Both the position numbers and the translations under genes were made by a program. Below are positions 1 through 64,000 of a stretch of 64,000 bases of DNA, piece after piece (position 1 is the stretch's first letter; each line of letters starts with the position of its first letter). Source of the DNA: Octopus sinensis (lineage: Eukaryota). Below the pieces are notes generated by a model, which was not told where the DNA came from, did not search any database, and saw only the letters and a program-made list of their open reading frames with translations. Location: positions 2,046,001 to 2,110,000 of the forward strand of contig NC_043003.1 of NCBI RefSeq assembly GCF_006345805.1. Reading direction: 5' to 3'.

Positions 1-194
1 GTTAAACGATGCTGATAATGATGCTGGTGTATATACATACATACATATGTTCAAATTAATGAGTTATCATTTAAATCCTAATTAACGTGAAATGCTTTAA
101 ACGTTCATTTTGCTCTGTTCAAACAATGTTGATAATAATATTGACTAATTAACTTTTCTCCTCGTTATTTTAAAATAGTTTCTTTTGTTTTTAG

Positions 195-360
195 CCCCCA
201 ATTAATTGACATTGCCAGTGCTGCCCAATCAAAAGGATCTCACAAAGCCATTATGGAGCTTCTCAATTTTGAAGGGGACCACACGGATTACCCAGAGCGC
301 TATCTCTTTACGTTAGCTTATGCGACCAAACCTGCCAAATTCATTCTGAATAATTTCTTG
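195..360 (+). CDS. MTTP: MTTP coding exon (first visible in window; upstream exons lie outside)
   Basis: ttttag|c acceptor and ttg|gtaagg donor. Translates PQLIDIASAAQSKGSHKAIMELLNFEGDHTDYPERYLFTLAYATKPAKFILNNFL, resembling vertebrate MTTP PQLVDAVTSAQT..ERFLYACGFASHP. Confidence 0.92.
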
Positions 361-1480
361 GTAAGGACGATGAAGCAATATCATATTTTCTTTTTATTTT
401 GTTTTTATCGTTGTTATCTAGATGTTATCAATGTGTGTATATATATATGTGCGTGTGTGTATATACAGACATACATACAGACAGAGGGGTTTCCACACGA
501 TTTCCATCTACCGAATTCACTTACAATGCATCATTTGGCTTGGTGAAGGTGCCACGTAATGGGAAAGAACTCAAAACCCTATGACTGCAAAGCAAACCTC
601 TTTACCACACAGCCATGTCATATATACATCCATAAACATACATATGTACACACACACACACACATCCTGGGATATGTAACACACTGCCTAAATACCAATC
701 TTGAGAAATTAGACTTTTCAAAACCAGAAAGGAGAAAGCTAATTTGAAGACTACAGATCCAATCCATCACTGGAACTGTAAAAATCTTTGAAACTTTCCT
801 GAAGTTTATCATTTAAATATATATGAGCATGTCTAGATATGTGGCTATATGCATGAGAATACATATATAAAACAAAACACACAAATCTGTGCATATACAT
901 ATATACATATTTACAAAAATACCCTGCTGTTGATGTTGAAATTCCAATGAAGGAGCCTTGAATCAAAGTTAGAAACTGGTTCTTTCTCTTTTGGCAAGAA
1001 ATCTTGAAATAAAACTGAACAATCACATACACACATACATACAAGCATGTATGCATACATACGTACGTACATACGTCCGTCTGTCCATCCATCCATCTAT
1101 GCTTGACCAAAGAAGACCTAAGGTCAAAATGACAATAACAACAACATAATTCTAAAATTGTTTTCACTGCTGGGCACCACATAAAAGGTGCCCAGTGCCA
1201 CTCTGTAAAGTGGTTGGCATTAAGAAGGGCATCGTGCCATACAAATCTTACCAAAACAGACAATTGGAACCGGGTACAGCTCTCCGGCTTGCCAGCTCCA
1301 GTCAAACCGTTCAACCCATGGAAAACAGATGCCAAACAATGATGATGATGATGATTATGATATTGAATTGTAATTCTTTTTTAATTCATCTTTATTTGAT
1401 AATAAATAATATATTTCATTATTGTCCATAAATTGTCAACAGATTCATATTTAAACTCAAAATGTTTAACTTTATTCCAG

Positions 1481-1591
1481 AAAATATATAAGAAAAAAAT
1501 AGCAAACAAGAATTTGAAAGAAAGCGTTGGTTTGACCCTTGGCGCTTTGATGTTCACATATTGTTTGGTACCGAGTCAATGTGAGGAAAAT
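1481..1591 (+). CDS. MTTP: MTTP coding exon
   Basis: ttccag| and |gtaagt, 111 nt, phase 0/0. KIYKKKIANKNLKESVGLTLGALMFTYCLVPSQCEEN. Not in the ORF track. Confidence 0.88.
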
Positions 1592-2605
1592 GTAAGTAAA
1601 TAAAGATGCTATTTATGTGGCAGATAAATGTCGTGGGTGAGTGGAGAGGCACAGGAAGGATTGGATGATGGTTAAGAAGGTTGCTTTTAAAACCTCTTGG
1701 CTTTGGGGTCCAGTCTCATTCTGTGGCACTTTGTTAATATTAATGTAGCCCTGGGCCAGCCAAAGCTTTGTGAAGCCCATCATGTGTGTGGGTGTGTTGC
1801 CCCCCCCCCCACTGCTTGACATCTAGGGTTGGTGTATTTACATCCCTGTAACTTAGCAGTTCGGCAAAAGACACCAATAGAATAAGTACCAGGTTTTATA
1901 AGTATAGGTAATGGGGTCAGTTCATTCAACCAAAAATTCTTGAAAGTGGTGCCCCAGCATGGCCAGTAAAAGACAGAAGAGTATCTGAAAGCAGTCAGCT
2001 GACAGAATTGTTAATGCATTGTGTAAAAGGCTTCGTGGTATTTCTTCTTCCAGCTTTGCTTTTCATTCTGTCAGGATTCATAGGTACCAGTCATGTACTG
2101 GGGCTATAGGATTGGCAACACATCAACGCAAAATTGATGGCTTTACTATCATCTCTGTTCTATTATTGATTGTTTTTTAATATTATATTATCTCATTTGT
2201 ATTTCTATCACTATTGGCAAAGAATTGTGTATTCTCTCTCTTTCTCCCCCCCCCTCTCCATATAAAGTCCTCTCTGGACTTTTTCCTCTTTCTGATTAAG
2301 AGCCATGCTCAAAACATCATTTCTACTCCTATTTTCTCATCTAAAACTTTCACTGAGTGTCCAGCTAATATATTCTATGTGTACATCCAATTGGCTTTGG
2401 TTGTCCTGTTTTTTAGTTTTGATTTGCATACACACACACACCCACACACACACACACACAGAGTAATGCCTCGATATAGGAGTTAATTTGTTCCCGGAGT
2501 TTGCTTGTAAAGCAAAGACTCATAAAGCAGAGCAACAATTTCCTGTAATATCAATGTTATAAATTGCAATTCATTTCCAGAAAAATATTTTACCTTTATA
2601 AGAAC

Positions 2606-2811
2606 CATACCAAATCCGTTAGATTCACTTCAACATTTAAATTTAATTTGTCAAAATATTTTCGTCGCTTTCAGACCGCGACCTGTTCGCTGACAAAACA
2701 TCGTGCTGCAGCATGGATTTTTGTCAGTGAATAGGTCGCGGTCTCAAAGCAATGAAAATATTTTGACAAATTAAATTTAAATGTTGAAGTGAATCTAACG
2801 GATTTGGTATG
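2606..2811. repeat. ~206-bp near-perfect palindrome (fold-back element) with a hammerhead-like motif in each arm
   Basis: Arms are reverse complements centred on CTG|CAG (2708/2709). A short tail and a (TA)n run at ~2850 follow. Confidence 0.9.
2720..2770 (+). ncRNA. Variant type I hammerhead-like motif (G3/C8-swapped core); mirror copy on - strand at 2647-2697
   Basis: tttgtca | GTGAAYA | g gtcgc..gcgac | GAAA atat TT | tgacaaa. Each arm carries its own mutations relative to this consensus. Confidence 0.45.
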
Positions 2812-2848
2812 TGTTTAAATGGCTTATAAACACCTTCTATGCTGCAAT

Positions 2849-2879
<31 letters not shown>

Positions 2880-3319
2880 TTAAGACGATAAGAAATGGAG
2901 CAATAATAACAGAAGTGGATCATTGGTGTTTTAAAGTAATTTAATAAAGACATGACTTTAAAACACTAATGATCCACTTCAGTTATTATTGCTCCATTTC
3001 TTATCGTTTTTTTTTATATATATTAAACCACGGTTTTACCTTTTAAATTACCTACTACCGTATACCTCATAACAAGGACCATACATACTGAGGTAATACC
3101 GGGAGTTCCTATGGATACATCTATCCCTTAGATGGTTACATTACCTCAAACTTATATCTTACAAAATATATATATATACAGATGGAGAGTGAACATACTA
3201 CTATCATGTTCTTAAGAATGAAATCAACCTCTCTGTCTATGTATCTACCCTCTTTGTAATGTTGGTAAATGAAATAGGGATAAAAACGTGCATTATCCAT
3301 TTAATTGGAAAAGTCTATA

Positions 3320-3407
3320 TGTGGCTGAAGATTGCTCGACATTTTAAAACTGATGTAATACTTACAATGTTTAATAAAATGAAGTAGCATGAAACAATTG
3401 TACTACA
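3320..3407 (+). ncRNA. Type I hammerhead ribozyme motif, copy 1
   Basis: Stem I tgtgg/ctaca, core CTGAAGA (3325-3331), long irregular stem II (tgct/agca, catttta/taaaatg, tgtaa/ttaca), GAAA (3391-3394), palindromic stem III CAATTG, GUA triplet. Confidence 0.72.
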
Positions 3408-3437
3408 CTACCTTGGATATCCTTGTTGCTTATTTTG

Positions 3438-3503
<66 letters not shown>

Positions 3504-3943
3504 TTAAGACGATAAGAAATGGAGCAATAATAACAGAAGTGGATCATTGGTGTTTTAAAGTAATTTAATAAAGACATGACTTTAAAACACTAATGATCCA
3601 CTTCAGTTATTATTGCTCCATTTCTTATCGTTTTTTTTTATATATATTAAACCACGGTTTTACCTTTTAAATTACCTACTACCGTATACCTCATAACAAG
3701 GACCATACATACTGAGGTAATACCGGGAGTTCCTATGGATACATCTATCCCTTAGATGGTTACATTACCTCAAACTTATATCTTACAAAATATATATATA
3801 TACAGATGGAGAGTGAACATACTACTATCATGTTCTTAAGAATGAAATCAACCTCTCTGTCTATGTATCTACCCTCTTTGTAATGTTGGTAAATGAAATA
3901 GGGATAAAAACGTGCATTATCCATTTAATTGGAAAAGTCTATA

Positions 3944-4031
3944 TGTGGCTGAAGATTGCTCGACATTTTAAAACTGATGTAATACTTACAATGTTTAATA
4001 AAATGAAGTAGCATGAAACAATTGTACTACA
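3944..4031 (+). ncRNA. Type I hammerhead ribozyme motif, copy 2
   Basis: Identical to 3320-3407, offset by 624 bp. Confidence 0.72.
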
Positions 4032-4063
4032 CTACCTTGGATATCCTTGTTGCTTATTTTGAT

Positions 4064-4126
<63 letters not shown>

Positions 4127-4160
4127 GCTATTTAACTGTTTATCTATATATTAATTTCAG

Positions 4161-4376
4161 ATTGTTAAAGAATACATAATGTCTACTAAGAGTTTGATAT
4201 CAAAGTGCAAGACTGAAGAATGTCAGTTAATCTACCTACGATCTATGGGAAATGCTGGCTTCAAAGAATTCTTACCAATTCTACTTGAAAAGTCACTTCA
4301 AACTAAACCATCAAGCATTTCCAGCACAGCTGTTTATTCTTTGCGGCGTTTCAAGAAAGATGTCATCGCAGCTGAG
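4161..4376 (+). CDS. MTTP: MTTP coding exon
   Basis: tttcag| and |gttaat, 216 nt. IVKEYIMSTKSLISKCKTEECQLIYLRSMGNAG...LRRFKKDVIAAE (YL.xL.NA helical-domain motif). Confidence 0.9.
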
Positions 4377-6123
4377 GTTAATAGTGTTTTGCTAATTTCT
4401 TTCTGAATTTATTGTAATTGTATATTTTAATCAGGTCACTCAAAGACACCTCAAGAGACCCAAGGCAGGCGAGAACCTTCAGCTCTTTAGTTGCTGGTCT
4501 AAGGGAAGGTAACTCCATGCCAATCCTGCATGGTGATACCTACTGGGTTTGAGGTACCTGTTGTACCAGACCCGCACAAATCCGAAGGACAAGAGAATGG
4601 GACTGGCTCTGCACAAACCCTGACCCTTATTATAAACCTTTGCTACCTTGTTGCTATGATGTGTGGCAGATTCCTTGAATATTTTCAGACAAACCCTTGT
4701 GCAATACAGTTCGGGTTAGTTTGAATCTGTTCTGATATTGTGTTCTCATTTTGGAGTGAGGACATCTGATGAATATCAGAAAGAAATCTGATTAAAATGT
4801 AAAAAAAATGGTAATATTGAATGGTGTTTTTAAGGCTGCAAGCTGGTAGAATCGTTAGCACGTCAGGCAAAATGGTAAGAAGCATTTTGTCTGCCTTTAC
4901 TTTCTGAGTTCAAATTCCACTGAGGTTGACTTTGCTTTCCATCCTTTCGGGGTTGATAAAATAAGTACCAGTTGAGCCCTGGGGGATTGACTTAACTGAC
5001 TTACTCCCTCCCTTGAGATTGCTGGCCTTGTGCCAAAATTTGAAATCAATATTAAATATTGTTTCATTTGTATAAAAGAGATTGTCTTACGAATTATCTT
5101 TTGATAACAGAATTTTGCAAACACTCCTGGTGGTGGATGGTCACTTATTTTAATGCTATATTGCAGATTCCATTATTGGATTCAATATTAATGCTTATAT
5201 CACCATCATCATTCCCATCACCGTTCATGCTGGCATGGGTTGGATGGTTTGACAGAATCCAACTAGCCTGAGGGCTGTGTTGGTCCCCTGTGTCTGCTTT
5301 GGCAGGGTTTCTATAGTTGGATGCCCTCCTAACACCACTTTACAGAATATACATGCAAGACAAAATCCCTTCACAGATTGGAGGGGCTGTGTTGAGGGGA
5401 GTGGCTTTGTGCCAGATGAACAGAGGCTATATATTCAAATATATCCACTGGAACCTTCTTTACTGCTAAGACAAGTCTCTCCAATTCAAAATGGTGCTGA
5501 TTATATGAACCTTGTCTGAAAATCTATGGTCAACATTTTTAGCACATTAGTAAATCATTTTATGTTTTTAAACATTTTATGTAAGCCAATCTATGTTTTA
5601 AAATTTGTTCTTTTGCTTTTTTATTGAGGAACAAAAACGAAATTTTTGTTAAATCAAAAATACAATTTAAAAGGTGAAAACTGATCTGGCCCTCACCGGT
5701 TTCAACTCATGATGATGATGATCAATTATAAAGATTAAAAACATTTACATATCAAAGACTCTATACTTGAGATTTCTTCTAATCTAATATCAAGATCACA
5801 ATCTCATTTTATAATATGGACTCTCAAAAAATTACACTGTAATCCCCATGGCAACTTGTTTTCAAAGCCAAACTTTGGTTAGTTATTCAACAAAATTCTT
5901 AAATTTAAGGAAGTTACAATATAGATTAAATTGGTTTTAAATCTTGGCACAAAGCCAAAATCGATTACATGGACCCCAAAAGTCAACTGGTATTTATTTT
6001 ATTGATGTTGAAAGGTTGACCTTAACAGAGTTTGAACTCAGAACATAGTGTTGCAAATGATTCTACCAGCTTCCACCTTATTGTATGAATTTAATTAACG
6101 ATATACTCTGTGTTAATTTGCAG

Positions 6124-6332
6124 GCTGTTCCAGTAATGCTCAAAATCTACAAAGACAAGACTCGTGAGAGCAGTGCACGTCTTGCAGCACTGGAAGTTAT
6201 GTTGTCGACTGATATTTGCCCATTGGCTTTGGAAGAAGTTCTTCGGTCACTCAAAAAAGGAGACAATTCAGAATTTGCAACATACACCATCTCAAAACTT
6301 AACGACATGGCACAGAATGACCCCACATTCAA
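6124..6332 (+). CDS. MTTP: MTTP coding exon
   Basis: ttgcag| and aa|gtaag, 209 nt, phase 0/2. AVPVMLKIYKDKTRESSARLAALEVML..., including the conserved Arg of the RxAA motif. Confidence 0.9.
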
Positions 6333-7330
6333 GTAAGAATAATCAACATCTGATTTAATTAAGGGGCAAAACAAGAATAGATTTTTCTTAATTTATGTCT
6401 CATTTGATGGTTGTTGTGCTCCAGCATAGCCAGAACCCACTGCTTGAAATCAGGATAAAGGAGATATTTCACTTCCATAACTAACCCCATTATACTTTTA
6501 CCAGTTATTTAATTATTAGAGAGATTTGCACTTCTGTATCATCATCATCATCGTTTAACATTCAGTTTGACTGAGGTCTGGGAAGCCAGGAGACTGCACC
6601 AGGCTTCAATCTGGTCTGGCAGTCTTTCTACAGCTGGATGCCTTTCCTAATGCCAACCATTCCAAGAGTGTAGTGGGTACTTTTTACGTGCCAATAGCAC
6701 GGGGGTCAGTCAGGGGGCACTGACATCGGCCATGCTTGGATGGAGCTTTTTATGTGCCATATTCTAATGGCTGAGGATAAGCATCACACCTTGAAACTTT
6801 AAGTACCAGAGAATTTGAATCAAAGTGTTTTGATCCATATATATATATATATATATATATGTAAACTCATACTATAAACTACTAGATATACAATATACTA
6901 CTATATACAGTGAATCTTTGGTTTATGAATGCTTCACATCACAAGCAAATCAGTTTATGGACAATTTTTCAAACAAAAAATGTCTCAGGTGACGAACAGT
7001 ATCTCAAATAACAAACACACAAGTTGACAACAAGCTGGGGGTATCAGCTGGAGAGTGTCCCTTCCTCTATACCTTTCACTCGGTGCACATCCCTATTCAA
7101 ATTCACCAAGACTTTTCTTGAATTTCCTTTGGGAAAAATAGTTTCAGTTTTCGAACATCAAACTAAAGACAGTTCTCATCCTTATTTGGCAGAAGGTTTG
7201 AATGCTTTTCTGTGTAGTGTTTCCTGGAATGTTTTAGGTGTATAATGAGATTTTTGTAACTGTTACATATGATGCTGTATCTCTGTTTAAATGGCTTCTT
7301 GTAATTTTTATAATTTCCCTTTTGTAACAG

Positions 7331-7428
7331 AAAACTCCTGAAATCAGTCATTGAAAAGCTTGACTTACTAAATTATGTGGTTTTTACTCAAAATGGAACA
7401 TCTAGTGCCTTCAGTTCCTATCTTACAG
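7331..7428 (+). CDS. MTTP: MTTP coding exon
   Basis: taacag| and g|gtaaga, 98 nt, phase 2/1. KLLKSVIEKLDLLNYVVFTQNGTSSAFSSYLT (cf. NY..F...GSSSAY). Confidence 0.9.
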
Positions 7429-7476
7429 GTAAGAAACAAAATATATTATTTCAAATTTATTTTTTATTATTATTTA

Positions 7477-8406
7477 GGCACAGGAGTGGCTGTGTGGTAA
7501 GTAGCTTGCTTACCAACCACATGGTTCCGGGTTCAGTCCCACTGTGTGGCACCTTGGGCAAGTGTCTTCTACTATAGCCTTAAGCCAACCAAAGCCTTGT
7601 GAGTGGATTTGGTAGACGGAAACTGAAAGAAGCCTGTCATATATATGTGTGTGTGTGTGTATGGAGAACAGGACAAGTAAACACAGGGAAAGGACCCTTC
7701 ATCAGTTGTCAGCTGTCTATCTACTCCTCATTTTGAGCATTCAATGACAATATGAGTCTTGGAAGACAGTTGCTCCGATAAATTCTGAAATAAAATTTAG
7801 GATATATGGAGGGTCAAAGTTGGGAACAAAAACATGACAAGGAAACCAAACGAAAACAAACACGGAGGGTCATTATACCAAAACGAGAGCACTATTTTCC
7901 TAAAATTTTATTTTAGAATTTATGGGAGCAACTGTCTTCCAAGACTCATGTTGTCATTGAATGCTCAAAATGAGGAGTAGACAGACAGACCGACAACTGA
8001 TGAAGGGTCCTTTCTCTGTGTTTACTTGTCCTGTTTTCCATTTTTGTCCCATTATTTACGTATTTAACTCGTTTGTTTACATATTTCATGTTGTTTGAAC
8101 TGTTGCTGATGTCCTGGTCCCATATATGTATGTGTGTGTATATATATATATATACTATATATTATTTACTATTTATTATTTAATTGAACACCACGCATCC
8201 ATTTCCAAGTTTATATATATCTGTGTGTGTGTATCTTTCAGACTGTGTTTGTCCCTGCTCCCCACCGCTAGAAAACAAGTGTTGTTTTGTTTATGTCCCT
8301 ATAACTGAGCAGTTTGACAAAAAAGACTAATGTTACCATTTAACTACAAGCCCTTCAAGGCAGTGCCCCAGCATGGCCACAGTTCAATGACTGAAACAAG
8401 TAAAAA
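7477..8406 (+). mobile_element. tRNA-derived SINE (family A), interrupted in its (TG)n core by a fold-back insert
   Basis: Head ggagtggctgtgtggtaag..ggttcagtccc (A/B-box-like); tail ccagcatggcc..gaaacaagtaaaa. More than 15 copies in the window. Confidence 0.85.
7661..8041. repeat. Fold-back element with ~140-bp inverted arms and ~95-bp spacer
   Basis: 7661-7802 is the reverse complement of ~7899-8041, with scattered mismatches. Confidence 0.88.
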
Positions 8407-8446
8407 CTAAAGATAATATACTTTTATATGACCGTGCATATTCTGG

Positions 8447-8657
8447 CACACACACACACGCACACACACACATGCACACACAAACGCACGAACACACACA
8501 CACGCACAAACACACGTACGAACAGACACATACACACACGCATGCACACACATGAACAAGCATGCAGGCACACACATGCACAAACACACACACACACATG
8601 AACACACACACTCATACATGCACAGGTGTACGCACACACACACACACACACACACAC
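8447..8657. repeat. Compound (CA)n microsatellite
   Basis: Direct inspection. Ends ~40 nt upstream of the 8697 acceptor. Confidence 0.95.
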
Positions 8658-8696
8658 CATGCTTTTCTAAGAATGGCATTGAATTTCTCTTTGCAG

Positions 8697-8818
8697 TTTC
8701 TAAATCCGTCAACTCCACTTATGGACTCTTCATTGAAAACTCTAAATCTTCTCTTATGAAGAGGAGTTCCCTCGATGTAGAATTGTTTGGCAAAGAATTT
8801 TCAGAGAAGCTTCTGTCT
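8697..8818 (+). CDS. MTTP: MTTP coding exon
   Basis: ttgcag| and |gtgagt, 122 nt, phase 1/0. [41 protein letters not shown]. Confidence 0.9.
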
Positions 8819-9819
8819 GTGAGTTTCCTTTTCAACTTTCTCTTTCATTTTCATTCTGATATAATTTTAGAAAAAAAACAATTAGCCATTCTTTGGCTGT
8901 CTGACGTGCAAAATGTTGTTCTGGAGGTCAAGAATTTAATTGTAAGGAACCGTGTGTGTCACTGACAGGACAGTAAGCTGTTAGGTTCCTCACTGGCTGC
9001 GGTTGTGTGCTTGAGAAGTTCGCTTCCCAACCACATGGTTCCTGCTTCAGCCCTACTGTGTGGCACTATGGAAAAGTGTCCTTTGCTATAGCCTCGAGCC
9101 AACCAAAGATTCGTGAGGGAATTTGGTAGACGGAAACTGAAAGAAGCCTGTCATATGTGTGTGTGTGTGTATGTGTGTGTGTGAGTATTTGTGTGTGTCC
9201 CCTGTCACCACTTCACAACTGATGTTGGTGTGTTTATGTCCACTTGACTTAGAAGTTTGCTAAAAAAAAAGGAGACCAATAGAATAAATATCAGACTTTA
9301 AAAAAAGTACTAAGCCTGATTTGTTTGACTAAACCCTTCAAGGTGGTGCCCCATTCCTAATGCCTCCCCCCACTCACCCATCACAGACATAAGCCATTTT
9401 CTGCAGCAAATTCAGAACAACAATTTTTCACAAATAAAACTTCACCTAATTAATCCTTTGTTTTTTTAACATCCATGGCCCCATCTTGGTCACCCCATTA
9501 TTGCCTCAGTTTTTTTCAGCTCCTCTGCTGGACTTTTCCACCACTCCTTGTGGTGGGGTACTGCCCACTTTGGCAACCACTGATCTAAGGCAAATTCATC
9601 AGATCAGTATGTCAGGCAATACGCTTAGCAGCATTTCTTCCAGTTCCTTACATTCTGAGTTCAAATTCTGCCACAGTCACTTTTGCCTTTCATCTTTTCA
9701 GGGTCATCTGTGCAGGGGGCTCGATGTAATCAACTTCGACCCCTCACCTAAAATTCCTGGTCCTAAGACAAAATTTGAAACCATTTTCTAATTTATGTCT
9801 TTATGTTTTTTCATTGCAG

Positions 9820-10011
9820 TTCAGACTATACGCTGATGGTATTGAGAGTTTGGTGTCCGATGAATCCACTTCTGAAGAGGTTGAACCTACAGCCGGAATG
9901 TCTTTGACACTGTTTGATGTTTTATTACGACCAGTTGAATTCTTCCGTGGGTCAGGAGAGTTGATGTCCGCCGCATGGAATGCACCGTCTGAACCAACAT
10001 CAGCTCTGCAG
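9820..10011 (+). CDS. MTTP: MTTP coding exon
   Basis: ttgcag| and cag|gtaata, 192 nt. FRLYADGIESLV...AGMSLTLFDVLLRPVEFFRGSGELMSAAW (MTTP hallmark AGMS..LFDV.LRPV.FF.G). Confidence 0.95.
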
Positions 10012-10291
10012 GTAATATTTCTTTCATCATCATCATCGTCGTATAACATCTGTTTTCCATGCTGGCATGGGTTGGACTGAGGGCTGGTAGACAGAAACTG
10101 GAAGAAGCCTGTCGTATATGTATATATGTTTGCGTATCTGTGTTTGTCCCCCAACATCGCTTGACAACCAATGGTGGTGTGTTTACATCCCCGTAACTTA
10201 GTAGTTCAGCAAAAGAGACCAATAGAATACGTCCTAGGCTTACAAAGAATAAGTTCTGGGGTCGATTTGCTCGAGTAAAGGCAGTGCCTCA

Positions 10292-10555
10292 ACAGGTCTT
10301 CTCAAGCACAGTTTATTGCCCAATGATTGAAGGGCACCCTTAAATGGGCTGGTTATGCTGCACTGGCATAGGCCACGGTCTCCCTTGTCTTACCGGGTCT
10401 TCTCAAGCACAGCATATCTCCAAAGGTCTTGGTCACTTGTCATCGCCTCCATGAGGCCCAACATTCGAAGGTCGTGCTTCACCACCTCATCCTAGGTCTT
10501 CCTGGGTCTACCTCTTCTCCAGGTTCCCTCTGCTGCTAGGGTGTGACACTTTTTC
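10292..10555 (-). mobile_element. RTE-like LINE 3' fragment
   Basis: Matches 15380-15655 (encodes ..GRPRKT..EVVKHDL). Confidence 0.75.
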
Positions 10556-11196
10556 TCTACTTTTTATTCCATACTCCCCATGTCAATCTAATGAAAGGTA
10601 AAAAATGAATCGGGAGAAAAAAGGAGCAGAAGCAGAGCCGGCGACCCTTGTTTTTGAGGCCTGTTTCACATCTTAATAATGGAGTGTAATTAGTGCTGCT
10701 GATGCTTAATTGTGGTAACATTAAATTACTGTAGCAGTAGTTAGGTAGTCGAATGATCTCCCTTGCAAGAAAGATTATAGAGTAACTTCCCTTTCTAAGT
10801 TTCTCGAAGCATCTGTGTCATGAGACGTGATTCTTAATTATTCAAGAACCTTAGTGTTTCTCTTGGAAGTTTCTAGAATGTCTAGCGTTCCATTAATAAA
10901 AACAGCTTGCTAACAACCCAGCTTTTCGCTTCTCAATCGACTAGACTCTGAGCCATTCAAGTCTTTGCTCTGCCTGTCTCTTTCTCTATGACACATGACT
11001 GAAAACCACCACTTAGCTGTTATTTCTACATTTTCTACCACTGGACTTTCTTGCATAGATTACTTCATTCAACTAGATTCTACATATCAGTTCTATGTAT
11101 CATCATTGACCAGTAAATAAAATATATTTTTGTGTGGTAAATATATAGGTCTTGAATTTATTCTTCATCTCATTATGAGCTATTTGTAATAACATA
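10556..11196. mobile_element. Unclassified ~640-bp insertion, possibly solo-LTR-like
   Basis: Interrupts the RTE sequence cactttttc|acacagc and contains AATAAA motifs. No clear TSD or terminal repeats. Confidence 0.3.
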
Positions 11197-11422
11197 CACA
11201 CAGCCACATCAACACCTTGTTCTCACTATATATTTCCACTACAATTTGCATGTCACAGGCAAGGCCATAATAGGTGCAGGAATGTGTGTGTGTTTAAAAC
11301 GTTTGTTTCACAACCACATGGTGCATGGTTCAATCTCAATGTGTGACACCTTAGGTAAATATCTTCTGCCCAGGATGACCAAAACCTTGTGAGATTTGGA
11401 ACACAGAAATTGAAAGAAGCCC

Positions 11423-11467
<45 letters not shown>

Positions 11468-11630
11468 TTGTATTTCCTTGTCTTAATATCACAAGACTGT
11501 TGTAAATGAATAATTCCGCCAAATCACGTCTGGCCATGGAAAAATATTACCTTATCTGGAAACAAGGGTTGGCAACTTGTCAAAAGGGCATATAAAGAAT
11601 ATGCAGTAATGTATAAATGCCTGGAAAGTG

Positions 11631-12525
11631 AACAGTGTTGTGGAGGGAGTAAGTGGACGCTGGGTTTCTCCTCCCAAAATGCATGGTGGTACATTTGTCC
11701 ACAGCCAGCTTGAGTTGCCAGTCCATGATCCACTGCTGCATTGTGTCCAGGTCTGCTTGCAATAGAGATCTATACTGTACAGGATCTGACCTCTTTATTT
11801 CGAGGTACAGCTTGATGTCATCTGCATATTTCAGCACTGTGGCATTCTTAAAGTTGGCATCTATGTCATTAACATATGCAACAAATAAAAGGGGTCCAAG
11901 AACAGATCCCTGTGGTACACCAGATGTCATCTCATAGGGTGAAGAGTGCTGTCCTAGAACTGTGACAACCTCTTTTCGGCCGAAAATAAAGGACTTCAAC
12001 CAGTTATAGAGATCATCTCTTACACCTATTGCAGAGAGTTTCACCATAATTCTTTTGTGTGGCACAGAGTTAAAAGCCTTAGCAAAGTCCAGGTAAATAA
12101 CATCCACCCAGGATCAGTGATTTGGGTAACGTCCTCAAGAAACTCGATGAGTTGATTACAGCAGCTGGAGTTAGGAATAAATCCAAATTGTGACAGCTGG
12201 ATGAGGCTGTGAGACTTCCAGAAGTTCCAGAGGGTTTCCCTGATACAGGATTCCATCAGTTTGGCGATGAAGCTAGTAAGACTAACGGGGCGATAGTTGA
12301 CAGGCGATGTGCAGTCGCCTTTTTTGAACAGAGGATAACACTGGCAGTTTTCCACTGCTCTGGAGTAACACCATTGTCAAGACAGAATTGGAAGAATAGA
12401 GAAAGTTGGCTTAGAAGAAAGTACCCACCGCGTTTGAGAAGTAGGTATGTAACACCATCGAGACCAGGAGAGGCATAGTCGCGTTTGTTCTTAAGGTGGC
12501 GTTGTAGCATTGCTGGTGTAAATTG
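11631..12525 (-). mobile_element. CR1-clade LINE reverse transcriptase fragment (frameshifted)
   Basis: NYRPVSLTS, QFGF, YLDFAKAFNSVPH, GVPQGSVLGPLLF and YADD motifs across three frames. Confidence 0.92.
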
Positions 12526-12630
12526 CATATTTTGAACATTTCTTTACAAACAAGAGATAATTACTTGAAATATATTCAGTTTTTTGATAACGATGTGATA
12601 TTAAAAATATTTGGATTTTCTTTATTGCAG

Positions 12631-12785
12631 GGTAACATACTTTTACAAGATGAACACCAAACTCTACATCTTATGAATGGCTTTATTGCCAAAGTCGATC
12701 TAATGACAGCACTGTCTCTTGACATTTCTGGTTCAATGGTAAATAGCATTTGGAGCCGAACATCTCAAAGCGTAGTAACAAACAG
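12631..12785 (+). CDS. MTTP: MTTP coding exon
   Basis: ttgcag| and ag|gtaagt, 155 nt, phase 0/2. GNILLQDEHQTLHLMNGFIAKVDLMTALSLDISGSMVNSIWSRTSQSVVTN. Confidence 0.93.
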
Positions 12786-12992
12786 GTAAGTTGAACTACC
12801 TTTAGCCGTTTAGTATTTAAACCAGCCATATATGTTTTATGTTCAAACTGGCCAGATCCAGCCTCTTGTACATACCTTACAAAGTCATTCCAAAAATAAG
12901 CAATCAGATCATCAAAATCTCAAAGGTTTGAGATAATCCATGATCAATTCAAAACAATGTGAATAAGTAAGCTTTATGTTTGACAGAGTAAA

Positions 12993-13210
12993 GGCAGTAA
13001 GCTGGCAGAATCGTTAGCACGCTGGGCGAAATGCTTAGCGGTATTTTGTCAGTTACTACATTCTGAGTTCAAGCTCCGTCAAGGTCGACTTTGCCTTTCA
13101 TCTTCTCAGAATTGATTGAATTAAATACCAGTGGGACACTGGGGTCAATGCAATCGACTAATCCCCACCTCCAAAATTTTCGGCCTTGTGTCTTCAGTAG
13201 AAAGGATTAT
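12993..13210 (+). mobile_element. tRNA-derived SINE (family B) nested in a TTAA-type MITE (~12806-13242)
   Basis: gctggcagaatcgttagc..gagttcaa..gactttgcctttcatc. Flanks match the MITE at 34904-35123. Confidence 0.75.
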
Positions 13211-14117
13211 GTTTGACACAGTAATCTGAATGCTAAAGGCTTAAAGACAATTTAATTGCATCAGAAAGTTATTATTTAGACAAACATACCCATCAACAGG
13301 AATGGTCAGAGGATGAAGCAGCTCACTTCAAATACTCATGGTTCCCAGTTCAATATCATTGAACAGCACTTTGGACAAGTATCTTCTACTATTGTATTAA
13401 TCCAAGCTTTCAGAGTGAATTTGTCAAAAGGGAAACTACAGGAAGCCTGTCTTCTGTACCTATTCTTAGATGATAGAATTAACCGATTATCCAGTTGAAC
13501 ACCAACTCTGGTTCTTTGTGATGTATGAGATAATCCATATATTACGATTGCTTCCTCCTTTCTCATCACAAATTTTGGAGGTCCTGTCAAAGGTCATAAC
13601 TGCTGCCTTTTCTCTCTGCTTAAAACTTTAAAAGCATAACGAACACAGAGACGAAGCCTGTCATACATTTATCATCATCATACGACATCCGTCTTCCATG
13701 CTGGCATGGGTTGGACAGTTTGACAAGAGCTGGCCAGGAAGGAGACTACACCAGGCTACTGTGTCTCGTTTGGCAGGGTTTTTATCGTTGGATGCCCCTT
13801 CTTAACACCAACCACCCTATACATATATATATATGTGTGTGTGTGTGTTTGTCCCCCACTCCTGCTTGACAATTAGTGTTGGTGTGTTTACATCCCATAA
13901 CACTATCTGGCCTGTTATCTTTGCACTTGGTAGAAGTTTTGATGGGTAGGTTCCACCAATATTCCTTGTGTTGGTGTTTACACATGTATTCAGTAACAAC
14001 GGGGTTCTCTATTTTTATTCCTGGACAGCCTTTGGTTGGGGGATGGCATTGCATATTGTTTAGGCAACAACATTGTGTTACATTGTGAAATAATACCTCA
14101 ATGACACATCTGGGCAG

Positions 14118-14509
14118 CTGGTGTTATACCCTCCACTGAAATGTCACATAACCAGCATTTCCTGTTGCGTTTTGGGTCTCCAAGGGCTTCACTGCGTGCA
14201 TGCGCACATACACACGAGTACTGTCCAAATCTCCGACCAATCACATACAGCTAGCTGGCATTCAATTGGTGTATCAAGTTTTGGGCATTTTGATTGGGTT
14301 TTGGATAGAAAATTCACAAAAAAGTCACCTCTATTGATTTTTTATTGGCTTTGCAGGGTGACTGGGGAAATGTAAAGATGTGCACGACCACCCTTGGACG
14401 GTTTCGAATGACCATAGAAAGTGCGAGCCCTCTAACTGAAAAATTGTGGATTTGTATAAAGGATACACACACAGACAGACAGACATTTTGCCATTTATAT
14501 ATAGAGAGA
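14118..14509 (-). mobile_element. Non-autonomous Helitron-like element
   Basis: The - strand begins A|TCTCTCTATATATAAATGGC followed by (GTCT)n(GT)n, typical of Helitron/DINE-like 5' ends. The 3' CTAG end is not clearly seen. Confidence 0.45.
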
Positions 14510-14531
14510 TTTTGTAGCAATCTCCAGCTCT

Positions 14532-14572
<41 letters not shown>

Positions 14573-14606
14573 ACCTTTCCATCTAATCATTGTTTCATTG
14601 TTGCAG

Positions 14607-14777
14607 TGGAGCCTTGTTATTCGATGGTTCTGTCAAGTTGGAGTCAAAAATATTGAAAGCTGGAATTGATTTTAAAATTGGTGGTGAAGGACACATAGAC
14701 TTCAAAACCGATGTTGATTTTCTTAAAATGCCAGTGAAAAGTTGTATGAGAATGATGCGACCCCATGTATCATGGAC
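14607..14777 (+). CDS. MTTP: MTTP coding exon
   Basis: ttgcag| and ac|gtaagt, 171 nt, phase 2/2. GALLFDGSVKLESK...VDFLKMPVKSCMRMMRPHVSW, with the conserved Cys of the CM.M motif. Confidence 0.92.
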
Positions 14778-14811
14778 GTAAGTAAATCTTCATTACTATT
14801 ATTATTATTAT

Positions 14812-16717
14812 TCAGTAGCCTAATTTTTATCACATACTTTCACTGCCCTACTGAGTGCAGCTCTGTGTGCCCTGGGTGTGCGCTGTGGTTTGTGATGCTA
14901 TTTTCTCTACATTATTTATACTTGTTAGTCCTGGTGATATTGTTATGTATTTCATCATCATCATCATCGTTTAATGTCCACTTTCCATGCTGGCATGGGT
15001 TGGACGGTTTGACTGAGGACTGTCGAGCCAGAAGGTTGCACCAAGCTCCAATCTGATCTGGCAAAGTTTCTACAGCTGGATGCCCTTCCTAACGCCAACC
15101 ACTCCTAGAGTGTAGTGGGTGCTCTTACATGTCACTGGCACAAGGGCCAGTCAGGCGGTACTGGCAACGGCCACGCTTGGATGTTGTTTTTCATGTGCCA
15201 GTAATGCAACACTGGCAATGATCACACTCGAAAGGTGCCTTTTACGTGCCACTGGCACAGGAGGCAGTCAGCTGCCTTGGCAACAATCACACTCAAATGG
15301 TGCTCTTAGTGCTCCACTAGCACGAGTGCCAATCAGGCGGAACTGTCATCGGCCATGTCAGCGATTTTCATATCACTTGCCTCAACAGGTCTTTGCAAGC
15401 AAAGTTTATTGTCGAATGAATGAGGGGTATTCATAAGTGGGCTGGTTACACCCCTGGCATAGTCCACGGGTTATGGTCTCACTTGGCTTGTCGGGTCTTC
15501 TCATGCACAGCATATCTCTAAAGGTCTCAGTCACTAATTGCCTCATTGAGGCCCAATGTTCAAAGGTCATGCTTCACCACTTCATCCCAGGTCTTCCTGG
15601 GTCTACCTCTTCCACAGGTTCCCTCAACCGCTATGGTGTGGCACTTTTTCACACAGCTGTCCTCATTTATTCTCACCACATGACCATACCAGCGCAGTCG
15701 TCTCTCTTGCACACCACATCTGATGCTTCTTAGGTTCAACTTTTCTCTCAAGGTACTTACACTCAGTCGAGTATGCACACTGACATTACACATCCAGCGG
15801 AGCATACTGGCTTCATTCCTTGCAAGCTTACACATGTTCTCAGCAGTCACGGCCCATGTTTCACTGCCATGTAGCATGGCTGTTTGTACACATGCATCAT
15901 ACAGTCTAGCTTTTACTCTAAGCGAGAGGCCTTTTGTCACCAGCAGGGGTAAGAGCTCTCTGAGCTTTGCCCAGGTTATTCTTATTCTAGCATCTACACT
16001 TTCAGCACACCCTCCTCCGCTACTGACTTGGTCCCCTAGGTCACGGAAGCTATCAACTACTTCTAGTTTTTCTCCCTGGAATATGGCAGAAGTTGTTCTC
16101 TGCACATTTTAAGTGTTTATTGCTCCCGGGCATCTGCCACATACAAAAACTATCTTCCCCATTAGCCTTCCTTTGATATTACTGCACCTCTTATGTGTCC
16201 ATAGCTTACACTGGGTACATCTTATAGCGTTTCTACCTACGCCTCTACTACAGATTGAGCAGGGCCATCTACCTGAAGGGATTTGTGGCTTGCCTGCCTT
16301 TCTACTTATTAGGACTTTGGTTTTACCTAGGTTGATTTTAAGACCCTTCAATTCTAATCCTTGCTTCCACACTTGAAACTGCTCCTCCAGTTCTGATAGT
16401 GACTCAGCAATTAGAGCAAGGTTGTCAGCATAAAGGAGCTCCCAGGGCATCCTGTCTTGAATTCCTCTGCTATTGCCTGGAGGACTATGATGAATAAGAG
16501 GGGGCTGAGGACGTCTGAATATTTTTTTATCATACCTGATGAGCCAACTATGATAGGAATTGTTTCTGCTTTTAAACTCCACGTTCGAGTTACCTATATT
16601 CCCAGGTCTTTGTATTTTGAAAGTTTCTTTTAGAGAACCATTGTCATCTGTTGCTACTGATACACTAATTAAAAAGCATTTTATTCTTGATGATCTCTGA
16701 CAACTATATCTGGCCTA
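14812..16717 (-). mobile_element. R4/Dong-like LINE 3' fragment, split by an RTE insertion (pieces 14812-14952 and 16513-16717)
   Basis: The - strand encodes NRPDIVV..SKYKDL..TIPIIVG (restriction-like endonuclease). The pieces join as gtattt|gtctga, as in the uninterrupted copy at 16741-16965. (TAA)n tail. Confidence 0.75.
14953..16512 (-). mobile_element. RTE-clade LINE, 5'-truncated, with repeat-rich 3' UTR and (ATG)n tail
   Basis: WELLYADNLALIAES, GLKINLGKTK, HGSETW, LRWYGHV and GRGRPRKTW. Cys/His-rich insert C-x2-C..C-x2-C..H-x2-C..C-x2-C. Confidence 0.92.
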
Positions 16718-16740
16718 TTATTATTATTATTATTATTATT

Positions 16741-16965
16741 CAGTAGTTTTATTTTTATAGCGTGCTTTCACTTCACTACCGAGTGTGTCTCTGTGTGCCT
16801 TGAGTATGTGCTGTGGTTTGTTGTGATGCTCTTATTTTCACTGTATTGAAAGTGTTTTGCGTAGGATGTGTGCGGTGACTAGTAGTGCAATTTTCTGTAT
16901 GTTATATATATTTATAAGTCCTGGTGTTTTTGTTATGTATTTGTCTGACTAGTTTTTTTTATGAT
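16741..16965 (-). mobile_element. R4/Dong-like LINE 3' end in (TAA)n
   Basis: The - strand encodes ..IQKIALLVTAHILRKTLSIQ*. (TAA)n on both sides. Confidence 0.75.
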
Positions 16966-19571
16966 TATTATTATTATTGCTATGTTTTGAGTTCAAATTC
17001 TGCCATGGTCGACTTTGCCTTCCATCCTTCTGGGCTCAATAAATTACTAGGGTCGAAGTGATCGATTGTCCCCTTCCCCACAAAAATCCAGGACTTGTGC
17101 CTATAGTAGAAACGATTATTATACTACTACTACTACTGCTGCTATCATCATCATCATCATCATCATCAAGATGGAGAGCTGGCAAAACCATCATCATGTC
17201 TGACAAAATGCTTAGAATCATTTCATCCGTCTTTAATGTTCTGAGTTCAAATTCTGTTGAGGTCGGCTTTGCCTTTCATCCTTTTGGGGTCAACGAAATA
17301 AACACCAGTTGACAACTGGAGTCGACATAATCAGCTGGCCCCTTCCCCACCAAATTTCAGGCCTTGTGCCAATTACAGAAAAGGTTAATATTGTTATTAT
17401 TATTTAATCAAGGAGGCAAGCTGGTAGAATCGTTAGCACATCAAGCAAAATGCTTCACAGCATTTCATCTGTCTTTACATTCTGAGTTCAAATTCTGCTG
17501 AGGTCAACTTTGCCTTTCATCCTTCCTGGGGCGTCAATAAAATAGTTACTAGTTGAACACTTGGGACGATGTAATCGACTGACTTCATCCTCGAAATTAC
17601 TGGTCTTGTGCCAAAATTTGAAACCATTATTATCATTATTATTTAATCAATAAGGAAGGGAAAGGTTTCTCACAGCCGTTGGCCAGATAAGAGACACGTT
17701 AGAAACTCTTTTGGGTTGAGGAAGAATTATTGAAAACTGCGGAGGAAGCAGAAAATTTTGGATGGGACAAACATGCCAAGTTTTAGGAAAAGTTTCGTTT
17801 TCACATGTTTCCTTAATTTGTTTAAAAAGATACATTGCAAACATAAATGGAAGTTATTTCCTAAATTCTGGAATCCCTTAAAAATTACTGCCAGTTTTTT
17901 ATGTAGTGTTTTAGAAACGGAAATCTGTGAACAGTGGCTCTCCTCTCCAACATCGCAGTTAGAGAAGTGTAGCTGCAAAAGGGAGATAACTGTAATTTCA
18001 CCGAGAATGTGAAGCAAATAAAGGGAGACAATCTTCTTCATCTGTTTAAATGTCATAAAACTTACCAGCGAGTGATATTCATTGTGCAAGAAATAGCAGC
18101 CAAATTTCCTTCATATCTCATTCTCAAATTACGTGTCCATTTTGAGACTTTTGCTGAAAAAGGACACTTTTAATTCATCATATTAGAAAATTTGTGATGG
18201 TCAAGACTGGAACGTCTTCGATCCTAGGTCTCACTTGCTCAGAATTTACCAGAAATTAAACAATAATTCAGTGCAGTTACTCTATTTAATAGTGTATAAG
18301 ACATGTTTTTTTTTTAATGCATCAAAAAATTGCTCTACGTTTAATGAGGCTTTATAACGGATGGCAGACTGAGCGCTATAGACAAGGGAACTGGATGAAC
18401 GTAAATCCGCTAGGTACAATACAATAACTGTTACTAAGAATAAATTATTAAAAACAAAAATATCCAGTCTGATGGTGACGTGTTTAGAATATGTTAACGG
18501 TTATGTGAAGAGATCACATCATCTTTTTATACCTCCTTCCTCAGCAAACGTAACCCACAATTGATCTGCGTCTTACATTGTTTAATGGCTGTAATACTTT
18601 TAAGAAACATTTTTTAATTATCTAAATGAAAAACTCTCCTGGAAAGAAGAAAGCAATGTTAAACTTTCGTCTACCAGTCAGCCATTTGCAATGAGTGGAT
18701 GACAACAAAATCATAGCAGTGGTGCACCACCCTGGTGGCCAATCACAGTAACAATAAGCATCACAGCCATAAATATGAGTTTTACATCTTGTATGACAGT
18801 TCTCTGGACCCAAATATAATCAACTAAAACTGTTCATCTGAAAGAAGATAAAACTGAAGTGCAATAGTCATATCATGTGGTTTACTCTTTTACTTGTTTC
18901 AGTCATTGGACTGCGGCCATGCTGATGAAGAGGCCTTTAGTTTAGCAAATCGACCTCAGAGCTTATTCTATCAGTCTCTTTTGCCGAACTGCTAAGTTAT
19001 GGGGACATAAACACACCAGCATCGGTTTCCAAGTGATGTTAGGGGGACAAACACAAACACCCATACATATGACGGGCTTCTTTCAGTTTCCTTCTACCAA
19101 ATCCACTCACAAGGCTTTTGTCAGCCTGAGGTTATAGTAGAAGACACTTGCCCAAGGTGCCACGCAGTGGGACTGAACCCAGGACCATGTGGTTGGTAAG
19201 CAAGCTACTTACCACACAATCACTCCTGTGCCTATATGTATAAGATAGATTTATAGTTTTATATTTTATTCCAGTATACTATCACAGCATTGTATGTTTT
19301 CATGGGCAGAACCATGCATTTCCCCCAACAAAGCCACTTTGAAATATCTTTCAATGTGTGCAGAGTGAAATGTCCCAATTTTGTTTGTTTTTTTTCTCCA
19401 CACAATATATTCATCAAATAGGGTTGCATCATGTGAGAGAGTGCATTAAATGCTGCTAAATACAGCAATTAAAAGGATGTAAATGCTGCAGAAAAGACAC
19501 ATTGGAAACTGCTCAGATTTGCCAACCAAATTGTGAAAGTAACAGAGTTTTCTCACATTTCCATTGTATAC

Positions 19572-19965
19572 TCTTTTACTTGTTTCAGTCATTTGACTGC
19601 GGCCATGCTGCAGCACCGCCTTTAGTCGAGCAAATCGACCCCGGGATTTATTCTTTGTAAGCCCAGTACTTATTCTATCGGTCTCTTTTGCCGAACCGCT
19701 AAGTGATGGGGACGTAAACACACCAGCATCGGTTGTCAAGCAATGCTAGGGGGACAAACACACACACACAAACACATGCACACACAGACACACACATATA
19801 TACGACAGGCTTCTTTCAGTTTCCGTCTACCAAATCCATTCACAAGGCATTGGTCGGCCCGGGGCTATAGCAGAAGACACTTGCCCAAGATGCCACGCAG
19901 TGGGACTGAACCCGGAACCATGTGGTTGGTTAGCAAGCTACTTACCACACAGCCACTCCAGCGCC
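19572..19965 (-). mobile_element. Full-length SINE family A
   Basis: Complete head, (CA)n core and tail. Similar copies at ~18884-19232, 20327-20720, 21927-22278, 47896-48240, 55415-55799 and 60249-60587. Confidence 0.9.
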
Positions 19966-20035
19966 TATATAATGTTTTTTTTATATTTCTTTCGAAACAC
20001 AATGTTAATATTTTATTTTATTTTATTTTTCACAG

Positions 20036-20183
20036 GCAAAATATTACAAAATATGACAGTTTTTCAAGCAAAAGCCATAAAACCAAAATTAACCGAACAT
20101 ACCAGCTTCCTGACATGTCCTATTTCTTGAACCAATTCAACTCAAAGCAATGCCATAACATGATAGATTCCTTGGAATTATAG
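20036..20183 (+). CDS. MTTP: MTTP terminal coding exon with stop codon
   Basis: Long polypyrimidine tract, cacag|g, then QNITKYDSFSSKSHKTKINRTYQLPDMSYFLNQFNSKQCHNMIDSLEL* (N-S-x-x-C C-terminal motif). TAG at 20181-20183. Confidence 0.9.
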
Positions 20184-20772
20184 TCTGAGATTGGTTCCAA
20201 CAAGTGTTTGTCCCATTTTGTTTTTCTCTTCACCAGAATTTCATTATTTTGATATAAACTATATTTTTTTTTAATTATCTTTGTTTTGGCTTTGTTTTTT
20301 TTTTATTTCATTTATCTTTTTTTTTTCTTTTTACTTGTTTCAGTCATTAGACTGTGGCCATGCTGGGGCCTCTAAGAATTTTTAGCTGAATGAATTAACC
20401 CCAGCACTTATTTTCTTTTTCAAAGATGGTACTTATTCTATCGATTTCTTTTGCTGAACTGCTAAGTTACAGGGATGTAAACACACCAACACCAGTTGTC
20501 AAGCAATGGTGGGGGACATATACACACACACACACACACATACACACACACAGAATATATACATACAACCGGCTTCTTTCAGTTTTTGTCTACCAAATCC
20601 ACTCACAAGGCTTTGGTCAGCCCGATGCTATAGTAGAAGACACTTGCCCAAGGTGTCAGACAGTGGGACTGAACCCGGAACCATGTGGTTGGAAGCAAGC
20701 TTCTTACCACAGAGCCACAACTGCAGTTTTTGAAAATATTTAAAGATAACGACATCAATGATGAGGAACAAA

Positions 20773-20778
20773 AATAAA
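20773..20778 (+). promoter_or_regulatory. Candidate MTTP polyadenylation signal
   Basis: First AATAAA I found downstream of the stop codon, followed by GT-rich sequence. AATAAA is common in AT-rich DNA. Confidence 0.3.
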
Positions 20779-20810
20779 TGCCACTGATGGAATTTATGAA
20801 ACGATAAGAA

Positions 20811-20847
<37 letters not shown>

Positions 20848-21084
20848 TCTTATCAATTCACAAATATATATTTGAAATATTGGTTTCTAATTTTGGCACA
20901 AGGCCAGCAATTTCAGGGGAGGTGGTAATTCGGTTACATCCACTCCATGGCTCAACTGGTTCCTATTTGATCAAGCGTGAAATGAGGACAGGCAAAGTCG
21001 ACCTCAGTGGAGTTTGAACTCAGAACGTAAAGACAGACAGAATGCCACTGAGTACTTTGCCCAGCATACTGCCTTAAATATATA

Positions 21085-21225
21085 TCATCATCATCATTGT
21101 CATCATCATCATCATTGTCATTATCATCATCATCATCATCATCATCATCATCGTCATCATCATTATCATCTTCATCATCAGCGTCACTGTCATCATCATC
21201 ATCATTATCATCGTCGTCGTTATCA
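21085..21225. repeat. (CAT)n microsatellite, tail of an RTE-related SINE (family C)
   Basis: Runs into tttaatgtc..ccatgctggcatgggttgg, the same 3' end as the RTE at 14953-15110. Confidence 0.9.
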
Positions 21226-24200
21226 TTTAATGTCTGTTTTTCCCATGCTGGCATGGGTTGGATGGCTTGCCAGGCTTCGGCAATCCAGACAGTTGCCCCA
21301 GGTTGCAATTATGTGTTCTGGCCTGGTTTCTACGGCTGGATGCCCTTCCTAATGCAGAGTGTCCTGGCTGCTTTATTCTTTGCACCAGCATGGGCACTTT
21401 TATGTGGCACTGAAAGAAATATTAATTAATAATTCTTTCTAATTTTTTGGCACAAGGCCAGCAATTTTGGAGTGAGGAAGAAAGTCAATTAAAATCAATG
21501 CCATACTTGATTAGTTCTTTACTTAGTGGCACCATCGTTACCAGTTCCGCCTGACTGGTCCCATGCTGGTGACATGTAAAAAGTACCATTCAAGTATGGT
21601 CAATGCCAGTACCCCCTGACTGGCCCCTGTGCTGGTGGCATTTAAAAAGCATCCACTACACTCTCGGAGTGGTTGGCATTAGGAAAGGAATCCAGCTGTA
21701 GAAACTTTGCCAATCCCCAGTCAAACCGTCCAACCCATGCCAGCATGGAAAACGGACGTTAAACGATGATGATGATGATGATGATCCCTGAAGGGAAGAA
21801 AGGCAAAGTTGATCTGGATGGGATTTGAACTCAGAATGTAGAGAGCCAAAAGTAATTCCTTGAAGCATTTGTCTGGCAGGATGCTGATTCTGCTGGCTCA
21901 TTAACGATGCAGCTATCATTTGATAATTCTTTTATTTGCTTCAGTCACTTGGCTGCAACCATGCTGGAGCACCCTTTTGTCAAGCACATCAGTCCCAGGA
22001 TTTATTCTTTGTAAGCCTAGTACTTATTCTATTGGTCTCTTCTTCCGAACTGCTAAGTTCCAGGGACATAAACACAGATGCACACCCCCACACACACATA
22101 TATATATATATACATATACGATGGGCTTCTTCCAGTTTCCATCTACCAAATCCAATCACAAGGCTTTGGTCGGCCTGAAGCTATAGTAGAACACACTTGC
22201 CCAAGGTGTCACACAGTGGGACTGAACCCAGGACCATATTGTTGGTAAGCAAGCTACTTACCACACAGCCACGCCTGTTCCTAATCCCAGGATTTAATGA
22301 CTTCTTTCTACAGCAAATATAATTCAAGCCAAACTTTATCTTTGTTGTTTTTTTTAAACAGTGAGTTAACAAAGTGTCGGACCAAATACCTTGTTTTATT
22401 TATTTCAGTTCTTTGAGATTTAATCTTGCTGGGTCAAAGTGGACAAACACAAAGCCATCCATTGGATGTAGTTGTTGTTGTTGCTTAGCTACAAGCAGGC
22501 CTATGAGCAAAGGTGTTACAGTCATGACCATCCAGCCTTTTTCTTAGGCACAGTGCCCTTGGAACCATATTGTAGAAAATATATCGTGGTACTCTGTTGA
22601 TCACAATGATGAGGGTTCCAGTTGATCTGATCAATGGAAGAGCCTGCTCGGGAAATTAATGTGCAAGTGGCTGAGCACTCCACAGACAGCTGTGTACCCT
22701 TAACATAGTTCTCGGGGAGATTCAGCATGGTTCTTTTGAAATATAGGTACAACAGAAACAGGTAGAAAGGGTGAGAGAAAGTTATGGCGAAAGAGCACAG
22801 CAGGGAGCCTTGTGGAGCTTTAGGTGTTTTCGCTCAATAAACACTCACAACACCCAGTCTGGGAATTGAAACTGCGCTTCTATGACTGCGAGTCCGCTGC
22901 CCTAACCACTGGGCCATTGCACCTCCAAGCCTTGGGACCATATTGTAGAAAATATATATTCAAACAATGTAACAACAGATGAAATAGAGAAAAAGTTTGT
23001 ACAGTTTGGTTTATTCTATAGAAAATACCATCTCCACAGATTCTGCTTACCATTAGAAGTTGTGGACTGTGACAAAATTGGGTGGCATAATAATGTAATA
23101 AATGGTAAAGGGGCTTCTTTTTCAGTTTTAAGAAATGTCTGTTCTTCATAATCAGGATTTTATGTCTGGGCTGACAGTGATTAGTCATGCCTGTTGATAT
23201 AGCAGCACACTAATTGCTGATTAGTGAGAATTAACTTAGTTTGGCTGTTGAGTAAGTCTGTTAGCATAGCTGACATGTATTAGTGAAGTCCACCCATCCA
23301 GTATAAGGTTTTTATAAGATGGCAGGGTGGGAGACCATCAGTTTCTGATATTGCATTAGGTGAGCCAACGAGTTATCATTTACATCATTGTTTGACCTGA
23401 TATAAATATAATGAAATTACCTGTTACTGGGCAGCCAACTAGGTTACTGCAAGCAGGTGATTTTGCACCTGCTTGTCTATCGGTAGTGGAGTTGAAAGGA
23501 AAAGGGAACAATGAAAGGGTCTGGTCCAGGCTATGCTTTTAAGGAGACATTTTATGGTCAGTTGTATAAGTGTGTGTGGGGAGAGGGGTACCAGCAAAGT
23601 CAAGACCTACCTGAAGCAGTAATCTCTAGCTACACTATCACAGCCCTCAGTCTGTTATAACACCTGCAGTTTTTGACTAGAACTTTTTATCGATCCTGGA
23701 AGGATGCATAGCAAAGTCAGCCTTGATGAGATTTGAACTCAGTACATAACAGACCATAGATTAACACTGCAAGTCATTTTGTAAGACATTAATGGTTCTC
23801 TTAATCCCTCAGTATTAAACAGGGTCTCTCACAACGATCCTAGTGTCTCTCCCCTGTTTGTTCCAGTGTTTGTTAATTGTGCTCAAAGCGTGTCTCATTA
23901 TTAGAAGACTCCCTAATAAAGTCAGCTGGCAGAATCGTTAGCACGTCGGGTGAAATGCTTAGCGGTATTTCATCTGCTGCTACATTCTGAGTTCAAATTC
24001 CACCGAGGTTGACTTTGCTTTTCATCCTTTTGGGGGTTAATAAATTAAGTACCAGTTGCATACTGGGGTTGATCAAATTGACTGGCGTTGTGCCTATAGT
24101 AGAAAGGATTAATATGAAACTCCCAGTACAAAGTAATTTTTAAACAGCCCCATCACCATTTAGTATTTCTGCTTTGGTTAATGGTATCTAAGTCATTACT

Positions 24201-24582
24201 TCATTCTGGCAAGGTGCCAAGTTCCAAGAACTCACCCTTTCCCGTTATTGCTTAAGAATTTGTGTCAATGCTGTAGAATTTAAGATAACATACCTTCCAT
24301 CTGAGAGTACTGTAATCCCATATCTGCAGTGTGTCGTATGGCATAATATGATGCCAATCACTGCCTGTGAGTTTCCTCCGCTGTTATATATAATTTGGGT
24401 CAAATTCTTCGTTAATTTTTATGAATAGAGCAAAATGTTTGTATCCAAAAAAAATTTGACAAACTTGACCGTCTGCTTCTGCTTCAGTATCAAGTCTCAG
24501 TGAGACAAGTCAGACATTGATGAAGAATATTTCTGTCCAATCTTAGTCCAGGAATAGAGAACAATAGAGAAACAATTCTTAA

Positions 24583-24805
24583 CCCTTTTGTTACCAACCC
24601 AGCTGAAACCGGTTCTGGCTCTGTAGTACAAATGTCTTGTTTTCATAAGTTTTGAATTAAAATCTTCCACCAAACCTTAGTCGCAGTTTATGTTCCTAAC
24701 ACTTAGCTCAATGATAACTAAGTTATTTTACTAAATTCTTTGTTATATTTAAAATTAATTGAAAGGAACACAGAACATCTCAACAGAAATACAGTAACAA
24801 AATGG
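24583..24805. mobile_element. piggyBac-like MITE
   Basis: TTAA|CCCTTTTGTTAC ... GTAACAAAATGG|TTAA. Confidence 0.75.
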
Positions 24806-26093
24806 TTAAATATTAGGAAATGAAATTTACTGAAAACAAATAACAGAGAATTACAGTAGGACATGTTCACCTATGTCCTACCTTTTGGACATGACACCTA
24901 AAGAAGAGAAAAAAACAGAAAGTTCCAGAGGTAATTAAGTGTGTTTATTTACATTTTATATTGAAAATATTTTGTGAGATGAAAAAAATTTTTTTAAGTG
25001 TTGGCAGCCTGCTCTGACGCTCAACAAGATGTAGAAATTGTAAATTTACATTTAATTTATTCAACATTTAATTCATTTTATGTTTTTATTTCATTTAGCT
25101 TAGTAGGAAAATATACATAGACACAGATAGATACGACTGAGTGGTTTGCAGCCATATGGTTCCAGGTTCAGTCCCACCGCACGGCACCACAGGCAAGTGC
25201 CTCCAACTACATATTGAACCAGTTTTGGTGACAGTACTTTTTGGCAAATATGCACACACACACACACACACACCTGTACAGAAATATACACATACAGATA
25301 AAGATAGTGAGAGAGAGAGAGAGAGAGGCTACAACTTATTCGTTGAATATGATTGACAAACTTTTCTCCCTCCTCAGAAACATAAAAAGAAATAAGCTCA
25401 TACACATAAACTGAGAGGGAGGGGGGAAAGGAGAGAGAGAGAGAGGAGGAGGAGGAGGAGAGAGAGACAGACAGAGAAAAAGAGGGAGGGGGGTTGAAGG
25501 AGGAACATTAAATCATCTGATGTCAAATAAGTCAGCATCGAATGAACGATGCCATCACAGCTGGGCCCAAAACTATCTCCAAACCTTTCAGCATAACTGA
25601 TAGTATAATTTCTAACATTATCTTTTAGTTTTTACCTAATTCAGTCATGCTGCGGCCATGCTGGAACACTAGTCAAAAGAATTGACCCCAGTGCGTATTT
25701 TTCAAATCTTGGTATTTAATCTGTCGGTATCTTTGGTTGAACCACTAAGTTACAGGGACATAAACACACCGGGTGTCAAGCGGTAGTGGACAGCAAACAC
25801 ACACACACACATATGTATATATATATATATGTTGGTCTTCTTTCAATTTCCGTCTTCCAAATCCATTCACAAGGCTTTGGTTGGTCCAAGGCTATAATAG
25901 AAGGCACTTGCTCAAGGTGCCACACAGTGGGACTGAACCTGGAACCATGTGGTTGGAAGCAAACTTCTTACCAAGCTGCCATGTCTCTGCATACATGAAT
26001 AAAAATTATATGTATATATATATATATATATATATGTAGAGAGAGAGAGAAGGAGACAGACAGACAGATATAGATAGATAGACAAAACTATAT

Positions 26094-26137
<44 letters not shown>

Positions 26138-26397
26138 GGTTGGTCACGGCTGGAACACTTTAATCAAAAGCTTCCTCATCAGAGCTGAAACCAGCAAGAA
26201 ACCAAATTGAATGTATTTTGGGTTCTCCTGACAATTTGTTCCAGTTCACTGGCGATAACATTATTCAAAGCAGTTCACTGTTGAATAGCAACTGAGTTTG
26301 GGCAACAAGGATTCAAGACTAACAGCCGACACTCTGTTGCTCCCCACCGATTCCCGCTTTTCTGGTTGTCTTTCATTTCTATTGCTTAATTGTTGTG

Positions 26398-26440
<43 letters not shown>

Positions 26441-26580
26441 TTTTACATGAACACAAGAATAACCAGCAGATAATTGTGTCATACTCATTATAAAGTGTGT
26501 GCCTGTGTGTGTATGTACACTCACATACACACACTGGCTTATACAAACTTAGTCATTACTTGTACATGCTCCCAAACATA

Positions 26581-26639
<59 letters not shown>

Positions 26640-26648
26640 GTATGTATA

Positions 26649-28102
26649 TTGGGTTAGCAAGGAAGTAATTTGGTTTTTCGCAAATAGATAGGGTTAGGAT
26701 TTTTTTTTAATGAATTTTGTGAATGTTATGATTCTTTTCCCTTTTGACATTCAATAGTCGTTACTTTTAACTTACTCCAGAAGCTAATTGCACGTAATTT
26801 TGTTTACAGCTGTTAGTTCAGCATTGGTTTTAACTCAGAGTGCAAAAACGAACATTTTCGCCATATTCTGCTTTTTTATTTCCACAAAGGCAAAGAAAGC
26901 TGCTGAGGCTCACAATAAGATATGTGAAGTTTAGGGTCTTGACTGCTTAACAGAACATACATGGTCAGAAATGGTTTAAAAAATTCTGTTCTGGAGATTT
27001 TTCACTGAAAGATGACCGACATTCTGGTCGACTTACTGAAGTTGATGATGACCAAATCAAAGCCATAATTGAATCTGATTGTCATGTGACTGTGCGAGAG
27101 ATTGCAGAGAGGTTAAATGTATCAAACACAACAACTGAAAATCACTTAAAATGTCTTGGACTCGTTAAGACGCTGGCAGAAATGTTAGCACGCCGGGTGG
27201 AATACTTAGTGGCATTTCATCCATCTTTATGTTCTGAGTTCAAATTCCACCAAGGTCAACTTTGCCTTTCATCCTTTCGGGGTCGATAAATTAAGTACCA
27301 GTTATGCACTGGGGTCGATGTAATCAACTTAATCCTTTTGTCTGTCCTTGTTTGTTCCCTCTATGTTTAGCCCCTTGTAGGTAATAAAAAAAAATAATAA
27401 TAAAAATAATTTTAAAAAAAAAGACGCTTGATATTTGTGTTCCACATAAATTGAAAGAGATTCACTTTACACAACGAATCAGTGTCTGCGACATGCATCT
27501 CAAACACAACGAAATCGACCTTTCTTTGAATCAGATCATCAGTGGTGATGAAAAGTGGATTGTCTATAATATCAATCGAAAATGATGATGGTCCAAGTGT
27601 AATGAACCAGCAGAAACCACATCGAAAGCTGAATTGCATAAAAAAAAAGGTCATGCTGTCAACAACTAATGAAACAGGAGGAAGCAATCAAAGAAAAACG
27701 GCCAGAACTGGGATCTTGTAAAGGAATCATGTTCCACCGAGACAAGGCTAGACCACACATGTCTTTGTTTACTCATGAAAATTTACTGGAGCTTGGTTGG
27801 GAAGTGGTGTCACATCCACCATTCAGCCCCGACTTTGCACCATCAGATTACCATTTATTTTGAAGTTTGCAAAACTCTTTGAACAGTAAAACTTTCAAGA
27901 ATAATGATGATCTGAAATCACACTTGCTTCAGTTTTTGGCTGATAAGGACCAGAAGTTCTATGAGCGCAGAATCATGAAGTTGCCAGAAAGATGGCAAAA
28001 GATCATTGAACAAAATGGAAAATATATAATTGATGAAATTTCATTCTTTGTATGAAAAAAAAAATGACTATATTTCACACTAAAAATTAGTTGCCAACCC
28101 AA
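26649..28102 (+). mobile_element. mariner transposon fossil (pseudogenised transposase)
   Basis: TA|TTGGGTTAGCAA ... TTGCCAACCCAA|TA termini. Motifs VPHKL, GDEKWI, HRDKARPH and HPPFSPDFAPSDYHLF, with many stops and frameshifts. Confidence 0.92.
27170..27420 (+). mobile_element. SINE family B inserted in the mariner fossil
   Basis: Direct repeat AAGACGCT at 27167-27174 and 27421-27428 (probable TSD) and an A-rich tail. Confidence 0.85.
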
Positions 28103-28250
28103 TATAAATACACACATGCAAATATACATACACAAATCTACATTCAGATACCTACATATATGCATTTATAGCGTTATATAATACTACACACACACACACG
28201 CATACCCACACTCTCCCTCTTCCTCAGTGTGAATACACACACACACTCAG

Positions 28251-29337
28251 ACATGACAGAAGTATATAGACACCCCATAAAACATCGTTTCATGTTTATT
28301 CTAACTTGTAAAGGTTTATATTTTTTATTAATTGACATTTTTATATTTCAGGTTCTATATCCAACTGTTTAATCATGCCACGTACAAAAGAAGCCTTGGG
28401 AACTGTCTGAATTTCAAAGGGGCCATATTGTGGGTCATTCTGAAGGTGGACTGAGTCAGCAAAAAATCACAGAAAACCTTGGGATCCCACTTTCTACAGT
28501 TAATAGAGTGATTGTATAATTCACTAGAGAGGGGAAGAAGTCCACATCACCTCACCCAGGTCGACCAGGGCTGTATGACAGGACCCTTCTCTTAGTTAAG
28601 AGAAGTGTGGAAGACAATCCTCATTGCAAGGCCTCTGACATAGCAGAACAAGTGGATGTCAGTCCCAGAACAGCTGCCAGGTATCTCCACAACCCTGGCT
28701 GCTATGGCAGAGCAGCAAAAAACGAAGCCACTTCTTTGACCAGCCAATATCAAGCGGAGAAAAGATTGGGTCAGTGAGATGGTGGAGAGGCCACTAGCAT
28801 TTTGGGACACTGTCATATTCTCTGATGAGTCCAGATTTGCTGTATTCTCTGACAGTGGTCGAGTGTGGGTCTGGAGACTCTGTGATCAAGAATTTGATGT
28901 GAAAAGATTGCAGCCAACAATGAAACACGGCAGCTATTCTGTGATGGTCTGGGGCTCCTTGTCACATGGCTAAAATGACCCAAGGTTTGTTGGATGAGAA
29001 TGGCATTAAAAAGCTTCCATGGCCAAGCCAGTTCCCAGATGTGAATTCTGTTGAACACCTCTGGGACATAATGGACAAAGACACTTCATAAAAAGAACAA
29101 GAAAGCATCTTCAAAGCCAGATCTTTTGAAATTACTGCCTGTAACTTGGCAAGAAATTCTTCAAAAGAATATTCATCTGATTATTAACATGCCTAATAGG
29201 GCCCTAGCATTGAAAAATGCAAAGGGCATGTCTGTTAAATATTAAATATTCACTTATACCATTTAATAAATAATTTGAATATATAATTTCAGATTTAATT
29301 AATGATTATAAGGGTGTCTTCGTTACTTCTCTCATGT
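28251..29337 (+). mobile_element. Tc1-like transposon fossil, internally deleted
   Basis: Imperfect TIRs acatgacagaagta..agacaccc / gggtgtct..tacttctctcatgt. Motifs [17 protein letters not shown] and WPSQFPDVNSVEHLW. Confidence 0.85.
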
Positions 29338-29747
29338 GTGTGTGTGTGTGTGTGTAAAGAATGGAACTGGTAAAATACGGACTACGAGCTAATAGTGAAT
29401 TACATGGAAAACTGCGAGCAAGAGAAATATTCTTAAGATTATAAACCTGGAAAAGTTCAGGACAAGTTATTACAACTAGTAAAGTACAGAACAAGAACAT
29501 TTTTACTTAAAATATTGCAGCTAAGGATATGTGGCACGTAAAAGCACCATCCGTTCGTGGCCGTTTGCCAGCTCCGTCTGGCACGTAAAAAGCACGGAGT
29601 GGTTGGCGTTAGGAAGGGCATCCAGCCGTAGAAACACTGCCAGATCAGACTGGGCCTGATGCAGCCTTCTGGCTTCCCAGACCCCAGTTGAACTGTCCAA
29701 CCCATGTTAGCATGGAAAGCGGACGCTAAATGATGATGATGATGATG

Positions 29748-29936
29748 ATATATATGTATATGTATATATGTATATATATATATTGTATATATATATATAT
29801 GTTATATATATATATTATATGTATATATATATATAATATATATATATATGTATATATGTATATATGTATATATATATATATATATATGTATATGTATATA
29901 TATATGTATATATATATATATTATATGTATATATAT

Positions 29937-30003
<67 letters not shown>

Positions 30004-30026
30004 GTATATATGTATATGTATATGTA

Positions 30027-30083
<57 letters not shown>
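29748..30083. repeat. Long (TA)/(TATG) microsatellite
   Basis: Direct inspection. Confidence 0.95.
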
Positions 30084-30086
<3 letters not shown>

Positions 30087-30100
30087 TATTTTATAGAAGG

Positions 30101-30151
30101 AGCTCCTACAGGACTAGAACTGTTTCATTCAAATGAAATCATCAGGAAGCT
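30101..30151 (-). ncRNA. Mirror hammerhead motif in palindrome 30088-30211
   Basis: Reverse-complement copy with stem I agcttc/ggagct (one G-U pair). Confidence 0.8.
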
Positions 30152-30198
30152 TCCTGATGATTTCATTTGAATGAAACAGTTCTAGTCCTGTAGAAGCT
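30148..30198 (+). ncRNA. Canonical-core type I hammerhead ribozyme motif
   Basis: agcttc | CTGATGA | t ttcatttgaa t | GAAA | cag ttctagtc ctg | TA | gaagct. 6-bp stem I and GUA triplet. Confidence 0.85.
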
Positions 30199-30280
30199 AC
30201 TTCTATAAAATGAATTAATTTACTCTGCTATGTATTGAGTACCTTATTTACTATGGTTAACCCCGACTCAACCCGGGACC

Positions 30281-30319
<39 letters not shown>

Positions 30320-30394
30320 GCACTTGTATATTAGGTCATGGAGGGGGTGTATTATTTATGCCAAGTTATAAATTTAGTCTCATAACAGCCTATT

Positions 30395-30436
30395 CATGTT
30401 ACCGAACGGTTTCAAGCTCTTTCTTCAGCAGACATG
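30395..30436 (-). ncRNA. Hammerhead-like motif with a 3-nt (CTG) insertion before the core
   Basis: - strand: catgt ctg CTGAAGA aagagctt GAAA ccgttcgg TA acatg, then an ~80-nt tail into (TA)n. Confidence 0.55.
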
Positions 30437-31211
30437 CTGGGGCGCGACCTTAAAGGGTTCAGTCGAAGGGCTTAGTTGAACAGATTGACCCCAGTACATA
30501 TTTTTTAAAGTCTGGTCCTTCTATCAGTCCTTTCTGCTGAACTGCTTAGACAGACAGACAGACAGATATACAGGCTCGCATATTCATACAAGGACAGTGA
30601 CACACACACACACACACACACACAAAAGGGGTCGCCTAAGATAGAATATAACTATGCTGTTTTAATACTGCTACATCTGGTTCTCCCTACATGTGTCGCG
30701 GAGGGAGTGAAGGCAGGGGAGGTGTGTCTATATAAAAATAAGGTACATTATTTATAAAACAGTCAAGATTTGGCGTTCTGTCGGCCCTTTCGAAGCAAGG
30801 TCTACACTTAAAAGGTGGGGGAGGTTTCTGCCTGGTTTGATCAAACATGCCAGAAATACGTTCAGAGTCAACGATTCGAATGCTCGGCAAAAGAATGTAA
30901 CTTGATAAAATATTTGTGTAAACCAGAAAAGCAGATTGAATGTCTTTGTTTTGTAATGATTTGTATTTCTGATTTGTATCCAATAAATGGACATGTACGG
31001 GGATTCAACGAGTTTCTGTTCTGCTCTCCCTCTCTCTAATCTATCTATTTTTGCAGTGAGAGTGAGAGAGAGAGAGAGAGCAAAAAGACAGAAAGTGAGA
31101 GAAAGAGAGAGAGAGAGAGAGTGTGTGTGTGTGTGTAAAATAAAGGCAAAGACAACAGCAAATAGTCTCTATACTGAATATTATACTTACAGTTCAAACT
31201 GTCTCTGTCTG

Positions 31212-31252
<41 letters not shown>

Positions 31253-31284
31253 TTATGTATCTATCTATCTATATAACAATATTG

Positions 31285-31638
31285 ACTGAGGTTACCGTGG
31301 TCTTTTTCGTAGGCTTTTCTTCCCACGGATAAACCTTATCTGCTTCCCCCTTTACACTGTACATCATGACATTGTGATACACGATCCCTATTGATCGTTT
31401 TTTTTTCCTCTTCCCCTTTTTTTCCTCCTTTTTCCTTTTCTTTTCTTTTGTTTCTTTTCCTTTTTTCCTTCTTTTTTCTCTTTTTTTTCTTTTTTCCCTT
31501 TTACGATCCCTTTTGATCAAAAACCTACGCCACTTTTTTTGTTTCTTTTGTTTTTTGTTTTTTTTCATCCCCCAAAAGAAAAGCTCTACCTTGTAATTTG
31601 TCCCATCTGTGTGCAGCCCTGTGTGGCCAATAAAAAAA
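31285..31638 (+). mobile_element. 3' end of an unclassified LINE-like element (T-rich 3' UTR, AATAAA-poly(A))
   Basis: The end ttgtccc..tgtgtgcagccctgtgtggccaataaaaaaa resembles the tail of SINE B at 27340-27400. Confidence 0.45.
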
Positions 31639-32169
31639 CTTATCTATCTATCTATCTATCTAGATAGATAGATAGATAGATAGACAAGTAACAGACGGAC
31701 AGGTAGGTAGGTAGATAGATAGATAGCCAGGGGCTGCTCCAGGCTCCAGTCTGATCTGGCAATGTTTCTACAGCCGGATGCCCTTCCTAACGCCAACCAC
31801 TGTGAAAGTGTAGTGGGTGCTTTTTACGTGCCACCGGCACGGGAGACAGTCAGGTGGTTCTGGCATCGACCACATTCGGATGGTGCTTTTTACGTTCCAC
31901 CGGCACGGGGAGCTTGTCAGGCTGCACTGGTATCGACCCACGCTCGAATGGTGCTTACTGTGTTCCACCAGCACGGGTGCCAGTCAGGTAGCACTGACAT
32001 CAGACACAACTACGATTTCCATTTTGATATCCATTTTACTTGATCCAATAGATCGCCCGACGATTCAAGGGTACTTTAAAATGGGCTGGTTATGCGACAG
32101 AGGTATATATATATATATATGTATTATATATATATGTATGTATTATATATATATATTATATATATATAT

Positions 32170-32200
<31 letters not shown>

Positions 32201-32329
32201 TTAGATAGATAGATAGATTTATATGAAATTTTGAATTTAGTTGACGGACTCCCAGTACTATCTTTGCGGACAACCAGGAGTCCGCGGACCACTAAGTTAG
32301 GCATTTATATATATATATATATATATACG

Positions 32330-33154
32330 AGAATCCACTATTCTTTAATGCACTATCGTAATAAGGCACCTTATTACGATAGCGCATTAAAGAATAGTGG
32401 ATTCTCGGAGAAGATCCAGTTCAACCAGCTTAATGCTAATAATAATGCTGCACGAAGAACTAGGACCAGGAAAGTTTTGTGGTTCAACCCGGCTTTCAAT
32501 TTGGCCGTAAAGACTAATATAGGTAAGGAATTTTTGAGATTAGTCTCTAAGCATTTTAAGCAGGGTCATAAATTCTACAGAATATTTAATAGAAGAACCC
32601 TGAAGGTTAGCTATTCTTGTTGCAGAAATTTCGCCTCTTACATTAGCCAACATAATAGGAAGCTAATTGAGATTAGACATGGTGCCGAGCCCATTAAGAA
32701 ATGTAATTGCAAAAACGAAAGCTCCTGTCCGTTAGAAGGGAAATGTCTAGTGAAAGGAGTAGTTTATAGAGCCAAGGTGCAAGTGGAAGGCTCATCGGAA
32801 TACAAGACATACACAGGGGCTTCAGAAAATTCATTTAAAACAAGATTTTATTCTCATAAGAATTCTTTTAAATACCCAGAGAATAGGAAGAAAACCAGCC
32901 TAGCAAAATATGTCTGGGAACTAAAAGAAAAGGAAGCCCCACCTTTCAACGTGACATGGAGCATTCTGGACAGGGCGGCACCATACAGGCATGGAGCTTA
33001 CAAATATAATTTCAAGTGCAGACTTTGCCTATTAGAGAAAATGCACATCTTATTCAAAGACAATAATTCTTTGAATCAAAGAAGTGAGTTAATGAACTTA
33101 TGTAGGCACGCGGCTAAATTTAAAATGTCGAATATAAATATACCATATGGATAG
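32330..33154 (+). CDS. C-terminal part of Penelope-like ORF (thumb/linker plus GIY-YIG endonuclease); no true start
   Basis: Stop-free ~274 codons: WFNPAF..KTNIGK.FL, KVSYSC, CNCxxxxxCPLxGxC, GVVY..YTG..FKTRF..H, CRLCLLEK, LNQRSEL..CRH. Confidence 0.88.
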   Translation, partial: RIHYSLMHYRNKAPYYDSALKNSGFSEKIQFNQLNANNNAARRTRTRKVLWFNPAFNLAVKTNIGKEFLRLVSKHFKQGHKFYRIFNRRTLKVSYSCCRNFASYISQHNRKLIEIRHGAEPIKKCNCKNESSCPLEGKCLVKGVVYRAKVQVEGSSEYKTYTGASENSFKTRFYSHKNSFKYPENRKKTSLAKYVWELKEKEAPPFNVTWSILDRAAPYRHGAYKYNFKCRLCLLEKMHILFKDNNSLNQRSELMNLCRHAAKFKMSNINIPYG

Positions 33155-34159
33155 AGTATATATTTTGTATTTTTGATTTTTGATTTTGATTTTGACTCTT
33201 GAGCGCTACGACGGATTTATAGCAAAGTCTTATGTTTCTACATATATATTAGGAAAAACCTACAAACTTTGTTTTCATGTTATTGTATTGCATAGGATTA
33301 CCTTGATTATTTATATTACCTTGATTATTTATAAATGACCCAAAATAGGATGTTATATTTTATTTTATATGTCTTTCGTATATATTTTTATTAATGCATC
33401 CATTTTTTAAAAGCAATGTTTTTTTTAAAAAAAAGCAATGTTGTCAAAATTAGAATGTTTATATAAGTTTGTGTATAGCAAAGCATATGTATTTGTAAGC
33501 ATGCGTATCTGTGTATGTGTAAGTGAAAGTATGCTTGTGCTTAAGCACACATATACACGACGGTATGTATATGTATCAATTCAAACTTGTGTATGTATAC
33601 TGGTCTCTATAGATGCCAATAACATCGTTACAAGTTTTTTCCCCACCCCTCCTTCGTTCCTTTTTCTCTCTTTCCCTTTCTTTCGTTCCCCCTCCTTGCT
33701 CAGTATATGAGAATTGCTACATAGATGAATTTTAGCTTGCGTGCGAGACGGTTTGCGTGAATATATGTACACATGCTTTTATGTGTATATTTAGATTCAT
33801 ATTCATACGTCTGTATATGTATGTATGGCGTTTACGCGCATCCTTTTGTGTATGTTGATATATATATGTAGATTTTAATATAAATATGTATTGCAGTATT
33901 TATAACAGGTTTAATTTCTATGCATTAATTTGTACTGTCTTCATTAACGGCAATAGGTTTTTTCCTCGGTTTTTTCCTCGGATTTTATAATTTTTATAAG
34001 TTTTTTTATATATATATATACATATATTTTTGACCTTTTTGTTTATCGCTCGAAGATTGACCGTTTTTTCTAAAGGGCCAATCAAACAAGTCCATTTCTT
34101 TTTAAAGGTGTAGCGTTTGTAAGAGTATAGATTGAATTAATATATAAGTTCCATTCTAG

Positions 34160-34209
34160 CAAAAACTGTCCGATGAACGGCAACGAGAAACTCAGAGTAA
34201 CAGATTTTG
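34160..34209 (+). ncRNA. Minimal type I hammerhead motif of the Penelope-like element
   Basis: caaaaactgt | CCGATGA | a cg gcaa cg a | GAAA | ctcagag | TA | acagattttg. Stem I pairs 9 of 10 positions; near-palindromic stem III. Confidence 0.75.
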
Positions 34210-34305
34210 TTGAATTTTCTGCTGCTTAAAATAAAGCATATTACTCTACCACTGGTATTTGAGTACTCTTTTTTCCACCTTGTTTCACATTTATGTGTTT
34301 ACTCC

Positions 34306-34348
<43 letters not shown>

Positions 34349-34903
34349 GCGCGCAACAGCGTGTGTGTCTAGATATACATGTAAAAATGCACACACACAC
34401 ACTTTCAGCATGAATTCTACGAATACTGTTCAACACACAGGTATAATTTCCATTTTCCTCGTAATTTTAGTGCTTCCTGTCTGTCTGTGTCTCTCAATGT
34501 GTATCTGCGAGTATGTCCGTTTATTTAACTTTAGAAGCAATTTTCACAATGACATTCACTGATGTTTCGTTTTTGGATCTGATTTGCAAGATTCTTTGTT
34601 TGAGAGTCGAGACTATTGGAAAGGTTGCAAGGCGCAACGAAAAGTTTAGGAAAATAAAAATAAGAAAAAAGTGGGAAGTTTACCGGTGCGTGTGTTACAT
34701 TATAAGGCACAAAAAGAAAATGACTCTCCCCAGACACAACAGAATTTACTGATGTGGATGTGAGATTCAATAAAATCAGTGACATTAAATTTATTATGAA
34801 CCAACACTATTATAACAGAAGGAAAATTCCTTGGCACTGAGGGCGCCCTTCATGGCAGAGTGGCGCTCAGTGGGTCGTTGGATGATGGGTCTTGGCTATT
34901 TAA

Positions 34904-35123
34904 CCCTTTGGTGTTCACATTATTCTGTCTAAAGAATTGCTTATTCAATCTCATTGCTTTGAATTATTCTTGTATTATTTTGTAGCTTTGAGAGTTTGAT
35001 GAGGAAACTGTTAATTCTTAGAATGACATTGTCAGGTTGGTGTGAGAGGCCAGATCTGGTCGGTTTGAACATAAAACATGAGGAATATTTTGGCCAGATA
35101 CGGCCAGTTTAAATGCTAAAGGG
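34904..35123. mobile_element. piggyBac-like MITE
   Basis: TTAA|CCCTTTGGTGTT ... AATGCTAAAGGG|TTAA. Confidence 0.75.
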
Positions 35124-35375
35124 TTAATCGTAGAGAACCCCCCCCCCAAACCATGAAGGTCGTCGTTATAGTTCAACGATTTGGGAGTTTGGGGGGAAAA
35201 GTAGGATAGAAATAGAAATAAGAATTTAGCTGACATATGTAAGATGATGAAAGTCTAGAGCAGGGAGTGGAAGACTTTCGTGTTGGATACGGAATACTTC
35301 CGTTTGGTCGTCGTTAATAATCATGGAATTTGTAAGAGACAAATATTTATACAACTGTACCGACATACGAATATA

Positions 35376-35633
35376 CATGTGTGTGTGTGTGCGTGTTGTG
35401 TGTGTGTGCATGTGTGTGTATGTGCGTGTGTTGTGTGTGTATGTGCGTGTGCTGTGTGTGTGTGTTGTGTGTGCGTGTGTGTGTATGTGCGTGTTGTGTG
35501 TGTGTTGTGTGTGCATGTGCGTGTGTATGTGCGTGTGTTGTGTGTGTGTGTGCTGTGTGTGTTGTGTGTGTGTATGTGCGTGTGTTGTGTGTGTGTGTGT
35601 GTGTGTGCATTGTGTGTTGTGTGTGTGTGTGTC
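35376..35633. repeat. Compound (TG)n microsatellite
   Basis: Direct inspection. Confidence 0.95.
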
Positions 35634-38349
35634 CATGCCGGTACAAGCAAGCATTATGCGCGCAGTACGGACGCATGCAGACAATGTCGGTTTAGAACCG
35701 CATAAAATGTTATGTAAACTTTTTTTTTACATGTTGGATATATTATAGGAATCGATCCCATTAATTGTCCGGTATTTATTTTATCAATTTCAGAAATACG
35801 AAAAGCAAAGCTTACCTTGGCAGGATCTGAGCTCAGGATTGTAAAAAAGCCGTTACAAAATGCTTCATTCTGATTTTGGCACAAGGCCAGAAATTTTGAG
35901 CAAGAAGTTAATTGTATCGACCGCAGTATTTGCTTATTTTATCGAACCCGAAGGATGAAAATAGCAAAGACAATCTCGGTGGAATTTGAACTCGAGACGT
36001 AACTTAACTAAATATTGCAGGCATTTTGTCCATGCTTTAACGATTCGACCAGTCCGCCATCTTGTTGCCTGCACCAAAGTCACACCAATGTCTTTGTCTA
36101 CAGCACAGATTTCCAACCGGTCTGCCGCGGAATAAACATATGTATGTGCTATCATGATTGGTCATTTAGAATAAAAAATATATATTTTGATACTATTTTA
36201 ACAATATATATTATTGTCATCTCATATTTTGTATTGCCATGTATTCTAATAATTATTATATTAAACATTGGCGAAATAAAATTTTTTATTATTCCAGGGA
36301 CAGAGTTTTCTCATACAGATGTTATTATCCTGGAACAAAGATTTGTTATATTGATGTTCAATAAAATAAAAAAACTCACATTTTAGATTTTCTAATAGGG
36401 TTCTGAAAGGCTTGGCAAGGGTGCCTCTAGGCAGAAAAGGTTGGAATAGTGTGATCTAAGACCATCTACTGTAATTCACTGATATTTAAATAGGATCTTT
36501 TAATCATTCGCTAGAATGTCTGACCACTGTTACTACACTCGAAACAGAATGATAGAAATTTTTTAAAAAAACATGCGAATGATACGCCATAATTATTGAG
36601 AATAATGGTCTTGGACAATCAAGGAACTCCAACCGATGATCATGTTCCTCGAACTTCTGAATTCCTGAGTTCAGAAGTTTGAGGGTGAATGGAGATATCT
36701 CTTAACCACTTCTTCTCCCCGCTCTATTCTAGCACGGGATGGCAGCACTTATCGAAGACTATATTTACGTACCAGACAGCAGAAGATGGTCCTGTAGCTA
36801 AGGCATTCAGGATTCGGAGAAGGTCTGGCTCCAAACGTTTCGGCACACAAGCTTACCACCGTGTGGACATACCTAGGTGTCACGCGAACTAACCCCTCTT
36901 CCGAAGATATAAACAGGTCCTCTGTTTTAAGAGCAAAAGAGTTGCAGAGTAAACTGGAAACCAACCAACAGAAGACGATGGAAAGCCATTGTTGTATTTT
37001 TCTCAACAAAGGTTTTCGTATCCTTAGACTTCATCTTTCGACTCGTAGTATGGAGGTCATGGTCGCCGACTCCTGTGTGCATGTCACTTGAAAAGAAAGA
37101 GACTTGATAACGAAACAGTTGATAATTAAGTGCAGACTACTCGGTTACATGGAAGTATTATATCCGTTCTTAGTTATCCAATAACTTTCGTTTTCTTGAC
37201 GCGTTAATACTTCACATCCGCTTAGAAGTACATAGACATTAATACCGATTCTACAACAATGGTCGGTTCTCCCAGTTGCCAAAGTGGTTACAGATGGGTG
37301 GTGCACTTTCATAATAGATTCTCTGTACTTTATTCTCGCCAGTTTATTGACCCCATTACGAAAACATGTGCAATTAAATGTTGAAGTTATTCTGGTAAAT
37401 AATTAAAAAGCAATTACAAAGACTCTGCGGCAGTCGGGGGTCAATAAATGACCCCACTTAGATTAAAGCCTGTATCGACATTGCTTTGACGTTTCCTCAC
37501 TAACACCCTTATACAACTTTAATATATTTCAAAATAATAAGACTGGGTAAATAATTCATTAGAATATCTTTTCTGACTTGTCGATTACGTCAACCAAATT
37601 ATTAAAAGGTTTGAAAATAATTTTTATTTCCTTTTACCGCGCTTAGGGCAAGTATAGAAATATATTCCCTGTAATCCAGCCAAAAATAACTGAATTACAT
37701 TTTTTAATGGGGGTGAGATAACCAAAAAGTACCATCTTGCATTATTCATTGTGGTAGTCCTTTTTTAAAACTGTAGAATATGATTTCATGGACATTTGGC
37801 TGCTATCTCTAGCAGGTCGAATAACATCGCACTTCTTGGCGCATTATTTTCGTATGGGTTGCGGTGTTATCAAAAATCTGTCCGCTTAATCCTTTGCCTA
37901 ACCAAATCATTTATACAGCTTTGTCCTAAACGTCCATGTTTGTTATCAGACGTCACTTAGCCTTTATTTCGTACGTTCCGAGTAACCTAAAGCTTCCCTT
38001 TATATTAATCTCTGGTGGTTGAAAAAATAGTAAACGTGTTATCATATATGATGCAGAAATTTCAGGGAAATATGTCCTGTGTCACATATGTGATAGAAAG
38101 GACAGGCAAATGGTTAATATGTAATGTTCTTATAATCTAAGAGAAATACATCTCGACCTGTATTTCTCAACCATTTTTTGTTTTTTTTGCCTATGGACCC
38201 TTTTGATTCCTATTTTGCTCAGATAGACCCTCGTGGTCGTTCGATGTGTTTTAAAATCATATATTTTTATAATAAAATACTATTAGGAATTATGTTAAAA
38301 AATTGTTAAAATATTTTGTGCATTGTAGAAATAAAAAAAAATTAATAAA

Positions 38350-38595
38350 TGTTCTTTCTCGAGCCATGCCAGGCTCATAAGGGCCGGTTTGCCGGTTTCA
38401 GTGGCGTAGAAATTCCCCACCTGGACGGGACGCCGATCCGTCGCAGGATTACTCATTTTTGCCAGCTGAGTAGACTGGAGCAACGAGAAACGAAGTGTTT
38501 TGCTCAAGAATACAACGCATCGCCCGGTCCAGGAATCGAAACTACAACCTTACGATCATGTGTTCAATACCCTAACCACTAAGCCATGCGCCTCC
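38350..38595 (-). mobile_element. tRNA-derived SINE (family D) with CORE-like segment, nested in a MITE (~38158-38700)
   Basis: - strand head ggcgcatggcttagtggttaggg..tttcgattcctgg; gaagtgttttgctcaaga core. Relatives at ~22590-22926 and 48828-49143. The host MITE family also occurs at ~46550-46690 and 50820-51180. Confidence 0.7.
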
Positions 38596-39649
38596 TGTGC
38601 ATTGTAGAAGTAGACCCGATTTATTATACGTAAGTTTTAACAAAAAATATCTTCTATCGACCCCTAAGGGCCATATAGACCCTAGTTGACAACAACCACT
38701 GATCTACACAGATTTGAATATTTCGCTTCTGTTGGTTCCGTCGTTAGAAAACCTATTTTGCGAGAATAGGATTTAAGTAACAATATAGATTACATTTTCA
38801 TGGCTACTGATGTTTATCGCTGGCGGAGACAGTATGTGCTGGTGTCAGCGTTATATAAGTTGCTTGCTGGCTGAAGTTGAGTGTCCCATTTTAAATAGAT
38901 TTTAAAGCAACGTAAAGAAATTTTATGAATGCCAAACTATTATTTATTCCGCCGCCCCCTCCACCAGATTTGGCGTTGATTATTACAGATGTAGACACGA
39001 ACAGTCTGTGTACCAGGGTCTCCAAGAGAAATTATTGCCAGGCGGAACAAGACTCCTTCCGTTCTCCGGGACATGTAATTATATATATAGGAAGGATGCT
39101 CTCATATGTTTTCGAGTCCTTTCATGACTCTCCAGGTCGACGTCCTGACTAAACCCCTATCGCCCCGCGTCCTCTTATAGGCCTGGCTGAGTGTGTTTTT
39201 TCATTCTTGTACTATAATTCCATTGGCATCAAGGGTACTTTATATCGACCTCGGTTCTTGACTGGTACTTCCTTTCATGAAGCCACGAAATAAAACTCGG
39301 CGAACGTAAAGTGTTGTAACTAAATACAGCAACGCATTTTGTCCAGCTCTCTACCGACTCAGCATCTAAATAGGAAACTATTATTCGAATTGAATTCTGT
39401 TTTGTCATTGGAGGACTTCGGACGAAAAATTATAAGTACACACACTCACGCAGGCACGCCCCTCTCTCTTTCTTTCCCGATTGCCCATCAAAATTTCATA
39501 AAGATTTCCCCCACCCTTAATTGCCGGTAAGATGTTGATAACTGAACAGTTCTCTCCTGGATCAACAAACTCTAATAGACAAATGACAAATATATGTAAT
39601 GGTAGCAAGCGTGACCACCATGGATACATCTCTCCCAGATCTCTTCAGC

Positions 39650-41120
39650 AGTCTGCTCTATTTCCAATAAATGAAACTTTTTCCTCACAACTATCGACGG
39701 TCAGCAGCATTGGCCTCCAGATACTCGGACCTGACTTCACAACTTCTCAAGACGTTTTGTATTTGATCCTTAGAGTGCATCTTTGGTTCTCAGCTGAGTA
39801 TCGTCCATGGTTTTGCTGGTCGTATACTCATTCAGTGGGATAGCTGATAAGGAGACATCTTTATGGTGCGCTCCAGCCTCCGAGGTTCTTCACTCTCTGC
39901 AACGTGTAGGCGGCCATCGACAACTTTTCTCCTCTCTTCTCAACTCCGAGCTGTCTTTTCCTCTCTCAGGTTTTGGTGGTTTTGAATTGTCATCAATGAT
40001 TCTGTAACTTTACATTTTTTTCTAGTTAGGGCTGCTGGCCCTACACAACTGCCCCCTTTTTACCTCTGCGAAGAAGCGGGCCATATTAGTCAGGCTTCCA
40101 TCGTTCGATCTGTCCAGCGTGAAAGGGCCTGCCAGAATCCTGCGCTCCGCTGGTATAGCTCTTAAGGTCATTGAAACAGACAAGCCGTCATACCGCAACA
40201 AAAATTGCACCTTGCAGTGGAACCATCGCGGTTGGAGTTGGATAATTATGAACAAAATAATTTGGGGGTTAGGTTTTGCAATGATTTCAGTTTGTAGTAT
40301 ACGGTAACCCCAAGTAATTCCTTGGATAGCAGGAGGCAACTCATCAGAAAGCGCCCCAACGACCTAACGTGACGACTATAGGTTGCCTACGTTTCACGGC
40401 TGTAAAGAAGAATGGTTATACATCAGAACCAGATGTGTGGTATTTGTTATTTCCAAGTATTCGATATTGCCCCAAAAGAGCTTTTACAGGGGTGTCCTCA
40501 GTAAATTTGTTAAGATCTTCCACAAGTTCCACGCTGGGATCGCTGCGCTGGTGACCATCGGAAGATATGAGTCCGACCGTAGCGTAGCTAAAGTGTGTGC
40601 CGTTCAGGGCAACCCTTTGAGTTTTCCACCCTGCTTCCGACCACCTACACAGGACTATACAGCAGACCCAAAAGTATTGCACCCGTAAAATCGTCATCCA
40701 ATAGGGACAGCTACCCTCAACATTTAGCTATTCTACCGGAGTCCGAGCCCTTCTTTGTGCGCACAAGAATGAAACAACAGTGTGTGGTAGCATCAATACT
40801 CTTTAACACATTCCACTTGTGTTATCAGGATTGTTCCTAACAAGATAAAGGACAACAACAGTATTAGAGTGAATGCCGGATAAAATATCGAGCGCTTTAT
40901 CATCCGGAGGTTCCATGCAATTATAGAACTCTGAAAAGAGCGAGCCTCGGAGCTGCAGTATACAGAAAGGCGGCCGTGCTCTCGTGACCCATACTCAGGA
41001 ATATCTTCAGACCGTCCTTATTGTAACAGCTGGCGTGTACAACATGTTAACCATATCAAATTGGAAGTGATCTACTAACGGGCCACTATCGTACCTACTC
41101 AACCCGCTTTCACTGTTGGC
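39650..41120 (-). mobile_element. Degenerate RTE-like LINE remnants
   Basis: Decayed RTE-like C-terminal motif (WE..A.DR..). Shares gatgacaattcaaaacca with the remnant at ~46700-47140. Confidence 0.4.
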
Positions 41121-41721
41121 AAACAACAGCTGTCGGTCGCACATTCAAAAAATATCTGGGAAACTTTCTCTCTCTCTCTCGTAGAGAGAGAGATTAACAA
41201 ATAACCTATTGTACTCGTGAGGTGGGTGATCAGCTGATTTTTGGAATAACGATCACTACTTCACGTAGAAGGAAAACAGCAAGGAATTGGATCACTGTTT
41301 TCTTCTGTGAAAGAATTTTTTTTTTTTTTGTACAAAACATTTCATTTCATACATTTTTGCCCTCCGATTATTTTATTAATTAAAAAAAAACATTGGGTGT
41401 CGATAATTAATAAGTGCCTATTATTATATCGCATGACCCGGTGGTTATTGTGTTGCACTCGTAGGCCAGGTGGTACGTTGTGTTCCTGAGCAAAACACTT
41501 CACCTCACGTTGCCCTTTGATCGCTTCGGCACCTGACGTGTGGCACACTGTGTGCCTGTTCAGGCAAGGTCGATTCGATGGAAAGAATGAGCCAACGTAC
41601 GGCACATACACTTGATCACTATAAACAAATCATTTGTTCAGATCGTTCGGCAAAAGCTGAACATTTATACGCCATCCATCATTTATATTGCTACTCTATC
41701 ACTTGAAATAGATTGTCTTTC

Positions 41722-42364
41722 GGATCTTTACGTTTTGACCTACAGATTTTTAAAATATTTTTTTGTAGCTAAACACTTTCAAACTTCGGACACAGGTAGA
41801 CTGTGTCATATAAAACGTCTTTTACTCTTAGCATTTTTGAGAAAAACTTATATTTACGAAGTTATTTCACGTTAAAGTTCTCGTATTTCGGTAATTTCAA
41901 CCAATCAATGACGTGTATTCAGCTGAATAAAATTACTGCCGTTGTTTATCAACAACAACTTCCGGCGGTGTATATTTCGTTTGTCACTGTTATTTATGAC
42001 AACTCTAACCCTAAAACCCTCGCCCTCACTCTAACCCTAAAATCTTAACCCTAACCTTAAAACCAGTACAAACGCACGAACGATGTCATAAATAACAGTG
42101 ACAAACGAGAAATACACCGCCGATAGTTGTTGTTGATAAACAACAGCAGTAATTTTATTCAGCTGAATACACGTCATTGATTGGTTGAGATTACCGAAAT
42201 ACGACAACTTTAAGGTGAAATAACTTCGTAAATATAAGTTTTTCTCAAAAATGTTAAGAGTAAAACATATTTTATATGACACATTCTACTAGTGTCCGAA
42301 GTTTGAAAGTGTTTAGTTACAAAAATTTTATTTCTTAAATCTGTCGGTCAAAAGGTAAAGATCC
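41722..42364. mobile_element. MITE with ~280-bp TIRs, 8-bp TSD and telomere-like core
   Basis: GGATCTTTAC...GTAAAGATCC termini, TSD TGTCTTTC at 41714-41721 and 42365-42372, degenerate (CCCTAA)n at ~42002-42064. Confidence 0.92.
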
Positions 42365-43471
42365 TGTCTTTCTCTTATTAACGATTTTCCGTGAAGAGAA
42401 TGCCATACCAAAAGTAATTTGAACACTAAGTGTTTTTACAAAATCGAACTTCAATCGCGTCGGAAACTTTTTGAATCTTATAAATTGAAGAGTTTCAGGT
42501 TTTAAAATAATTTTGCAGTTTATCTTTTAATTACTTCTTTACTTCCTGTTGAAGTTTATACAAAGACGAAGCTAAAATAGTCCAGAGTACTTTTATATAT
42601 TTCTCGTGAAAAAGAATATATTTAATCTCTATTTAATGAATCAAAATCTCTACCGTTATTACGAAAGTTATTTGATATAGGCGTTGTCTATGTTTGTATA
42701 TTATATACAGATATGTGTGTGTGTACAAACACATATATGTACACACATATATACACACATACACGCATGCATACGTACATACAGAAAGTGAGAGAGAGAG
42801 AGAGAGGCGCAGGAATGGTTGTGTGGTAAGGAGTTTACTTCCCGACCACATAGGCCCAAGTTCAGTCCCACTGCGTGACACCCTGAGCCGTGTGGTTGAT
42901 AGAAATCCCGAGGAAGTTGTATACGTGTGTGTGTTATCCCCTACCACCGGTTGAGAACTGATGTTGGTTTGTCTACGTCCCCGTAAATGAGCGGTTCGGC
43001 AAAAAATATCGATTCGTTCGACTAAAAACCTATCAAAGCAATGCCCCAGCGTGGTCATAAACCATTACTGAAACAAGTAAAAGGTTATGTGGTAAGAAGC
43101 TTGCTTACCAACCACATGGTTCCGGGTTCAGTTCCACGGCGTGGCACCTTGGGCAAGTGTCTTCTACTATAGCCTCCAGCAGACCAAAGCCTTGCGAGTG
43201 GATTTGGTAGACGGAAACAGTAAGAAGCCTGTCGTATATATATATATGTGTGTATATATTTGTGTGTCTATGTTTACCCCCCCCCCCGTCCCACCATCAC
43301 TTGACAACCGATATTGGCGTGTTTACGTCCTCGTAACTTAGCGGTTCGTTAAAAGAGACCGATAGAATAAGTACTCGGCTTACAAAGAATAAGTGGTGGG
43401 GTCGATTTGTTCGACTAAAGGCGGTGCTCCAGCATGGCTGCAATCAAATCATAAAAGAATATATATATATA

Positions 43472-43788
43472 CACATAAGGGACATTAGCCATTTGAATGT
43501 GGCTAGGGACAGGGCAGGGCGGTGGGGGTGTTACTGATGCATTTAGCCCCAGGCGATCATCAACGTCACCAGATAGGCTGACACCATCACGGTGTCCTCT
43601 ATCCTGCAAAGGGAGATCATTCCCCGAAGAAGCGGATACCACATACGGACCCAGGTTTCAAGGTATTTGCCTATCGTCAACGTATGGCTGGTGACGTTGA
43701 TGATCGCCTGGGGCTAAATGCATCAGTAACACCCCCACCGCCCTGCTCTGTCCCTAGCCACATTCAAATGGCTAATGTCCCTTATGTG
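43472..43788. repeat. GC-rich fold-back element with ~100-bp arms in (TA)n
   Basis: 43472-43572 is the reverse complement of 43688-43788 with one mismatch. The spacer holds a hammerhead motif. Confidence 0.92.
43642..43686 (-). ncRNA. Type I hammerhead motif (U3 variant)
   Basis: - strand: catacg | TTGACGA | t agg caaata cct t | GAAA | cctggg | TC | cgtatg. 6-bp stem I and GUC triplet. Confidence 0.75.
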
Positions 43789-43865
43789 ATGGAGCAGTTA
43801 CTGTCTATATCTCGTTTAGAGAATTATAATATATATATATATAATATATATATATATATAATAAA

Positions 43866-43961
<96 letters not shown>

Positions 43962-44134
43962 TTTTATGTGTTTCAGTCATTTGATTTGATTGCAGCCATG
44001 CTGGAGCACCGCCTTTAGTCGAACAAATCGACCCCACCACTTATTCTTTGTAAGCCGAGTACTTATTCTATCGGTCTCTTTTAACGAACCGCTAAGTTAC
44101 GAGGACGTAAACACGCCAATATCGGTTGTCAAGT

Positions 44135-44210
<76 letters not shown>

Positions 44211-47200
44211 TATAGGACCGGCCCTTGGGTTGCTAGTGCCCCAAGCTGAACTTCGGCGCCCTTACAAGTATAATTTTTTAAAACTTTCACAAGGAGAAAA
44301 AACTGAAAATGCTGACTAAAAACACGTGGCAGCCTAGGTGACTGCCTGAGTTGCCGGTATGTTGAGCCGGCCCTCTATATGTATGCATGCATGCTGGGAT
44401 TTGCACTTACATTGCATGGACTGCTGAGCACAGTTTATGAAAATGCCACTACCATGCATACATAAAAACCAAAAAGATAGTTAAAATATCCTCTTAGTAT
44501 ATAATGGTGGCAAGTTTTACATCATCTGAAAAAGTCATTAGTTGAACAATTAGTCCTCTTGCATTCTGGCGGGTATCGGAGCGTTTGAGTGACATGAGAC
44601 CCGCAACAAACGCCTATAAATTAAATGCATCTGTCCGGGCCACGATGGAGGCCTGTCAACCTGTGCCTGACGGCCACGATCGTGGGTCGTCGCGCTTTAT
44701 GTGTCAATATAAAACATCTCAGCTGATACACGATCGCCTCTCGAGTTTTGAATAAACAATAATTATTTCTCATCTTTGCAGAAGTTTAGTGAGAAGGAGG
44801 TAAGCCGGTCACATCGACCCCATTTCTCGACTGCTACTTATTCTATCGACCCCAAAAAGATGAAAGGCAAAATTTACTCTGGCGGCATCTAAACTAAGAA
44901 CGTAAAGAGTCGGAAGAAATGCTACTAAGCATTTTGTTCGACGCACTGATGAATAATAATTGTACAACTGTGCCAACAGTTGTTTTTACTGTGAGCGTTG
45001 TATCTCATCGTTCAGTGGTTTGTAATAGATAACTACTGTTATTTTAACTCCACCGATGTATTTCGAGTCTAACAATTCAGACCATATGTTTGTGGCTGTT
45101 TGAAAGTGAATCAGAGAAGATACTCAATGGCTTATCAGAACATCTTCTAATTATTTGCTTTTCTTTTTGTTTTTATTCTTTGCGCCTATCCTTTATCAGT
45201 TTCTCTAAATTTTCTTTTTAGAATTAAAAATCTGTTTATCATCCTGTTTATCTAATGTCTCTCTTTACTGTCTTATGTACACGCATTAAAATCTTTTCAA
45301 AACAAATACCAGTGAAAGCGCGTGGCCCGAACTAAACACTAACCTCTCCAAAATAGTGAACTCTTTGAATGCCTTCCATACTCAACGAACCTTACAATCT
45401 CATCCATTCACTTAAAAAATTCCCAAGTTTTTAAGACTTGGAAACTTTGCATTGCTTGTGTCCCCCCCCCCCAGCAATAAATAAATAAAGAACCAAATGC
45501 CTAACTAAAATCGATCCCTCATTGCCTGAACCTCCGAACCAACGTTTGCAAATTTAAATAACATTTCTTTGACATGCAGCCCAGGGTGCGTCTTTTAAAA
45601 ATCAAGGGAGCTGTCGGAGTTCTTTCTAAGGAGAGGGCCGGCAGATATTCAGGGGCTCCTCCTTAGTTCTCAAGGTCCTGGGTTCAACTGAAGTCTTTTG
45701 TGAACCTTGCTCGCCACACTCGAGTCCAGTGTTTATAGGATTATGGCGAGCGAGTTGGATGAATCGTTGCACGCCGCACGAAAGGGCTAGCGGCATTTCG
45801 TCCGTCTTTACGTACTGAGTTCAAATTTCGCCGAGGTTGATTTTATTTTCATCCTTTCGGGGTCGATAAAATAAGCACCGGTTGAGCATGGGGATTCATG
45901 TAATCAACTTTGCCACTTCCCCGAAACTAATATTTATTGGGTCATGAGGGCAATTATGTACAATCTGTTTCTTTACTACCCACAAGGGGCTAAACATAAA
46001 GGGGACAAACAAGGACAGACAAACGGATTAAGTCGATTATATATCGACCCCAGTGCGAAACTGGTACTTAATTTATCGACCCTGAAAGGATGAAAGGCAA
46101 AGTCGACCTCGGCGGAATTTGAACTCAGAACGTAACGGCAGACGAAATACGGCTACGCATTTCGCCCGGCGTGCTAATGGTTCTGCCAGCTCGCAATTAT
46201 GTACAATCGTCCCAGCAAAACTTTAGAATATGTCAATCTAACGATTTCCGGGAAAATCAACTGCTGATTGGTTGTGCAGCTATCCTCGTTTATCACGGGG
46301 GTGGGGGTGCTGGTTAAAAGAAGAAAGAGTGTTAAATGAATCATCTCCATGCTCTTGGTAAATAAAATGAATGCTAAATTCATTGACACCAAACTCGCAG
46401 ACCACAACAGTGAAGCTTGCACCCTTACATATTTTCTTGATCAGTTCTTTTTCCGTAGAGAAAAATATTTGTATTGGTCTGTATTGCAAGAAACAGCCGG
46501 GTTTCTTTCTCTAACATTTTACAGAGTTCGACCTACACAAGATAATCGGTGAAAGACAAAAGAGGAATTTTGGAAGAAGTTTCTATAAAACTAGTTTTTA
46601 AACATTGAATGGCTATGGGGGGGGCGGAGTCCACCAGAATAAAATAGTAACCAAAGGGGTCCGTAGATAAAAAATGGTTGAGAAGCCCCTGATTTGGGCC
46701 ATACAACACTGAAAAGACCGTCATAAGGTACAGACCTTATTATGGCTTGCGTGCCTCAATAACCCTGAGAGCTATACTAGCAGAGTGAAAACTCATGGCA
46801 GGGAGTTCCATACTGGACAAGCCAAAAGAAAGACGACAGACTAATAAGGACCGCCTCTCCCCAGAGATAAAAACTGGTTTGCTTAGTGCCGATAACCCTA
46901 CCTAGAAAAAAAAGCAACGTTATAAAATCATCGATGACAATTCAAAACCAACAAGGCTTGGTGAAAGGAAGGGCTTCCTTTGAGGAGACATATGTAGAAT
47001 ACTGAGGCGAAGGTGAAACCATGGGATACAACTGGAGAGACGCAGAAGGGACGGCCCAGAGTCGAAAACAATGGAGAGAAGCCATCGATTCGATGACCAA
47101 TGCTCCAAGGGAAGCGAAGGACGCCAAGAAAAGAAAAAAAAAGAAACACTGTGAAGAGTTGGAAGGGAAAAAGAAAACATTGCTTTTTCAAAATGTATCA

Positions 47201-49932
47201 ACAACGCACAATTAAAGATATTCCTTTAATTTATCTTTTAGGTCAAACGGCCTTTGATGAAGAATTCTGGAAAAAACCTTCAACACTGCACCCAAAAGTT
47301 ATTCAAAGTCGCGAACACTTCTAACACTTTACAATACACCATTATATTCAACAGCAGAGAACTGTTCCCATATCAAGAACGTCGTGTGTCTTTTGGTGGA
47401 TAAACTTTTTTTTTCTTTTATATTGATAACATACTAGACTGGTGCCTCGACTGAACTCACTAACACTTGCTCATTCAAACTTAAACCAACTCAATGCTCA
47501 ATTGTCTCTTATCTTATCGCCATACTTAAAGCATCACAGATAATGGACACAGCATATAAAAGTACATCTATTCGCGTTTATCACCGATTCGTTCATCATT
47601 GATCCGTGATAACATTGTATGCTCAATTGTGAACTATGTCACGCTTATCACGAATTGATCTGTGATAACACAGGTCGGCGATTAGTCAAAGATTTTGTTG
47701 GTACCACCGGCCTCCCACGTTGCTCAGCTACCCAGAATGCACTGGTTACCGCCGCTGTTTACAAGACCATACTGCAAGGTAGAGTATTTTTAATAGGGAT
47801 TTACATGCTCCTACCCATCAAAATGGGGTCATTGAATAGAAAAAATACGAAGGCCCCTGACCCTAACGAACGACTTAGACGAGCTTGTTGGTTGCTTACT
47901 CTTTTGTTTCAGTTATTTGACTGCGGCCATGCTGGAGCACAGCTTTTAGCCGAACAAATCGACCCCAGGACTTATATTTTGTAAGCCCAGTACTTATCAT
48001 ATCGGTCTCTTTTGCCGAACCGCTAAGTAACGGGGACGTAAACGCACCAACATTGGTTGTCAAGCGATGGTGGGGGGACAAGTACAAACACACACACACA
48101 CACATATGACGGGCTTCTACCAAATCCACTCACAAAGCTTTAGGAGGCCCGAGGCTATAGTAGAAGACACTTGCCCAGGGTGCCACGCAGTGAAGGACTG
48201 AACTCGGAACACGTGGTTGGTAAGCAAGTTACTTATCACTGACCATACGTTATTAAGATTTACTCTAAATATTATTCCAGTCATGAAACAATATTATAAT
48301 GTTTTTTAAAACCTGGCGGTGATATTTGGGTAAGTTAAGGGGACAACTTAAAGTCTCGGAACGGAACCGTATCTTATGTTTTATTATTCATTTGTCACTG
48401 ATTCATTTAACACGGTCGGGTGGGAGTTTTTTTTCTTTCTTTTGGTGGAGACGGGATTCAAACATCCATAGTACGCGAGTATAGATATATTGAAATTCTC
48501 AAAACCCTTAAAAAAAATAATTCTATTAATGCCTCTTCGTCTATCTGCGGTCCTCTATTAATGACTTTCGTCCAGTTTTATAGAAGATCATTGTTATTAA
48601 ACATTAATCGCATGAATATCGCGATCTTCGTCGGAAAACTGTTACTAAAAGACAGAGAAGTCCTTTAATGAGACCCTTCTTCCGACCCTCGTTGAAAGAA
48701 ATAATAGGGAAAAATATTAGCGGAAAATTTTAGATATAAACGTTCCAATCAATATCGGATTAAAACCAGTTCACCCCAGCACAGACCATTCTTCCATTGT
48801 CAAACTGACAAGACATACTGGCGCTCCGTCGGTGACCACGACCAGTGTTCCAGTTGATCCGATCAATGGAACAACTTGCTCCTGAAATTAAAATGCAAGT
48901 GGATGAGCCCTCCACAGACATGCGTACCCTAAACGTAGTTCTCAGGGAGATTTAGCGTGACACAAAATGTAATAAAGCTGGCCCTTTGAAATACAGATAT
49001 AACTCATTTTTGCTGGCTGAGTGGACTGGGGCAACGTGATATAAAGTGTCTTGCTCAAAGACACGTCGTACTGCTAGGAATCGAACTCACGACCTTAGGA
49101 TCGTGAACCGGATACCTATAACCACTGAGTCACGCGTCTTCACGGCTGACAAGACACGACATAAAAACTACTGAACGGGAAACAAAAAACCCTTTGAAAA
49201 TTTGAGCTGAAAGGTTCGCAACTAAAGACCGCAAGGCATTTTGCCCGATTCTGTCAGTCTCTAAGAATCTTTTCTATTCAAGGCACAAGGCCCGAAACTT
49301 TTGGGTGAGGAGGCCAGTCGATTAGATCGACCCCAGTAAGCAACTGGTACTTAATTTATCGACTTCAAAAGGATGAAAGGCAAAGTCGACGTCATCGACT
49401 GACCAACTCCTTCCCCTAAAATTGCTGGCCTTGTGCTGAGATAGGAAACATCATTATTATTGTTGTTATTGGCAGAATCGTTAGCGTGTCGGACAAAACG
49501 CTTAGCGGCATTTCTTCTGGTGCTTTACAATTTGAGTTCTAATCCCGCAGAGGTCAGCTTTGCTTTTCATCTTTTCGGGTCGATAAAAGTACTCGTCGGG
49601 TACAAGGGTTGATATAATCAATACCCTTTTTCTACTAAAATTTCAGGCCTTATTCCTGTAGCAAAGAAGATCATCATTATTATTATTATTAAGGCAGCGA
49701 GCTGGCAGAATCGTTAGCACGCCGGGCGAAATGTTTAGCAATATTTCGTCTGCCGCTGCGTTCTGAGTTCAAATTCCGCCGAGGTCAACTTTGCCTTTCA
49801 TCCTTTCGGGGTCGATTAAATAAGTACCAGTTACGCACTGGTGTCGATGTAACCGACTTACCCATCCCTGCAAATTTCTGGCTTTGTGCCTATAATAGAA
49901 AGGATTATTATTATTATTATTATTATTATTAT

Positions 49933-50342
49933 TGTCATTTTTTGACTTTTGCTTTGTATTTGTACAAGTTGATTCCAAGTCTCGCCCAGAGACCTCAAGA
50001 GACAACAAGTTAGAAGTTCATGTTGGTGTTGTGCCTAGGGTGTCATATATTGGGTTTTGCACACAGTATTGTTCTAGAGAATGTTTTAAAAAAACAAGAA
50101 AATTATGAGTTTGTTTTAAAATTTGAGATTACATACACAGTATTTTACGTAGGATATGGGCAGTTCCCATGAGCACCATCTTTTGAATTTCTGCCATGTT
50201 GAGGTTTCCTGGTATCTGAGCAAGGTAGAAACCAGCCCCCTTTGCTCTCATTCCTAGGGCACCTATGACAACAGGTATTGTTTTAGTCTTGAGGTTCTAT
50301 ATTTTGCCAATTTCTGTTCCAAGATCTTTATACTTGCTCAGT
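49933..50342 (-). mobile_element. R4/Dong-like LINE 3' fragment (second family) in (TAA)n
   Basis: The - strand encodes LSKYKDL..TIPVVIGALG..IQKMVLMGTAHILRKILCM*. (TAA)n on both sides. Confidence 0.8.
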
Positions 50343-51234
50343 TCTTCTTATTATTATTACTATTATTTTCGAACTTCAGTTCGCTGTTGTCTATGGATAA
50401 GATTCATTCGAGGAACCCATAGCACACTGGTGCACACAAGCGAGGGCATGGTCCTAAATATAAAATACATATTCATAATCTATTTTAAGTGAAAGAGCAA
50501 CAAACGGTAAACGCAAAAAGTTCTTTAGAACTGTACACTTTCGTCGCGGTATAAAATCTCGATAATTTAATCCAACTAAACCAAGTCTATTAAGGAATAC
50601 ATTTACCTCTTAAATATCCCGCATACAAAAGTCCACGCGTTCTTTTGTAACCTTCTAAAACTAGAAGAACGTTGTGGTTTGCTTGAAGCATTGTAGTATA
50701 GAAATAGAATAAAAGACGAAAAGAGGAATTCAGACAGTTTCTATGCAAACCTTTTCAACTTTCTCCTCTGCATTGTCAGAAGCTCCCCTCATTCCCCCTT
50801 TCGTTTATTTTTCTACTCCAGAGATTCTCAACTGGGGTCTTTACAGCCCTTAGGGGTTCCATATGAGATTTTGTTGTTAAAATTTATCTGCAATAAATCA
50901 GTTATACTTCTGCGAGTCCCAAAATATTTGAACATTTTTTTTCATACAATTCCTAAAATTTTGCCAAAAACGTTAAGAGTAAACCGTGTTCTACGTGACA
51001 AATTCAACCAAGATCCGAAAAAAAAAAAAATTAAGAAATATGTGACTGAGATGGAAAAGATCCATTTTAATTTTTAAAATCATGTTCTTAAACATTGAAT
51101 AGCAACGGTGAGGTCCACCAGATTAAAATAGGAATTAAAGAGGTCCATAGTTTTTTAAAAATGGTTGAGGATGACTGTTCTACTCTTTCGCTGTTTTAGC
51201 CTGGGAAATGCGGCGTACCTACACAAGTGTACAC

Positions 51235-51474
51235 TCCGCTCTTAACTTTGTTTCCTCATAACCTTCAGAAAAAATAGGTATTTCTTGATCAAATTTTCTA
51301 CGAATACTTTTCAGATGTGTAAATTACGATTTTATCGGAATTCAATGAGGGGGAAAAAATGGTGAGCGCGCATACATACATATTACACACGTCACATATA
51401 CATCTACAAAACATCATTTGAAATTTTGAGTAAAATTATACGCTGTGTGTGCGTATGTGTGTGCGTGTATGTGT

Positions 51475-51517
<43 letters not shown>

Positions 51518-51660
51518 CTCAACTTTTTTGGTTTTTTAACATTATATTTCGATATAATTGCAATCTACACCATCTGAAAGGTGTTGGTAGAAAATTTATT
51601 GAAAAAAAATATTTCTTTTTCTGAAATTTGTGGAAACTAAGTCGGGTGGGGGGTGGGGGG
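51235..51660. mobile_element. Degenerate inverted-repeat element; related copy at ~61415-61915
   Basis: actttgtttcctcata.. / ..ggaaactaagtcgg termini are shared by both loci. Confidence 0.55.
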
Positions 51661-51942
51661 GGTCCTTGTGCCGGTCAACCGAAACGGTTTCGAATATCGA
51701 TTGGTAAAATTCGTTTCTTTTGCTAAACTAAAACCTCGTAATCCCTGAGATTAGTGGATATGGTTTCCTTATTTTTTATCTTTTACTTGTTTCAGTCTGC
51801 GGTCATGCTGGGGCACCGCCTTGAAAAATTTTTAGTCGTTATTTTCTTTAAGCCTGAGACTTATTTTATCGGAGTCTTTTACCGAACCGCTAAGTCACAG
51901 GAACGTAAACACACCAACACCAGTTGTCAAGCGACGGTCTCT

Positions 51943-51974
<32 letters not shown>

Positions 51975-52876
51975 TAGAGCGGGCTTCTTTCAGTTTCCGT
52001 CAACCAATTCCGCTCGCAAAGCTTTGGTCGGCTCGAGGCTATAGTACAAGACACTCGCCAAACGTACCACGGGCATTAGAACTGAACCAAGAATATATAG
52101 TTTCAAAAGGATACTCACCCAGTTAAAGACGCTAAGAATCCGAAAAGAAACAAATATCTTAGAATACGAAATTATTCAGTTTCGCATATTATCGCCATGA
52201 TACCAAAGTTGTCAGCACCGATGGGTCTTAAAATCAAAATAAACACAATTTTTCAGCCACTTAAAAGTTGACTTGTTGTTATGGAAACGACCTCTAGTGT
52301 GTAAAATGAGAAGGTAAAGTGCTACTTGACCATTTTTAGGGCATGACATATTTTTGAAGTCCTTTTGTCGTTTGTCAACGTGAATAATAAACTTTCGATT
52401 CAAAACTTACAAAAACATAACATTTCTTCGACGGGCTTCAGCTTCCAGGAAGAATTACTTCTGTTATCCTTTTAGATTCTGTTACTAATTCTTGTCTCGC
52501 TTTCACTTTGCAGCATCTGTTCTTAAGATTAGATTCTTTACACTGATTGGCTAAAAAGTTTTAGCGTGGCTTCTGACTGCAACACTCTTTTCCTTCCCCT
52601 ACCTCACTGAACTACTGTCCATTTCTATTGTATAAGGAGAATCGCAAAGAAAAATGGAGTTACTAAAGATTCCTTAGAATTTAGCAATAACAAATATGAT
52701 TCTTTATGACAGTCCTTGAATTTATCATTTTAAAATCTCAAGATTTCATACTTTTCTTGAGAGAACTTGAAAGAACGAATGATACATTAAAAGTTGGCCA
52801 GGTTAGCCGTTCGATTTGCTTTTAATAGCATTCGTCATTCTATCTCATCCACCAACTTTTTTATTGTGCCGAAGTA

Positions 52877-53197
52877 ATGACGTCTTTGGCAGCACTAGAA
52901 ACAAATGCATCTCCCTTCCGACCAGCACAGCTTTTCACGGTGTATATCACGGATTCTAGCCAAGGGGTTACACAAAATGGACAGTCGTTGTATAGTGATA
53001 CATGGGCAACAAACTCACTCCCAACACAATCTGTTACCTCTAGTTCTTTTCTTAACACAAATATTGGACAGAGTCTTGAGCCATGGGATAATACCATTCA
53101 GGTCTTAAGCTCCAGAGGCCGCAGTCTTAATGTTTTCAATGAAATGTGGTCAAATGGATCTACGATTACTAATCCATCTCTAACCAATATCACACAA
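52877..53197 (+). CDS. Putative first coding exon of an unidentified gene (S/T-rich, with N-glycosylation sequons)
   Basis: 107-codon non-repetitive ORF ending at a strong caa|gtaagt donor. NAS, NGS and NIT sequons. Upstream ATTGG (~52546) and TATAAG (52631). Confidence 0.55.
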
Positions 53198-55820
53198 GTA
53201 AGTCCTTTCTCTTAAAACAAAAACAAAATAGGAAAAAAAAGAAAAAAGGGTCAAGTTTTATTTTCTAAAAAAGTTGCTCAATTTTTTCCCCTTGTTTTTC
53301 TCATCCAAACAGTTTCCTTGATTATTTTGATCAAAACTGATTGTGCATATGTTTGTAACTTTTTGCTATTCAATGAAAGTAATCGGGACGACATTAAATA
53401 TATAATTAATCAGCTAATTAGTGCGTAATTCCTTTGCAATCAAAAACCATTTCTAAAGTATTCCAAAGTCAAATAACTAAATATCTGTAAAAAATGGCGT
53501 AAATCATTCCATGTTTATTTATTCTGCTATACCATTATTAGACTTTTTAGTTTTACACATTACCGTAAACTGATTTTAATATGAGCAAATTGTTTGGGTT
53601 TAGAATCAAAGAAATCTTTGAATTTCTTAGTTCCTTCATATTCTTGCCTGCTCACACCCTTTGATTTTAAATTTAATTTACAAACGATTTTTCATTGTAC
53701 CTGCAAAGTTATGTAAGCAATCATTATTAATATAAGAAATTATAACAGTCTGCCAAGTTGTGAAACTAAGACGAGAATCTTCACACCGTATAGCCTCGAT
53801 TCTAAGAAATTCTAAGTTTAAGTAATTATAGAAATACATACAAACACTAGAGCGCCAGGAACTTTTGCTTAAGTTTATCTACGCGTGTTTATAATAGTAT
53901 TTAAGTAAACATTTTCTTTTAAAATAATTCGAAAAAGACACAGCCAATACGTAACGAAAACACACATACACGAGTATATATGAATGTATATTTGTATGTG
54001 CCTATGTATACATAGAGAATAGGTTTTATTTCCTAATGCTTTTCACCTAACTCTCACACCCAACAGATACATATCGTCGGACATATTTACATCCTTAAAT
54101 TTTCTCATTAGAAAACGACACACCTGTGTCACTTACCTATCTTGAAGGGGTGTCCCCTCTGTCTTTGATCGTGTATCGTTCTAAAAGCATGATTGGAATC
54201 GGCCTTTCTTTATTTGATATTTACGTTTTGACTCCCATTTTTTAAGGATGTTTATCATTAATTCGCTTATTAATTTCAATTCATTCTCACTTTAGGCAAA
54301 GTTGTTTAACCCCAAGGGCACTAGTGGAGGGCAACAGGGGCGGTCCGCCCCTGACAGCACTTTTAAAAAGGCACCACTTTTGGGTCTGCTGTAAGCAATA
54401 TGTATTTTTTTGTGGGGTCCGAGGGCGGCAAACGGAAGGACCGCCGCGGGTGGCACACACTCCAGCTACGCTAATGCCCAAGGGATCAAGGAATTTCAGT
54501 TGTGATCCTTGATACCTAGGACCACGTTATATAGTGTCTTCTTTTTGCTTTAAGCTAGTTTGTAAGATGTGATTTGAGGGCAATTTGGCTGCGACTTCTA
54601 ACGGCCGCCTACAGGTTCTCTCGTCTTAGACATTTAAGAAAGTTATTATTGTCGTTCAATCACAAATTAACTCTGATCGAGCTAACCTACGAACAAAGAC
54701 GTTCCTACCATGACCTCTCATAGCTAGAACTCCATTATTCAGTGTGTCCTCGTTGTAAAGTAGCAGGGTTTGATTTGAGGAAGATTGGACTTATTTCTTG
54801 CAGGTTGAGCGATCACATAGAGCTGGAATTTGCAAACCGGGGCACGTGTACGCAAGGGAAATTATAGAGATCGGTGAGGTTCATAAAAACCTCGGAATTT
54901 TAAAGTCGTCTCAGACAACTTTTCAAAGGTGCCTCTCAGATTTAGTAAAATAGCATTATATAAAAGAAACCGTTTGTTTCGAAGCCATGACTCCAAATAT
55001 AACAATTCTTTCGAGTTTTGGCACAAAGCCATCAATTTTAAGGGGTGACGAACTGTCGATTACATCGAGTTGTTTTATCGACCCCGGAAAGGTGAAAAGC
55101 AAAGGATTTCAAGTTAGAACGTAAAGAGCTGGAAGAAACGCCGCTAAGCATTTTCTCCGGCGTGCTAACGAGTCTGCCAGCTAGTCGCCTTCATTCTGAA
55201 CATATGTTTCAAATTATGGCACAGGGTTAGTAATTTAATAGTAGAGTGTGTGTGTGGGGGGGGGTGAGTAGATTGCATTGACCCAAGTACATGACTGGTA
55301 CTATGTCAACCTTAGGGAGACGAAAAGCAAAGTTAACCCCGGCGGAAATTGAACTTAATCAGAAGAACCGGAAGGAGCGCAGCTCACCGCGTTGACCCCA
55401 AATATGATAATAACGTGGCAGTGTGATAAGGAACTTGCTTCCCAACCATACGGTTCCGTGTTCAGTCCCACTGCGTGGAACCTTGAGTGAGTGCTTTCTA
55501 CTATAGCCTTAGACAAACCAAAGCCTTAAGTGAATTTGGTAGACGGAAACTGAAAGAAGCCCGTCGTATATATCATACATATGTGTATGTGTATCTTTGT
55601 GTCTGTCTTACCACCATCGCTTGACAACCGATGCTGGTGTGTTTACGTCCCCGTAACCTAGCGGTTCGACAAAAGATACCGATGGAATAAGTACCAGGCC
55701 TACAAAGAATAAGTCCTGGAGGCGATTTCTTCGACTAAAATGCGGTGCTCCAGCATGGCCGCAGTCAAAATGACTGAAACAAGTAAAAGAATAAAAGAAT
55801 AATTGTTTTATAATATCCAG

Positions 55821-55897
55821 CTATTCAAGAACAATTCAAGAACAACACCAACATTCCGGACTTCTTATAATCGGATCCAGTTTCCACTAATGTTGAG
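55821..55897 (+). CDS. Putative next exon of the same gene
   Basis: atccag| and ag|gtac. Open in phase 0: LFKNNSRTTPTFRTSYNRIQFPLML. Confidence 0.35.
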
Positions 55898-56870
55898 GTA
55901 CCTGTATATAATTATTTAAATAAACTTTATATTTGTTTAATTTAGAGTGTGTTGACTAAGGTGACCGTCTTTGATTCGGAAAAGTCAGTAATCCGTAAAA
56001 TATTTGGAATCAAAGGTTCCAAAAAGTGATGTTGTACTTGTGTGTTTATCTCAAGGGACACACCAACACTGCCTGAAAAAATAAATGGGTACGCTGGAAG
56101 AAATATGTTCGAGGACCCTTCACGGTCCTTTAGTGACTTGTCTGAAGGGGTTGTTTGGATCGACAGCTACTCAAATGGTCTTTTACTGTTACTCCATTCC
56201 CTTCCAGGAGGCTTTGTAGGAATTTTGAATCCACTGGAAAGTTTAATGGCAAAATAAAATTCCAGGTCGATTTGAACTCAGAATCTTGAAGGTTACAACT
56301 AAAGGCTGCAGACATTTTAGCCCATGTTCCAACGATCCTATCAATCGATAGCCCTCAAATCACATCTTACAAAGAAGGCACACTATATAACGTGGTCCTA
56401 GGTATCAAGGATCACAACTGAAATTCCTTGATCCCTTGGGCATTTCTAATGATCGAACAGAACTATAAACGAAAATGTTCCATCGGTGACCATCCTGTCT
56501 TTTTCTGGATAATGATAGTATTGACCGTGTAATTTCATTTTTTTAAAGACAAAGTCTGGTACTTACTCTACATAGCGTTCTTTTTTGTCGAACCGCTAAG
56601 TCACAGGGACGTAAACACCTGTTGTCAAGCGGGGGAGGGATGCAAACATAAGCACATATGCATATCTACATTTATGTGTGTGTGTGTGTATTGTGTATGT
56701 GTGTGTGTATTGTGTATGTGTGTGTGCGTGTGTGTGTGTATTGTGTGCGTGTGTGTATGTATGTATGTATGTATATCGTTGTTTTTAGAAACTGGTGAAG
56801 GCCAGTTGATAGGATTACCCTGGGTTTCTCCCTCCATATTTTAAAGACACCATGGGCCAACAGGTCTTAG

Positions 56871-56924
56871 GGTCTGAAGATACGCCATAAAGATACCCTT
56901 TATGACGAGAAACTCAGGGTAACC
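56871..56924 (+). ncRNA. Type I hammerhead motif related to the 34160 motif
   Basis: ggt | CTGAAGA | ta cg c cataaag atacc ctttatg a cg a | GAAA | ctcaggg | TA | acc. Partial inverted copy at 56791-56830. Lies in the microsatellite core of a SINE. Confidence 0.68.
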
Positions 56925-56989
56925 GATAAACCGGCCTTCACCAGTAATTAATAAATAACTACACACACATAGACACACACACACACACA

Positions 56990-57039
<50 letters not shown>

Positions 57040-60000
57040 ATATATGTATGTATATACGGCGGTCTTCTACATAGTTTCCGTCTACCAAATTCACTCACAA
57101 AGCATTGGTCAGCCGAGGGCTATAGTTGAAGATATTTGTCCAAGATGCTACTCAGTGGAACTAAACTCGAAACCACATACCCAAAGTTACATTTAGATAT
57201 ATTTATGCTGGTTTCCTAAAGACACCAATAATTCCTTAGTTTGTGCTTCTTTAACGACTTGGAACGAGACTTTGTGTTAAGGCCGAAACAATTCAGTCAT
57301 TTTAGCCATTCAAAGAATACGAAAAGAAAGGAAAACCCTGTTACGTTCGTTTTTTGCTAAATTCTTAAGATATCAAAATTTTCGTCGCACTTCTGCGGCT
57401 CTGGTCCCAGACACGATTCCACTGCAGCCGTTTGGTCAGGATATATATTCTTTTATTCTTTTACCTGCGTCAGTCGTTAGATTGCGGCCATACTGCGGCA
57501 CCGCCTTGAAGAATTTCAGTCGAACAGATCGATCCTAGTACTTTTATTTTAGGTCTGGTACTTACTCTATTGGTCTCTTTTCTTTTGTCGAACCGCTAAG
57601 TTACGGAGATATAAACGTACCAACACAGATTGTCAGGCAGTGGGGGGGGGAACATACGCCCAAGGTGACATGCAGTGGGGCTGAAACCAGAACCATGTGG
57701 TTGGGAAGCAAACTTCTTACTACCCAGTCAACATTTTTCGGGTTTCATAAAGCAAACCCCAAGTCAATTTTTGGGATCGTCTTCTACGATGTACCCCAGC
57801 CTATGATCTCCCTCTTGAAGACCAGGTTGGGATGGGAAAATCGTCCAGATTAATGCTGCCGACAGCTAGAGCTTCCGAAGAAGCATAGCTCGAGTGGACC
57901 CATGGGGGCCGCTCCACTTCGGCGATGCGCTTTTATGAATACAGCCCTTTTGGGACTGCTGTGTAAGCCTGTTTAGGGGACAATAAATTCAAGGGTAATC
58001 CGGGGCGGCACACATCCTAGTTACGTCACTGCTTCCGCGAGAAACTTTGCTTAGCAAAACAACACTACTTTCATAACCATCAGTTGTGCTTAGGGGCCTT
58101 CTCAAAGTTCTTAGCTATTATTTTTATAAAGGTCTCGTCGTTAGTTAACGGGCCCCTCTTTGGCTTTCCGGCCGCGGATCAGTTTTCTCGGTTGATCCTT
58201 CACCCCGACCCCTTGTAGGCTTTGTCGACGACTTACCTCACAGAGACGTCCTGGTGCATTTCCCTCGTCCCCAGCAAACCCAACGAGGAGGTTTCTTTTT
58301 GTCGTTCAATCTGCTAGAAATAGCAGCCAAATGTCTCCGAAATTATATAGTATCATCTTTTAAAAAGGGCACTGGATAACCTCGTCCAGTGTCCACTGTC
58401 TGGGCGAGATGGTCGTAGTTGGAACGTCTTTGATATAGATTTGTTTGTTCAGGGTTGAACTAAGCCCGAATCGACAACGAAGTCTCTACATAAATAATCT
58501 GCTAGAAATAGTAGCCAATTCTCCCTCAAACTACACAAAACAGAATACGTTGGATTATGAAGTGTGGATGTGGAAAAAAAAGGCATGATGGTCATGATAG
58601 GAAGCTTTTTGACTATAATCTCGTTCAGGGCTGACTCAGGGTTAAACAACAATGGAAGTAGCCTACCATAGATGCTATACGGTCGACTGACCGACTAGAA
58701 ATTGTAGCCGAAACCCCCTCAAATCACAACCTACTCTTTTAGAAAAGGAGACATTAAATAATCTTCTCTACTCTAGCCACAAGGCCTGGAATTTTGGGGG
58801 AGGGGCCAATTGATAAAATCGACCCCAGTATGCAACTGGTACTTAATTTATCGACCCCGAAAGGATGAAAGGCAAAGTCGACCTCGGCGGAATTAGAACT
58901 CGGAACTTAAAGACAGACGAGGAGACATTAATTAATGTCGTCTTGAGCTCTGAGTCTGTAAGAAAAGGCTGGATGGTCACGATTGAAGAGTCTTGGATTA
59001 TTGATCCAACGCTCGATCGGGGTTGAACAAGAACAAAAAAACAAAACAAAAGAAAAACGGTTTCGTGGAGAAAATGGAGAAGATTTGAGAAAACTCAATC
59101 GGAATATTCTGCAAGAACTCTTGAAATACGCAGATGCCCACTTTACCTATTTTTCTATCTTCGATCGAATTGTTTACATGGACGTATTCATACAGGAAAC
59201 GTCGGAACTTCCAGTGCTGGCTCTGATTTCTATGGAAAACCTTTACAAAGTGATTGAATGGTACTGCCAGTCTAGTTGGGGCAAGTCTCCTCCACTATAG
59301 CCCTGGGGGTCGACCAAAGCCCTTGAGAGTGGATTTGGTAAACGGAAACTGAAAGAAGCCTATCGTGTATGTATATTTGACCTCTACCGCGTTGACAGTC
59401 GGTGTTGGTGTGTTTACGTCCGCGTAACATAACAAACCGATCGAATAAGTACCAGGCTTTAAAAAAAAGTACTAGGGTCGATTCTTTCGACTAGAAATTC
59501 TTCAAGGCGGTGCCCCAGCATGGCCCCAGTTTAATGACTGAAACAAGTAAACGATAACAGATAAAGGAAAAGCTGACTTCGGTTGGATTCGAACCAACGA
59601 AGGAACTTCATTCAGAATGGCTACTCAGCATGCTAGAAGTAGCAGCCAAATCTTCTAGCTACACCCTGATGTATAAAACAGGAGGCAATGGATAACCGTA
59701 TTTTTATCTGTTGCTGGTTTCAGTCATTGGACCGCAGCCATACTGGAGCAACACCTTTAAAGGTTTAATCGAACAAGTCCACCCCAGTACCTATCTTTTT
59801 TTCTTAAATTTCATTCTATTAATGTTTTACCGAATCGCAAATTTGAAGAGACGTAAACAAACTAACATTGGCTGTCAAATGGTGGTAGAGGGCAAACACA
59901 CACACAGAGGATGAGCTTCCACACAATTTTCGTTTACCAAATTCACTCACAAGGCATTGGTCAGCCCAGGACTGTAGATGAAGAGACTTGTCCAAGGTCC

Positions 60001-60679
60001 CTGCTGTCAATTCCAAATGCTTTTATACTTTTTATCAGCTGGAGAGCTACATAGATGGTCTGGCAACTAACACTAGAGTTGTTTCCCTTGCTTCTATGTT
60101 CTTGTCGGTGCAGCACAGAGTTTGGACTTTGTTTGGAACAAAGAAGCATTATCGATGCTACATCGTAGACAAAACCCCCACGGAATAAATCTATAGGTAT
60201 ACCAAGTTAAAGCAAAATTCTTTCAAACCTGAAGAGAAAATAAACATAGGCACAGGAGTGGCTGTGTGGTAAGTAGCTTGCTTACCAACCACATGGTTCT
60301 GGGTTCAGTCCCACTGCGTGGCACCTTGGGCAACTGTCTTTTACCTCGGGCCGGCCAAAGCCTTGTGAGTGGATTTGGTAAACGGAAACTGAAAGAAGCC
60401 CGTCCTATATATGTATATATGCGTGTCTGATTGTCCCCCCCCCCCACAACATCACTTGACAACTGATGCTGGTGTGTTTATGTCCCCGTAACTTAGCGAT
60501 TCGGCAAAATAGACCGATAGAATAAGTACTAGGCTTACAAAGAACAAGTCCTGGGGTCGATTTGCTCGACTAAAGGCGGTGCTCCAGAAAAAGTGATGGC
60601 CTGTAAAATTGCTGTTTATTCTTCGGATATCACCATCCGTAATGCAAAGGAGAGAAAAAATGAATAAAGAGAGTAGTGT

Positions 60680-60820
60680 GACTGGTCGCTATCAGTTTGT
60701 GCAGGTGGCCATCGAAACCTCAGGTGTTGTCGGCTCCCGTATTGCCCTACTGCTGCAGCGAGGGTCGCTGGCCATTCTCTGCAGCAACGCCTTTGCAATC
60801 CTGTCAACGAGGCATTGTTA
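60680..60820 (+). mobile_element. CRE-like LINE restriction-like-endonuclease remnant
   Basis: YQFVQVAIETSGVVG...SLAILCSNAFAIL, cf. P.A.ET.G..G / RLS.A.QRGNA. Confidence 0.5.
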
Positions 60821-62816
60821 AACATGGCCAATCTGGTCTGGGGTGCATAACCCATTACTCTCTCTCTCCACCATCCTCTTCTACTTAATTCCTCACCTTT
60901 TTTTTTCTTTGTTTCCTTGGTGAGGAAGTTATGGGGCCGAGGAGGGGGGTGTCTCGATAATTGGATCTTTTATGCTTTTAAAGGGGTTTCTTTTCTTTCT
61001 TTTCAAATTGTTTTTAAAACACTCCTTGGTTGGTTACATCAACTAATTCGCTCTAAAGAAGTATCCAGACAAAATACTGGAACAGAAGAGATTGTCAACT
61101 GATCCTGGCTTTCTTTACATTATTTACATTTGACAGATGTTTGTCCCCAAACAACAAACAAGGTAAGGACAAATATCCGTCAAATGTAAATAATTCCTCA
61201 TCTCTTAAATATTGAACTGCATGGCTTTCTTGTTATTTACTGATACACACATCAAGAACAGAGATTATACAATGAGATAAATACAGACACATTAACATCA
61301 AAGATGTCCTCTCCGTCTCTCTCCGCCATCTTGCTTAAATTTAGTTCTCAATGTTTTACCCTCTCCTTCCTTTTCTCTCTCACGTTTCATTTACCTTTAC
61401 CTCTCCTCCACCCCCACGACTTTGTTTCCTCATAGCTTTCCGAAAAACGCATATTCTTTAATGAAATTTTACGAAGATGCCTTTGAGATAGTGTTGATTA
61501 GGATTATATAGGGATTTGTGGTGAAAAAAGAAATTCAGAGTGTGGGGAGAGGAGTTTCAGATAATCCACTTACCACGAATTTTGTTTCGCCTTAACTTTC
61601 AAAAAAACAAAATTTTATTTTCAAATAAAATTTTCCGCAAATTCGTTTCAGAGAGTGTATATTACGATTATGTCTAAGTTTAATGTGGAAATAAAATGGG
61701 ATTGGGTTGATAATCCACACACCTTGACTTTATTTTCTTCCTGTATTTTGAAGAAGAGGGTGAATGATCCAACCCCATCCACCAATTTGGTTTTTTTATT
61801 TCCCCATCAAATCTTATTTAATCGTAGTCTACAGCAACAGAAACGTATTTCTCGAGAATTTTATTCAAAAAAGTATCTATTTCCCCAAAAGTTATGAGGA
61901 AACCAAGTCGGAAGGTGGAACCCATCAGTAGTTAATGCCAGATGGAGTTACAACTCCTCTTGTACAATCAAACTATTTGCAAGTTGACTCATAACCAACT
62001 CCAAACATGCCGAGCATTTTCGTTAATTAGCAGGACACATTTGTAAAGCACAATATGCACCATGTACAACTTCAAATGGAACTGGATAAGAACAGCAAAT
62101 ACCTACAGACTATAAACGTATGATTAAGGCTTCATTAATTTAGCCGAGTCGTTTATTATCGCATTTGCACCAGGAAGTATACACTTCAACGTTTTTCTAT
62201 TTTGTCCCATTAAGCGGAAGGCATACGACTTTTCAGACTGCCATTCAGAGACGATCGCAGTTGTATCAAATAGGATCTGTGTCCATCTTCTGATCTTTTC
62301 ACGAGTATCGACGGACATTGATTAGAGTCTGCGGTTGGTGGATTGTGTCACAGATCTCTCACAGGCATTCACTGAACACTCGCATTAATGCCGTCTTCCT
62401 CCATAAAGGAAACGAACATTAAACATCTAAGAAAATATATCTACATTTTGACTGCTTATTTATGAATAAAAGCAAACAAACAACTTAAGAAGGCTGCGAC
62501 ACAGACATGGCCGTATGGTTAAGAAGCTTAGAAAAGCAACTACGTGGTTTCGGGTTCAGTTACACTGTGCGGCACCTTTGACAAGTGTTTTGTACTATAG
62601 CCTCGGGCTAACGAATCAATCCCTTGTCAGAGAATTTGGTAAGCGGAAACTTAACGAGGGTTGTAAATGAGCATCACTGTCATACAAGCAGTGTCGATCG
62701 TTTCTAATATTCTGCAAAAACTTACCTGGTCATGGAGAAAACCTGCCTCAACAAATTCTGTCTGAAAAACGGACGTTAAACGATGAGGATGCTTGTAAAT
62801 GGATGTATGATGTCAT

Positions 62817-63030
62817 GGAGGGGCTGCGCCGCTAACGGCTCGCATTACCGAGGTGTCAGGTGATGCTCGTTGGGGTGGTTGGCTTCTCCAACGCCTTGGC
62901 CTCGCCGTCGCCTCTGGTGGTGCCGCCAGCGTGTTGGCTTCCGTTAAACCTTGCGCTGTGCGTCCAATTGAGGCAGATCGATGCTGCACTGATGGCTTTT
63001 GTTTTTGTTTTTCGTTTGTATGAATTATTT
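62817..63030 (+). mobile_element. CRE-like LINE 3' remnant
   Basis: GC-rich island encoding RITEVSGDARWGGWLLQRLGLAVASGGAASVLAS. Confidence 0.55.
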
Positions 63031-63489
63031 GTTAAATGGAATTATTTAGTTTCCCAAGAATATCAACTGTTATCTCCCACTTAGATTGTCCAGACACACT
63101 CAAAAGCCTATTTAAAAACAGCACTCATCAGAAAGAGGGGAAAAGGGATTAAACATATTTTTTTACTTCTACAAGAACAGAGATAGGAACAAAAGCAAGA
63201 GAAAAACGATTCCAGATTCAAGTTCTGAAGATATTCCTCATTCAAAACAAACATTTGGATGCAGACATAAAAATAAACACCTTCGTTTCATAAAGAATAT
63301 AACAACAAGTAACAGCAATAATTCATTTCCTATACAACTAAAATCGGATTTAGAAATAACTAAATATCTAAAAATGGGTATGAGACGTTTTGGCACAGCC
63401 GTTTTGGCACCACCTCTTTGGTGTCACTGATTATATCATCATCCTCATCATTATCAATTATCATGCTTTTTTTTGTGAATTCTCCCCCT

Positions 63490-63559
<70 letters not shown>

Positions 63560-64000
63560 TTAGGGCCAAAAAAAATCCACTAGGTGGATAGCCATATGCT
63601 AGAAGAAGATCACATACGATCTAACTACAAAGAAAGAATGTTCTCCAGAGAAAATTCAGCAAACACCGGAACATAGACGGGCAAGACAGATGAAAATTAC
63701 AAAAAAATCAAGAATTAATCGTAGATTCATCAGTACGATCGTTCCACATACAACATAATATAATTTGTAAAACTAAACACTAGTTTTCTATATAAAACCA
63801 GACACGTGCTTAGTTTCACCGATTACATATATATCATCATCATCATCATCTTTAAACATCTGTTTCCCATGCTGGCATGGGTTGAACAGTTTGACTGGAG
63901 CCAGCATGTAAGAAGACTGCACCAAGCTCTTCTCTCTGTTGTGCCCATGGTTTCTACAGTTGGATGCCTCTTCCTTATGTCAACCACTTTACAGAGTGTA

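Follow-up and report, generated by a model that had tools for sequence, protein, structure and literature searches.

Does an intron of the octopus MTTP gene carry a pair of hammerhead ribozymes that could cut a circular RNA out of the host transcript, or was one ribozyme-bearing stretch written twice during assembly? The question goes back to a sequence-only reading of this locus, which described a 624-bp tandem dimer starting at 2881, with two hammerheads on the sense strand of the intron, and likened it to a retrozyme. The window analysed here is the whole stretch C7:2046001-2110000 (64,000 nucleotides) of the 2.72-Gb Octopus sinensis genome, and it contains no N. Within it, positions 2849-3467 are identical to 3473-4091 over 619 nt, with a period of 624. 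The two tandem units are thus present as described, and because the exact run starts at 2849, they begin about 32 nt to the left of 2881, inside the (TA)n tract. The duplication and its surroundings comprise the following features.

2849..3472, + strand: unit 1 of the 624-bp tandem duplication, from exact-repeat comparison; begins within the left (TA)n tract
3473..4096, + strand: unit 2 of the 624-bp tandem duplication, from exact-repeat comparison
3440..3505, no strand: junction (TA)n tract, from sequence comparison
4064..4126, no strand: right (TA)n tract, from sequence
4161..4376, + strand: MTTP exon downstream of the dimer, open, with acceptor AG at 4159-4160 and donor GT at 4377

The assignment to the sense strand of an MTTP intron held up in protein comparisons. 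Pfam places MTP_lip_bd at 9730-10077 on the + strand (E 1.6e-12), consecutive positions of the Vitellogenin_N profile weakly match the exons at 4155 (E 0.042) and 6061 (E 0.00029), and human MTTP chains match the host gene with an E-value of 2e-8. A PDB search with a putative further MTTP exon, located before the window starts, returned no match. With the acceptor AG at 4159-4160, the second predicted ribozyme cut at 4026 lies 134 nt before the acceptor, in agreement with the distance of about 135 nt estimated earlier.

Each unit contains the arrangement CTGAAGA...GAAA-CAATTG-TA that had been read from the letters: CTGAAGA stands at 3325 and 3949, and GAAACAATTGTA ends at 3402 and 4026. The type I core CUGANGA ... 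GAAA ... UH is present in both copies, with all core bases kept.

3320..3407, + strand: type I hammerhead, copy 1, with core CUGAAGA at 3325-3331, U10.1·U11.1, GAAA at 3391-3394, palindrome ACAAUUGU at 3394-3401 and a predicted cut after A3402
3944..4031, + strand: type I hammerhead, copy 2, with a predicted cut after A4026

Stem I has 5 bp (3320-3324 with 3403-3407), stem II consists of 4 bp over a U·U at 10.1-11.1 followed by a long irregular arm, and stem III is formed by the 8-nt palindrome ACAATTGT. The G10.1-C11.1 pair is absent from the window hammerhead, which carries U·U at this place, as do 29 of the 60 fetched motifs. Searching the genome for exact matches to the U·U form (U at 10.1 and 11.1) gave 3,303 hits as against none for the reversed-pattern control, and the G-C form gave 583 as against 2, the two patterns differing in further ways so that 3,303 and 583 do not form a strict ratio. 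In an alignment of 24 rows hand-picked from 58, the core was invariant in 24/24 rows, which had been chosen on the core. Across these rows 92.2% of cells were paired and 9 of the 13 pairs had changed on both sides (reached in 3/500 shuffles), compared with 27-56% in slid controls; the shuffle figures exaggerate the significance, since the rows are related sequences, one of them with a misaligned stem II. The covarying pairs include the palindrome itself, where CAATTG is replaced by CGATCG. The earlier view of a palindromic-stem-III hammerhead, a type for which dimeric action has been reported, is upheld by the 8-nt palindrome and this covariation. Given that an Rfam scan of the 64-kb window at the gathering threshold gave 0 matches, it was pattern counts and covariation that established the motif, and on these sequence criteria we regard the window hammerhead as a genuine ribozyme motif. 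A chance motif is ruled out by the match counts relative to controls and by the covariation. A relaxed motif scan of the 64 kb found no further motif of this kind besides these two.

The U·U mismatch as such does not mark a dead ribozyme; that general claim was rejected, the form being common across subfamilies here and known elsewhere. In the consulted parts of PMC8557442, U·U at the base of stem II appears in 14 of the 26 Hydra rows of File S2 and is the usual Hydra form, and the axolotl hammerhead HHR_Amex2, with U·U at the base of helix II, is described in the consulted part of PMC7229834 as cleaving, and better so as a dimer. Literature searches gave no match for a hammerhead 10.1/11.1 mismatch in Penelope elements, none for exon tethering with ribozyme cleavage in introns and, for octopus Penelope hammerheads, PMC8557442 as the sole relevant match, judged by title. 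As a separate observation, Hydra-type hammerheads genome-wide have an unusually long loop II, of about 40-60 nt with an internal hairpin, compared to 3-10 nt in the published Hydra table; for the family discussed here, the loop has about 50 nt.

The ribozyme belongs to the downstream one of two elements that make up each unit.

2882..3166, + strand: element A, copy 1, the truncated tail of a dispersed repeat family with 561 candidates
3506..3790, + strand: element A, copy 2, from exact-repeat comparison
3174..3440, + strand: element B, copy 1, the 5'-truncated 3' tail of a putative Hydra-clade Penelope-like retroelement
3798..4064, + strand: element B, copy 2, from exact-repeat comparison

Longer copies of B reach 5' to variable points and into a GIY-YIG frame. 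Among 20 loci found by this frame, B lies downstream in the same sense in 13 (2 of which were already in the sample before the frame search) and inverted upstream in 2. At long loci, B lies about 3 kb downstream of the reverse transcriptase frames in five of seven cases, and an inverted 5' copy occurs in two of the seven. With 22.9 bits, PF01541 lies above its cut-off of 22.6, and a Pfam scan of the parent element gave no reverse transcriptase match; the reverse transcriptase frames carry LYRDD, read by eye against published alignments. In the frames of L083 and L061/L062, DKT replaces DKG, and a CxCX5C linker is found together with CxxC/CxH around conserved E and N. The longest fetched copies, considered for the N-terminal RWK motif and the absence of CCHH, start near DKT. 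Family copies are inserted into (TA)n, truncated at the 5' end or accompanied by inverted 5' copies, and have a sense hammerhead near the 3' end. According to the part of PMC8557442 that we drew on, DKT, CxCX5C, CxxC/CxH, (TA)n targeting and 3' hammerheads define the Hydra clade. The hammerhead is therefore almost certainly the 3'-end ribozyme of a Hydra-clade Penelope-like element (PLE), the clade being assigned by motifs. The linker motif rules out the Neptune and Poseidon clades.

Comparison with the described Hydra-clade PLEs (Hydra-1_Obim and Penelope-n_HM; Craig et al. 2021, PMC8557442, as far as consulted) revealed a shared C-terminal GIY-YIG, DKT, CxCX5C, CxxC and CxH around E and N, as well as targeting of (TA)n, a hammerhead in sense orientation close to the 3' end and a stem II with U·U at its base. 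The octopus element, at least 3.4 kb long with an Asn-rich linker and a 3' tail of about 1 kb, represents a different family from the other octopus one, Hydra-1_Obim, whose hammerhead differs. A search of the supplement text of PMC8557442, in which line breaks could hide a match, did not turn up the motifs CTGAAGATTGCTC and GAAACAATTG. The locus thus adds one Hydra-clade family, not found in that supplement text as searched, with a known ribozyme form. With the minimal, dimeric PLE hammerheads (Cervera and de la Pena 2014, PMC4209133, consulted in part), it shares a short stem I (4-5 bp) and a palindromic helix III, as well as the occurrence of mostly single dispersed motifs from truncated PLEs and of opposite-strand pairs 100-700 bp apart; it differs in having no G10.1-C11.1, no extra base after A9 and an 8-nt palindrome as stem III. 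By analogy, our hammerhead may work like a PLE dimeric hammerhead. By its title, Lunse et al. 2017 belongs with the literature on these minimal, dimeric forms.

We then asked what the 624-bp unit is as a whole. Its order is (TA)n, element A, a short TA run, element B and (TA)n. When 3020-3440 was used as the query, only the two window copies matched in full among the best 40 of 3,415 candidates, the rest covering the last ~270 bases; in a search with the A-B join, 2 of the 40 scored matches were full length, both in the window. Element A was found at none of 28 other B loci, and element B at none of 18 other A loci. Element B is 92% identical in the median, and at most 94.6%, to 54 other fetched copies. 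We infer that A and B were two separate insertions into one microsatellite. Because all private changes of B are common to both units, the doubling would, from the sequence, postdate insertion and decay. Insertion of a PLE as a partial tandem (pseudo-LTR) was ruled out as the origin of the dimer, as the unit holds two families and the private changes are common to both units. The 5' part of element A folds back on itself (arms 2882-2940 and 2952-3010), and family copies stop at the same place, ahead of (TA)n. A relaxed scan detected no hammerhead in the element A piece. As an observation on its own, the element A family (window 2882-3166 and L033-L054) resembles a PLE tail in that its 3' end is fixed, ahead of (TA)n, and its 5' part is often inverted.

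These results bear on the likeness to a retrozyme. As assembled, the locus has two consecutive head-to-tail units with a type I hammerhead in each, which agrees with the operational definition of at least two such units (bioRxiv 10.64898/2026.07.22.740005, as far as consulted) and could point to membership in a mobile family of non-LTR retrozymes, with a dimer inserted from circular RNA. Metazoan non-LTR retrozymes, axolotl HHR_Amex2 among them (Cervera and de la Pena 2020, PMC7229834), have the same head-to-tail layout and, at the foot of helix II, the same U·U; dimer-enhanced cleavage is a further common trait, which for our unit is a prediction. In that account, however, retrozymes are multi-locus families with one unit of 150-450 bp and abundant circles, whereas our unit is a single-locus composite of 624 bp, known from DNA alone. 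It was found at this locus only, among the best 40 candidates scored per search, and it consists of two unrelated elements that had decayed before the doubling. Retrozyme-family membership is thereby largely refuted, we regard dimeric insertion from a circle as very improbable, and the unit is not a member of the non-LTR retrozymes. What had been taken for a retrozyme-like element proved to be a one-locus composite of two unrelated repeat tails, its ribozyme derived from a Penelope-like element with thousands of copies.

A composite could nevertheless have become active by being doubled. The two copies would then pair through the 8-bp palindrome and cut at 3402 and 4026, and a host ligase would circularise the 624-nt RNA, yielding a newborn retrozyme in the MTTP pre-mRNA. 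The cut at 3402 is needed for such a circle. Equilibrium folding predictions for 3315-4036 gave a minimum-energy structure with an inter-copy 8-bp stem III (P 0.82) and one whole hammerhead, the full double hammerhead costing +2.1 kcal/mol. In four wider folding windows, however, stem III fell to P 0.015-0.12 and stem I to at most 0.003, and the cut-competent fold at 3402 had P of at most 0.014 in all five. The double hammerhead was thus predicted in the tightest of the five folding windows only, and appears as a possible, not a robust, fold. Retention of all core bases and of a 5-bp stem I, together with the axolotl precedent, speaks for activity. On the other side, metazoan PLE hammerheads had little cleavage activity in vitro, in dimeric form too (PMC4209133, as far as consulted), and the anole PLE hammerhead needed the element's protein, with no RNA-seq ends seen at its cut site (PMC11167929, likewise in part). 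Taken together with the depth data presented below, in which no doubling appears, we consider an active double ribozyme improbable.

This leaves the question of whether the doubling exists in the animal. The units differ nowhere outside the TA tract, and each is at least 5% from every other fetched copy; the original caveat, that perfect identity also fits an assembly artefact, applies. In 511 kb of partly overlapping, repeat-rich loci, we found 5 further tandem pairs whose units are at least 97% identical and whose ends are microsatellites or AT-rich. Substitutions outside simple repeats numbered 0 in three of them (with 1-nt indels in two), 1 in one and 8 in one. Three more same-strand hammerhead pairs are local duplications, with microsatellite junctions in two of the three: one pair is identical outside repeats, one differs within repeats, at the positions printed, and one has 21 gaps. 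Near-perfect tandem duplications recur at L008, L010, L029, L095, L118 and L119; most end in microsatellites, their units differ in simple repeats or by 1-nt indels, and they are possibly a systematic feature of this assembly. Tandems of 85-93% identity without microsatellite junctions are present in the genome as well, and several of these, together with the 8-substitution pair at L090, suggest that real tandem duplications exist. L090:1171-2323 (C1 near 46.62 Mb) is a head-to-tail pair of 563-bp units, bounded by (TA)n and with a canonical G-C hammerhead in each, and is the best candidate seen for a real tandem. A further head-to-tail pair, L117:433-1078, has units of about 311-316 bp, again (TA)n-bounded with a hammerhead in each.

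Read depth was assessed on public contigs matched at 100%, from animals that may differ from the assembled one, and summed depth gives no copy number; matching at 95% was swamped by family copies. In run X1, a 91-nt B-specific piece, with 6 differences to the best of 59 other matches, had a depth of 40.9 compared to 34.3 in the flank (one contig, 76% of X1 covered). In run X2, a 59-nt A piece had a depth of 28.2 compared to 42.6-58.9 (one contig, possibly from another A copy), and run X4 gave no unit-specific piece. Stretches of the unit that lacked exact cover in X2 and X4 do not enter the comparison, and the compared stretches lie outside the junction tract, which none of the listed contigs spans. 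The unit-specific contigs of X1 and X2 thus lie at single-copy depth with no doubling seen, a weak hint towards one copy. The junction tract 3440-3505 is a hybrid, its 5' part resembling the right tract with its single-A interruption and its 3' part the left tract, with 16 TA units ahead of the interruption compared to 14 in the right tract; such a hybrid fits unequal crossing-over as well as a mis-join.

Weighing these data, we lean towards an artefact, and rate a real recent copy as somewhat less likely. The account as a whole that we favour, by a modest degree of belief, is a truncated Hydra-clade PLE ribozyme in a (TA)n tract, with the 624-bp doubling as an assembly error. Elements A and B would have inserted separately into one (TA)n microsatellite of the MTTP intron and both decayed before the doubling arose, the assembly having written the stretch between two (TA)n tracts twice. 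The animal would then carry one weak, dimer-dependent ribozyme without an identical neighbour at the locus, and for this reason no 624-nt circle would be expected. A second account, to which we give a lower but substantial chance, is that slippage or unequal crossing-over between (TA)n tracts copied A and B once, in a real, recent and private event. Such a doubling would be neutral, because a weak ribozyme rarely folds or cuts before splicing, and the dimer stem I pairing probabilities reported above are in keeping with this. The hybrid junction and the L090 pair, with 8 substitutions outside repeats, are compatible with it, and a polymorphic event would equally give single-copy depth in other animals. 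Counting against it, duplications of this type turn up often in the assembly, and in most of them the units are told apart by nothing but simple repeats or 1-nt indels, as two renderings of one DNA would be.

The element kind and the ribozyme form are already known, and the striking feature, the doubling, is probably not biological. Retrozyme screens that combine tandem repeats with hammerheads would count microsatellite-bounded duplicates in this assembly. Targeting of (TA)n by Hydra elements places their hammerhead tails between microsatellites. In a model that we consider improbable, slippage between (TA)n tracts would make head-to-tail dimers that switch on a dimer-only ribozyme, and the MTTP locus, with L090 and L117, would represent a retrozyme at birth, cutting a 624-nt circle from the pre-mRNA. 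Were the doubling both real and active, it would show concretely how Penelope tails could turn into retrozymes, and would let one see in nature whether intronic double hammerheads cut a host pre-mRNA.

Other elements were noted in and around the window. Window positions 2606-2811 hold a fold-back repeat of a very high-copy family with a minimal-hammerhead-like motif, both window arms being decayed. In this motif, the core pair is swapped to G3-C8, an extra base follows A9, G10.1-C11.1 is present and stem III is palindromic. The G3-C8 motif has 3,172 exact genome matches compared with 0 for controls, with a varying loop and a stem fixed by the search pattern. In the consulted portions of the literature, U3-A8 is noted in Schistosoma hammerheads (PMC4209133), and C3G/G8C gives partial rescue (PMC11167929). 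A naturally occurring G3-C8 family this large may be worth a separate study. Outside the window, 736 bp before its start, L059:5258-5352 (C7:2045265, + strand) is a hammerhead of the same superfamily, with the CAATTG palindrome and G10.1·U11.1. On the sense strand of MTTP, it precedes the dimer by about 4 kb and is a possible dimer partner for the MTTP hammerhead even if the doubling is artefactual. Finally, a 177-aa frame at 11580-12113 on the - strand, in a later MTTP intron, reads like what we take to be a fragment of a LINE reverse transcriptase.
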